From: an uncultured Clostridium sp.
Lineage (GTDB): Bacteria > Bacillota > Clostridia > TANB77 > CAG-508
Length of the DNA: 64,000 nucleotides
Direction of reading: 5' to 3'
Assembly (NCBI GenBank): GCA_946404215.1
Contig: CAMJCT010000001.1
Coordinates: 128,031 to 192,030 of the forward strand
Made by a program: the position numbers and the translations under genes. Numbering within the stretch: the stretch's first letter is position 1; the number at the start of each line of letters is the position of its first letter. The notes under the pieces are model-generated. The model saw nothing but the letters and a program-made list of their open reading frames with translations, ran no database searches and was not told the DNA's origin. Positions 1 through 64,000 of the stretch are shown in pieces.

Positions 1-2096
1 AGTTCCTTTTCTACAGAAACCTTCGCTTTTTGCATACAAGTATAAAAATTTTCATTTTTGTCAGCTAATCTTATTTGTATTAAATCATCATCTGAAAATC
101 CACCTATATTTGATCTTAATACTGCAACTAATGGTATATCTTGCATAGGATTATCTATTATTTTTAATAAGCTCATCAATGTCTGTATTTCTATGGAATT
201 TAAATATTCTTGTGAACTATCTGAAAATACTGGCATTTCCAATTTTGCTATTTCTTGTTCATATATTGGTGCTAAATTAGAAGTGGCTCTTAATAAAATA
301 ACTATATCTTTATATTGTACATCTCTATATTTATTTTCTTTTTTATCCCAAACTTGAAATTTACTTTCTAAAATTTTTTTTATCTTGTTTGCAACAAATT
401 TTGCTTCCAATTCAACATCTTCTATTCTCTCTGTATCCTCTTGTCTCTCCACTTCATCTATTGTTTCATATGTTTCATTATTTTCTATTTGTAAATTTGC
501 TACTTTTTCTAATTTACAAATTTCATCTGTCGGATCTAATACATAAATTTCTATTTTTGCATTTTGCTCTATTTCAGGATAATTAGCACCCAAATTCAAA
601 TATTCTTCCTGATTGTATTCAATATCTCCTAAAATATCACTCATTATATTTTCGAAAATTAAATTTGTAAAGTCTAATATGTTTTTTTTGCTTCTAAAAT
701 TTTTGAACAATTGTATTTTTAAATTATCATCACTCGTTTTATTCTTCTTTTTTCTATATGAAAAATATTTATTCAAAAATAATTCAGGCATAGCTTGTCT
801 AAACTTATAAATACTTTGTTTTACATCTCCTACCATAAATATATTATTTTCTTTAGATACGGCTGTTAGAATATATTCTTGGACTAAATTGCTGTCTTGA
901 TACTCGTCAATCGCAATTTCGGCATATTTATCTTGGTATTTCTTTGCAATCTCTGTAGTTTCAATGCTTCCATCTACATTATCTCTTAGAAGAATTTTTA
1001 GTGCGAAATGCTCTATATCATTAAAATCAACTATATTCCTCTCTTTCTTTATTTTAGAAAATTGTATATCAAATTCTAAAACTAGTTTTTCTAATTTTTT
1101 TAATATAGTGTACATATCATATATATCGCAATTGGCCTCTTCCGAATCACAAATCAAAATTCTTTCTATTACTTTATTTACCTTTTTCTTTACATCATCT
1201 CTGGTTTTTTTTGCAATATCTTTTACCTCAGATTCAATCTTTTGCCTTGGCCAAGTAATAAAATTAATGTTTCTAGCTATTTCATAACATCTATCCCAGT
1301 TGTTTAAATTCTTTTTTAAAAAACTTAGTTGCTCTATATCACTTCCTATAGTTTTCTGAAACTTATCTAATTCAGGATCATATGATAAATTTTCTTCAAT
1401 ACTTTCCAAAGTAGATATATCATCAATAAGTTCATCTTCCAATTCTTGAAGTAATACCTCTCCCCATATTGTAGAACTAAAATCATTTTTTAGCTTTGAT
1501 TCTAAATTAAACATTTCAATTTTTTCGTTAAGCCACTTTTCAGGGAATGGATTACTTTGTATATATGAATATATTTTTAATATTAAATCCTTTAAAGGAG
1601 TGTCATCCCTATAACTAGTATATATATTTATTAATCTGTTAAAGTCTTCATCTTCTGATTCATATTTTTGTTCAAAAATTTCTTCTATAACTTCTTGCTT
1701 TAGTAATTCTATTTCGGTATTATCTCCTATTCTAAAATTAGGAGATATATTATCAAGTTCAAAAAAATTATTCCTTACAACTTCTAAACAAAATGAATCT
1801 ATTGTACATATACTTGCCTTATTTAAGTAAGTAATTTGTCTTTGTAAATTCTCATCTTCAGGATTTTCATCTAACTTTTTATATATAGCATCTAAAACTC
1901 TCTCCCTCATTTCAGCTGCTGCAGCATTAGTAAAAGTCACTACAAGTAATTTATCTATATCAACCTTTTCATTTATAATTTTATTTATAATTCTCTCAAC
2001 TAATACAGCTGTTTTACCACTTCCTGCAGCCGCTGCAACTAATATATTTGAATCTTTTTCATAAATAGCATCTTTTTGTTCATCAGTCCAATCCAT
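1..2096 (-). CDS. addA: ATP-dependent helicase/nuclease subunit A (AddA), N-terminal ~700 aa. The 3' end lies beyond the window start.
   Basis: Reverse-strand translation from ATG at 2094-2096 reads MDWTDEQKDAIYEKDSNILVAAAAGSGKTAVLVERIINKI...VVTFTNAAAAEMRERV (Walker A plus UvrD/AddA signature). The reading frame is continuous to position 1. It is absent from the ORF track because it runs off the window. Confidence 0.85.
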   Translation of the reverse strand, partial: MDWTDEQKDAIYEKDSNILVAAAAGSGKTAVLVERIINKIINEKVDIDKLLVVTFTNAAAAEMRERVLDAIYKKLDENPEDENLQRQITYLNKASICTIDSFCLEVVRNNFFELDNISPNFRIGDNTEIELLKQEVIEEIFEQKYESEDEDFNRLINIYTSYRDDTPLKDLILKIYSYIQSNPFPEKWLNEKIEMFNLESKLKNDFSSTIWGEVLLQELEDELIDDISTLESIEENLSYDPELDKFQKTIGSDIEQLSFLKKNLNNWDRCYEIARNINFITWPRQKIESEVKDIAKKTRDDVKKKVNKVIERILICDSEEANCDIYDMYTILKKLEKLVLEFDIQFSKIKKERNIVDFNDIEHFALKILLRDNVDGSIETTEIAKKYQDKYAEIAIDEYQDSNLVQEYILTAVSKENNIFMVGDVKQSIYKFRQAMPELFLNKYFSYRKKKNKTSDDNLKIQLFKNFRSKKNILDFTNLIFENIMSDILGDIEYNQEEYLNLGANYPEIEQNAKIEIYVLDPTDEICKLEKVANLQIENNETYETIDEVERQEDTERIEDVELEAKFVANKIKKILESKFQVWDKKENKYRDVQYKDIVILLRATSNLAPIYEQEIAKLEMPVFSDSSQEYLNSIEIQTLMSLLKIIDNPMQDIPLVAVLRSNIGGFSDDDLIQIRLADKNENFYTCMQKAKVSVEKE

Positions 2097-2118
2097 TTTA
2101 TCTCCTTTCCTGCTTTTG

Positions 2119-2159
2119 AGTGTTTTGGGTGTTTTTGGGGACACCTTCCAAAAGCACCT
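2119..2159 (+). repeat. REP-like element (core TTTTGGGGACACCTTCCAAAAGCACC) at the 3' flank of the RAYT gene
   Basis: The GGGGACACC core is shared with copies at 3025, 3147, 37548, 37640, 48633, 48675, 52250, 52287 and 63885. It is oriented opposite to the two copies on the other side of the transposase gene. Confidence 0.7.
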
Positions 2160-2942
2160 TTATTTTATCTTTAGTTTTTGCATACTACCTCTTGAAATAT
2201 CAAAAAATTTACTAATTTCAGTATATTTCAATCTACAATTTTCTTTAAGAAATATTATTAGTTCTTTAAAAATCTCTCTATTTGATAATATTTCTACAGT
2301 ATTAAGGCAAAACTCTTTTTTAAATTCTCGGATTCCTTCTAAAATATAACTATTAATCGTCTCCTCATTTTCATATTCAGCATCCATAAATCTTTTATCA
2401 AAACTTTGCTCAAATAGATTTGCATAATCACAATTTTCTCCAAATATTTCCTTCATAATTTTATATCTTGTAGGTCCTTCATTTTTTATATAATCATTAT
2501 AAGATGAAAATTCATAGTCTTCACAATTTAAAACCATTTGTGCTTTTACTGGATTATTATGTATGTATTTTATACAATTAATCAAATGTTTTATATCATA
2601 AATAGGCTCACTTTTATACCTATTTCTAAATAAAACTCCACATCTGTTTTCTTTTTTATTATACATTTGCGCATATAATAAATTAATCCTTTGCATAAAT
2701 TTTCCAAACTTTTCTATATCTTTTGTGTATACTAAAAAATGAACATGATTATTCATTATACAATATGCTAAAATTTCTAAATTATAGTCTTTTTTATTTT
2801 CTCTAATAATTTCTAGATATTTTTTTATATACTCTTTCTTATAAAAAATGAATTCTTTGTTTACTCCTTGAACCATTACATGCAAAAATTGTGCTTTGAT
2901 ATTTTTTCTTGCTATTCTTGGTTTGTTAATCACTCCTAACAT
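2160..2942 (-). CDS. REP-associated tyrosine transposase (RAYT; IS200/IS605 TnpA-like HUH-Y1) with a C-terminal HTH-like extension
   Basis: 260-aa ORF carrying the HUH motif NNHVHFLV and YIHNNPV. The C-terminal ~90 aa look HTH-like (KYTEISKFFDISRGSM). It is flanked by REP copies in inverted orientation. Confidence 0.75.
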   Translation of the reverse strand: MLGVINKPRIARKNIKAQFLHVMVQGVNKEFIFYKKEYIKKYLEIIRENKKDYNLEILAYCIMNNHVHFLVYTKDIEKFGKFMQRINLLYAQMYNKKENRCGVLFRNRYKSEPIYDIKHLINCIKYIHNNPVKAQMVLNCEDYEFSSYNDYIKNEGPTRYKIMKEIFGENCDYANLFEQSFDKRFMDAEYENEETINSYILEGIREFKKEFCLNTVEILSNREIFKELIIFLKENCRLKYTEISKFFDISRGSMQKLKIK

Positions 2943-3024
2943 AATGGGAGTTTTGTAATATAATTTTACAAAACCCCCTCAAATTTATATATATTATACA
3001 CCTTTTTTTTATTTTTTCAAGATA

Positions 3025-3070
3025 TTTTTGGGTGTTTTTGAAAGGTGTCCCCAAAAACACCTAAAAAACA
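3025..3070 (-). repeat. REP-like element (GGTGTCCCC orientation), 5' flank of RAYT
   Basis: TTGGGTGTTTTTGAAAGGTGTCCCCAAAAACACC, an inverted copy of the 2119 element. Confidence 0.7.
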
Positions 3071-3146
3071 TTGAAATAAGAATTAAATAATGTTAAAATA
3101 TATTTATGATTTTTTATGACAATAAATAATATAAATACAATAACAA

Positions 3147-3182
3147 TGGTGCTTTTTTAATGTGTCCCCAAAAGCACCTAAA
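3147..3182 (-). repeat. REP-like element, second copy 5' of RAYT
   Basis: GGTGCTTTTTTAATGTGTCCCCAAAAGCACC. It overlaps the spurious N-terminal extension (MSPKAPKTEQ) of the ATPase ORF in the track. Confidence 0.7.
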
Positions 3183-3194
3183 ACGGAGCAAAAT

Positions 3195-5567
3195 ATGAAT
3201 GAAAATATAATAAGATATACACCTAAAATTGATAAAGGGTTAAATGATGAACAAATAGAAAAAAGAAAAGAAGAAAATTTGATAAATTTAGATACCTGTC
3301 CACCAACTAAAAGTATAAAACGAATTTTATATGAGAATTTTTTTACATTATTTAATATTTTAAATATAGTTTTAGCATTATTAGTTTTTAGTGTTGGCTC
3401 ACGAAAAAACATGCTTTTTTTATTAATAGTTACAATAAATACAGCAATAAGTACAGTACAAGAAATTCATTCCAAAAGAATAATAGATAAGCTTTCTCTT
3501 ATGTCTGTATCAAAAGCTAAAGTTATTAGAAATGGCATAAAAAAAGATGTTTCTATACATGAATTAGTTTTAGATGATATTATTGAATTAAATACAGGAA
3601 ATCAGGTTGTAACAGATAGTATAATTCAATCTGGAGAAGTGCTTGTAAATGAAGCTTTTATTACTGGAGAACCTGATAGTATATCTAAAAAAGCAGGTGA
3701 TACTATACTTTCAGGTAGTTTTATTGTTAGTGGAAGGTGTATTGCAAAAGTTGAGCATATTGGAGAAGATAATTACACTGCTAAAATCTCTAGTGGTAGT
3801 AAATATGTTAAAAAAATCTCTTCAGATATAATGTCATCTCTTTCAAAAGTTATTACATTTTTAACTTTTGCAATTATTCCTATAGGTTGTGCCCTTTTAT
3901 ATAGCCAATTAAACTTGCAAGGTATTAATTATAAAGATGCAGTTGTTCAAACTGTTGCAGCAATTATAGGTATGATACCAGAAGGGCTTGTGCTACTGAC
4001 TAGCACTGTTTTAGCTGTTAGTGTAATTAGACTTTCCAAATCTAAAGTATTAGTTCAAGAATTATATTGTATTGAAACCTTGGCAAGGGTTGACACCTTA
4101 TGTTTAGATAAGACTGGTACTCTTACAGAAGGCTCCATGGAAGTGAAGGATTATATTGCAATAAGTAAAGACAAAGATGAAGTTTCAAATATATTATCAA
4201 ATATAGCAAAAGTTTCAGAAGATGAAAATAGCACGATTGAAGCAATTAGAAGTTATTTTACAGATATAACTTCTGAATTCACACCAATTACAAAAGTCGC
4301 GTTTTCTTCTCAATCAAAATGGTCTGGTTACTCTTTTGAGAATAAGGGTTCTTATATAATAGGAGCTCCTGAATTTGTTTTAAAAGACAATTTTAGTGAA
4401 TATAAAAATACTATTAATAACTATACGGAAGACTTCCGTGTTTTGGTACTAGCACACTCTCCAAATAATTTTAAAGACAAAAACCTGCCACAAAATATCC
4501 AATTAATTGGATTAGTTCTTATTTTAGATAAGATTAGAAGCAAAGCTCGTACCACATTAAATTATTTTGATAAACAAGGTGTAGATATAAAAATAATTTC
4601 TGGAGATAATCCTGTTACTGTTTCCAAAATTGCAAAACAAGTTGGTGTAAAAAGTTTTGATTCATATATAGATATGTCAAGTTTAAAAGAAGAATGTTAC
4701 AATTTAAATGAAATAGTTTCTAAATATACAATTTTTGGTAGAGTATCACCTACTCAAAAAAAAGATTTAATAAGAGCCTTAAAATTTAATGGCAAAACAG
4801 TTGCTATGACTGGTGATGGTGTAAACGATGTTTTAGCACTAAAAGAATCAGATTGTAGTATTGCAATGGCAAATGGTAGTGATGCAGCTAAAAATGTATC
4901 TCAATTGGTTCTTTTAGATTCGAATTTTGCCTCTATGCCTAAAGTAGTTACTGAAGGAAGACGAACAATAAATAATATACAAAGGTCTGCATCATTATTT
5001 TTAGTAAAAACAATATATTCCTGTGTTCTTGCAGTATTTTTCTTATTCCTTGCCCAAGAGTTCCCTTTCATACCTATACAATTAAGCTTAATAAGCACTG
5101 CATGTATTGGAATACCATCATTTTTGCTAGCATTAGAGCCAAATAAAGAGAAAATTAAAGGTAATTTTTTAAAAAATGTTATATCTAAAGCTATGCCAAC
5201 AGCCATTACTGTTATAATGAATATTTTATATTTAACATTTTTAAGCAAATACAATTTAATAACTATTGACTGCTATCATAGTTTATGTGTGGTTTCTACT
5301 GGTGTTTGTGGTCTTACTTTATTATTCACACTTGCATTAAAAAGAAAAAGTGAAAAAATAAAATTGCCTTTCTCCATATATAGATTAACACTAGCAATTC
5401 TAATGACATTGTTATTCTTCTTGGAAATACACTTTTTAGGTTGGTTTTTTAATATAGTACCTTTACAACTAATTTGGGATAAAATTATAAGAATTGTTAT
5501 TGTTTCTGTTTTAAACTTTATAGTTTTAAATTTTGTATTTATGAAATTTTTGAAAATAGATAAATAA
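3195..5567 (+). CDS. Cation-transporting P-type ATPase (P2-type, Ca2+/Mg2+-like)
   Basis: DKTGTLT phosphorylation motif and TGDGVNDVLALKESD hinge. N-terminal cation-ATPase domain and multiple TM segments. The start was moved to ATG 3195, which follows a GGAG RBS; the track start at 3162 translates the REP. Confidence 0.85.
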   Translation: MNENIIRYTPKIDKGLNDEQIEKRKEENLINLDTCPPTKSIKRILYENFFTLFNILNIVLALLVFSVGSRKNMLFLLIVTINTAISTVQEIHSKRIIDKLSLMSVSKAKVIRNGIKKDVSIHELVLDDIIELNTGNQVVTDSIIQSGEVLVNEAFITGEPDSISKKAGDTILSGSFIVSGRCIAKVEHIGEDNYTAKISSGSKYVKKISSDIMSSLSKVITFLTFAIIPIGCALLYSQLNLQGINYKDAVVQTVAAIIGMIPEGLVLLTSTVLAVSVIRLSKSKVLVQELYCIETLARVDTLCLDKTGTLTEGSMEVKDYIAISKDKDEVSNILSNIAKVSEDENSTIEAIRSYFTDITSEFTPITKVAFSSQSKWSGYSFENKGSYIIGAPEFVLKDNFSEYKNTINNYTEDFRVLVLAHSPNNFKDKNLPQNIQLIGLVLILDKIRSKARTTLNYFDKQGVDIKIISGDNPVTVSKIAKQVGVKSFDSYIDMSSLKEECYNLNEIVSKYTIFGRVSPTQKKDLIRALKFNGKTVAMTGDGVNDVLALKESDCSIAMANGSDAAKNVSQLVLLDSNFASMPKVVTEGRRTINNIQRSASLFLVKTIYSCVLAVFFLFLAQEFPFIPIQLSLISTACIGIPSFLLALEPNKEKIKGNFLKNVISKAMPTAITVIMNILYLTFLSKYNLITIDCYHSLCVVSTGVCGLTLLFTLALKRKSEKIKLPFSIYRLTLAILMTLLFFLEIHFLGWFFNIVPLQLIWDKIIRIVIVSVLNFIVLNFVFMKFLKIDK

Positions 5568-5580
5568 GGTTAAAAGATTC

Positions 5581-7410
5581 CTACATGGCTTCATCAATGC
5601 AATCTTCAAATTGTGAATTGTACAAATCTGCGTAAAATCCTTGCTTTTCAAGCAATTCTTCATGAGTCCCCTGCTCAACTATATCCCCATGGTTCATAAC
5701 TAAAATTAAGTCTGCATTTTTTATTGTTGATAGTCTATGTGCAATAATAAAACTTGTTCTCCCTTTCATTAAATTATCCATTGCAGATTGTATTTGTATC
5801 TCTGTTCTTGTATCTATAGAGCTTGTCGCTTCATCTAAAATTAAAACTTTAGGGTTAGCCAGTATTACTCTAGCTATTGTTAATAATTGCTTTTGCCCTG
5901 CAGATATATTAGTTGACTCCTCATTTATTACTGAATTATAACCGTTTGGAAGTGTTTTTATAAAATGGTGAACATGTGCAGCTTTTGTTGCATTAATTAC
6001 TTCATCATCAGTTGCATCTTCTTTCCCATATTTTATATTTTCTTTTACAGTTCCTCCAAATAGCCATGTGTCTTGAAGTACCATTCCGAAATTTTTTCGT
6101 AAGCTACCTCTTGAAAAATCTTTTATATTATGATTGTCTAATAGGATTTCACCTTCAGTTACATCATAAAATCTCATAAGTAATTTTACTATTGTTGTTT
6201 TTCCAGCACCTGTTGGTCCAACAATTGCTATTTTTTGTCCTTCTTTTATGTTTGCATTGAAGTTGTTTATTATTGTTTTTTCCGGTTCATATCCAAATTT
6301 TACTTTGTTAAATTTTATATTGCCATGTAAATTATTAATATCTATTGTTAATTTGGATGTGTCAATTTCTTCATCCTCTTCTAAAAACTCAAAAATTCTT
6401 TCTGCAGCTGCAATCATTGATTGTAACATACTAGAAATTTGAGCTATTTGATTTATTGGTTGAGTAAACTGTCTATTATATTGTATAAAACTCTGTATAT
6501 TTCCAACAGTTATAGTTCCATTTAGAGCTAGATAACCTCCCGCAACTGCAACGCCTACATACCCTATATTTGATATAAAGTTCATTACTGGATGCATTAA
6601 TCCTGATAAAAACTGTGATTTCCAACCTGACCTATATAATTCTTCATTCGCTTTTTCAAACTCTTTTGTTACTCTCTCTTCTGCATTAAATACTTTAACA
6701 ATATTTAGACCTCCATATATTTCTTCTACTTGCCCATTTACATGTCCTAAATACTCTTGCTGTTTTTGAAAATATTTTTGTGATTTTTCTACAATTGTTT
6801 TTACAAGTATTCCAGATATTGGTAGTATTACTAAGGAAATTAACGTCATTTCCCAACTTATAGATAACATCATAATTAGAATTCCTATTATTGTGCAAAT
6901 AGCCGTTATTATTTGAGTTATGCTTTGATTTAAATTCATACTTAATGTATCTATATCATTAGTAATAATAGATAAAACTTCTCCATTTGTTTTTTTGTCA
7001 TAATACTTCATAGGTAAATTATTTATTTTTATACAAATATCATTTCTTAATTTATATGTTATTTTTTGTGCAATACCGGTCATAACAAATCCCTGTATAA
7101 ATGAAAAAGCTGCACTTACTATATATATAACAAGCAAGGTGATAGATATATGTGCTAATTTTTCAAAGTCAATGCCATTTCCACCTGATAGTTTTCTGAC
7201 TAATCCTTCAAAAATTTCAGTTGTAGCATTTCCTAATATTTTTGGACCTACTATTGTAAATATAGTTCCTCCTATTGCAAATATAAAAACAATTATTAAT
7301 GCTATTTTGTATTTTGACAAATAGTTATTAATTAATTTTTTAGTTGTTTTCTTAAAGTCCTTAGCTTTTTGAGGTGGCATCTCACCTTTTCTTCCTATTG
7401 GTCCTGGCAT
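5581..7410 (-). CDS. ABC transporter permease/ATP-binding protein (fused TMD-NBD exporter, heterodimer partner B)
   Basis: N-terminal 6-TM domain; Walker A GPTGAGKTT; ABC signature ISAGQKQLLTIARV; Walker B LILDEATS. Confidence 0.85.
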   Translation of the reverse strand: MPGPIGRKGEMPPQKAKDFKKTTKKLINNYLSKYKIALIIVFIFAIGGTIFTIVGPKILGNATTEIFEGLVRKLSGGNGIDFEKLAHISITLLVIYIVSAAFSFIQGFVMTGIAQKITYKLRNDICIKINNLPMKYYDKKTNGEVLSIITNDIDTLSMNLNQSITQIITAICTIIGILIMMLSISWEMTLISLVILPISGILVKTIVEKSQKYFQKQQEYLGHVNGQVEEIYGGLNIVKVFNAEERVTKEFEKANEELYRSGWKSQFLSGLMHPVMNFISNIGYVGVAVAGGYLALNGTITVGNIQSFIQYNRQFTQPINQIAQISSMLQSMIAAAERIFEFLEEDEEIDTSKLTIDINNLHGNIKFNKVKFGYEPEKTIINNFNANIKEGQKIAIVGPTGAGKTTIVKLLMRFYDVTEGEILLDNHNIKDFSRGSLRKNFGMVLQDTWLFGGTVKENIKYGKEDATDDEVINATKAAHVHHFIKTLPNGYNSVINEESTNISAGQKQLLTIARVILANPKVLILDEATSSIDTRTEIQIQSAMDNLMKGRTSFIIAHRLSTIKNADLILVMNHGDIVEQGTHEELLEKQGFYADLYNSQFEDCIDEAM

Positions 7411-7411
7411 A

Positions 7412-9160
7412 TTACTTACCTCCCTTCTTACTTAATTCTTCTTCAGATAATTGTGAAAAAGCTATTTGTTTATATGTTTCATTACATTCTATCAACTCTT
7501 CATGCATTCCAATTCCTACAACTTTTCCTTCTTCTAATACAACTATTTTATCTGCATCCATTATTGTATTTATTCTTTGAGCTACTATTATAACTGTTTT
7601 ATCTTTTGTCTTTTTAGATAAAGCTTCCCTTAATTTTTTGTCTGTTTTGAAATCTAACGCTGAAAAACTATCATCAAATACAAATATTTCAGGGTCTTTG
7701 GCAATTGCTCTTGCAATAGAAAGACGTTGCCTTTGCCCTCCACTTACATTAGTTCCTCCTTGGGATATTTCCTCTGCATATTTTTTTTCTTTTGCATATA
7801 TAAACTCTGTTGCCTGTGCAATTTCTGCAGCTTCTTTCATTGCTTCTTCAGAAATATTATTATTTGAATATTTTATATTAGATTCTATTGTTCCTGAAAA
7901 CAACAATCCTTTTTGAGGTACAAAACCTATTATTTCTCGTAAATCTTTTTGTGATACATCTTTAACATTTACTCCATCAACAAGAAGTTCTCCACCAGTT
8001 GTGTCATAGAATCTTGGGATTAAATTAACAACTGTAGACTTTCCACTTCCTGTGCTTCCTATTATTGCTGTTGTCTCTCCAGGATTTGCAGTAAAATTTA
8101 TATCAGAAAGTATTTCCGTATCTGCATCTGGGTATTTAAATGATACATTTTTAAATTCCACTAATCCTTTTTTTGTTTTATCAAACTTTTTTATATCTTC
8201 TTTATCTTTAATACTTGGCTCTGTCTCTAAAATTTCATTAATACGTTTAGCAGAAACAGAGGCTCTAGGTAGCATTATTGAAAGCATAGATATAAATAAG
8301 AAAGAAATTACAATTTGCATTGTATATTGAATAAATGCCATCATGTCTCCAACTTGCATAGCACCTTCATCTACATTATGACCTCCAACCCAAACTATTA
8401 AAATCATAATTGAGTTCATTATAAACATTAATAAGGGCATCATCATAGACATAGCTCTATTTACAAATATATTTGCCTTCATTAAATCCAAATTTGCAAC
8501 ATTAAATCTATGTTCTTCTTTTTCTTCTTTATTAAACGCTCTAATAACTGGCAAACCTGTTAATATTTCTCTTGATACTAAATTTAACTTATCTATCAAA
8601 TCTTGCAATTTTTTAAATTTTGGCATTGCAATTATAAATAATGTTCCAACAACAATTAAAATTGCTAAAATTGCTACTCCTATTATCCAAGCCATTTGAT
8701 TATCGCTTGCTGTTAATACCTTTATAAATCCTCCTATTCCCATAATTGGTGCATATACCACAATTCTAAATAACATAGCCATTAATTGCTGTATTTGTTG
8801 AATGTCATTTGTACTACGTGTAATTAAAGATGCAGTTGAGAATTCCGATAATTCCTTATTTGAAAAACTTACCACTTTTTTGAATACATTATCTCTTAAT
8901 GTTTTTCCAAGTTTTGCTGCAACTCTTGCTGATAAAAGCATAATTAATACAGCACATAACATACTAATAAGTGCAACACCTAACATTTGCATACCTGCAA
9001 ATAATATATAATCATTTTTACCTTCTTGTATTCCTATATTTACAATTTTAGAAGTATAATCTGGCAAAGATAAATCTACTGTAGCTTGAATACAAAGTAA
9101 CAGTACAATTGCAATTACCGAAAATTTAGATTTTTTTAGTCTTTTTAATAATTTAAACAT
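7412..9160 (-). CDS. ABC transporter permease/ATP-binding protein (fused TMD-NBD exporter, heterodimer partner A)
   Basis: Walker A GSTGSGKST; signature VSGGQRQRLSIARA; the stop abuts the start of the downstream partner. The start was set at MFKLLKRLKK (ATG 9160), which has an AGGAGA RBS. Confidence 0.8.
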   Translation of the reverse strand: MFKLLKRLKKSKFSVIAIVLLLCIQATVDLSLPDYTSKIVNIGIQEGKNDYILFAGMQMLGVALISMLCAVLIMLLSARVAAKLGKTLRDNVFKKVVSFSNKELSEFSTASLITRSTNDIQQIQQLMAMLFRIVVYAPIMGIGGFIKVLTASDNQMAWIIGVAILAILIVVGTLFIIAMPKFKKLQDLIDKLNLVSREILTGLPVIRAFNKEEKEEHRFNVANLDLMKANIFVNRAMSMMMPLLMFIMNSIMILIVWVGGHNVDEGAMQVGDMMAFIQYTMQIVISFLFISMLSIMLPRASVSAKRINEILETEPSIKDKEDIKKFDKTKKGLVEFKNVSFKYPDADTEILSDINFTANPGETTAIIGSTGSGKSTVVNLIPRFYDTTGGELLVDGVNVKDVSQKDLREIIGFVPQKGLLFSGTIESNIKYSNNNISEEAMKEAAEIAQATEFIYAKEKKYAEEISQGGTNVSGGQRQRLSIARAIAKDPEIFVFDDSFSALDFKTDKKLREALSKKTKDKTVIIVAQRINTIMDADKIVVLEEGKVVGIGMHEELIECNETYKQIAFSQLSEEELSKKGGK

Positions 9161-9179
9161 AATGCTCTCCTTTGCAATA

Positions 9180-9222
9180 AAATAGCATTGTATCTTGTAT
9201 TTTATGTGACACAATGCTATTT
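9180..9222 (-). terminator. Hairpin, putative lexA terminator / 5'UTR structure of the ABC operon
   Basis: Inverted repeat AATAGCATTGT...ACACAATGCTATT followed by a T-run on the minus strand. Confidence 0.4.
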
Positions 9223-9234
9223 GTCAATATTTAA

Positions 9235-9885
9235 CTACATTTTTCTAAACACTCCTGCAACTTTTCCAAGTATTTCACAATTTGGAACAATGATTGGATC
9301 CATAGTTGAATTTTCTGGTTGAAGACGTATATGATCTTTTTCTTTATAAAATGTTTTTACTGTAGCTTCTTCTCCAATTAAGGCTACCACTATTTCTCCA
9401 TTGTTAGCAATGTTTTGTTTTTTTACTAATATGTAATCTCCATCTAAAATTCCAGCTTCTATCATGCTTTCTCCTCTAACTGTAAGCATGAAACTTTCTG
9501 AATTTCCAACAAAATCCACTGGAATTGGAAAAGTATCTGTAACATTTTCGACTGCTAAAATTGGTTCTCCAGCAGTTATTTTCCCTATAATTGGAACCTC
9601 TACTAATTCCTTTTGAGTATAAAAGTCTTTACTTGATGTTTTCTTTACTTCTCCTGAACCACCTTTTAGCAAACGTAATGTTCTACCCTTTTTGTCTTGT
9701 TTTTTTATATAACCTTTTTCATCTAATTTTGATAAATAACCATGTACTGTTGCTGTAGAACTTAATCCTACAGCTTTTCCTATTTCTCTTACAGATGGTG
9801 GGTAACCTTGTGTCATAATTTGCTTTTCTATGAATTTTAATATAGCTCTTTCTCTTTTATTTAGTTCTGGTTTTTTTCTTGGCAT
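9235..9885 (-). CDS. lexA: LexA repressor
   Basis: N-terminal wHTH ([22 protein letters not shown]), Ala-Gly cleavage region and S24 peptidase domain ([11 protein letters not shown]...K). Start MPRKK follows a GGAG RBS. Confidence 0.9.
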
Positions 9886-9915
9886 AATATTCACTCCATT
9901 CTCTTATTTTTTCAT

Positions 9916-9944
9916 ATAATATCACACAAACAAAAAAATGTCAA
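9916..9944 (-). promoter_or_regulatory. Sigma-A-type promoter of lexA (TTGACA-17-TATTAT)
   Basis: Minus-strand TTGACAtttttttgtttgtgtgaTATTAT located ~30 nt upstream of the RBS. Confidence 0.55.
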
Positions 9945-9962
9945 ACATATTTTTGACATTTT
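9936..9962. promoter_or_regulatory. Palindrome AAATGTCAAA-N7-TTTGACATTT overlapping the lexA -35; candidate operator
   Basis: Perfect 10-bp inverted arms. It does not match the Cheo-box GAAC-N4-GTTC. Confidence 0.35.
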
Positions 9963-9967
9963 TTTAT

Positions 9968-19366: not shown

Positions 19367-21169
19367 CTAAATTGTTTTAACAATATCATCATTATCTATA
19401 GTTATTATTTTTTCATTTATGAAACATTTATTATTAAGAAATTTTACTGTACATTTTTTATTTAAAAATAAATCAAATGATAATGAATAATTTCTAAATT
19501 TATTACTAAATATAAGCTTTTTATTTTTCTCAATATCATTATAACTTTTTGAACATATTGAGGATTTAATTTTTTTTATTTCTGCATTTGTGTAAATATA
19601 GATTTCTTTTTGATTTGTAATCAATTTGCAGAAATCGTTATTTTGTTTTATTTCAATATCTGTGTTTAATATATAATTTCTATTAGCTTCATGTTTCTTG
19701 CAATCCATTTTGTTCTTAATTATATTAACTATTAAAAGTCCATTATCTAACATTACAAACATTCTTTTATATACTATATTTTTACTTTCTATGTTTGTTG
19801 CTACTATATTTTTATTCAATAAATTTATATCTACTTTTTCAATATAGCTTTCGAAATTCCAATTATCTAGTATTTTTGCAAAACTCACATTGTCCATATA
19901 TAGTGAATTGTGTGCAAACTGACTTTTTAAGTATTTTCTATTTTTATTATATATATATTGGTATCTTCCTGAATCTATAAAAACAGGTGAATTACCAACA
20001 TAATAAACAAAGCTTCCTAAATCTATATGCCTATGACTTGTAAAATTTTCATTATTAGACACAAGCAAATACTTTTCAGAATCTTTTAATATAATACTTT
20101 TAGAATTTTCCAAAAAAAATCTTTCTTCTTTATTATTATATTTAAAAATATTTTCAAATTCAAAAATTCCTTGCGTAAATCGTGATAAAAAACAAATATC
20201 TAATTTACTATTTATTCTTTGTAGATATTTTTTGTCATTTAATATAAAATAAGCTATATACATTAGCTCTGATACATTTGTGATATCCGAATCTCCAAGA
20301 TTTACAATATTGTTTTGGAAGTCACTTAATTTATATATGTATTCTGCCATTTTCTCAAATTGTAAAATTTCAAAATCACTAATTTTTATTTTTTTAGTTC
20401 TTTTAATATTTAATAAATGTGAAGCAGCAATAAAAATTTGAATATGGTATAAAGGAGTGTTTTCTAGTTGAGAGCCATCTTCTAATATCTGCTGCTTAAA
20501 TAAAGCTTTATATTTATTATCATTCCATTTATAAAGTTCTGTATCAGTTTTATCAAAAACAATTAAACAATAAAGTGCATATATATTTTGTATAAGTCCC
20601 CAATTATCTTTATCATGTTGAGATTGATGATTTTTCTTTATAAACTCAAGTTGGCTTAAAATGTTTTCTTTTAAATCTATACTTCTTTTTTCTTTTATAA
20701 GCTCCAGTTTTTTTAAATATAGATAATCATTTGTAACTGAAAAACATCTAATAGCCGTATCTAATGTTCTAATAGGATTAACTATAGGTATTTTAAAAAT
20801 TCTCTTAAAACTATACAAGAATTTTCTTTTTATTTTTATCGAAATTCCTACATTATTATGGTACTCATTTTCAAAAAGCATATATTTATAAATACAATCA
20901 TTCCAACTATCCCAATATTCAAAGTATTTATTTATATATTCTATGTTTTTAGTTAATTCATAAGAAATTATTAATTTATTTAAAAAATCCATTCTATTTA
21001 ACATATATACCCACTCAGGGTCTCTATTAGGTGTTTTCTTCCAATTTTTAATTTTGTATACCTTTTTACATTGTTCCATATCCCATTTATTAATAAATGA
21101 TATCTTATTTTCTAATAATAGATTAGAAAAATCTATTAAATCTTTTTCAGCTTGTTTAAATTTTTTCAC
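19367..21169 (-). CDS. Heparinase II/III-like family protein (polysaccharide-modifying; cell-surface glycan locus)
   Basis: 600 aa with N-terminal alpha/alpha toroid-like and C-terminal beta-sandwich architecture, adjacent to GT2. The assignment is by pattern only. Confidence 0.4.
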   Translation of the reverse strand: MKKFKQAEKDLIDFSNLLLENKISFINKWDMEQCKKVYKIKNWKKTPNRDPEWVYMLNRMDFLNKLIISYELTKNIEYINKYFEYWDSWNDCIYKYMLFENEYHNNVGISIKIKRKFLYSFKRIFKIPIVNPIRTLDTAIRCFSVTNDYLYLKKLELIKEKRSIDLKENILSQLEFIKKNHQSQHDKDNWGLIQNIYALYCLIVFDKTDTELYKWNDNKYKALFKQQILEDGSQLENTPLYHIQIFIAASHLLNIKRTKKIKISDFEILQFEKMAEYIYKLSDFQNNIVNLGDSDITNVSELMYIAYFILNDKKYLQRINSKLDICFLSRFTQGIFEFENIFKYNNKEERFFLENSKSIILKDSEKYLLVSNNENFTSHRHIDLGSFVYYVGNSPVFIDSGRYQYIYNKNRKYLKSQFAHNSLYMDNVSFAKILDNWNFESYIEKVDINLLNKNIVATNIESKNIVYKRMFVMLDNGLLIVNIIKNKMDCKKHEANRNYILNTDIEIKQNNDFCKLITNQKEIYIYTNAEIKKIKSSICSKSYNDIEKNKKLIFSNKFRNYSLSFDLFLNKKCTVKFLNNKCFINEKIITIDNDDIVKTI

Positions 21170-21253
21170 TATAAATCATTCCTATTCTTTGAACAATATT
21201 ATTTGGAAAATATTTTTAAAAATATGCTACTACATTAAAAGAAGCTTATCTTT

Positions 21254-21934
21254 TTAAGCTTCTTGATAATCTGCAGGGACTTCAAGTAGTTTGGAATCTA
21301 CATTATAAGACATATCTACTTTTAGTAATTCTTCATAATCTCCCACGATTGTTTTAATGTATACTAGTTTATTTCCATCATAATAAAACCTTGTCTTTGC
21401 ATTTTTATTTCTTATATCGTTGAAATATTTAAACATTAAATCTGTTGCTACATTGTATTCTTCATATTTGTATTCTTTATTGTTTATTATTTCTTTTCCA
21501 GCAACATATTCTAAATCTTTAACTTCTTCTAATTCTTCTTCTATTTTGTTTAAATACATTTCATTATTATTGAAAGAATAATAAGTTTTATCTTCATCAT
21601 CTAATAAATATGTATTTCCATCTTTAACAACATATTTTGATTCTTCATCTTCAAAAACAATATCCATATATGCAACATTTTCTTTTTTTGAATAATACAT
21701 TTTATTTTCATCATCTAAAAATGTATTAAAGGTGTATGTTCCTTTTTTTGTTAATTCATCATACAATTTTATTGTTTTATTTTGCCCTATTTCTGGTTCA
21801 TCTTTTTTAGACATAAATAGAGCGGTTACCCCTGCTACAGCTAATACTGCTATAATTGCTATTATTGCTATTATAATTGTCTTTTTGTGGCTTTTTACCA
21901 CTTCATCATTTTTAATATCCTCATTTTTAAACAT
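21254..21934 (-). CDS. Hypothetical membrane-anchored protein
   Basis: 226 aa with a single N-terminal TM (IIIAIIAIIAVLAVAGVTALF) and a charged repetitive extracytoplasmic domain. Confidence 0.5.
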   Translation of the reverse strand: MFKNEDIKNDEVVKSHKKTIIIAIIAIIAVLAVAGVTALFMSKKDEPEIGQNKTIKLYDELTKKGTYTFNTFLDDENKMYYSKKENVAYMDIVFEDEESKYVVKDGNTYLLDDEDKTYYSFNNNEMYLNKIEEELEEVKDLEYVAGKEIINNKEYKYEEYNVATDLMFKYFNDIRNKNAKTRFYYDGNKLVYIKTIVGDYEELLKVDMSYNVDSKLLEVPADYQEA

Positions 21935-21970
21935 ATTTTTCCTCCTATGTAAATTATTTTTTTTACTTAA

Positions 21971-23116
21971 TTAATCACCTAAATTAATTCCTATATTTCT
22001 GGCTGTTTTTACTAAATCATCTTCCATTGTTACTTTTCTTAAATTACTTTCCTCTGTATTTCCAGAAACAGCACCTATTTTTATGTTGTTTCCTACGACA
22101 TCTTCTAATGAAACACAATCCAACTTTCCATTTTTTATAACTGTTAATGTTCCAAATTTTCCTTCTAAAGCAAGTTCCATTGCTTTTGTTCCATATTTTG
22201 TTGATAAAACTCTATCAAAAGCCGTTGGTGTTCCACCTCTTTGCATATAACCTAGTGTTGTGTTTCTTGCTTCTAGCCCTGTTAATTCTTCTAGCTGTTT
22301 TGCTACAACTTGACCTATTCCTCCTAATTTTGTGTTATCAACTCCAGCTCCGTTGTTTCTTGTTCCTGCAACCACCATTTCTCCATCTTTTGGTTTTGCA
22401 CCTTCTGCTACAACTACAACACTAAAGTTTTTCCCTCTTTTCTTTCTATTTTCAATTTTCGTTGCTACTTTGTTTATATCATATGGAATTTCTGGAATTA
22501 AAGCCACATCTGCTCCACCAGCTATTGCAGACTCTAAAGCTATCCAACCTGCATACCTTCCCATAACTTCTAGTACCATTATTCTATGATGTGTCTCTCC
22601 TGTTGTATGCAATCTGTCTAATGCTTCCATTGCAACAGAAACAGCTGTGTTATACCCAAAAGTTATTTCTGTACATGCAACATCATTATCTATAGTTTTT
22701 GGAACGCCTATAATATTTACTCCTTTAGTAGCAAAATCTCTAGCAGATTTTTGTGTTCCGTCTCCTCCAAGTGTAAATATACAATCGAACCCAAAATCTT
22801 TTATATTTTGAATTGCTTGTTCTGATAAGTCTTTATATTCTACTGTTCCATCTTCTTTTATAACTTTATAATTAAAAATATTTGCATTTGTTGAAGAACC
22901 TATTATAGAACCACCTTTTGGTAGTATTCCCATTGCCTCTCCATCTGCTGCTGTAGATAGTTTTTCAAAGTCTTTTTTTAATAATCCATTATATCCATCT
23001 ATAATTCCATAACATTCTATATCGTGGTTTTCTGCTGTTTTTACTATTGCTCTTATAACAGCATTAAAACCAGATACATCTCCTCCATTTGCTAGTATTC
23101 CTACTTTTTTTAACAT
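21971..23116 (-). CDS. pfk: 6-phosphofructokinase (long-form PFK, ATP- or PPi-dependent)
   Basis: GILANGGDVSGFNA, LGGDGT and EVMGRYAGWIA motifs; AAGGAGGA RBS. Confidence 0.8.
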   Translation of the reverse strand: MLKKVGILANGGDVSGFNAVIRAIVKTAENHDIECYGIIDGYNGLLKKDFEKLSTAADGEAMGILPKGGSIIGSSTNANIFNYKVIKEDGTVEYKDLSEQAIQNIKDFGFDCIFTLGGDGTQKSARDFATKGVNIIGVPKTIDNDVACTEITFGYNTAVSVAMEALDRLHTTGETHHRIMVLEVMGRYAGWIALESAIAGGADVALIPEIPYDINKVATKIENRKKRGKNFSVVVVAEGAKPKDGEMVVAGTRNNGAGVDNTKLGGIGQVVAKQLEELTGLEARNTTLGYMQRGGTPTAFDRVLSTKYGTKAMELALEGKFGTLTVIKNGKLDCVSLEDVVGNNIKIGAVSGNTEESNLRKVTMEDDLVKTARNIGINLGD

Positions 23117-23230
23117 AATAAAAATCCTCCTTGGTAATTAATTAATTCTAAAAAATTCCTCTCATCTTGTTGCATAATTATAATAACACTTTCTTTTAAA
23201 TTTAGCAATAAAAATTAGAAAAAGATGTAA

Positions 23231-23367
23231 TTGTTATGTTACTGTTCAGTCTTAAAATTAGAATTGTTCTGCTTAATCGTGATTACTATCTAAATATTTT
23301 TCGAATAATCTCGGCTACCTTTAGCTAAGAACTTCTAATAGCATAAGACTGAACAGTAACATTGTTA
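23231..23367. repeat. MITE-like element, copy C, with perfect 18-bp TIRs
   Basis: TGTTATGTTACTGTTCAGTCTTA ... TAAGACTGAACAGTAACATTGTTA. The internal module GTGATTACTATCTAAATATTTTTCGAATAATCTCGG is shared with copy B. Its right end supplies the TAA stop of the truncated FGE-like ORF. Confidence 0.6.
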
Positions 23368-24270
23368 TTAGAACAAATTTGCTCCACTTCCTTTTATAAA
23401 TCTACAAATTTGGTCCCACTGGCATCCCCATACCATTCTTGACTCAACATTTTCATTTGAAAAACTTTTACATGCTTTATATAAATTATACCAATCTGTT
23501 TTATTCATTACTGTTCCTGGTTTTACTTGTGGGTTATTACTTGAATCTTTTCCTAACTCGTATTTTCCTACATAAAATCCGCCGTTTTCTCTTACGCTAT
23601 CTATCATTTCTTTATAATCATCTTTTAACTTTGTTGACATATCTGCTAAATCTCCAAATGCAGCTTGTGTACGATAAGTTTGATCTGTATCATATAAAGA
23701 TATAACATCTGGTTCCCTATAATATGGATCTGCTGTTGTTCCAGGAGTTGTTCTATCTAATGTTCTACTTCCTAATGTTGTTCCTAATGTTCTATATTTT
23801 GTTACAACGTCATTTGGCTCGGCCGTCCCTAGCATTGTCCAACCTGTAGTATTTTCTTCATACATTAATGCTAAGTCAGATGAACTTACAGGAATCCATA
23901 CCCATTGATTTCCACTTGCATCTGTTACAACTAACCCATTTTCTATTGTTGTTTCATCTTTTTCCACTACTCCTGTTGTTTCATTTACTACTTTTACATC
24001 TGATACTGTAAAACCTGCTGGTATTACTGCTGTATAATTTCCAGAAATATATACTGCATTTGAATCGTTTGGTGCAGTTTCTCCTTGTCCTATTAAATTT
24101 TCTATGATATCTCCTTCTTCTGTAACTCCATATTTATGTCCATTACCATATGTTACTTTTACTGGAAAACTACTTGATGTTGCTTCTGCTGAAGCATCAC
24201 TTATATTTTTATTTATATTATTTACAACTTTACTTGCTACTAAATTTCCTCTTTTATCATATGCCCCCAA
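23368..24270 (-). pseudogene. Truncated paralog of the prepilin/FGE-domain gene (middle region plus start of FGE/SUMF1-like domain), cut off by the MITE
   Basis: NQWVWIPVSS and FYVGKYELGKD match SYFVWIPRYAY and GFWVAKYEMSQ of the 543-aa protein at 28191. It has no prepilin N-terminus. The FGE domain ends after ~70 aa at the MITE boundary. Confidence 0.5.
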
Positions 24271-24371
24271 TACTTCTACATGTAATTCTTCTTCCAGAAT
24301 TAACTTATACAGATATAACTAATCTCTTTTCACAGCTTGAGGTTAGTTCAAGAAAAGACGGAGCAATTTAT

Positions 24372-24644
24372 ATGCAACTTTCCATATATAATAATTATTA
24401 TTCTTTGGATGAATACCCTAAATTAGTAAAAATCTATGATACTATATATGAAAATTTTGGAACAAAACCAAAAATTACAAGAAATAGAATGCGTACTTCT
24501 TTACATCGTTTAAATAATTCTTATAATTTTAATGAACACACTATCTATACAAAAATATTTGGAGCAAGAACTCATGTTACTCCAAAAGAATTTATAGATT
24601 GTTGCACAGATTATTTTATTAGAGAAAAACATAGAGATAGTTAA
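24372..24644 (+). CDS. Hypothetical 89-aa protein
   Basis: A GACGGAG RBS lies 8 nt before the ATG. Sequence is MQLSIYNNYYSLDEYPKLVKIYDTIYENFGTKPKITRNRMRTSLHRLNN... There is no recognisable family. Confidence 0.35.
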   Translation: MQLSIYNNYYSLDEYPKLVKIYDTIYENFGTKPKITRNRMRTSLHRLNNSYNFNEHTIYTKIFGARTHVTPKEFIDCCTDYFIREKHRDS

Positions 24645-24661
24645 AAAAATACCTTACAAAG

Positions 24662-24898
24662 TTATTTACTCTGTAAGGTATTTTTCGCTATTCCTAAATC
24701 TAGTAATTGTAGTTCACTAAAAATTCTATCTATCTCTGAATTTTCAAAACCAATTTCATTTAAAAATTCTTTTTTTGTGTTTGATAATTGACCTAATGTC
24801 AAAATATCATTTTTCTTCATATTGTCTATTTTATTTTGACTCAAAAAATCTAATCTTTGTACTGATTGCTTGTAATATTTATTCTCCATTTTCTGCAT
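24662..24898 (-). CDS. Small protein resembling the RNA polymerase alpha-subunit C-terminal domain (alpha-CTD / HhH-like)
   Basis: 78 aa. LDFLSQNKIDNMKKNDILTLGQLSNTKKEFLNEIGFENSEIDRIFSELQLLDLGI matches the alpha-CTD pattern L..LS.R..N.L....I.TLG.L.....EL..I.N.G.KS..EI...L. It overlaps the upstream gene by 20 nt. Confidence 0.4.
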   Translation of the reverse strand: MQKMENKYYKQSVQRLDFLSQNKIDNMKKNDILTLGQLSNTKKEFLNEIGFENSEIDRIFSELQLLDLGIAKNTLQSK

Positions 24899-25157
24899 CT
24901 CCTCTTACTTTTATTGCTACCATATAATTATTAATTTCTACTATCTTTCGTTCTCCTTTATAACTAAATTTTGCACCAGTAAAACATACTTGATAATTTA
25001 AGTTTTCTAGTCTTGTTTTAGCATATTCTAAAAATATATCAACATCCTTTTTTGTAAGATTTTGCTTTACTCGTAAATCATAAACACTACATTCAATACA
25101 ATTTTCATTTTCTGCTATTTTATTATCTAAATAATCTGTTACAAATTGTATGGTCAT
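24879..25157 (-). CDS. Hypothetical 92-aa protein with a CxxC motif
   Basis: CIEC...C. It is translationally coupled to the alpha-CTD-like gene and lies immediately downstream of the AAA ATPase. Confidence 0.4.
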   Translation of the reverse strand: MTIQFVTDYLDNKIAENENCIECSVYDLRVKQNLTKKDVDIFLEYAKTRLENLNYQVCFTGAKFSYKGERKIVEINNYMVAIKVRGDAENGE

Positions 25158-25176
25158 TTCTTACACTCCTAAATAG

Positions 25177-26430
25177 TTAATAATTCAAACTTTCCATATC
25201 TAATAGAAAATCAAATATACTCATTGTTATTATACCTTCTTCATTTCTCCATCTTTTTATAAAATCCTTAACAATTATGATTTTTTTGAAAGAATCATTT
25301 ATTTTTAATAGAGGTCTTTCTTCCTGTTGTCTTTTTTCTTCATCTGGCATTGCAAATGCAGATTGAATATATATTTTATTACTTCCCTTATTAGCAATAA
25401 AGTCTATTTCCAGTTGTTTATAAGTTAATTTATCATTTTCTTTTGTCCTTTGTTCTACTACCCCAACATCTACTTGATATCCTCTTCTTTTTAACTCTAA
25501 ATAAATTGCATTTTCCATTATGTGTGTTTCTTCTTGTTGTCTAAAATTTATAAAAGAATTACGAAGTCCTAAATCGCTAAAATAATATTTTGATGGTGTA
25601 CTTATATATTTTCTTCCTTTTATATCATACCTTTCTGAATTTTCAATTAAAAATGCTTCTTCTAAATATTTTAAGTATGATGAAATTGTAGCAGGTGCAA
25701 CATCAATATCCAGTTCGCTTTTAAATGTATCAGATATTTTTTTCGGATTTGTCAATGATCCAATACTTGAAGAAATTATTTTTACCATTTGAGTTATTAC
25801 TGAACTTTCGTTGCTTATATTGTGTCTTTCAATAACATCATTTATATAAACATTTTGTTGTTGTTCTTTTAAATAAGCATCTTTTCTTTCATCATCTTTC
25901 ATTAAAACAACAAGTGGTAGCCCTCCATAAGTTATATATTCTGTCCATCCCTCCATTTTATCTCCATCATAAACAGACATAAATTCTGCAAAACTTAATG
26001 GATATACTCTTATTTCTTCTCCTCTACCTCTAAATTCTGTTATTATATCAGTTGAAAGAAATTTTGAGTTACTTCCTGTTACATATATATCAACATTTTG
26101 TATTCTTAATAAACCATTTAATACTGCCTCAAAATTCGGTGCTAATTGAACTTCGTCAATTATTATATAATATAGTTCTTTATCTTTAATTTTGCTTTTG
26201 ATATATTCAGATAGTTTTTTAGGTTGTAAAAATTCTATGTTTTCATCATCATCAACTGCAACTTTAATAATATGGTCTTCTTTTACTCCTGTTTCAATAA
26301 GATGTTTATAAAATAATTCGTTTAATAAATAAGATTTACCACATCTACGAATACCTGTTACTACTTTAATTAAGCCATCTTGTTTAGCTTTTATAAGTTT
26401 ATTTAAATAATAATCTCTTTTTATTTCCAT
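25177..26430 (-). CDS. AAA family ATPase (AAA_14 plus DUF4143-type ATP-binding protein)
   Basis: Walker A GIRRCGKSY and Walker B YIIIDEVQ, with the C-terminal domain typical of DUF4143 orphan ATPases. Confidence 0.7.
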   Translation of the reverse strand: MEIKRDYYLNKLIKAKQDGLIKVVTGIRRCGKSYLLNELFYKHLIETGVKEDHIIKVAVDDDENIEFLQPKKLSEYIKSKIKDKELYYIIIDEVQLAPNFEAVLNGLLRIQNVDIYVTGSNSKFLSTDIITEFRGRGEEIRVYPLSFAEFMSVYDGDKMEGWTEYITYGGLPLVVLMKDDERKDAYLKEQQQNVYINDVIERHNISNESSVITQMVKIISSSIGSLTNPKKISDTFKSELDIDVAPATISSYLKYLEEAFLIENSERYDIKGRKYISTPSKYYFSDLGLRNSFINFRQQEETHIMENAIYLELKRRGYQVDVGVVEQRTKENDKLTYKQLEIDFIANKGSNKIYIQSAFAMPDEEKRQQEERPLLKINDSFKKIIIVKDFIKRWRNEEGIITMSIFDFLLDMESLNY

Positions 26431-26602
26431 AAACTATCCTCCATTCTTTTATACTATTCTAACCTATTTTATTCATAATATCAATAGTTTTATCTAAAAA
26501 AAAATGTAAAATTACAGTTTTTTTTAGATGGACATATATTCAAAAAAATAAATTCAAATTATTATACAATAACTTGAATTTACTTTTTTAATTCTCTTTA
26601 AA

Positions 26603-27798
26603 TTACTTATAATCTTCAAATATACCTACTATTCTATCTTTATTTGGATTTGTTATTAAAGTATTCATTTTTATTCCTGCAATATTTACAAATTCTTTAT
26701 ATTCGTCATCTGGAATATCATTTCCTATAAGATTAAATACTGGTATTTTTGTATCTAATTGCTCTTTTGATTTTTTTATTATATCAAGTCCGTTCATATC
26801 TGCAAAGTTATAATTTGTAAATACCATTTCTGGCTGTAAATTAACTATTCCTTTATATGTGTCTGTTCCGTTATTTGTTACGCCAACAACATCAACATAT
26901 CCTAAACCTTTTATTGTATCTACAATTTCATTTCTTACTTTATCATCTTTATATGCTACTAATGTTCTAATCTTTTCAAATACTTTTTTAGCAGATGCTT
27001 TAATTGTTGTTCTATTCTTTAATAATTCTGTTATACTATCTTCTAAAACATTTCCTATACAAACATCTTCTCCGTTTTCTGTAACCATTATATTACCATT
27101 TGGCATAATTAGAAGATATTTGCTTTCCATATCTGGCTCTTCTCTAAATTCTACTTTACCAATATTAGATGCTGTTCCCATACATAAACATATAGTTTTT
27201 ATCATTTTAAATTCTGCTTTTGATATTTCAAATTCTTTTTCATTTAATTTTGCTGTTTCTCGAAGTGGTATAAATTTAAAAACTCTCCAAGCATTTATTC
27301 TATATTTTCCTAAATATTGTCCAAGTTCTTCAATAGCCTCTAAATTCAATCTATTTACAACAGTATTTATATTAACTTTTAAATCATATTCTCTTAATGC
27401 CTCTAATACCACACTTATATCTTTGACATGGTCATACCCTCTACCAAGTTTTTCATTTATATCATTATCAACTGCATCAATAGATAATGTTAAACTATCT
27501 ATATAGTTAAATATTTCTCTCATTTTAGAATTATTTGCAAGTAAAGAACCATTTGTTATAAGTTTGCATTTCATTCCTCTTTCACTAGCCATTTTTAAAA
27601 GTTCAAAAAAGTTTGGCTGTAATAATGCCTCTCCAGTGTAAATGTTATATTTTTTATTCCGTCTTCTGTAATTCTATCAAGTATTCTTTTATTGTCTTCA
27701 AAGTTTAGTTCATTGATACCTAAAAATCTATGACAATATCTGCATTGTTGATTACATCTTAAAGTTAAAAACCAACAAACTTCTCTATTTTCACTCAT
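26603..27798 (-). CDS. Radical SAM / SPASM-twitch enzyme fused to a C-terminal receiver-like (REC) domain, interrupted by a frameshift (~27635, not at CGG)
   Basis: N-terminus CWFLTLRCNQQCRYCH (CxxxCxxC). After ITFT the frame changes to GEALLQPNFFELLKMASERG... The SPASM/twitch cysteines are KTICLCMG...GEDVCIGN. The C-terminal ~115 aa run LVAYKDD...VFTNYNFADMNGLDII...IPVFNLIG...IAGIKMNTLITNP, which aligns to the CheY fold with the phospho-acceptor position occupied by Asn. Confidence 0.55.
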
Positions 27799-27990
27799 TA
27801 CAAAATCCTCTTTTCTAATTATTTTACATAATAATTATATATCCGTTTCCAATATTTGTCTATCATCAAAAAGTTAACTATCGTAAACCTAAAAAGACAT
27901 AGACCTTTTACGATCTATGTCTTAAAATATATTATATTATTTCATTTATTATTACTTCTTCAAGTAATCTTTTATAAATTGTTTATCCAT

Positions 27991-28347
27991 TATTGTAATT
28001 GCCCCCGCGTTTGAAGAATGGATTACTCGAATTGACGAAGTAGGCGTAGTAGTAGTCTAATCCCTAATAACCCCTAAAAGAACAGGGGCTAACCTAATAT
28101 TCAAAATGTTTGCCTCCAACTCTAGCAAGAGAACTTTCCCATTTACTGCAAAAGAAAAAGGGGCAAAGCCCCAAGGAAAGTCTCAAAGTGCTACGGGCAA
28201 AGCACCGCACGGAACGAAACGTCGCTGTAGCTAACACCACCGCTGCCGCCCGAAGAGAACACACCTGCGCCGGCTCCAACATCGAAACTGCCCCCGCGCC
28301 CGACAAACGGGCCACTCGCGTAGCAAAGGTGAGGGTAGTCTCCAAAC
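27991..28347. other. Compositionally anomalous GC-rich segment (~50-55% GC in a ~27% GC context)
   Basis: Covers the last ~50 codons of the prepilin/FGE gene (GGC CCG TTT GTC GGG CGC GGG GGC...) plus ~200 bp downstream, which contains two GC-stem hairpins (GGGGCAAAGCCCC; CCCCTAAAAGAACAGGGG). Overlapping ORFs 28094..28345(-) and 28110..28376(+) are composition artefacts. Confidence 0.8.
28148..28174 (-). terminator. GC-stem hairpin plus U-run immediately 3' of the prepilin/FGE gene
   Basis: Minus strand CCTTGGGGCTTTGCCCCTTTTTCTTTT. Confidence 0.6.
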
Positions 28348-38510: not shown

Positions 38511-39768
38511 ATGCATACTTTTAAAATATATATTTGCACTTTTCTAATTACTGTTCTTATTTTTTTTGATTTTTCATTTTGCTTTGCTGAAGAAACTACT
38601 TATGTATGGTCAAACTCTTCCTCCCCTGTAAATTCTAATAATGTTTTACAACTCGGAACTGAAAATAACAAATCTTCTTCAGATAGTTCTAATCCTTTAA
38701 ATTTAGAATCTGAATCTGCTATTCTAATTGAACAGTCAACAGGTCAGATTTTATATTCCCATAATATTCATGAGCAACTAAGACCAGCCTCTGTTACCAA
38801 GGTTATGAGTATATTATTAATTATGAATGCCTTAGACTCAGGAAAGATTTCGCTAAATGACTCCGTTCCTTGCAGTGAAAATGCTAGTTCTATGGGAGGT
38901 TCACAAATTTGGTTGGACCCAAGAGAAACATTAACTGTAGATGAAATGTTAAAAGCTATTTGTGTAGCTTCTGCTAATGACTGCGTTGTTGCTATGGCGG
39001 AATATATTGCAGGTTCTGAAGAAGCTTTTGTTCAAATGATGAATGATAAGGCAAAAAAACTAGGAATGAATGATACTTGCTTTAAAAACTGTCATGGACT
39101 TGACGAAGATGGGCATGTTACTTCTAGCTATGATATAGCTTTAATGTCTAGGGAATTATTAAGTAATTATCCGAATATTACGAAATATACAACTATATGG
39201 ACAGACAGCTTAAGAGATGGAAAATCCGAGCTCTCAAATACAAATAAGCTTATTAGAACTTATAAAGGTGCAACAGGACTAAAAACTGGCTCAACTGGTC
39301 TTGCCTTATATAATTTATCCGCAAGTGCAACTAGAGATGATTTATCTTTGATTGCTGTTATTATGAAAGCTCCATCTACTAAAGTAAGGTTTAGTGAAGC
39401 TCAAAAATTATTAGATTTTGGATTTAATAAGTTTTCTTATAAAGATTTTGGTAAAAAAGGTGATTTAGTAAAATCTGTTAATGTTGATAAAGGTATTATC
39501 TCATGTGTAGATGCTATTTTATCTGATAATGCAGGAGCAATTATTGAAAAAGGTCAAGAAAATAGTGTTGAACAAATACTTGAACTAGAAGAAAATATAC
39601 AAGCACCAGTAGAAAAGGGGCAAAAACTTCGGCAAAATATCTTTTTCTTTAGAGGATAATCAAATTTCATCTGTTGATATTGTTGCAAAAAATTCTGTTG
39701 AAAAAATTAGCTTGTTTTCTATGGCTAAAAGAATTTATTACTCTTGGATAGATTTATTAAGGAGCTAA
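38511..39768 (+). CDS. D-alanyl-D-alanine carboxypeptidase (PBP5/DacF-like); +1 frameshift at an in-frame CGG (~39630)
   Basis: Signal peptide; SxxK (PASVTKVMS), SxN and KTG (LKTGSTG) motifs. After ...EKGQKLR (ctt-CGG-c-aaa) the +1 frame encodes the rest of the C-terminal domain, GKISFSLEDNQISSVDIVAKNSVEKISLFSMAKRIYYSWIDLLRS*. Confidence 0.8.
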
Positions 39769-39878
39769 AACAAAAAGTTCAAAATGATTTTTTTATCATC
39801 TTGGACTTTTTTATATAATTATTTTATATTTAAATTATTCTTCTTGTAAAGATTTAACTTAATCTTTTTTACCAAATA

Positions 39879-40382
39879 TTATTCATCATCTAACGTTTCT
39901 TTTTCTTCATTTGTATTCTCTTCTTGTTCATTTTTTTTATATTTATTCATATCTTTTATCTCTTCCTTTTTATTTTGCATTTGTTTATTCATCATGTTAT
40001 TTGCTTTTTCAATTAAATCTGGCATATAATCAAGTAATTTATCTAATGATGATGTGTGGTTTAATGGCATCAATTTAACATTATTGGACTGTATTATTAG
40101 AAAAGCTATAGGATTAATTGTAACACCTGCACCTGAACCACCACCAAATGGTAATCTATATTGAATAGCTTCTTCCTTATCTTTTTTTGTATATTCATCT
40201 ATAGTTTCACCTTTGAATTCGCTCCCTCCAGCAGCAAAACCAAAAGAAACTTTGGATATAGGTATAATTACAACATTATTTGATGTCTCTATAGGCTCGC
40301 CTATTATAGTATTTACATCTATCATATCTTGAAGACTATTCATAGCTGTAATCATAAGACCCTCTATTGGATGTTCGCTCAT
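39879..40382 (-). CDS. ytfJ: Sporulation protein YtfJ/GerW family
   Basis: MSEHPIEGLMITAMNSLQDMIDVNTIIGEPIETSNNVVIIPISKVSFGFAAGGSEF, with an acidic/basic C-terminal tail. Confidence 0.8.
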   Translation of the reverse strand: MSEHPIEGLMITAMNSLQDMIDVNTIIGEPIETSNNVVIIPISKVSFGFAAGGSEFKGETIDEYTKKDKEEAIQYRLPFGGGSGAGVTINPIAFLIIQSNNVKLMPLNHTSSLDKLLDYMPDLIEKANNMMNKQMQNKKEEIKDMNKYKKNEQEENTNEEKETLDDE

Positions 40383-40953
40383 TACTTATCACTCCTTCTT
40401 TTTTACTTAATAAATATATAATATATATAATATTCCTTATTTTTAGTTCTAATATACCAGAAAACTCTATATTAACTAAATTCTCATTTATATATACAGG
40501 GTTTACTACAAATTTTTTATTTTCATAATTTGTTGTTTTTATGCTAATTATTCCTGAAATTATAGTGCTTATTACTGGAACGATTATTGCCGTTAGCATT
40601 GCATTTTCTGTTCCAATATCAATATTTAATTTCATTTTTTCTATTTCTATATTTATTTTTTTCAACGCAGTTAATTTTTTCTTATCAAAAATATTTGAAT
40701 TCTTAAGTTTATCAAAATTTATATTTTTTATTTTTTCTTCAACTTTTATTTTATCAATTTTGTTTTGAGTAAGAACAATTCTAACAATTGGTATTTTACT
40801 AAATATTCTCCATCTTATTATTACTCTATAATCGTTTTTTACATGTTTTTTTGTAATTGAAGAAAATCTAAAATTTTCAGTTTCAACTTGTATGTTTGAA
40901 AAATACATTATTATACTAACAGTTATGAAAATACAAATAAAAAGAAAAACCAA
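40336..40953 (-). CDS. DUF2953-like sporulation membrane protein (YtfI-like)
   Basis: N-terminal TM, 205 aa; immediately upstream of ytfJ and overlapping it. Confidence 0.55.
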   Translation of the reverse strand: MVFLFICIFITVSIIMYFSNIQVETENFRFSSITKKHVKNDYRVIIRWRIFSKIPIVRIVLTQNKIDKIKVEEKIKNINFDKLKNSNIFDKKKLTALKKINIEIEKMKLNIDIGTENAMLTAIIVPVISTIISGIISIKTTNYENKKFVVNPVYINENLVNIEFSGILELKIRNIIYIIYLLSKKEGVISNERTSNRGSYDYSYE

Positions 40954-41006
40954 TATTTACACCCTCTTTTAAAGGATTTATATTAGTTTTTCCCATTTTG
41001 TTTTTT

Positions 41007-41762
41007 TTAAACAGTTTTAGCTACTTTTTCTACTGTAATATCTCCAAATAATTTATCTTGTGTTGTTTCAACTTTTTTTCTTCTAGATAATTCAAGTAAT
41101 CCTGAAAATGCTGTAATAACTTCTTGTTTATTCTTTTTATTAACTGAAAACAATTTATTAAACACAAATCTTTTTTGTTTAACTAAAACTCTATACATTT
41201 CCTTGACTTTACTTGCTACTGTATAATTTTCCACTAAAGCTATTTTTTCAATATTTTTAGCATTCTTATTTAGTTTTACGCTGTTTCTTTCTATTAGTTT
41301 TTTATAAACTTGTATTATAATTTCTGGGTCATAATTTTTTTCTAATTTTTGCTTAGGTAATTTAATTTGCTCTGTATCTTTAAAAAATCTATTTGAATTT
41401 TCAATATAGTTTTCTTTTAAAACAATGCTTATATCTTTAAACTTTTTATATTCTATAATTCTACGGATAATTTCCTCTTCTGTTATTTCTTCTTCATCGT
41501 CTTCTTTTTGTTTTGGTAATAAACTTTTAGATTTTATATATAAAAGTGTAGAAGCCATTACAAGAAATTCGCTAGCTATTTCTAATTCTAGTTTTTCCTG
41601 TTCCTTTAAATATTCTATATATTGATCTGTTATTTCACTCAAATTAATGTCATATATGTTCATTTTATTCTCATCAATTAAATGACATAATAAGTCAAGT
41701 GGCCCTTGGAAATTATTAATTTTTATAGCGTATTTTTTTGTTTCTAATGTTAATATTGACAT
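41007..41762 (-). CDS. scpA: Segregation and condensation protein A
   Basis: FQGPLDLLCHLIDENKMNIYDINLSEITDQYIEYL and ScpA C-terminal winged helix. Confidence 0.85.
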   Translation of the reverse strand: MSILTLETKKYAIKINNFQGPLDLLCHLIDENKMNIYDINLSEITDQYIEYLKEQEKLELEIASEFLVMASTLLYIKSKSLLPKQKEDDEEEITEEEIIRRIIEYKKFKDISIVLKENYIENSNRFFKDTEQIKLPKQKLEKNYDPEIIIQVYKKLIERNSVKLNKNAKNIEKIALVENYTVASKVKEMYRVLVKQKRFVFNKLFSVNKKNKQEVITAFSGLLELSRRKKVETTQDKLFGDITVEKVAKTV

Positions 41763-41787
41763 TTTTCTCTCCTTGTAAAGCTTAACA

Positions 41788-42234
41788 TTAAATTGATTCT
41801 AAATTTAATGTTATATTTTCTAATTCGTATCCTTTTTTCAATAGATACTGTTTTATTTCTTCTTTGTCCATAGTGTTGGATTTTTTATATATAATGTTAG
41901 ATATTGACTTGTTTTCAAACACCTCTAAATCTTCTTTATTATTATATATGTATTCTTCTATATCTTCTTTTTTTAACCCTTTAGAAATTAATTTATATTG
42001 TATTTCTTTTATAGACAGATTTTTTAATGCAATAAAATTATTCACTGTTTTTTCTATATATTCTTTATCATCTATATATTTTGCATCTTTTAAATACTGT
42101 ATAATATCTTCTAATAAATTATCTTCTATTGTTTTAGAAAATTTACTTCTGACTTCTTGTTCACTTCTTTTTTTGTATAAAATATATTTTAATACTCTTG
42201 TTTTTTCTTTATCAAATTCTTCTATTGTATACAT
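41788..42234 (-). CDS. recX: Regulatory protein RecX
   Basis: 148 aa of helical repeats, directly downstream of recA. Confidence 0.6.
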   Translation of the reverse strand: MYTIEEFDKEKTRVLKYILYKKRSEQEVRSKFSKTIEDNLLEDIIQYLKDAKYIDDKEYIEKTVNNFIALKNLSIKEIQYKLISKGLKKEDIEEYIYNNKEDLEVFENKSISNIIYKKSNTMDKEEIKQYLLKKGYELENITLNLESI

Positions 42235-42252
42235 AGTTTTCCTCTAATTTAT

Positions 42253-43296
42253 TTAATCTTCATCTTCTTTGCTTGGAAGTTCTTCGCCTAAGCTTTGCTC
42301 AAAAGCTTTAGCAAAGTTTTCTCTAACTTTTTGTTCTACTTCTTCTAAAATCTCTGGATTCTCTTTTAAATATTTCTTTACATTTTCTCTTCCTTGTCCT
42401 ATTCTATCTCCATTATAACTGAACCAAGATCCTGATTTTTCTATAATATCTAAATTAACTGCCATGTCTAAAATATTACCCTCTTTGGAAATTCCTTGAC
42501 CATATACAACGTCAAACTCTGCTTCTCTAAAAGGTGGAGCAACTTTATTTTTTACAATTTTTACTCTAACTCTATTCCCCTTTACCTCGCCATCTTGCTT
42601 TATATTTTCTATTTTTCTAATATCCATTCTTACTGACGCATAAAATTTTAATGCTCTACCACCAGTTGTTGTTTCTGGATTTCCAAACATTACTCCTATT
42701 TTTTCTCTTAATTGATTAATAAATATTATTACTGTTTTAGATTTATTTATGGCTCCTGCAAGTTTTCTTAATGCCTGTGACATTAATCTTGCTTGAAGGC
42801 CCATATGAGAATCACCCATATCACCATCAATTTCTGCCTTTGGTACTAAAGCTGCAACGGAATCCACTACAATAACATCTAAAGCTCCGCTTCTTACTAG
42901 ACTTTCTGTTATCTCCAAAGCTTGTTCACCTGTGTCTGGTTGTGAAACTATTAAATCATCTATATTAACTCCTAACTTTTTTGCATAAACCGGATCTAAT
43001 GCATGCTCTGCATCTATAAAAGCAGCTTCTCCGCCCATTTTTTGAGCTTCTGCTATTACATGTAGTGCAAGTGTTGTCTTTCCAGATGATTCTGGTCCAT
43101 ATATTTCTATAATTCTACCTCTTGGAACTCCACCTATTCCTAATGCTATATCTAAACTCAAAGCCCCTGTTGGTATTGCTTCAACTTCCATTGCTTTAAA
43201 TTCGCCTAATTTCATTACTGATCCTTTTCCAAATTGCTTTTCTATTTGACTCATTGCCATCTCTAACGCTTTTTTTCTTTCTGTATTTTCTTCCAT
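42253..43296 (-). CDS. recA: Recombinase RecA
   Basis: GPESSGKTT Walker A, L1/L2 loops, 347 aa. Confidence 0.95.
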
Positions 43297-43338
43297 ATTT
43301 TCCTCCTTAAATTTTTAAAACTTTTGTTTGATGTTTTC

Positions 43339-43366
43339 ATTATATACCAAATTTTTGTTTTGTCAA
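43339..43366 (-). promoter_or_regulatory. Sigma-A promoter of recA (TTGACA-16-TATAAT)
   Basis: Minus strand TTGACAaaacaaaaatttggtaTATAAT; no GAAC-N4-GTTC Cheo box nearby. Confidence 0.55.
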
Positions 43367-43396
43367 TAGTTTTTTGTTGTTTTTTTGTTAGAATTA

Positions 43397-44980
43397 TTAT
43401 TTATACCAACTTTCTATACCATAGAATTGATTAAACCAATTTGGGTACATATCTCCTACTAATTCTGAATTATATGCAACTATATATTTATTGCTACATA
43501 GTCCTACATATGGTATCTCCTCCTTAAAAATTTCAGCTATCCTGTTAAATTTTTCTTTTAATATGTTTTCATCTGTTGTGTTTTTTACTTCTTCCATTAT
43601 ATTTTTAATTTCATCATTTGAATAATTTGCCAAGTTATTCTCTCCAAAAAATGTATTTAGATTAGGACTTGGAGATAGAGTTATACTGCATATTGCAATA
43701 TCATAATTCTTATTTTGTATACTGCTATTGTATTGTTCATCAGATGCTTGCACAATATTTATTCTAATTCCTTGATTTTCTAATTGTGATTTTACATTTT
43801 CTGCAACTGCTAATTTTGATGAATCACTTGCTTTTACCAGTAAATTCAAGGCAATTTTCTGAGTTCTATAATCTTCAATTTTTTGCCAATATTGATATTT
43901 ATAATTCCAACCATTGTCTACTAATACTTGCTTAGCTTGTTCTAAGTTATACCCTGCACTTACCTCTTGACCTTGTGATAACCAACTTCCATAATCTAAT
44001 GGAAAACTAGTTGTATAGCATTTATTATTAAATATATTTGATACTATACTTTCTTTATCTATAGAATATGAAATTGCTTTTCTAACTTCTAACTTAGAAA
44101 GAAAATAGTTTTTTGTGTTAAAAGTTAGAAATGTATATTCTCTTCCTTTCATTTCTTTTGAACTGTATCCTATTGTTCCTATATATTCCTGAACATTTTC
44201 ATTTGTTGTTGAAATTAAATCTAAATTTCCTATTTTAAAACTATTATATAATTCTCCTATTGAAGAATATAGATTTACTGTAATCTTTTCAAGAGATAAA
44301 TTTTTTGTTTTGTTCCACCAACTAGTATTTTTAACTAATGTTATATACGAAGGCTGAACTTCTGAAATTTTGTACATCCCTGTTCCTACAGGTGATTTAT
44401 TTTTCTCTGTATTATTAAAATCTTGAGCTCCGTAATAATCTTTTGATACTATAGGAAAAGTTAGATTGTATTCAAAAAAAGGTATTTCTTTATCTAAATA
44501 TATCTTTACTGTATAATCATCAATTATATCTATACCTATAACATTTTCTACATTGTATGAATATATAGTAGATGTATCTTTTAGTCTATCTATAGTATAT
44601 TTTACATCATCTGCTGTGAATTTTTGTCCATTTGACCATTTAACATTTTCTCGCAATTTAATTAAATATGAATTATCACTCTGTTTTGCCCACTCTTTTG
44701 CCAAACATGGTTCTGCTTTATAATTTGATGTTAGATTTACCAATGGCTCATATATTAGTTTAGTTATATCTTGTACATTTTTATTTTTACTTAAAATTGG
44801 ATTTATTGTATCAAGTGAAGCAATTCCCAATTTTATTTCTTTAACTTTTTCCTCTTTACTGTTTGCATCTTGTACTGATTCTTCTTTATTTGCTTCTTCT
44901 CCTTTTATTCTTACTACTGCAAATATTAAAATTAATATTACAAAAAATATAAATATATATTTAAACCAATTTGATTGCAT
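43397..44980 (-). CDS. ABC transporter substrate-binding protein, family 5 (oligopeptide/nickel type), membrane-anchored
   Basis: 527 aa, N-terminal TM/signal anchor, SBP_bac_5-like (AEPCLAKEWAKQSDNSYLIKLRENVKWSNGQKFTADDV). Confidence 0.7.
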   Translation of the reverse strand: MQSNWFKYIFIFFVILILIFAVVRIKGEEANKEESVQDANSKEEKVKEIKLGIASLDTINPILSKNKNVQDITKLIYEPLVNLTSNYKAEPCLAKEWAKQSDNSYLIKLRENVKWSNGQKFTADDVKYTIDRLKDTSTIYSYNVENVIGIDIIDDYTVKIYLDKEIPFFEYNLTFPIVSKDYYGAQDFNNTEKNKSPVGTGMYKISEVQPSYITLVKNTSWWNKTKNLSLEKITVNLYSSIGELYNSFKIGNLDLISTTNENVQEYIGTIGYSSKEMKGREYTFLTFNTKNYFLSKLEVRKAISYSIDKESIVSNIFNNKCYTTSFPLDYGSWLSQGQEVSAGYNLEQAKQVLVDNGWNYKYQYWQKIEDYRTQKIALNLLVKASDSSKLAVAENVKSQLENQGIRINIVQASDEQYNSSIQNKNYDIAICSITLSPSPNLNTFFGENNLANYSNDEIKNIMEEVKNTTDENILKEKFNRIAEIFKEEIPYVGLCSNKYIVAYNSELVGDMYPNWFNQFYGIESWYK

Positions 44981-45045
44981 TATTTCCTCCTATTCTTTTG
45001 CTATCATACATTAATTTATTTAAAAATTCAAGTAAAACTGATTAA

Positions 45046-45086
45046 AAAAACAAAACGAGCTACACATAATTTGTAGCCCGTATATA
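45046..45086 (-). terminator. Rho-independent terminator of spoVS
   Basis: ACGAGCTACA-loop-TGTAGCCCGT plus a T-run on the minus strand. Confidence 0.65.
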
Positions 45087-45095
45087 TTTATACTT

Positions 45096-45359
45096 TTATG
45101 TTCTTGACTCAACTATTAGTTTTATACCTGTTCTGTCTTCCCCTTCAATTTCCACTTCAGCAAATGCTGGTATACAAACTAAATCCACTCCTGCTGGTGC
45201 TACAAAACCTCTTGCTATAGCAACAGCTTTAACTGCCTGATTTAATGCCCCTGCCCCAATTGCTTGCATTTCTGCCTTATTTGATTCTTTTACTAATCCA
45301 GCTATTGCTCCTGCTACTGAATTAGGATTTGATTTTGATGAAATTTTTAAAATTTCCAT
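45096..45359 (-). CDS. spoVS: Stage V sporulation protein S
   Basis: MEILKISSKSNPNSVAGAIAGLV...AIGAGALNQAVKAVAIARGFVAP, near-identical in pattern to SpoVS. Confidence 0.95.
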   Translation of the reverse strand: MEILKISSKSNPNSVAGAIAGLVKESNKAEMQAIGAGALNQAVKAVAIARGFVAPAGVDLVCIPAFAEVEIEGEDRTGIKLIVESRT

Positions 45360-45537
45360 TTTCTTTTGCCTCCTATAAATTTTATTTTTGTTGCAACTTT
45401 TACGATGTTAATTTTACATTATATGGAAATTGTTGTAAAGTGCTTTTTAGAAATTTTTAACAAAACTCACCGCAATAAAAAATCATATTCGACAAATTTC
45501 TACTGACATTTTTAATTTATTTCATAATATATTTTTT

Positions 45538-46317
45538 TTATAATTGTAATCTTTTTATGCTATTTACTTTATTAGTGATATCATCAATATTAAATATTAC
45601 TCCATTAAATATACTTTCTCCTGTAGCAATTTTGTACCTTTCAGGTAAAGTAGTTTCAAATCTTTTTAATGATGCTTCTATATCCATACCAATAACAGAG
45701 TTTTTAGGTCCTGTCATTCCTATATCTGTTATATATGCTGTACCTTTTGGCAATATTTTTTCATCTGCAGTTTGCACATGTGTATGAGTTCCAAACATTG
45801 CAGTTATTTTTCCATCTACAAAATATCCCATTGCAATTTTTTCTGCAGTAGCCTCTGCATGAAAATCTAAGAAGATCATATCAACATTATCTTTTAACTC
45901 TTTTATTATTTTTTCTATAACTATAAATGGATTTTCTGAAAGAACATTCATATCTACTCTTCCGATTAAATTTATAACGGCTATTTTTTTATTCTTACAT
46001 CTGTATATATTATACCCTTTTCCAACTATGCCTTCTGCATAATTAGCAGGTCTTATTATTTTGGGATTATCTATAAACTGAAAAATGTCTTTTTTTCCCC
46101 ACGTATGATTTCCCATTGTTATTGTATCTACTTTGGCTTCTAATATATCTTCAAAATTCTTATTAGTAATTCCCATTCCTTCTGCGGAATTTTCTGCATT
46201 AACTATAGTAAAATCTATTTGTTCTTTTTCTCTTATTTTATTTAAAGTTGATTTCATTTTTTTTATACCTGTATTTCCAACTAAATCGCCTATTGCTAAA
46301 ATTTTCAAATAAATCAC
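45538..46317 (-). CDS. ymdB: TIGR00282 family metallophosphoesterase YmdB (2',3'-cNMP phosphodiesterase)
   Basis: ILAIGDLVGNTG...GNHTWGKKDIF...GTHTHVQTAD; conserved rny-ymdB-spoVS synteny. Confidence 0.85.
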   Translation of the reverse strand: MIYLKILAIGDLVGNTGIKKMKSTLNKIREKEQIDFTIVNAENSAEGMGITNKNFEDILEAKVDTITMGNHTWGKKDIFQFIDNPKIIRPANYAEGIVGKGYNIYRCKNKKIAVINLIGRVDMNVLSENPFIVIEKIIKELKDNVDMIFLDFHAEATAEKIAMGYFVDGKITAMFGTHTHVQTADEKILPKGTAYITDIGMTGPKNSVIGMDIEASLKRFETTLPERYKIATGESIFNGVIFNIDDITNKVNSIKRLQL

Positions 46318-46397
46318 TTCTTTCTTTTTTTTGTATTATGATACTATATTTTTTTAAAATAAGCAAGTATATCAACCACTGTAGATGTTGTTAAATT

Positions 46398-46432
46398 GGT
46401 TAAAAAAAATCTGCTTGGATTTTCCAAGCAGA
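46398..46432 (-). terminator. Hairpin terminator
   Basis: ATCTGCTTGG-aaaat-CCAAGCAGAT followed by T8 on the minus strand. Confidence 0.6.
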
Positions 46433-46440
46433 TAAAGGTG

Positions 46441-46698
46441 CTACAAAGATTTCAAGAATTGATATGCCCAATTTATGAAATCTTGTATTTCTTCGTCTGA
46501 AACTTTTTCCACTTTCTTATCTTTGATATCAATTCCTGTCCTTTTTAGAACAGTCTCAACATCTTCTGGAAAAATACGATCCATACAAATTGCACCACCA
46601 TCTGGCACCCGAACACATTTTATCATCCGCTTTGTGTCCAAAAATACAATTTCGCCCAGTAAATTGCGGTAGCAGAAAATAGTTTGTGTTGCCATCAT
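46441..46698 (-). CDS. Hypothetical 85-aa protein between rny and ymdB
   Basis: GAGGGAGG RBS. It contains the only two in-frame CGG codons in the window that show no frameshift (aag-CGG-atg, gtt-CGG-gtg). Confidence 0.4.
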   Translation of the reverse strand: MMATQTIFCYRNLLGEIVFLDTKRMIKCVRVPDGGAICMDRIFPEDVETVLKRTGIDIKDKKVEKVSDEEIQDFINWAYQFLKSL

Positions 46699-46805
46699 AA
46701 GGATAACCTCCCTCTGTATATTATTGCCGAGCATGTTGCTTACTTTTAAAGTATATATTATATTTCGACGAAATTCAACATTTTTCATCTTTTTTTAGAA
46801 AAGTT

Positions 46806-46906
46806 TGTTACTGGTCGTTACTAGTCAGCCTATCGTTATTTTAATGCCCGCGCCAGTGATTACTATATAAATATTTTGAGAATTTATCGAATGCGACTGG
46901 TATAAC
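46806..46906. repeat. MITE-like element, copy B (partial; the 3' arm is replaced by the rny terminator)
   Basis: Shares GTTACTGGTCGTTACTAGTCAGCCTATCGTTATTTTAATGCCCGCGCCAGTGATTACTATATAAATATTTTGAGAAT with copies A and C. Confidence 0.5.
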
Positions 46907-46912
46907 TTAAAA

Positions 46913-46947
46913 AATGTCCCCGGAGTTTTTACTCCAAGGACATATTT
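46913..46947 (-). terminator. Rho-independent terminator of rny
   Basis: Minus strand ATGTCCTTGGAGTAAAAACTCCGGGGACAT plus TTTTTT. Confidence 0.65.
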
Positions 46948-46949
46948 AA

Positions 46950-48491
46950 TTATTTTGCATAATCAACTACTCTTGTTTCTCTAATTATATTGACTTTTAT
47001 TTGACCTGGATAATCCATTTCGTTTTCAATTCTTTTTGATACATCTCTTGCCAAAATAGTCATTTTGTCATCTGATATTTTTTCAGGTTTTACAACAATC
47101 CTAACTTCACGTCCTGCCTGAATAGCAAATGATTTCTCTACTCCATCAAAAGAATCTGCTATTTCTTCAAGATTTTGTAGTCTCTTAATATATGCTTCTA
47201 ATGTTTCTCTTCTTGCACCTGGTCTAGATGCTGATATTGCATCTGCTGCTTGTACTAAAACAGCTTCAAGAGTTTGTGGTTCTACATCACCATGATGTGC
47301 CTCTACAGCATTTATTACTATTGGATTTTCTTTGTATTTTTTTAGAATTTCTACTCCTATCTCAACATGAGTACCTTCCATATCATGGTCTAAAGCTTTA
47401 CCTATATCGTGTAGAAGACCAGCTCTTCTTGCAAGTTTTGGATCTAATCCTAATTCTTCTGCCATAATTCTTGCTAAATTTGAAACTTCAATTGAATGGT
47501 TTAATACATTTTGTCCGTAGCTTGTTCTATATTTTAATTTTCCAATTAACTTTACAATATCTGGATGAAGTCCAATTACTCCTGTTTCTAATACTGCTCT
47601 TTCTCCTTCTTCTTTTATTGTATTTTCTACCTCTTCCTTTGCTTTTTCAACCATTTCTTCTATTTTAGCTGGATGGATTCTACCATCATCAATTAATTTT
47701 TCCAAAGCTATTTTAGCAACTTCTCTTCTTAGTGGGTCAAATCCTGATAAAACTACTGCTTCTGGTGTATCGTCAATAATCAAGTCTATACCTGTTAATG
47801 TTTCTAATGCTTTTATATTTCTACCTTCTCTACCTATTATTCTTCCTTTCATTTCATCATTAGGAAGTGCCACTATAGATACTGTGGTCTCTTGTGAATG
47901 ATCTGCTGCACATTTTTGTACTGCATAGCATAAAATTTCTTTAGCATTTTTTATTGCATCATCTTTTGCTTTTTGCTCTTTTTCTCGAATTAAAGATGCC
48001 TTTTCAGCTGTTAATTCTTTATCCATTTCAGATAACAATCTAGCTTTTGCTTCTTCCCTTGTTAAAGATGCAATCTTTTGAAGTTCAACCATTTCTTGTT
48101 CATGTAATGATTCCAACTCTTCTTTTTGTTTTGCTATTTCTTGAATTTCTTTCTCAACTTCTCTTTCTTTCTTTTCGAAGTTTTCTGCGCGTTTTTCTAA
48201 GTTTTCTTCTTTTTGAATAAGTCTTGATTCTTGTTTTTGTATCTCGCCTCTTCTTTCTTTAATCTCTTGATCCAATTCTTTTCTATTATTCATAATTTCT
48301 TCTTTTGCTTTGATGATTTCTTCTTTTTTTAAGTTTTCAGCTTCTTTTTTAGCTGATTCTACTAATCTTTTAGCTTCGTTTTCTGCTCCTTGAATTTTAG
48401 ATTCTGCAATCTTTTTACGATATGCCATTCCCGCTGGTACACCTATTGCAAATGAGATTAAGACAGTGGCGATAATGATTAAAATATTCAT
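46950..48491 (-). CDS. rny: Ribonuclease Y
   Basis: N-terminal TM, coiled coil, KH domain and HD domain (HSIEV...LLHDIGK). Confidence 0.95.
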
Positions 48492-48611
48492 AATCATACA
48501 CCTCTTTCTTATTAAATTTTCAATGTTCGAATAAAATATATATATATGTAAATTTTATTAATATATTTTTTCCTACCTATTCTATTTTATATTTATTATT
48601 GTAAACTGTCA

Positions 48612-48692
48612 AGTGTTTTTTAGCATGTTTTTAGAGACACCTACCATAAAAACATCTTTAGGTGTTTTTGATAAGTGTCCCCTTTTTCACCT
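48612..48692. repeat. Inverted pair of REP-like elements (degenerate) between ileS and rny
   Basis: TTTTTAGAGACACCTACCATAAAAACATCTTTAGGTGTTTTTGATAAGTGTCCCC. Confidence 0.55.
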
Positions 48693-48696
48693 TTTT

Positions 48697-59555: not shown

Positions 59556-59864
59556 TTATAACTCATTTAATAATTCTTTTTTATCTCTTACACCTACAAA
59601 AGTTTTATCAACTTTACCATTTTTCATAATAATTATTGTAGGTATACTCATAATTCCGTATTGCATTGCTAAATCTTGATTTTCGTCTACATTTACCTTT
59701 CCAACTTTTATACTGTCTGATTTTTCTTCTGCAATTTGGTCTATAATTGGAGACATCATTTTACATGGTCCACACCAATCTGCATAAAAATCTATTAAAA
59801 CTGGTTTATCTGATTTCATAACCTCTTCTTCATAATTTTCGCTTGTTATTTTTAAAACACTCAT
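59556..59864 (-). CDS. trxA: Thioredoxin
   Basis: WCGPCK active site, 102 aa. Confidence 0.95.
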   Translation of the reverse strand: MSVLKITSENYEEEVMKSDKPVLIDFYADWCGPCKMMSPIIDQIAEEKSDSIKVGKVNVDENQDLAMQYGIMSIPTIIIMKNGKVDKTFVGVRDKKELLNEL

Positions 59865-59896
59865 ACTATTTCCTCCTTAAACTTTTACTAATTATA

Positions 59897-60781
59897 TTAT
59901 ATATTTTTCATTTTATCAATATTCATTTCTCTAACATCTTTTATTATTTGCAATGCTGCTTTTGTTCCTTCATATACCGATTTTGACACCTGCAAAATTC
60001 CTCCTGTGCAATCCCCGCATGCATACAATCCTTTGATATTTGTTTCCATATTTTCATTTACTACTATTTCATTCTTTTTGGTTATTGCACCCAACTTTCT
60101 GGCAAATTCTATACTCCCTGCTACTCCTTGTGCAATAAAAATTCCATCTGTTTTTAATTTAGAGCCATCTTTAAATTCAATTTCATTTACTCTATCATTT
60201 CCAAGAATCCCTTTTATAGGTTTTGTATCTATTTGAACATTATCTGCTCTAAATTCTGGCGCCCTTTCCCCATTTGTTAATATACTTATTCTATTTGCTA
60301 CATTTATTAATTCATTGGTTTCAGATAAAGCATAATTTCCGCTACCTATTACTACAACATTTCTATTTCTATAGAAAAACGCATCACACACAGCACAATA
60401 ACTAACGCCCTTTCCTTCGAATTCTTTTATTCCTTTTATATCTGGTTTTTTCTTTTTGCTTCCTGTAGCTAAAACAAGTGTTTTTGCAGCATACTTTCCC
60501 ATGTTAGTTGTTATCTGAAATCTATCTTGTATAATTTCTATCTTTATTACTTCTTCTTTTTTTAGGTCTATTCCAGTATTTTTAGCTTGCTGTATTCCCG
60601 ACTCATATAAATTTTTTCCACTTATTCCATTTTCAAATCCATAATAGTTTTCTATTTTTTCTGCTTTTTCAAGCGACGATTCTTCATTATATATTATTAA
60701 TGTTTTTAAGTTTGCCCTTCTAGTATATAAACCTGTAGATATTCCTGCAGGTCCAGCACCTATTATAATAACATCATACAT
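59897..60781 (-). CDS. Thioredoxin-disulfide reductase family flavoprotein (short form)
   Basis: GAGPAG FAD motif, CAVCD redox pair, second Rossmann GSGNYA; adjacent to trxA. Confidence 0.75.
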   Translation of the reverse strand: MYDVIIIGAGPAGISTGLYTRRANLKTLIIYNEESSLEKAEKIENYYGFENGISGKNLYESGIQQAKNTGIDLKKEEVIKIEIIQDRFQITTNMGKYAAKTLVLATGSKKKKPDIKGIKEFEGKGVSYCAVCDAFFYRNRNVVVIGSGNYALSETNELINVANRISILTNGERAPEFRADNVQIDTKPIKGILGNDRVNEIEFKDGSKLKTDGIFIAQGVAGSIEFARKLGAITKKNEIVVNENMETNIKGLYACGDCTGGILQVSKSVYEGTKAALQIIKDVREMNIDKMKNI

Positions 60782-60794
60782 GCCTTTTCTCCCC

Positions 60795-61616
60795 CTATTT
60801 TATAAAATCTTTTAAAATATTTAGATTGGCATCTTCATTAGTTAACACAATATCAAATTTATTTTTATATATTTTTAAATTTTCTTTTATCTTTTTATTT
60901 AGTATTCCTATTTTTATAGTATTATGCCACTCTTTTTCTGACACCATCTTCTCATCTTCACATAAATCGCCAACTAAGATTTTATATTTTCTTTTTTTAA
61001 TTATATTTATTATATTTTGCGGTATATGCTCTTCCATTTTTTTATTTAAGCTATGTATTATTTTTGTATTATCAAATTGTAGCATATTTCCTTTTGAATC
61101 AAAACTTATAAAATTACTAATAATGTAAATGTTTTCTGAATAGCAATTATTATCTTTTAAGAATATTTCTATTACGTTTCCTATACCTGCAGATAAAACT
61201 ATAATTGGAATGTTTTCTTCATTTGCCTTTTTTAAAAATTCTACAGCACCATCTCTAAAAATCAAATTACTCTCCTCTATAGATTCTTTCATTTTTTCTT
61301 TTGTCATCCCATATTTATAATATAAATTCATACACTTTGAATACCATTCAATCATTTGCTTTTCTTTTTGTTTAAATTCTAAATTATAATCTGATTCTAT
61401 TGGTTCATAATATTTATATAATTCTTCCATCTCTCGTTTACATTCTTTTCCCAACATATGACTACTTGCATCCCAAGAATCTTGGCTATTTGCTGCTGTT
61501 ATAGTTTTATCAAAATCTATTATAATACATACATTTTCTTTGCTCAATTTTAACTTTTCTAATTTATGTGTGTTTATATATTTCATAAATAACTCCTTAC
61601 TTTTATATACTAACAT
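60795..61616 (-). CDS. HAD-superfamily hydrolase (pyrimidine 5'-nucleotidase-like)
   Basis: Motif I IIDFDKTIT (DxDxT); cap domain; motif IV GDLCEDE-like. The start is possibly at a downstream Met. Confidence 0.6.
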   Translation of the reverse strand: MLVYKSKELFMKYINTHKLEKLKLSKENVCIIIDFDKTITAANSQDSWDASSHMLGKECKREMEELYKYYEPIESDYNLEFKQKEKQMIEWYSKCMNLYYKYGMTKEKMKESIEESNLIFRDGAVEFLKKANEENIPIIVLSAGIGNVIEIFLKDNNCYSENIYIISNFISFDSKGNMLQFDNTKIIHSLNKKMEEHIPQNIINIIKKRKYKILVGDLCEDEKMVSEKEWHNTIKIGILNKKIKENLKIYKNKFDIVLTNEDANLNILKDFIK

Positions 61617-61750
61617 TTTTTATTAAATAATACAATAATATTGTTATACAAATTACCTTATGATATAATCGTTATTGGTTAGAAATATATGTATATAATT
61701 AGTTTGATAGTTAAAAACAGAAATATAACAAGAAAGGACAAAAGTTTATT

Positions 61751-63076
61751 ATGAAGAATTTTTTTATCATATTCACAATGAAATTATTGCATTTGAGCTT
61801 AAAAATAGTTAAAAAAAATGGAGGTAATGTTTTAGGTAAAATTTCATATAAATTCAACAATAATATACTTAAGTATTTTAAAATAGATTGTCCTATTATT
61901 GCTGTAACAGCTACAAATGGTAAAACTATGACAAACAATGCTATTAGGTATAGTTTTCAGACCGCGGGGAAAAAAGTTATAAGCAATATTGAAGGAAATA
62001 ACATGGAAACTGGTATAATTTCTACTTTAATAAAAAACTGTAATCTGTTTGGAAAAATACATGCAGACTATTTAGTTTTTGAGGTTGACGAAAGCTATGT
62101 TCCAATAATATTTAAAAAGCTAAAATTAGACACTTTAGTAATTCTTGACTTTTTCCGTGATCAACTAGATAGAAACGGAGAAGTTGAATCATTAATTTTA
62201 AAAATAAATGATTTTTTAAAAACATATAATGGAAATCTAGTGTTAAATAACGATGACCCCAATGTTGCACGATTAGGACAAGCAAACCCTAATAACAAAA
62301 ATATTTATTATTTTAGTGTAGAAAAATATCAGAATGCTACAAAAAACATGAAAGAGGCTGGAGAAGGAAAATTTTGTCCATTTTGTAATACCCGTATAGA
62401 ATATGAATATTATCAATATTCTCATATTGGAAAATTCAAATGTCCTAATTGTAATTATGGTGATAATCCAATTTATAAGCTTGCAACAGATATTAATTTA
62501 AAAGAAAAAACATTTAATGTTGACGGCATAACTTATAAAACTAAATTTAGCAGTATTTATAATATTTATAATTTTGTTGCAATCATTTCTTGTTTAAGAT
62601 TATATGGTATTGATACAGAAATTATAAAAAAATCATTGTCTGAATTTGTTCTTAATAATGGTAGATTAGAAGAATTACTTGTAAAAAATATTCCCACAAC
62701 TATTAACTTAGCAAAAAATCCAACAGGTGCAAATGTTAGTTTAAGAATTCTAAACGAAGATGATACTGAAAAAGAATTATTATTTGTTCTAAACGATAAC
62801 CTAGCAGACGGATGTGATGTTTCTTGGATTTGGGATATAAACTTTGAAAACCTTAATAATGTTTCTAGAATAATAACTTCAGGAAATAGAGCCTACGACA
62901 TTGCAATAAGAATAAAGACATCAGGCTTTGATGATTGTAAAATAGAACCTTATTTAGATTTAAATGAAGCTGTCAACAATTTATATAAAACAGATATAAA
63001 AAAATATGTTATTGCAAATTATACTGCTTTACAAGCAACTAGAAGTGAAATTATTAAAATTCAAAAAAAGATATAA
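61751..63076 (+). CDS. murT: Lipid II isoglutaminyl synthase subunit MurT (Mur ligase family)
   Basis: Mur ligase P-loop VTATNGKTMT, Cys4 ribbon CPFCN...CPNCN, C-terminal DUF1727; AAGAAAGGA RBS. Confidence 0.85.
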   Translation: MKNFFIIFTMKLLHLSLKIVKKNGGNVLGKISYKFNNNILKYFKIDCPIIAVTATNGKTMTNNAIRYSFQTAGKKVISNIEGNNMETGIISTLIKNCNLFGKIHADYLVFEVDESYVPIIFKKLKLDTLVILDFFRDQLDRNGEVESLILKINDFLKTYNGNLVLNNDDPNVARLGQANPNNKNIYYFSVEKYQNATKNMKEAGEGKFCPFCNTRIEYEYYQYSHIGKFKCPNCNYGDNPIYKLATDINLKEKTFNVDGITYKTKFSSIYNIYNFVAIISCLRLYGIDTEIIKKSLSEFVLNNGRLEELLVKNIPTTINLAKNPTGANVSLRILNEDDTEKELLFVLNDNLADGCDVSWIWDINFENLNNVSRIITSGNRAYDIAIRIKTSGFDDCKIEPYLDLNEAVNNLYKTDIKKYVIANYTALQATRSEIIKIQKKI

Positions 63077-63130
63077 AGCATTTTTTAAAATACTTTTAGA
63101 TACTGATTAAGAAAGGATTAAAAGTTAATT

Positions 63131-63874
63131 ATGAAAGAACTAAAAATATTATACTTATATCCAGATATTTTAGAGCTTTATGGAGATTATGGAAATATTC
63201 AAGTTTTAAAATATAGGTTAGAAAAAAGAGGATTCAAAGCTATTATAGAACCTTATTCAATAGGTGATAATGCCCCAGATTTTAAAAAATATGATTTGGT
63301 TTTTGCAGGTGGTGGTGCTGACCAAGAACAAAGTATTTTATCAGAAGATTTACTAAAATATAAAGAAAATATTAAAGAAGCTATTCAAAGTGGTGTATTC
63401 TTTTTGCTTATTTGTGGTGCATATCAGCTATTTGGGAAATACTATAAAGGTGTAGAAGGAAATATTATTCCTGGATTAGAAATATTTGATTATTATACAG
63501 AGGCTATTGAAGATAGAAAAAAAAGATGTATTGGAAATATTATTATAGAAGCAGAATTGAATAAAAAGAAAACCAAAATAATAGGGTTCGAAAATCATGG
63601 TGGACAAACTTTTGATGTAAAATCTCCTTTTGGAAATGTATTGTTCGGAAATGGCAATAAATTGGGAGATAATCAAGAAGGTTTTTTTCAAAATAATGTA
63701 ATTGCTACTTACTTACATGGACCGTTACTTTCTAAAAACCCTGAACTTTCTGATTATATTATTAGATATTGCTTTAAAAGAAAGTATAATGAAGAAATAA
63801 CTTTAGAGCCTCTAAATGATGAATTTGAAAATAAATGCAGACTTCAATTAATTAATAGATTTGATTTAGGGTGA
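63131..63874 (+). CDS. gatD: Lipid II isoglutaminyl synthase glutaminase subunit GatD (CobQ-type GATase)
   Basis: Catalytic Cys in LICGAYQL; His near the C-terminus; partner of murT. Confidence 0.85.
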   Translation: MKELKILYLYPDILELYGDYGNIQVLKYRLEKRGFKAIIEPYSIGDNAPDFKKYDLVFAGGGADQEQSILSEDLLKYKENIKEAIQSGVFFLLICGAYQLFGKYYKGVEGNIIPGLEIFDYYTEAIEDRKKRCIGNIIIEAELNKKKTKIIGFENHGGQTFDVKSPFGNVLFGNGNKLGDNQEGFFQNNVIATYLHGPLLSKNPELSDYIIRYCFKRKYNEEITLEPLNDEFENKCRLQLINRFDLG

Positions 63875-63915
63875 TTTTGGGTGATTTTGGGGACACCTTA
63901 AAAAAACACCTAAAA
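63868..63915 (+). repeat. REP-like element at the 3' end of gatD
   Basis: GGGTGATTTTGGGTGATTTTGGGGACACCTTAAAAAAACACC. Confidence 0.65.
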
Positions 63916-63928
63916 AAAATTTAAAAAA

Positions 63929-63968
63929 CTCCATATGATAATATATGAATATCATATAGAGTTTTTTT
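63929..63968 (+). terminator. Rho-independent terminator of murT-gatD
   Basis: CTCCATATGATA-loop-TATCATATAGAG followed by T7. Confidence 0.7.
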
Positions 63969-64000
63969 AATACGTAAAAAATATTTATCTTTTTAATACA

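Follow-up and report, generated by a model that had tools for sequence, protein, structure and literature searches.

RAYT/REPIN systems have been studied almost wholly in Proteobacteria, as domesticated transposases and as within-genome replicators. The TIRYT enzymes and their TIRtrons were described as a sister group of the RAYTs by Di Nocera, De Gregorio & Rocco (2013, BMC Genomics 14:522; PMC3733652). In TIRtrons, the gene lies between terminal inverted repeats (TIRs) carrying the sequence GGGGWSAS; they were found mainly in Proteobacteria and Acidobacteria, and the TIRYT set includes 'dau 2153' (PMC3733652). In the classification of Quentin, Siguier, Chandler & Fichant (2018, BMC Genomics 19:475; PMC6006769), TnpA_Y1 subclass 2.1 comprises TnpArep-like enzymes with a C-terminal HTH of the Bac_DnaA_C, HTH_23 or HTH_28 type, and no REP-like sequences were reported near subclass 2.1 genes. 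The TIRYT group probably corresponds to this subclass. The entry dau 2153 is taken by us to be from Desulforudis audaxviator, which belongs to the Clostridia. RAYT-family genes of Group 1 have already been noted in Clostridia (PMC5581495), and this one-line mention was the sole relevant statement found in the literature on RAYT/REPIN in Firmicutes. The terms Clostridium and Clostridia had no match in the supplements of two of these papers. The novelty that a first-pass annotation had attached to the locus described here was overstated, since both such Clostridia genes (PMC5581495) and TIRYT/TIRtron elements (PMC3733652) were known.

The locus lies in the window, the whole 64-kb stretch of DNA that was analyzed, which with a GC content of 28.1% is AT-rich, as had been stated. 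The description of the host as a spore-former is plausible: Spore_YtfJ is present in the window, and SpoVAC/SpoVAD/SpoIIID/SipL are present in the locus of a relative. The following features were located, the repeat units by nhmmer with a profile of the unit across the window:

2160..2942, (-) strand: TIRYT/RAYT-like Y1 HUH tyrosine enzyme gene, 260 aa (Pfam, NCBIfam, AlphaFold2, phmmer)
2946..2978, (-) strand: strong leader hairpin (GGGGGTTTTGTAA...TTACAAAACTCCC) that follows the -10 hexamer and precedes the start codon
2993..3020, (-) strand: promoter-like site for the enzyme gene (TTGAAA and TATAAT, 16 nt apart), with 11/12 consensus matches (consensus scan)
2123..2167, (+) strand: downstream unit, reverse relative to the enzyme gene (E 4.3e-13)
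3019..3067, (-) strand: upstream unit 1, forward relative to the enzyme gene (E 4.4e-15)
3145..3184, (-) strand: upstream unit 2, forward, core GGGGACACA (E 5.4e-12)
37551..37668: REPIN-like head-to-head doublet, forward unit 37551-37594 (+) and reverse unit 37622-37668 (-) (E 3e-13 and 7e-14)
48625..48692: degenerate head-to-head doublet, 48625-48666 (+) (E 0.0026) and 48648-48692 (-) (E 1.1e-9)
52238..52317, (+) strand: direct pair, strong unit 52238-52284 (E 1.2e-13) and degenerate unit 52286-52317 (E 0.0094)
63875..63921, (+) strand: single unit (E 1.5e-14), hairpin of -7.2 kcal/mol, z -1.9

The ORF at 2160..2942 matched the Pfam model Y1_Tnp (E 4.4e-12), the HMM that the first-pass annotation had proposed for the search. 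H66-V-H68 (the HUH motif) and Y126 are invariant among the homologs (n = 28). The catalytic core spans approximately residues 8-152 and is followed by a helical linker and a five-helix C-terminal domain (~193-258). The start codon is uncertain: the ATG at 2942 is not preceded by a Shine-Dalgarno sequence, and homologs begin with MPRxAR. REP_Tyr_transpos (NF047646) was the top-scoring NCBIfam family, yet its score of 69.6 bits is below the cut-off of 80. For the AlphaFold2 model (pLDDT 85), 4ER8 (E. coli TnpArep) was the best PDB match by sequence as well as by structure (Foldseek E 9.7e-7, TM 0.69 on target), with a sequence identity of just 19%. A protein search with the enzyme yielded 670 cluster representatives at E <= 0.001.

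The enzyme was compared by phmmer with the 36 sequences in Additional file 5 of PMC3733652, of which the division into RAYT and TIRYT blocks is our own reading, as the boxes were lost in the text version. Scores of 50-88 bits were obtained for 19 long TIRYTs, and of at most 27 bits for the classical RAYTs. The alignments with the TIRYTs stop at residue ~152, and the TIRYT C-terminal extension (...LGxxxFxxxIE...RGRPRK) is not shared. The residues W94, Q95, E100, H101 and R104 of TnpArep recognize GTAG (PMC6006769); in the 4ER8 alignment, the enzyme has F, R, K, S, E and Y, respectively, at the positions of W94, Q95, W99, E100, H101 and R104.

The C-terminal extension had been annotated as HTH-like and ~90 aa long. 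A helical extension indeed exists, but it comprises ~105 aa, i.e. the linker together with the five-helix domain, and its HTH-like nature is tentative, as no significant match was obtained. When the C-terminal 76 aa were searched alone, 35 cluster representatives out of 1.84 billion were retrieved, in which the match was always at the protein C-terminus. Pfam matches among 28 family members were weak and scattered (HTH_23 in 2/28 with a best E of 3.5e-4, HTH_24 in 4/28, Sigma70_r4_2 in 3/28), and similarity to Bac_DnaA_C was detected neither by Pfam in these members nor by Foldseek with the domain. Foldseek with the model of the domain (pLDDT 89) returned nothing significant, the matches to sigma region 4, LsrR/DeoR, Fis and ParB all having E > 1. 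Assignment to Bac_DnaA_C or another HTH family was dropped on account of the weak Pfam matches and the Foldseek E values. The helical domain is lineage-specific and can only tentatively be called HTH-like; it is presumed to bind DNA, which is a guess.

The repeat unit measures 35-45 nt and forms a hairpin whose 11-bp, A/T-rich stem encloses the invariant loop GGGGACACCTT. Its foot reads G(G/C/A)TG followed by T5 and does not contain a 5' GT[AG]G; the invariant part is the loop. The exact sequence GGGGACACC was observed six times in the window compared to 0.05 expected, and none of 100 shuffles reached six; chance was therefore rejected as the source of the repeats. With one mismatch permitted, eight occurrences were found compared to 1.0 expected. 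The nhmmer search identified eight strong units (E 4e-15 to 1e-9) and two degenerate ones, and all ten are intergenic, as the first-pass annotation had claimed. Its count of at least ten copies in 64 kb holds if the two weak units are included, but not for the strong units alone. Both of its inverted pairs (37545-37675, 48612-48692) were recovered by nhmmer, as were its direct pair (52245-52315) and its single copy (63868-63915). A further degenerate copy near 36725-36775 was missed by the unit HMM and was not counted as a unit; two motif-like stretches (ccatGGGGACAGTCCttatgg and ccaaaGGGACACTCCttt) can be seen there by eye, but they are unproven.

Around the enzyme gene, the inverted palindromic units are arranged in the orientation originally proposed, with two forward units upstream and one reverse unit downstream. 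On the (+) strand, GGGGACACC is located on the 3' side of the gene (2137) and GGTGTCCCC twice on the 5' side (3044, and 3161 with one mismatch). Relative to the gene, GGGGACAC has two forward copies, at -110 and -227, and one reverse copy at +15. The downstream unit overlaps the stop codon of the enzyme gene, and addA starts 27 nt downstream of it (2096); the 5' arm of the unit is partially duplicated at 2115-2136, and as ssDNA the unit forms an 11-bp hairpin of -8.3 kcal/mol (z -2.9). The core of upstream unit 1 is located 110 nt ahead of the ATG of the enzyme gene, and its hairpin has -11 kcal/mol (z -3.2); the position of the unit is conserved in 10 homolog loci. Upstream unit 2 (-8.1 kcal/mol, z -4.0) ends 11 nt before the start codon (ATG, 3195) of a divergently oriented P-type ATPase gene.

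The units of the intergenic doublet at 37551..37668, upstream of a VanW-like gene, are separated by a 27-nt spacer; their 38-nt arms are 97% complementary and the entire doublet folds at -41.2 kcal/mol (z -12.5). The degenerate doublet, flanked by the stop codon of ileS (48697) and the start of rny (48497), folds weakly (z -1.5). The direct pair has ileS downstream and a gene for a List_Bact_rpt protein upstream. The single unit begins 1 nt past the stop codon of a GatD-like (GATase_3) gene and has a 10-nt duplication of its 5' arm (from 63868). Several of the dispersed units fold poorly alone (z -0.1 to -0.7), and part of the family in the window may consist of decaying relics.

The -35 hexamer of the promoter-like site begins where upstream unit 1 ends, and such a juxtaposition of unit and -35 hexamer (AAAACAGC directly followed by TTGACA, and similar) was observed in nine further loci. 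From these sequence features, a promoter function of 2993..3020 is inferred. The leader hairpin has, as RNA, a folding energy of -17.4 kcal/mol (z -6.0). An equivalent hairpin is present in 10/10 loci, with differing stem sequences and folding energies of -16 to -21 kcal/mol (z -5.6 to -8.1), and in most homologs it is terminator-like, being followed by a U-run. The leader hairpins were judged by single-sequence folds; the RNAalifold covariation count was uninformative because MAFFT failed on stems that differ in sequence and length. In IS200, expression is restrained by strong leader hairpins.

The core pattern itself served as the query by which the related loci were obtained. The core was found by genome scan in about a dozen uncultured gut/rumen Clostridia MAGs, the enzymes of which have just 50-62% identity to that of the window. 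The invariance of the core across MAGs is therefore partly ascertainment, while the statistics on stem, orientation and position are unaffected. All ten distinct homolog loci share the layout of unit, gene and inverted unit, with the forward unit(s) 62-227 nt upstream of the gene and the reverse unit 4-111 nt downstream, and none contains a wrongly oriented unit. Variants of the core match on both sides of the gene, as for AGGGACGCG in locus L002 and GGGGACACT in locus L091. Rarity of the motif, named in the first-pass annotation as a counter-indication, was not observed: the 19-base core occurs in 42, 21, 10, 10 and 7 exact copies in five uncultured Clostridia MAGs, and in unrelated phyla as singletons only. 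Viral contigs gave zero matches to the core, and therefore there is no phage link. No Rfam family matched the units, either in the whole window at gathering thresholds or in 2100-3200 at permissive settings, beyond chance matches at the level of miRNAs.

The units of the genome scan are also predominantly intergenic (137/160 outside ORFs, in DNA that is 84% ORF). The pairing of copies, which the first-pass annotation had suggested checking, is strictly oriented: among the 160 units, 32 distinct close pairs are head-to-head and none is tail-to-tail. In the orientation of their ends, the head-to-head doublets agree with the element that carries the gene. In related MAGs entire doublets recur, including the spacer, with 83-95% identity and unrelated flanks. 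The doublet in the window and the related doublets correspond to the REPIN-type non-autonomous doublets of Bertels & Rainey (2011), with recurrence being shown in the related MAGs. Covariation was detected at three outer stem pairs around the invariant loop (0/500 shuffles reached the observed pairing), and consensus units fold at z -4.3. A stutter of the 5' arm, mostly with a 12-nt period, was present in 29 of 147 units compared to 8 in the control.

When two samples of the species were compared over 1.29 kb, the sole differences fell in units, among them a 9-nt indel polymorphism inside the downstream unit (2123-2167). Two contigs of another sample terminate within units; a unit of the doublet at 37551..37668 is also present in another sample, where the VanW contig breaks off inside it. 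The units thus break short-read assemblies. They could be used as strain markers in these MAG lineages, and need masking or annotation when intergenic regulatory elements are predicted.

As the gene lies between inverted copies of a dispersed hairpin repeat, it represents a clear Firmicute example of the described TIRYT/TIRtron branch and not a new system. Taking the sequence evidence together, the locus is probably a TIRtron, belonging to the TIRYT branch of the REPtron idea, that is accompanied by REPIN-like non-autonomous derivatives on which the enzyme is predicted to act. By analogy with TnpArep of E. coli and with the TnpA of IS608, the enzyme would bind the unit as an ssDNA hairpin, probably by reading the conserved loop and the GGGG tract rather than a 5' GTAG foot. 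The ssDNA would be cleaved and re-joined via Tyr126 and the His66/His68 metal site. This reaction could copy or move doublets as non-autonomous units and could also yield the short arm stutters at unit edges. Expression of the enzyme gene appears to be restrained, with a promoter adjoining the upstream unit and followed by the strong terminator-like leader hairpin.

The flanking inverted palindromes, the dispersed family and the doublets around a single gene are equally the layout of a canonical RAYT/REP system (REPtron) of the E. coli or Pseudomonas type, in which REP hairpins are recognized via a 5' GTAG foot, and the ranking of REP_Tyr_transpos and 4ER8 as best NCBIfam and structural matches fits this as well. 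However, the equivalog cut-off is not reached, GT[AG]G is absent from the hairpin foot, the recognition residues of TnpArep are replaced, the phmmer scores show much more similarity to the TIRYTs than to the classical RAYTs and the ~105-aa C-terminal region is additional, which makes this explanation very unlikely. The RAYT/REP identity given in the first-pass annotation thus stands insofar as the enzyme is of REP-associated type with dispersed palindromes and is not IS200, but the strict label does not apply. That the repeats are host cis-elements, for instance hairpins at transcript ends or for mRNA stability, or sites bound by proteins, that spread or persist in this capacity while the enzyme gene merely happens to lie among them, is highly improbable. 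Their strictly intergenic location, often just past stop codons (63875; 48692, which is 5 nt from the ileS stop), and one unit that is terminator-like by score would agree with such a role, but the inverted flanking is fixed in 10/10 species with matching variant cores, convergent contexts are not preferred over divergent ones (25 versus 18), the stems are A/T-rich, most units are not followed by a T-run on the transcribed strand and Rfam has no match.

An autonomous, selfish IS-like transposon, of which the gene plus TIRs would move without domestication and the doublets would be MITE-type deletion derivatives, is unlikely. The gene neighborhood differs in each species examined, the doublets retain the end orientation of the element, and Bertels et al. 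rate Group 1 RAYTs among the most IS-like RAYT groups (PMC5581495). Against this, the 64-kb window contains a single gene copy and each related MAG no more than one (fragments of the MAGs being covered), units are far more numerous than genes, and in two samples of the species the gene has an unchanged position and a 100% identical sequence, whereas the non-synteny, seen at 50-69% protein identity, is explicable by genome rearrangement.

Beyond the TIRtron assignment itself, a wider and rather doubtful possibility is that the TIRYT clade, reported without REP-like partners, sustains REPIN-like replicators across a lineage of uncultured gut Clostridia, recognized by the invariant hairpin loop GGGGACACC, which contains the GGGGWSAS word as in proteobacterial and acidobacterial TIRs, and not by a 5' GTAG foot. 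Reading of the loop would then be an ancient mode of ssDNA hairpin recognition common to several phyla, and the 12-nt (TGTTTTTGGGGA)n stutters would show where, just after GGGGA, cleavage and re-joining take place. The gene would regulate itself through a circuit made up of the family-specific C-terminal domain, the promoter that abuts the unit and the terminator in the leader.

Compared with known systems, the enzyme shares the Y1 HUH fold with the TnpA proteins of IS608, ISDra2 and IS200 (Foldseek E 1e-4 to 1e-3), and ssDNA hairpin substrates are presumed for it as for them. It does not, however, cluster with IS200 TnpA by HMM, structure or phmmer scores. An ordinary IS200 was rejected: the transpos_IS200 HMM fails with 19.9 bits versus a cut-off of 55, the ends are inverted and not the asymmetric LE/RE of IS200/IS605, the neighbors are addA and the divergent P-type ATPase gene without tnpB, and a single gene copy is accompanied by many gene-less repeats. 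With E. coli TnpArep (YafM)/REP-BIME and Pseudomonas RAYT/REPIN (Nunvar 2010; Bertels & Rainey 2011; Ton-Hoang 2012; Messing 2012) the locus has in common a single gene between inverted extragenic palindromes, and as in REPINs it is apparently the inverted doublet that replicates. It differs from TnpArep/RAYT in the missing GTAG foot, the other recognition residues, the conserved loop, the A/T-rich stem and the extra C-terminal domain.

Subclass 2.1 is resembled in the HUH-to-Tyr spacing of ~58 aa, the serine motif FSSY after the Tyr helix, the length of the protein, the helical, tentatively HTH-like C-terminal extension and the lack of conservation of the GTAG-reading residues. In contrast to subclass 2.1, the window enzyme showed no similarity to Bac_DnaA_C and has clear flanking hairpins with dispersed copies; in this last respect the family would be atypical of the subclass, if it is a member. 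The family thereby runs against the published impression of subclass 2.1 enzymes as being without REP-like partners.

The TIRYTs are matched in the long RAYT-like Y1 enzyme and its signatures (MPRxAR..., H-x-QRGN-like, (A/C)xxMxNHVH(L/F)L, YIxxNPV and (W/F)SS), except that the ~105-aa C-terminal region does not align. As in TIRtrons, inverted repeats at a similar distance from the gene carry GGGGWSAS, which GGGGACAC in the window fits and which most homolog loci fit or miss by one base; this suggests that the word is the recognition element. TIRs likewise constitute a family of moderate abundance that comprises single copies, dimers and clusters, and some of these are self-complementary. Unlike in the mainly proteobacterial and acidobacterial set of Di Nocera, the hosts here are uncultured low-GC gut Clostridia, each unit is a REP-like hairpin with a covarying stem, and the doublets are strictly head-to-head. 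The window locus and its relatives exemplify the TIRYT branch cleanly in a Firmicute lineage, with a family that is compact, easily recognized and orientation-constrained.

The 260-aa product of ORF 2160..2942(-), in the following called the enzyme, matched Pfam Y1_Tnp over residues 20-130 (E 4.4e-12). The sequence GGGGACACC occurs six times in the window (GC content 28.1%) versus 0.05 expected, a count reached by 0/100 shuffles, and eight times if one mismatch is allowed (1.0 expected). A profile built from these eight sites (GGGGACACC, ≤1 mismatch) recovered all of them at E 4e-15 to 1e-9 and identified two further degenerate copies at E 0.003 and 0.009. Every unit found in the window lies between genes. 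The units located with the profile and the features around the enzyme gene are:

2096, minus strand: start of an AddA-type UvrD helicase gene, an ordinary chromosomal neighbour
2167..2123: downstream unit, reverse in gene orientation, overlapping the enzyme stop codon
2978..2946, minus strand: leader hairpin between the -10 hexamer and the start codon, RNA fold -17.4 kcal/mol
3020..2993, minus strand: promoter-like, near-consensus TTGAAA-16-TATAAT, its -35 hexamer beginning exactly at the end of upstream unit 1
3067..3019: upstream unit 1, forward in gene orientation
3184..3145: upstream unit, forward in gene orientation
3195, plus strand: start of a P-type ATPase gene, an ordinary chromosomal neighbour
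37551-37668: head-to-head doublet
48625-48692: head-to-head doublet, decayed
52238-52317: direct pair
63875-63921: single unit

The first-pass annotation had described a transposase bracketed by inverted units and a dispersed, intergenic repeat family, which is borne out by the unit profile and Pfam Y1_Tnp. Its unit coordinates, orientations and intergenic placement were correct as judged by the profile in the window, save for a 'degenerate' site near 36725-36775, which the profile did not support, though two GGGGACAG/GGGACAC-like words are present there. These motif-like stretches, ccatGGGGACAGTCCttatgg and ccaaaGGGACACTCCttt, at 36735-36790 just upstream of a MiaB-like radical-SAM gene, were not detected by the unit HMM; they may represent relic units or another, divergent sub-family.

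The window units have the consensus (T)TTTrGGTGnTTTTGGGGACACCTTnnAAAAAnCACCTAAAAA. The unit of related genomes forms a clean hairpin with an 11-bp stem (NNNTTTTTGG/CCAAAAANNN) and a 9-nt loop (GGACACCTT). Outer stem pairs are variable and covary across 131 distinct unit sequences, and for each of the following pairs 0/500 column shuffles reached the observed pairing:

Stem pair 3-33: G-C/C-G
Stem pair 4-32: C-G/A-T
Stem pair 7-29: T-A/C-G

Stem positions closer to the loop were set by the search pattern and are uninformative for covariation. Folded as ssDNA, consensus units reached -11 to -12 kcal/mol (z -4.3) and the three gene-flanking window units z -2.9 to -4.0. A CC-to-AA change in the 3' arm has left several dispersed units of the window unable to fold alone (z -0.1 to -0.7). 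The doublet at 37551-37668, folded whole, reached -41.2 kcal/mol (z -12.5).

The protein database contained 670 relatives of the enzyme at E ≤ 0.001, and all named ones were 'Clostridia bacterium' MAG proteins. Ten distinct loci were compared (window, L002, L005, L036, L050, L059 and L091-L094), the enzymes being 50-69% identical to that of the window. In 10/10 loci one or more forward units were located 62-227 nt upstream of the gene and a reverse unit 4-111 nt past the stop codon; a wrongly oriented unit at the gene was found in 0/10. The genes neighbouring the enzyme gene differ in each species. Where the core varies, the same variant is present on both sides of the gene (TAGGGACGCG in L002 and L003, GGGGACACT in L091, AGGGACACC in L005); that gene and flanks vary together is a strong argument that the enzyme and the repeat are partners.

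Among neighbouring units ≤200 nt apart, 32 distinct pairs were arranged forward-then-reverse, 0 reverse-then-forward and 9 directly. Since the doublet orientation is the same as that of the units bracketing the enzyme gene, doublets resemble the full element with the gene missing. In related MAGs, complete doublets, together with their spacer, reappear at other sites between unrelated flanks, as two copies of 95% identity in L055 and three copies of 83-88% identity in L010; the flank identity of ∼60% is background for that composition. In these MAGs, doublets appear to be the unit of copying.

When the core TTTTGGGGACACCTTNNAAAA was scanned against 185,579 species genomes, 82 stretches matched. 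The MAG BRZ_IL__bin4 contained 42 exact matches, and further MAGs contained 21, 10, 10, 7, 3, 3, 2 and 2. All multi-copy genomes are uncultured Clostridia MAGs, from ruminant gut where the source is named; the five singletons from unrelated phyla could be chance matches. The core-bearing MAGs encode enzymes with only 50-62% identity to the window enzyme and have almost no nucleotide similarity to the window; therefore, the same core has been kept across deep divergence, the core invariance among loci being partly ascertainment, as they were fished with the core itself. In the window and the core-scan loci the profile identified 160 units, of which 137 lie outside crude ORFs, while 84% of that DNA is ORF. 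The other 23, about one in seven (loci L009-L088), lie more than half within a crude ORF, which may be due to ORFs called too long or to true in-frame insertions as reported for REPs. No preference for convergent over divergent gene pairs was observed (25 vs 18).

Signs of ongoing change could be observed within the units. L001, a 1,293-nt contig of the same species from a separate sequencing run, is identical to the window over the enzyme gene and the addA start, and the differences are confined to the units: the downstream unit has a 9-nt indel and one substitution in its outer arm, and the upstream unit has changes that are less reliable since they are at the contig end. The related contigs L002 and L003 encode an identical enzyme (P0028) in a common downstream neighbourhood; L002 has one copy of the upstream unit (9894), L003 a tandem duplicate of 56 nt (5463-5560). 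In 29/147 units the 5' arm plus GGGG is partly repeated in tandem, for example (TGTTTTTGGGGA)n, mostly with a 12-nt period (8 in the downstream control). These stutters are located on the outer side of units (window 2115-2136 and 63868-63888, L005 9849-9896), and units carrying them are numerous in L010, L020, L068, L069, L087 and others. Their repeat number varies between samples of one species, as in the 9-nt indel between window and L001. Slippage is the simplest explanation for the stutters; an attractive, if speculative, alternative is that they are the footprint of cleavage and rejoining after GGGGA. The short-read contigs L001 and L095 (position 1; both run SRR32661408) stop inside a unit, so that assemblies of this lineage are interrupted at the hairpin repeats.

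The abutment of unit and -35 hexamer (AAAACAGC followed directly by TTGACA, and similar) was also found in the other nine loci, which suggests that the upstream unit could be an operator for autoregulation of the enzyme gene. A leader hairpin of -16 to -21 kcal/mol (z -5.6 to -8.1) was present in 10/10 loci, with stems unlike in sequence, a common 5' foot GGGG(G) and, usually, a U-rich tail after it. It probably serves as a leader terminator or attenuator, or else stabilises the 5' end, and it recalls the hairpins by which IS200 transposase synthesis is repressed. The enzyme start codon is uncertain (2930-2942, minus strand): ATG 2942 directly follows the hairpin without a Shine-Dalgarno sequence, AGGAG lies within codons 2-4 of the ORF, and the MPRxAR start of homologs comes after AGGAGG where the window has AAA.

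Elsewhere in the window, a Spore_YtfJ sporulation protein gene (39879-40382, minus strand), together with SpoVAC, SpoVAD, SpoIIID and SipL encoded in L002, supports a spore-forming lineage. A 56-nt element is present in two copies on the same strand (91% identical), one at 9969-10024 upstream of lexA (9235-9894, minus strand) and one at 46807-46862 upstream of a 115-aa ORF adjoining ymdB and rny; it matched no Rfam family and may be a shared regulatory region. Acetate kinase paralogs of 396 and 409 aa are arranged in tandem at 53576-56056 on the minus strand (DNA identity about 71-75%, period 1,251 nt). A T-box leader (Rfam, 114.7 bits; 16861-17093, minus strand) precedes a valS-like class I tRNA synthetase gene (14041-16719), and no T-box reached the Rfam gathering threshold in the 488-nt ileS upstream region that contains the units at 52238-52317.

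An IS200 identity of the enzyme was rejected: the NCBIfam IS200 model scored 19.9 bits against a cut-off of 55, and no tnpB or other IS gene was found among the neighbouring genes. The top NCBIfam model was REP_Tyr_transpos, at 69.6 bits below its cut-off of 80. The sole sequence relative in the PDB was E. coli TnpArep (4ER8, E 0.025), which was also the best structural match of the AlphaFold2 model (pLDDT 85, pTM 0.80) with E 9.7e-7 and an rmsd of 2.9 Å over 139 columns, followed by IS608 and ISDra2 TnpA. H66, H68, Y126, the block FRNRY and the motif Y-I-x-x-N-P-V were invariant in 28 homologs (55-83% identity). The residues with which TnpArep reads the GTAG foot, W94, Q95, W99, E100, H101 and R104 (Quentin et al., PMC6006769), are replaced by F, R, K, S, E and Y in the alignment with 4ER8. 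Against 36 sequences rebuilt from Additional file 5 of Di Nocera et al., the enzyme scored 50-88 bits with 19 long TIRYTs (E 1e-16 to 1e-27), 19-37 bits with short Acidobacteria TIRYTs and ≤27 bits with classical RAYTs (E. coli b228, 17 bits). A canonical RAYT/REP label was rejected on the model score, the replaced residues and these bit scores. The RAYT/REP reading of the first-pass annotation was right in spirit, and requires reclassification to TIRYT/TIRtron.

The alignments with the TIRYTs cover residues 8-152 and extend no further; therefore, the C-terminal third is not common to those TIRYTs. Modelled by itself, this region is a confident five-helix bundle (pLDDT 89) whose structural neighbours are HTH domains only, all non-significant (sigma region 4, LsrR/DeoR, Fis, ParB; E > 1), and Pfam gave weak, scattered HTH matches in some family members (HTH_23, HTH_24, Sigma70_r4_2). 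Used as query against 1.84 billion cluster representatives, it matched only 35 proteins, each at the C-terminus. The domain is family-specific, and it may have a DNA-binding role.

RAYT-like genes with TIRs in place of GTAG REPs at their flanks have been described as TIRYTs in TIRtrons; many of the TIRs have GGGGWSAS in common, some are self-complementary, and some make up families of moderate abundance, as singles, dimers and clusters (Di Nocera et al. 2013, PMC3733652). The present locus agrees with these point by point, except for the C-terminal region, which is unrelated to theirs, and is a member of this kind. The locus works like a RAYT/REPIN system, and beyond architecture, association and doublet copying we infer its mechanism by homology. 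Group 1 RAYTs were already noted in Clostridia (Bertels et al. 2017, PMC5581495). Quentin et al. 2018 (PMC6006769) identify TIRYTs with subclass 2.1 of their scheme, characterised by a C-terminal HTH, and report a lack of REP-like sequences near its genes; if the enzyme family belongs to this subclass, it is a counter-example to that lack. The recurrence of doublets, seen in related MAGs, is behaviour described for both REPINs and MITEs. To the known TIRtron kind, the present locus adds doublets of strict orientation, a covarying stem around an invariant loop, arm stutters, a leader hairpin conserved among loci and a lineage-specific C-terminal domain.

What the first reader, a model, noticed from the sequence alone, without database searches (positions are those of the whole stretch)
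24662..27798. Co-directional cluster: radical SAM/SPASM enzyme with a C-terminal pseudo-receiver (REC) domain, then AAA ATPase, CxxC small protein and alpha-CTD-like small protein
The rSAM protein has the peptide-maturase style N-terminus (CWFLTLRCNQQCRYCH) and SPASM/twitch cysteines. It then carries a ~115-aa C-terminal domain that aligns with the CheY fold (LVAYKDD / FADMNGLDII / IPVFNLIG / IKMNTLITNP) but has Asn at the phospho-acceptor position. I do not recognise an rSAM-REC fusion as a described architecture. Downstream in the same orientation are an orphan AAA_14/DUF4143 ATPase and two translationally coupled small genes, one with a Cys motif (a possible substrate peptide) and one alpha-CTD/HhH-like. 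The rSAM gene also carries a non-CGG frameshift, so the system may be decaying.
Basis: inference. Interest (0 to 1): 0.6.

Follow-up and report, generated by a model that had tools for sequence, protein, structure and literature searches.

The report
Broken viperin-like enzyme fused to pseudo-receiver
The radical SAM gene is not a peptide maturase but a frameshifted copy of a viperin-like antiviral-type enzyme fused to a phosphorylation-dead receiver domain, a conserved but undescribed architecture carried on mobile elements of uncultured gut Clostridia; the three downstream genes are unrelated passengers.

Summary
The rSAM–REC fusion is real; the four-gene system is not. The rSAM part (window 26603-27798, minus strand) is viperin-like: PADLOC pVip E=1.9e-47, and the best PDB sequence and fold matches are viperins. 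It has no conserved SPASM or twitch cysteines. The C-terminal 128 aa fold as a (βα)5 receiver (pLDDT 92; the top 50 PDB matches are all REC domains). The positions of D57, T87 and K109 are never D, T/S and only rarely K, so it is an aspartate-less pseudo-receiver. Full-length homologues (396-411 aa, at least 120 clusters at 90% identity) occur in uncultured gut and rumen Clostridia. They are flanked by a LysR gene upstream (30/30 loci) and a convergent Spo0A-like gene downstream (28/30). Sister loci encode the same REC as a separate gene, sometimes after a PfkB kinase. The AAA_14/DUF4143 gene (PADLOC candidate PDC-S01) and the two small genes lie in that position only in the two closest relatives. 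The small protein's Cys motif is not conserved. The window copy carries a frameshift in the GGE motif and an early stop. Its LysR gene is deleted and its Spo0A-like gene is truncated, yet dN/dS is 0.10, so the damage is recent or an assembly artefact. The family scores below NCBI's viperin cut-off and lacks three NTP-binding basic residues. Several lineages have lost the Fe-S cysteines.

The parts
27637..27798 (-). Viperin-like rSAM–REC gene, codons 1-54 (includes CNQQCRYC, the [4Fe-4S] motif, and the family-invariant Cys8)
   Evidence: 98% identical to L001 residues 1-54
27635..27636 (-). Frameshift site: 'ct' replaces 'ggt' (first Gly of the SAM-binding GGE motif)
   Evidence: DNA alignment with L001 and L012
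26990..27634 (-). Rest of the viperin-like core (GEALL… to the linker), read in the -1 frame
   Evidence: (PADLOC pVip, residues 7-262)
26606..26989 (-). Aspartate-less pseudo-receiver (REC-fold) domain, 128 aa
   Evidence: AF2 pLDDT 91.9 with (βα)5 topology; top 50 Foldseek PDB hits are all REC domains, TM 0.67-0.83; catalytic positions tabulated
26588..26605 (-). Premature TAA (26603-26605), then the 4 ancestral codons FKEN and the ancestral stop (26588-26590)
27834..27862 (-). Promoter-like site (TAGACA-17-TATAAT) upstream of the rSAM start; consensus match only
   Evidence: the number of sites in the region is no greater than in shuffles
27894..27923 (-). Terminator-like hairpin after the LysR remnant
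27951..28001 (-). Last 51 nt of the LysR-type regulator gene that precedes the rSAM–REC gene in all intact loci; the rest is deleted
   Evidence: blastn to L001 ends at L001 5327, inside LysR 4502-5377; LysR has no tblastn hit in the window
25177..26430 (-). AAA_14 + DUF4143 ATPase, intact; PADLOC defence candidate PDC-S01; a lineage-specific insertion and not part of the viperin module
   Evidence: (E=1.8e-118); dN/dS 0.02-0.04
24879..25157 (-). 92-aa small protein of unknown function. It recurs in the element, usually lying between the CHAP-domain gene and the pilin-like diversity-generating-retroelement (DGR) target gene in other loci. Its Cys residues are not conserved.
24662..24898 (-). 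75/78-aa small protein of unknown function, seen only in the window, L001 and L012
24294..24644 (+). 3' remnant (116 codons) of the convergent Spo0A-like regulator (REC-like domain + Spo0A_C-like domain, about 240 aa when intact)
   Evidence: tblastn to L001 h242 residues 127-242, 79% identity; Pfam annotations for intact copies

Best explanation
Window 24292-28001 is a 3.7-kb fragment of an integrative, probably conjugative, element of uncultured gut/rumen Clostridia.

Its main gene encodes a viperin-like radical SAM enzyme fused to an aspartate-less pseudo-receiver domain. In intact elements the gene sits in a fixed module: LysR regulator, then rSAM–REC, then a convergent Spo0A-like regulator.

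Inferred mechanism: like viperins, the enzyme uses SAM and a [4Fe-4S] cluster to abstract a ribose hydrogen and dehydrate a nucleotide or nucleoside. The product is a 3'-deoxy-3',4'-didehydro chain terminator that blocks transcription of incoming phage or rival elements. The REC-fold domain cannot be phosphorylated. I infer that it is a dedicated regulatory or partner-binding subunit, because sister loci encode it as a separate gene next to the enzyme. LysR would control expression.

In this window the module is disabled: there is a frameshift in the GGE motif, an early stop, LysR is deleted and the Spo0A-like gene is truncated.

The AAA_14/DUF4143 gene and the two small ORFs are an independent insertion. 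The AAA_14 gene is a single-gene defence candidate (PDC-S01).

Shown: domain identities, folds, conservation, synteny and the lesions. Inferred: the chemistry, the substrate, the defence role and the role of the REC domain.

The confidence of 0.55 is for the whole statement including the inferred function. The identity (viperin-like rSAM + pseudo-REC, and the other three genes being unrelated) I put at about 0.9.
For: Viperin identity.
- PADLOC pVip: E=1.9e-47 over residues 7-262.
- NCBIfam: viperin_w_prok is the top hit, 132-141 bits against 86-89 for the next family.
- Family profile against PDB sequences: viperins at 1e-26, next family (SkfB) at 4e-15.
- AF2 model (pLDDT 86): the top 13 Foldseek PDB hits are viperins, TM 0.75-0.84 normalised to the target.
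- The best plasmid hit is an NCBI-annotated viperin of Methanomethylovorans hollandica.

REC identity.
- Across 45 sequences the D57 position is K/E/N/S/Q/T, the T87 position is I/F/L, and the K109 position is mostly E/N/D (2 of 45 have K in the MAFFT register).

The family is real and the protein is conserved over its full length.
- At least 120 clusters at 90% identity, 396-411 aa.
- Six clusters at 50% identity with the full-length fused architecture.

Synteny.
- LysR directly upstream in 30/30 loci.
- Spo0A-like gene directly downstream in 28/30.
- AAA_14 directly downstream in 1/30.

The REC is a dedicated partner.
- Split pVip|REC loci (L038, L048).
- pVip|PfkB kinase|REC loci (L046, L047).
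- pVip–PfkB fusion|REC loci (L049, L052).
- All three stand-alone REC cluster representatives lie in this module.

Mobile and defence context.
- Serine recombinases, a PemK toxin, a sigma factor, a diversity-generating retroelement (DGR), a T4SS coupling protein, ToxN and restriction-modification genes lie nearby.

Lesions.
Against: - The whole clade scores 120-166 bits against NCBIfam viperin_w_prok, below the curated cut-off of 180.
- Three basic residues that I recall as triphosphate contacts in mouse viperin (the role is from memory) are K/R in the annotated archaeal viperin and in P0164. In the main fused group they are replaced: K120→N/x, K220→N and R245→A. N77 is an invariant Cys. The substrate may therefore not be an NTP.
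- The associated kinase is of the PfkB (sugar/nucleoside) type, not a nucleotide kinase.
- Four of the six fused cluster representatives at 50% identity lack CxxxCxxC and GGE. In those lineages the conserved function cannot be radical chemistry.
- Unfused relatives in Bacilli MAGs sit in a biosynthesis-like cluster.
- No activity has been tested for any member.
- dN/dS of the window copy is 0.10, the same as between intact copies (0.12). The frameshift could be an assembly error.
Confidence: 0.55

Rival explanations
1. Regulatory or sensor module. The viperin-fold domain binds, or in catalytic lineages makes, a nucleotide-like ligand. The pseudo-receiver relays this to the convergent Spo0A-like transcription factor, for instance by REC–REC pairing, to control element functions such as excision, transfer or immunity. 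The protein would not act as a stand-alone antiviral effector.
For: - The Spo0A-like gene is the most constant neighbour. It directly follows the fused gene in 28/30 loci, and it also lies next to or near the cysteine-less versions and the stand-alone REC genes.
- Four fused cluster representatives have lost CxxxCxxC and GGE yet remain full length. One of them (P0199) occurs on at least 24 contigs.
- The elements also encode single-domain REC proteins, and no histidine kinase is seen nearby.
Against: - Most members, including every fused protein in the 33 genome loci, keep all rSAM motifs. That scan was, however, seeded with the Cys motif.
- No interaction has been tested.
- Synteny with a regulator is also expected for an ordinary regulated effector.
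Confidence: 0.17
2. Secondary-metabolite enzyme. The clade makes a modified nucleoside, either an antibiotic or a signal, under LysR control, and is not a phage-defence effector.
For: - Unfused relatives (45-50% identity) in L054 and L063 lie in an 8-kb co-directional cluster led by LysR. It encodes HAD, kinase-like, MBL, U32, DAHP-synthase-like, two methyltransferase, cytidine-deaminase-like and CYTH proteins (most of these names are by eye).
- PfkB kinase fusions occur.
- The triphosphate-binding basic residues are lost.
Against: - The fused subfamily has none of these tailoring genes.
- It sits on mobile elements beside toxins, restriction-modification genes, ToxN and PDC-S01.
- PADLOC's pVip models are the best match.
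Confidence: 0.2
3. One reading: a SPASM/twitch peptide-modifying rSAM acts with an ATPase on a small Cys-containing precursor peptide, forming a four-gene RiPP-like system.
For: Generic rSAM similarity to SPASM maturases (NCBIfam StsB 73 bits, SkfB in PDB at 4e-15); a weak Pfam SPASM hit at E=0.07.
Against: - Viperin models score far higher.
- There are no conserved auxiliary-cluster cysteines.
- The small protein's cysteines are Tyr in 90%-identical homologues.
- The four genes co-occur only in the window, L001 and L012.
Confidence: 0.02
4. The gene is intact in the organism, and the frameshift at 27635-27636 is an assembly or consensus error.
For: - dN/dS against intact homologues is 0.10, with no sign of relaxed constraint.
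- The change (GG→C) is an odd combined substitution and deletion.
- At least one other gene of the element is also split by a frameshift.
Against: - The site is not a homopolymer.
- Independent lesions hit the same module: a nonsense codon, deletion of LysR together with about 5 kb, and truncation of the Spo0A-like gene. These are large differences that cannot be base-calling errors.
- Other loci also show disrupted copies (L074, L077).
Confidence: 0.3

Closest known systems
Prokaryotic viperins (pVips; Bernheim et al. 2021, cited from memory) and eukaryotic viperin/RSAD2
   Same: - The fold is the same: a partial (βα)6 barrel with a C-terminal extension, TM 0.75-0.84 to 6Q2P, 5VSL and 9DFN.
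- CxxxCxxC and GGE are present, as are the N222 and K247 equivalents and the 'W(K/R)xF' motif.
- Viperin models are the best HMM match in PADLOC, NCBIfam and PDB.
- The genes lie on mobile elements and in defence islands, and some are linked or fused to a kinase.
   Different: - Scores fall below NCBI's equivalog cut-off.
- The K120, K220 and R245 equivalents are not basic, and N77 is a Cys.
- The family has its own signature, FKFxPLRExA.
- The partner kinase is PfkB-type.
- There is an obligatory pseudo-receiver partner, fused or adjacent.
- Neighbours are LysR and a Spo0A-like gene.
- Some lineages lack the Fe-S cysteines.
- The fusions reported for viperins (kinase, E3 ligase, triphosphatase/cyclase, RT; Shomar et al. 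preprint 10.1101/2023.09.13.557418) do not include REC.
Bacterial pseudo-receiver / aspartate-less receiver domains (review PMC12632262)
   Same: A (βα)5 CheY fold is detected by receiver profiles, but D, T and K of the catalytic quintet are missing.
   Different: The domain is attached to the C-terminus of a radical SAM enzyme rather than to a DNA-binding or signalling output. It forms its own subfamily that occurs only inside this module.
Ophion OpnA and other viperin-related rSAM defence enzymes (preprint 10.1101/2025.09.30.679545)
   Same: An rSAM related to but distinct from canonical pVips, in a defence context with accessory nucleotide-metabolism genes.
   Different: Ophion pairs the rSAM with PHP and PRTase proteins in Pseudomonas and has no REC, LysR or Spo0A-like partner. 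Sequence relatedness to OpnA was not tested here.
PADLOC PDC-S01 (AAA_14 + DUF4143 ATPase)
   Same: The window protein at 25177-26430 matches model PDLC04787 end to end (E=1.8e-118).
   Different: This is only a computational defence candidate. It is not functionally linked to the rSAM–REC gene.

Membership tests
Radical SAM superfamily | CxxxCxxC [4Fe-4S] motif | tested here: met
   CNQQCRYC at residues 15-22. It is invariant in 33 homologues but absent from P0134, P0199, P0209 and P0124.
Radical SAM superfamily | GGE SAM-binding motif in one reading frame | tested here: not met
   The window has 'ct' where homologues have 'ggt', which breaks the frame inside GGE. Homologues have an intact TGGE.
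Viperin (ddh-nucleotide synthase) | Best match to viperin-specific profiles | tested here: met
   PADLOC pVip E=1.9e-47; PDB viperins at 1e-26 against 4e-15 for the next family.
Viperin (ddh-nucleotide synthase) | Score above the NCBIfam NF038283 equivalog cut-off (180 bits) | tested here: not met
   131.8 bits for the corrected window protein and 120-166 bits for ten relatives.
Viperin (ddh-nucleotide synthase) | Viperin fold (partial barrel plus C-terminal extension) | tested here: met
   AF2 model pLDDT 86; the top 13 Foldseek PDB hits are viperins, TM 0.75-0.84 normalised to the target.
Viperin (ddh-nucleotide synthase) | Nucleotide-pocket residues (mouse N77, K120, K220, N222, R245, K247) | tested here: not met
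   The N222 and K247 equivalents are kept. N77→C, K120→N/x, K220→N (K/R in some relatives) and R245→A. The annotated M. hollandica viperin and P0164 keep the basic residues. Pocket roles are partly from memory and partly from PMC11970327 and 10.1101/2023.09.13.557418.
Viperin (ddh-nucleotide synthase) | Produces 3'-deoxy-3',4'-didehydro nucleotides; protects against phage | not testable with these tools
   Needs biochemistry and phage assays.
SPASM/twitch peptide maturase | Conserved auxiliary-cluster cysteines after the rSAM core | tested here: not met
   There are no invariant Cys beyond C8, C15, C19 and C22. Pfam SPASM scores 13.8 bits against 21.5.
SPASM/twitch peptide maturase | Linked precursor peptide gene | tested here: not met
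   The Cys residues of the 92-aa ORF are not conserved. Elsewhere the ORF is unlinked to the rSAM gene.
Response-regulator receiver (REC) | (βα)5 CheY fold and homology to REC | tested here: met
   pLDDT 91.9 with β1α1…β5α5 topology; the top 50 PDB fold hits are all REC domains; the family profile hits CheB, CheY, VraR and Spo0A REC domains at 1e-7 to 1e-5. Pfam PF00072 scores only 20.2 bits against 30.2 for the window protein.
Response-regulator receiver (REC) | Catalytic quintet DD, D, T/S, K | tested here: not met
   In 45 sequences the D57 position is K/E/N/S/Q/T, the T87 position is I/F/L and the K109 position is mostly E/N/D (2 of 45 are K). The acidic pair is displaced by two residues. 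By the definition in PMC12632262 this is a pseudo-receiver (aspartate-less receiver).
PADLOC PDC-S01 | Full-length match to the AAA_14–DUF4143 model | tested here: met
   E=1.8e-118, residues 3-411 on model positions 11-408 of 412; Pfam AAA_14 at 1.9e-32 and DUF4143 at 6e-16.
RNA polymerase alpha-CTD / HhH (78-aa ORF) | Significant sequence match | tested here: not met
   There are only sub-threshold SAM-domain-like Pfam hits (E≥0.01) and PDB hits with E>0.2. The fold was not predicted.

The most novel reading that the evidence does not exclude
The viperin-like domain and its pseudo-receiver, together with the convergent Spo0A-like regulator, form a previously unrecognised signalling module of clostridial integrative elements. 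In this module a viperin scaffold senses or produces a nucleotide cue, and it has repeatedly become a cysteine-less pseudoenzyme. The aspartate-less receiver transmits the signal without phosphorylation. This would be the first regulatory use of the viperin fold and a tractable model for how pseudo-receivers work.
Probability: 0.15. Interest if true: 0.8.

Novelty: new variant of a known kind. Interest (0 to 1): 0.55.

Why it matters
How prokaryotic viperins are switched on is unknown, and so is how bacterial pseudo-receivers signal without phosphorylation. This family couples the two in one polypeptide or in adjacent genes, always beside the same two regulators. Natural variants exist that are split, kinase-fused or catalytically dead. 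That provides ready-made genetic contrasts for testing regulation, substrate choice (the usual triphosphate-binding residues are missing) and possible non-catalytic roles of a viperin scaffold. The window's own copy is a damaged remnant. The value lies in the family it points to.

Tried and rejected
- RiPP/SPASM reading: rejected.
- Four-gene operon: rejected by synteny.
- Flavodoxin-like electron-donor domain: considered because of the shared fold class. There is no T/SxTGxT-type FMN loop after β1, and every fold hit is a REC domain rather than a flavodoxin. I did not take it further.
- REC-only word-index protein search: it returned only 9 fragments and was uninformative. The exhaustive profile search and context look-ups answered the question instead.
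- Rfam and tRNA scans of the window: nothing in the region.
- Search for a DGR (diversity-generating retroelement) template repeat in the window: none found.
- Phage and plasmid collections: no close homologue of the fused protein.
- Bernheim et al. 2021 could not be retrieved, so placement within their pVip clades is untested.
- Literature searches for a viperin–receiver, viperin–CheY or viperin–LysR link found nothing relevant.
Full report
**What is in the window.**
On the minus strand there are five ORFs: 27595-27798 (67 aa), 26603-27592 (329 aa), 25177-26430 (417 aa), 24879-25157 (92 aa) and 24662-24898 (78 aa). The first two are one gene broken by a frameshift. Frame 0 reads …GIKNITFT. 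The -1 frame continues GEALLQPNFF…. DNA alignment with two 91-94% identical homologues (L001 and L012) shows 'aca ct gga gag' in the window against 'aca ggt gga gag' in both. This is a GG→C change inside the first Gly codon of the SAM-binding GGE motif, at 27635-27636. The same alignment shows a GAA→TAA nonsense codon five codons before the ancestral stop.

**The enzyme is viperin-like, not a SPASM maturase.**
- PADLOC's pVip models match the corrected protein at E=1.9e-47 over residues 7-262.
- The top NCBIfam hit is 'viperin family antiviral radical SAM protein' at 131.8 bits, against 86 for the next family.
- A profile of 33 homologues finds solved viperins (9DFN, 5VSL, 6Q2P, 6B4C, 7N7H/I) at 1e-26 to 1e-23. 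SkfB follows at 4e-15 and MoaA at 2e-13.
- An AlphaFold2 model of the intact 94%-identical homologue P0001 (pLDDT 86) has viperins as its top 13 Foldseek PDB matches, with TM 0.75-0.84 normalised to the target.
- The only invariant cysteines are C8, C15, C19 and C22. The window's extra cysteines ('CLC', 'VCIG') are absent from homologues, and Pfam SPASM is sub-threshold.

**The C-terminal domain is a pseudo-receiver.**
- The last 128 residues, modelled alone with the family alignment, give pLDDT 91.9 and β1α1β2α2β3α3β4α4β5α5 topology.
- All 50 best PDB fold matches are receiver domains (NarL, DesR, CheY, CheB, Spo0A, VraR; TM 0.67-0.83).
- The family profile also hits receiver sequences at 1e-7 to 1e-5.
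- I aligned 45 family sequences (fused and stand-alone) with CheY and Spo0F. The acidic pair is displaced by two residues.
- By the definition in PMC12632262, this is an aspartate-less pseudo-receiver.

**The family.**
Full-length homologues of 396-411 aa fill the top 120 clusters of the protein search, and many carry a precomputed PF00072 hit. An exhaustive HMMER search of 1.84 billion representatives returns six fused clusters at 50% identity. It also returns stand-alone REC proteins of about 133 aa, fusions of about 550 aa to a kinase, and many unfused relatives of 250-290 aa. Genome hits are all uncultured gut or rumen Clostridia or Bacilli MAGs. The closest is a roe-deer omasum MAG at 94% identity.

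**Conserved neighbours, and what the other three genes are.**
I ran tblastn of element proteins against 78 genome loci and counted ORFs.
- A LysR-type regulator lies directly upstream on the same strand in 30/30 fused loci with enough flank.
- A protein of about 240 aa with a REC-like and a Spo0A_C-like domain lies directly downstream on the opposite strand in 28/30.
- The AAA_14 gene is directly downstream in 1/30, which is L012 (gene tables).
- Other AAA_14 homologues (L031, L057) stand alone.
- Homologues of the 92-aa ORF lie elsewhere in the element, between a CHAP-domain gene and a pilin-like gene.
- The AAA_14/DUF4143 protein matches PADLOC candidate PDC-S01 end to end at E=1.8e-118.
- The 92-aa protein's CxxC reads YIEC in both close homologues.
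- The 78-aa protein has no significant Pfam or PDB match.

The 'four-gene system' is therefore an insertion of unrelated cargo between the rSAM–REC gene and its usual neighbour.

**The REC is a dedicated partner.**
Sister loci show every intermediate arrangement:
- pVip-like (256 aa) followed by a separate 127-aa REC gene (L038, L048);
- pVip-like, then PfkB kinase, then REC (L046, L047; PfkB confirmed by Pfam at 8e-21);
- a pVip–PfkB fusion of 548-550 aa followed by REC (L049, L052).

All three stand-alone REC cluster representatives lie directly after this kinase, and where flank is available (L046, L047, L049, L097) a convergent Spo0A-like gene follows.

**Element context.**
The module sits in an element that carries:
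- a diversity-generating retroelement, DGR (RT, bAvd, a MutS_I-domain protein, and a VR/TR pair in L018);
- single-domain REC proteins;
- a sigma factor;
- a PemK toxin;
- large serine recombinases or integrases;
- in some versions a T4SS coupling protein, ToxN or restriction-modification genes.

No phage or plasmid record holds a close homologue.

**State of the window copy.**
The window shares only 24292-28001 with L001 (91.6% identity).
- LysR is reduced to its last 51 nt.
- About 5.3 kb present in L001 is missing (RT, bAvd, MutS_I-domain protein, an RHH-like protein, REC, HTH, LysR).
- The Spo0A-like gene keeps only its last 116 codons.
- Against this, dN/dS between the window gene and intact homologues is 0.10, the same as between the intact pair at 0.12.

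The point lesions are therefore recent, or the frameshift is an assembly error. The deletions cannot be base-calling errors.

**Limits on calling it a viperin.**
- Ten clade members score 120-166 bits against NCBI's viperin model, whose cut-off is 180.
- HMM alignment to mouse viperin (chain index +44) and a MAFFT alignment with an NCBI-annotated archaeal viperin show the following. N222 and K247 are kept. N77 is an invariant Cys, K120 is N or variable, K220 is N in the main fused group, and R245 is Ala. The archaeal viperin and the near-canonical P0164 keep the basic residues.
- The family has its own invariant FKFxPLRExA signature.
- Together with the PfkB-type kinase, this suggests that the substrate may differ in phosphorylation state.
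- Four fused representatives (P0134, P0199, P0209, P0124) have lost CxxxCxxC and GGE altogether. They keep full length and the REC domain, and still have a Spo0A-like gene nearby (adjacent for P0134 and P0124, about 5 kb away for P0199).
- Unfused relatives in Bacilli MAGs sit in a LysR-led cluster that looks biosynthetic.

**Literature.**
Searches for viperin or pVip together with receiver, response regulator, CheY, REC or LysR found no description of this fusion. The survey of viperin fusions by Shomar et al. lists kinase, E3 ligase, triphosphatase/cyclase and RT domains, and only in eukaryotes. Bernheim et al. 2021 was not available.

**Verdict.**
This is a real, conserved and apparently undescribed architecture: a viperin-like rSAM with an aspartate-less receiver. 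The copy in this window is disabled.

The most likely function is a regulated viperin-type nucleotide-analogue synthase that protects the mobile element's host. I am confident of the identity and only moderately confident of the function. A regulatory or pseudoenzyme role and a secondary-metabolite role remain open.

Noticed in passing
window 28191-30201 (minus strand); L018 4515-4654 and 4782-4921: A pilin-like protein (type IV pilin N-terminus at 30019-30186) with a weak FGE-sulfatase/C-type-lectin-like C-terminus and a GC-rich 3' end (28191-28345) looks like the target of a diversity-generating retroelement (DGR). Sister elements carry RT, bAvd, a MutS_I-domain protein and a clear VR/TR pair (89% over 140 nt in L018). 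The window has no template repeat and no RT.
   Followed up: partly
window 30020-30050 (minus strand): The pilin-like target gene is split. Reading 'tca CGG att aga' with a +1 shift at the CGG codon (30037-30039) restores the frame (…ISGLEEQANLAYLSG…). This could be recoding at a rare codon or another lesion.
   Followed up: no
window 2095-2167, 3013-3219, 37544-37703, 52242-52282, 63875-63928: A dispersed intergenic repeat of about 40-70 nt with a hairpin core (GGGTGnTTTTGGGGACACCTT…AAAAnCACC) occurs in both orientations, at least six copies.
   Followed up: no
window 16861-17093 (minus strand): T-box leader (Rfam RF00230, 114.7 bits) upstream of the 892-aa ORF at 14041-16719.
   Followed up: no
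L054 2665-12735; L063 3863-11817: Unfused relatives of the viperin-like enzyme in Bacilli-type MAGs lie in a co-directional cluster led by LysR. It encodes HAD-like, dNMP-kinase-like, MBL-fold, GreA-like, U32-peptidase-like, DAHP-synthase-like, two methyltransferase-like, cytidine-deaminase-like and CYTH-like proteins (names by eye). It may be a modified-nucleoside pathway.
   Followed up: partly
P0134 (L090), P0199 (L091-L093), P0124 (L094), P0209: Full-length rSAM–REC homologues have lost the CxxxCxxC and GGE motifs and are apparent pseudoenzymes. They still have Spo0A-like genes nearby (adjacent for P0134 and P0124, about 5 kb away for P0199) and sit in elements with restriction-modification genes or a T4SS coupling protein. 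The context of P0209 was not examined.
   Followed up: partly
L046 9315-9851: A ToxN type III toxin gene (Pfam E=5e-44) lies between LysR and the unfused viperin-like gene.
   Followed up: no
window 53576-56056 (minus strand): Two adjacent paralogous genes (396 and 409 aa) are 71-75% identical at the DNA level over most of their length, with a 1251-nt spacing between repeat copies.
   Followed up: no
window 30589-30924 (plus strand): An RHH-like 111-aa gene homologous to an element backbone gene (30-38% identity to L001, L002 and L007 copies) sits on the opposite strand and in a different position from intact elements. This indicates rearrangement of the element in this genome.
   Followed up: partly

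Follow-up and report, generated by a model that had tools for sequence, protein, structure and literature searches.

A single GC-rich patch in the 64-kb stretch of DNA analyzed here (the window) very probably marks where a cassette of a diversity-generating retroelement (DGR) ends downstream, in which the variable region (VR) was rewritten by the retroelement before a 5.39-kb deletion removed the reverse transcriptase (RT) gene, the Avd gene, and most of the template repeat (TR). The patch (27986..28347, minus strand) is the sole region of at least 50% GC in the window and has three parts: the VR, a spacer, and a TR stub. A DGR variable region, probably a remnant, was the reading favored by the initial annotation of this DNA. 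It is borne out by adenine-only mismatches, an IMH followed by a hairpin, hypervariable ends among homologues, the protein fold, and RT and Avd genes beside the same gene in syntenic relatives.

Sliding windows over the 64 kb confirmed the abrupt change in composition described earlier. With 150-nt windows, GC rose from 0.21-0.30 to 0.43-0.59 between ~28000 and 28375, and 100-nt windows gave a peak of 0.65 within the patch. Windows of at least 50% GC started only at 28126..28276 in the entire stretch, for which mean GC was 28%. On the coding strand, the last ~50 codons (~150 nt) of the target gene contained 9.9% A with a GC3 of 0.62, compared to 41% A and a GC3 of 0.12 in the gene body. These codons had been described as GC-ending and adenine-poor, and the C-terminal peptide and two inverted repeats quoted with them were likewise all found in the sequence. 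An Rfam scan of the window returned only a T-box, with no match inside the patch.

The VR (28186..28338, minus strand; encoding ..YPHLCYASGPFVGRGGSFDVGAGAGVFSSGGSGGVSYSDVSFRAVLCP*) was delimited by gapless alignment to the TR of a related locus, L095 (NCBI GCA_900521985.1, contig ULNH01008544.1). The two sequences differed at 28 of 153 nt. All 28 mismatches fell on TR adenines, of which there are 43, and none on the 110 other positions (Fisher p 4e-20). Relative to this TR, the substitutions comprised 20 A>G, 6 A>T, and 2 A>C, spanning 28331 to 28219. A template with mismatches confined to adenines had been named among the checks of a DGR origin, and the syntenic L095 locus provides one of the cognate type. 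While the L095 TR has a GC content of 48%, that of the window VR is 63%, and the excess equals exactly 22 A>G/C changes. These changes on a 48%-GC template fully account for the GC spike of the patch.

This accounting bears directly on whether the patch could be foreign DNA, acquired or gene-converted from a GC-rich organism and unrelated to retroelement mutagenesis. Such an origin would fit the abrupt composition boundary and the signs that the 3' part of the gene has recombined. However, the whole block is homologous to cassettes of the same low-GC clade, every difference from the template lies at an adenine, the GC excess is explained base for base, and exact searches of the viral collection gave 0 matches. 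We consider this origin extremely improbable. The horizontally acquired GC-rich patch put forward in the initial annotation is thus discarded in favor of a sequence native to the low-GC clade. A phage origin likewise lacks support, as exact searches of viral contigs gave no match and the context of the cassette in two related loci, L090 and L095, is conjugative (PrgI, TraG, sortase).

The VR ends in an IMH-like invariant stretch of 33 nt (TCGTTCCGTGCGGTGCTTTGCCCGTAGCACTT; 28186..28218, minus strand), in which VR and TR are identical and which holds the stop codon (28193..28191). Divergence begins right past it, with TGAGAC in the VR versus CGATAC in the TR. The IMH occurs once in the window, 0 times in shuffled sequences at up to 3 mismatches, and in identical form in L004, L006, L009, L091, L092, L094, and L095. 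An exact search of viral contigs with its 32-mer yielded 0 matches. These features agree with the earlier description of an A-depleted VR with a GC-rich IMH and a hairpin next to it.

A terminator scan and a DNA fold both located this hairpin, GGGGC-TTT-GCCCC followed by TTTTTCTTTT, at 28150..28172 (minus strand). It corresponds to the first of the two inverted repeats (GGGGCTTTGCCCC, 28172..28160) and has a 5-bp GC stem. Together with its T-run it fits the intrinsic-terminator consensus. In the DNA fold it sits inside an outer stem (28184..28175 / 28140..28129), and its position is that of the DGR target hairpin or cruciform. The hairpin could serve as a cruciform, a terminator, or both. It is kept in six related loci, where it follows the VR in L009 and L094 and also in L004, L091, and L092, and relatives carry compensated stems (GGGCC/GGCCC and GGTCC/GGACC). 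A GC-rich inverted repeat past the IMH is present in about a third of DGRs, and efficient homing of the Bordetella phage BPP-1 DGR requires one (PMC5758913). On the target side, the window thus combines adenine-only VR/TR differences, an IMH, a GC inverted repeat, a C-type-lectin/FGE fold, and hypervariability among homologues. Among loci of this DGR clade in the GTDB genome collection, the GC hairpin is clear in only some, again with compensated stems.

Intact cassettes in related loci supplied the reference for what is missing from the window. L095 is syntenic and intact, with target, VR, spacer, and TR followed by convergent RT and Avd genes. In L009 the order is target, VR, stop codon, the same spacer, a full TR of ~155 nt, ~300 nt of intervening sequence, and an RT on the opposite strand. 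L094 holds Avd, RT, TR, spacer, VR, and target. Comparison of each VR to its own TR placed 14 of 14 mismatches at TR adenines in L094 and 15 of 15 in L095. The RT lies ~300 nt past the TR in L009, L094, and L095 and is also present in L006; Avd overlaps the start of the RT gene in L006, L094, and L095. The RTs of related loci match PF00078 and carry the motifs IGNYTSQ and YMDD, while their Avd scored 88.7 bits on NCBIfam NF033474 (DivGenRetAVD; cutoff 80). L006 was set aside as an intact reference, being the L094 locus with VR and TR collapsed or fused.

Cassettes of this type are common among the uncultured low-GC Clostridia of the gut. The GTDB genome collection contained 201 stretches with tblastn-confirmed relatives of the RT, from uncultured Clostridia, 'Clostridium sp. 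CAG:389', and similar organisms. Among the 80 GTDB loci kept, more than 50 had an adenine-biased TR/VR pair in the layout RT-> <-TR <-VR. Location of TR and RT on different strands and of targets away from the RT are recognized DGR variations (PMC5758913). The TRs of the GTDB loci were too diverged to be accepted as the cognate template of the window VR.

The spacer between VR and TR (28058..28185, minus strand; 128 nt, ~130) was defined by comparison of the window, L009, and L095, and opens with the terminator-like GC hairpin. Its proximal ~45 nt (to ~28141) match cassettes of the L095/L091/L092 type, and its distal part matches the L009 type. This type switch points to a crossover near 28141|28140. 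The second inverted repeat quoted earlier (CCCCTGTTCTTTTAGGGG, 28088..28071) lies within the spacer. It is absent from L094 and L095, which have a promoter-like TTGACC-18-TATTAT in its place, and was dropped as a functional element for want of conservation in these loci. In ~40 GTDB loci (e.g. L020 11603..11722, L025, L029, L037), the VR-TR spacer carries the conserved motifs ..CCTTG..CCCTTT(T)ATTCGGCAC.. and, ~30 nt on, ..AAATACGGG... They may act in cis, either in the TR transcript or in recognition of the target. The subfamily of the window seems to have an internal deletion in this motif region.

Beyond the spacer lies a TR stub of 72 nt (GACTACTACTACGCC...GGCAATTACAATAATGGA; 27986..28057, minus strand), with 100% identity to the 5' part of the full L009 TR. 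It comprises the first 72 nt of a repeat that measures ~155 nt in intact loci, so that the TR of the window is incomplete. The stub would translate as DYYYAYFVNSSNPFFKRGGNYNNG, with AAY codons exactly where close homologues vary. Aligned to the local VR copy, 11 of 14 mismatches in the 3' 44 nt of the stub fell on stub adenines (counted by eye on the alignment), while its first ~30 nt matched the window VR poorly. Similarity of the stub to the coding block ends abruptly at 27986. The stub was found by low-stringency blastn and missed by a generic direct-repeat search; exact searches of the viral and GTDB genome collections with the TR core gave 0 matches.

Identification of the stub revises two statements of the initial annotation. 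The GC-rich tail placed after the hairpins does exist, at 28057..27986, but it is a truncated template repeat and had not been recognized as such. Absence of RT, Avd, and template repeat from the window had also been stated. For the first two this holds, as the 64 kb contain no YxDD ORF and tblastn with the RT and Avd of a related locus gave E values of at least 0.12. For the template repeat it does not, given the stub.

Comparison to L095 placed a deletion junction at 27985..27986, where 5.39 kb are absent from the window (L095 11766..17153). Three blastn blocks frame this gap: L095 8189-10776 corresponds to window 31575-28942 (91.6% identity), L095 10910-11765 to window 28832-27986 (89%), and L095 17154-20867 to window 28001-24294 (93.4%). 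Besides RT, Avd, and the 3' part of the TR, the lost segment holds five further genes, namely a MutS_I fragment, an ORF of 112 aa, and those for a response regulator, an HTH protein, and a LysR protein. The junction itself (..GGCAATTACAATAATGGA|TAAACAATTT..) shows an imperfect microhomology of ~16 nt.

Along the minus strand of the window, the L095 gene order is T4SS genes, the 468-aa gene, the 111-aa gene, target with VR, spacer, and TR. Past the TR follow RT(-), Avd(-), the MutS_I fragment, four more genes, radical-SAM, AAA_14/DUF4143, a 92-aa ORF, and a 75-aa ORF. Synteny between the two loci covers the radical-SAM, AAA_14, 92-aa, and 75-aa genes past the deletion and, on the opposite flank, the 111-aa and 468-aa genes. 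The neighbors that travel with the cassette upstream (30589..31575, by blastn) are the 111-aa ORF (30589..30924, plus strand) and a 3' remnant of the 468-aa gene. Homology to L006, L090, L094, and L095, at 90-92% identity over 31575..28942, stops at 31575, and mutS is next.

Genes on both sides of the cassette differ from their counterparts in related loci. Only the 3' third of the 468-aa gene (30966..31644) is present, split into 169-aa and 75-aa ORFs and beginning at a new 5' end. Here the T4SS genes that lie upstream in L090 and L095 are missing, with mutS directly following the 468-aa remnant. Past the deletion, the radical-SAM gene (26603..27798, minus strand) has lost 1 nt at ~27640 (ACA CT GGA, versus ACA GGT GGA in the intact 403-aa ORF of L095) and is thereby divided into ORFs of 67 and 329 aa. 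The split is a further sign of local decay.

The truncated cassette is also of mixed origin. Its L095/L091/L092-type portion comprises the VR with the preceding ~260 nt and the initial ~45 nt of the spacer, and its L009-type portion the distal spacer with the TR stub. The L009-like stub thus belongs to a different subtype from the L095-like TR that wrote the VR, and the locus is a mosaic. Most likely, cassettes or paralogous targets recombined or underwent gene conversion to give this mosaic. A possible alternative is a metagenomic mis-join in the ~50-nt stretch common to both types. The length of downstream cassette retained varies among related loci, from none in L001 to ~20 nt in L007, ~55-95 nt in L092 and L091, the spacer and 60 nt of TR in L004, and the spacer and 72 nt of TR in the window. 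These graded remnants would fit repeated duplication, recombination, and decay.

The window derives from a metagenome-assembled genome, and repeats shared by VR, TR, and paralogous cassettes can mislead assemblers. The truncated TR, the mosaic, or both might accordingly be assembly artifacts. L006 evidently represents the L094 locus with VR and TR collapsed, the contigs of L090 and L093 break off at the VR, and the spacer changes type at the end of the stretch common to both cassette types. In contrast, a k-mer mis-join would need more than the imperfect ~16-nt microhomology seen at the deletion junction. The sequence on either side is collinear with L095 (91-93% identity), and the TR of L004, from an independent sample, is truncated 12 nt away. 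On balance, an artifact seems improbable.

Our data suggest the following course of events for the preferred reading of a cassette rewritten and then truncated. In the intact cassettes of L095, L094, and L009, the gene of a pilin-like surface protein ends in the VR, followed by the GC hairpin, a ~130-150-nt spacer, and a same-strand TR, with RT and Avd encoded convergently ~300 nt past the TR. The TR RNA is reverse-transcribed with misincorporation opposite adenines, and the cDNA replaces the VR up to the invariant 3' IMH. The window VR is very probably a product of such rewriting, mostly A>G, giving the 63% GC spike. A later 5.39-kb deletion at 27986|27985 took the TR 3' part, RT, Avd, and five neighbor genes, leaving the 72-nt stub. 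The T4SS side of the element has likewise been lost, and the adjacent radical-SAM gene is frameshifted. The anatomy, adenine-specific pattern, homologue hypervariability, fold, synteny, and deletion behind this course are shown by the data. Weighing against it are the difference in subtype between stub and VR and the frameshift of the target gene described below.

The protein encoded by the target gene is consistent with this role. The gene body (28191..30040, minus strand) is open in frame from ~30040, and the listed ORF (28191..29822) encodes 543 aa; gene callers start the body at ATG 29756. A 73-aa ORF of the same gene (29980..30201, minus strand) encodes a prepilin-type leader with a Pfam N_methyl match. 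The C-terminal 269 aa of the target form a C-type-lectin/FGE fold bearing the VR in an AF2 model built with 86 homologues (pLDDT 93, pTM 0.91); an earlier model (33 sequences, 353 aa) was set aside because its pLDDT was 50. Foldseek of the 269-aa model returned as best PDB match TaqVP (5vf4; E 9.6e-9, probability 1.0), followed by FGEs, Mtd (1yu0), and TvpA (2y3c). By sequence, the Pfam FGE-sulfatase match of the window protein remained below threshold (19.8-20.7 bits, cutoff 23.3), a match was found in 10 of 33 homologues, and PDB searches with the target protein gave sub-threshold matches only. The model thus places the VR on the classic DGR scaffold, and the FGE/C-type-lectin C-terminus assigned by the initial annotation is upheld, with a DGR variable protein as its best fold match. 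That annotation had also taken a 300-aa ORF (23368..24270, minus strand) for a truncated FGE-type paralogue. This ORF shares only a GFxVxKYE motif with the target (BLASTP E 0.14) and has no Pfam match, and the assignment is unsupported.

Leader and body lie in different frames. Three-frame translation revealed a +1 frameshift at ~30033, which by homology to unshifted relatives is one extra base at CGG ATT A|GAA GAA. The same shift was present in 10 of 10 related loci examined, down to 72% identity, including L001, L004, L006, L008, L009, L090, L091, L094, and L095. From the shift to the first ATG, ~92 codons are open and contain in-frame 6- and 9-nt indels. In most GTDB relatives, the type IV prepilin leader is in frame with the target. 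The shift could reflect programmed +1 frameshifting, a leaderless product, or an old shared pseudogene.

The target protein has more than 7,500 database relatives. Its closest homologues (70-85% identity) share the scaffold ..D.P.LC.A..PF..RGG....GA.AGVF.S.....G.......SFRAVLCP with scattered variable positions. Hypervariability among these homologues (P0001, P0005-P0025) is confined to the last ~45 residues, with near identity before the VR, in keeping with the C-terminal variability that the initial annotation had proposed to look for. For example, P0001, which is identical to the window protein, matches P0005 in all 80 residues before the VR, while ~19 of 46 residues differ inside it. P0002 equals the window protein up to ..GGAWEY and then continues in another type of C-terminus. 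P0005, P0242, and P0243 form a near-fixed VR lineage of three records, with one residue different in the block. In L001, the gene directly after the P0012 target (11923..12696) encodes another pilin-leader protein. Its 3' end is locally GC-rich and A-poor, especially at 12560..12640 (..SRSVDVSSDRAYFDVGSYGVRPVVEL..), and this gene is a possible further type of diversified target.

As the 64 kb, part of a 259-kb contig, contain no RT or Avd, we infer that the cassette can no longer diversify itself in this genome. The VR would then stand as a frozen record, barring action in trans by another copy. In BPP-1, an IMH and hairpin suffice to turn a heterologous gene into a DGR target (PMC3240598). 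Both elements are intact in the window, and a second DGR copy could therefore still act on the VR. A complete DGR of this family, located at another genomic site, would in that case supply TR RNA, RT, and Avd and rewrite 28331..28219, making the VR a live orphan target. The window IMH and hairpin are identical to those of functional cassettes, and the VR was written by an L095-type TR rather than one of the type of the adjacent L009-like stub. Relatives in housekeeping contexts have VRs with no RT within 10 kb (L001, L007, L008, L092), and remote targets and trans action are documented for DGRs (PMC5758913; PMC8144416). However, no RT, Avd, or full TR is present in the 64 kb, the cluster of the window protein has a single member, and the mosaic is equally explained by gene conversion from an already diversified paralogue. 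We therefore regard a live target as unlikely, and a frozen remnant as clearly the more likely state of the locus.

A broader proposal joins an orphan acceptor that is still rewritten in trans to the shuffling of diversified VR cassettes by recombination among paralogous pilin-like genes and to a conserved +1 frameshift that gates export of the diversified protein. Taken together, this combination is doubtful. If it held, a VR of one TR subtype beside a stub of another would be a trace of rewriting in trans.

The frozen remnant that we favor is a deletion-inactivated DGR of a known kind, lacking RT, Avd, and a full TR. The system as such works like the DGRs of BPP-1, Treponema, and Thermus. 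The prototype, the BPP-1 DGR (mtd-avd-TR-brt), shares with it the adenine-specific rewriting of VR from TR at the C-terminus of a C-type-lectin-fold protein, a GC-rich IMH that closes the VR on its 3' side with an inverted repeat, likewise GC-rich, after it, and, in the related loci, Avd and a DGR-type RT (PMC3240598, PMC5758913). Unlike BPP-1, the TR here directly follows the target and RT-Avd are on the opposite strand. BPP-1 is phage-borne, whereas the element here is chromosomal or ICE-associated with a type-IV-pilin-like target, and in the window the deletion has taken RT, Avd, and over half of the TR.

The TvpA DGR of Treponema denticola, which has scattered remote targets, resembles the window family in its FGE-type C-type-lectin fold, with TvpA (2y3c) among the fold matches, and relatives of the window gene are also found without an adjacent RT. 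The Treponema clade has an accessory of HRDC architecture, whereas the window family has Avd, and no RT is known for the window locus within its 64 kb. TaqVP of Thermus aquaticus, the best structural match of the modeled C-terminal domain, has 17% sequence identity, no pilin-type leader, and an unrelated host. Bacteroides DGRs on type V pilus adhesins have been examined for ICE residence (bioRxiv 10.1101/2024.11.15.621889). They similarly diversify the adhesive or tip part of a pilus-type protein in a gut commensal, and the conjugation genes that adjoin the cassette in L090 and L095 (TraG, PrgI, sortase) are a further likeness. Phylum, pilus system, and cassette architecture differ, the leader here being that of a type IV prepilin (N_methyl).

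DGR architecture, remote targets, and enrichment in gut Firmicutes are already on record (PMC5758913, PMC8144416), and the locus does not change what is known of how DGRs work. It does offer a base-resolved case of DGR decay, in which a microhomology-type deletion through the TR spared the VR, IMH, hairpin, and TR stub. It also confirms that, in an AT-rich genome, an anomalous base composition over just a few hundred bases can be recognized as a trace of DGR mutagenesis. Surveys that rely on an adjacent RT miss such loci (PMC8144416), and annotation pipelines would label the gene an ordinary hypothetical protein. The related loci constitute a large DGR family whose diversified targets are type-IV-pilin-like proteins of uncultured gut Clostridia; its loci often adjoin conjugation genes, and as far as we found it has been little described.

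The window contains other repeats. A dispersed family of short palindromic repeats (GGGTGYTTTTGGGGACACC.. and its complement), REP- or MITE-like, occupies at least 7 intergenic sites, with copies at 2127-2167, 3031-3102, 3148-3219, 37556-37596, 37632-37703, 52242-52282, and 63879-63919. A relatively GC-rich direct repeat of 56 nt (GTTACTGGTCGTTACTAGTCAGC..GCCCGCGCCAGTGATTA), with no Rfam match, is present at 9969-10024 and, 37 kb apart, at 46807-46862 with 91% identity. At 53595..56035 lies a tandem pair of sequences, 1251 nt in period and 71-75% identical, presumably duplicated paralogous genes.
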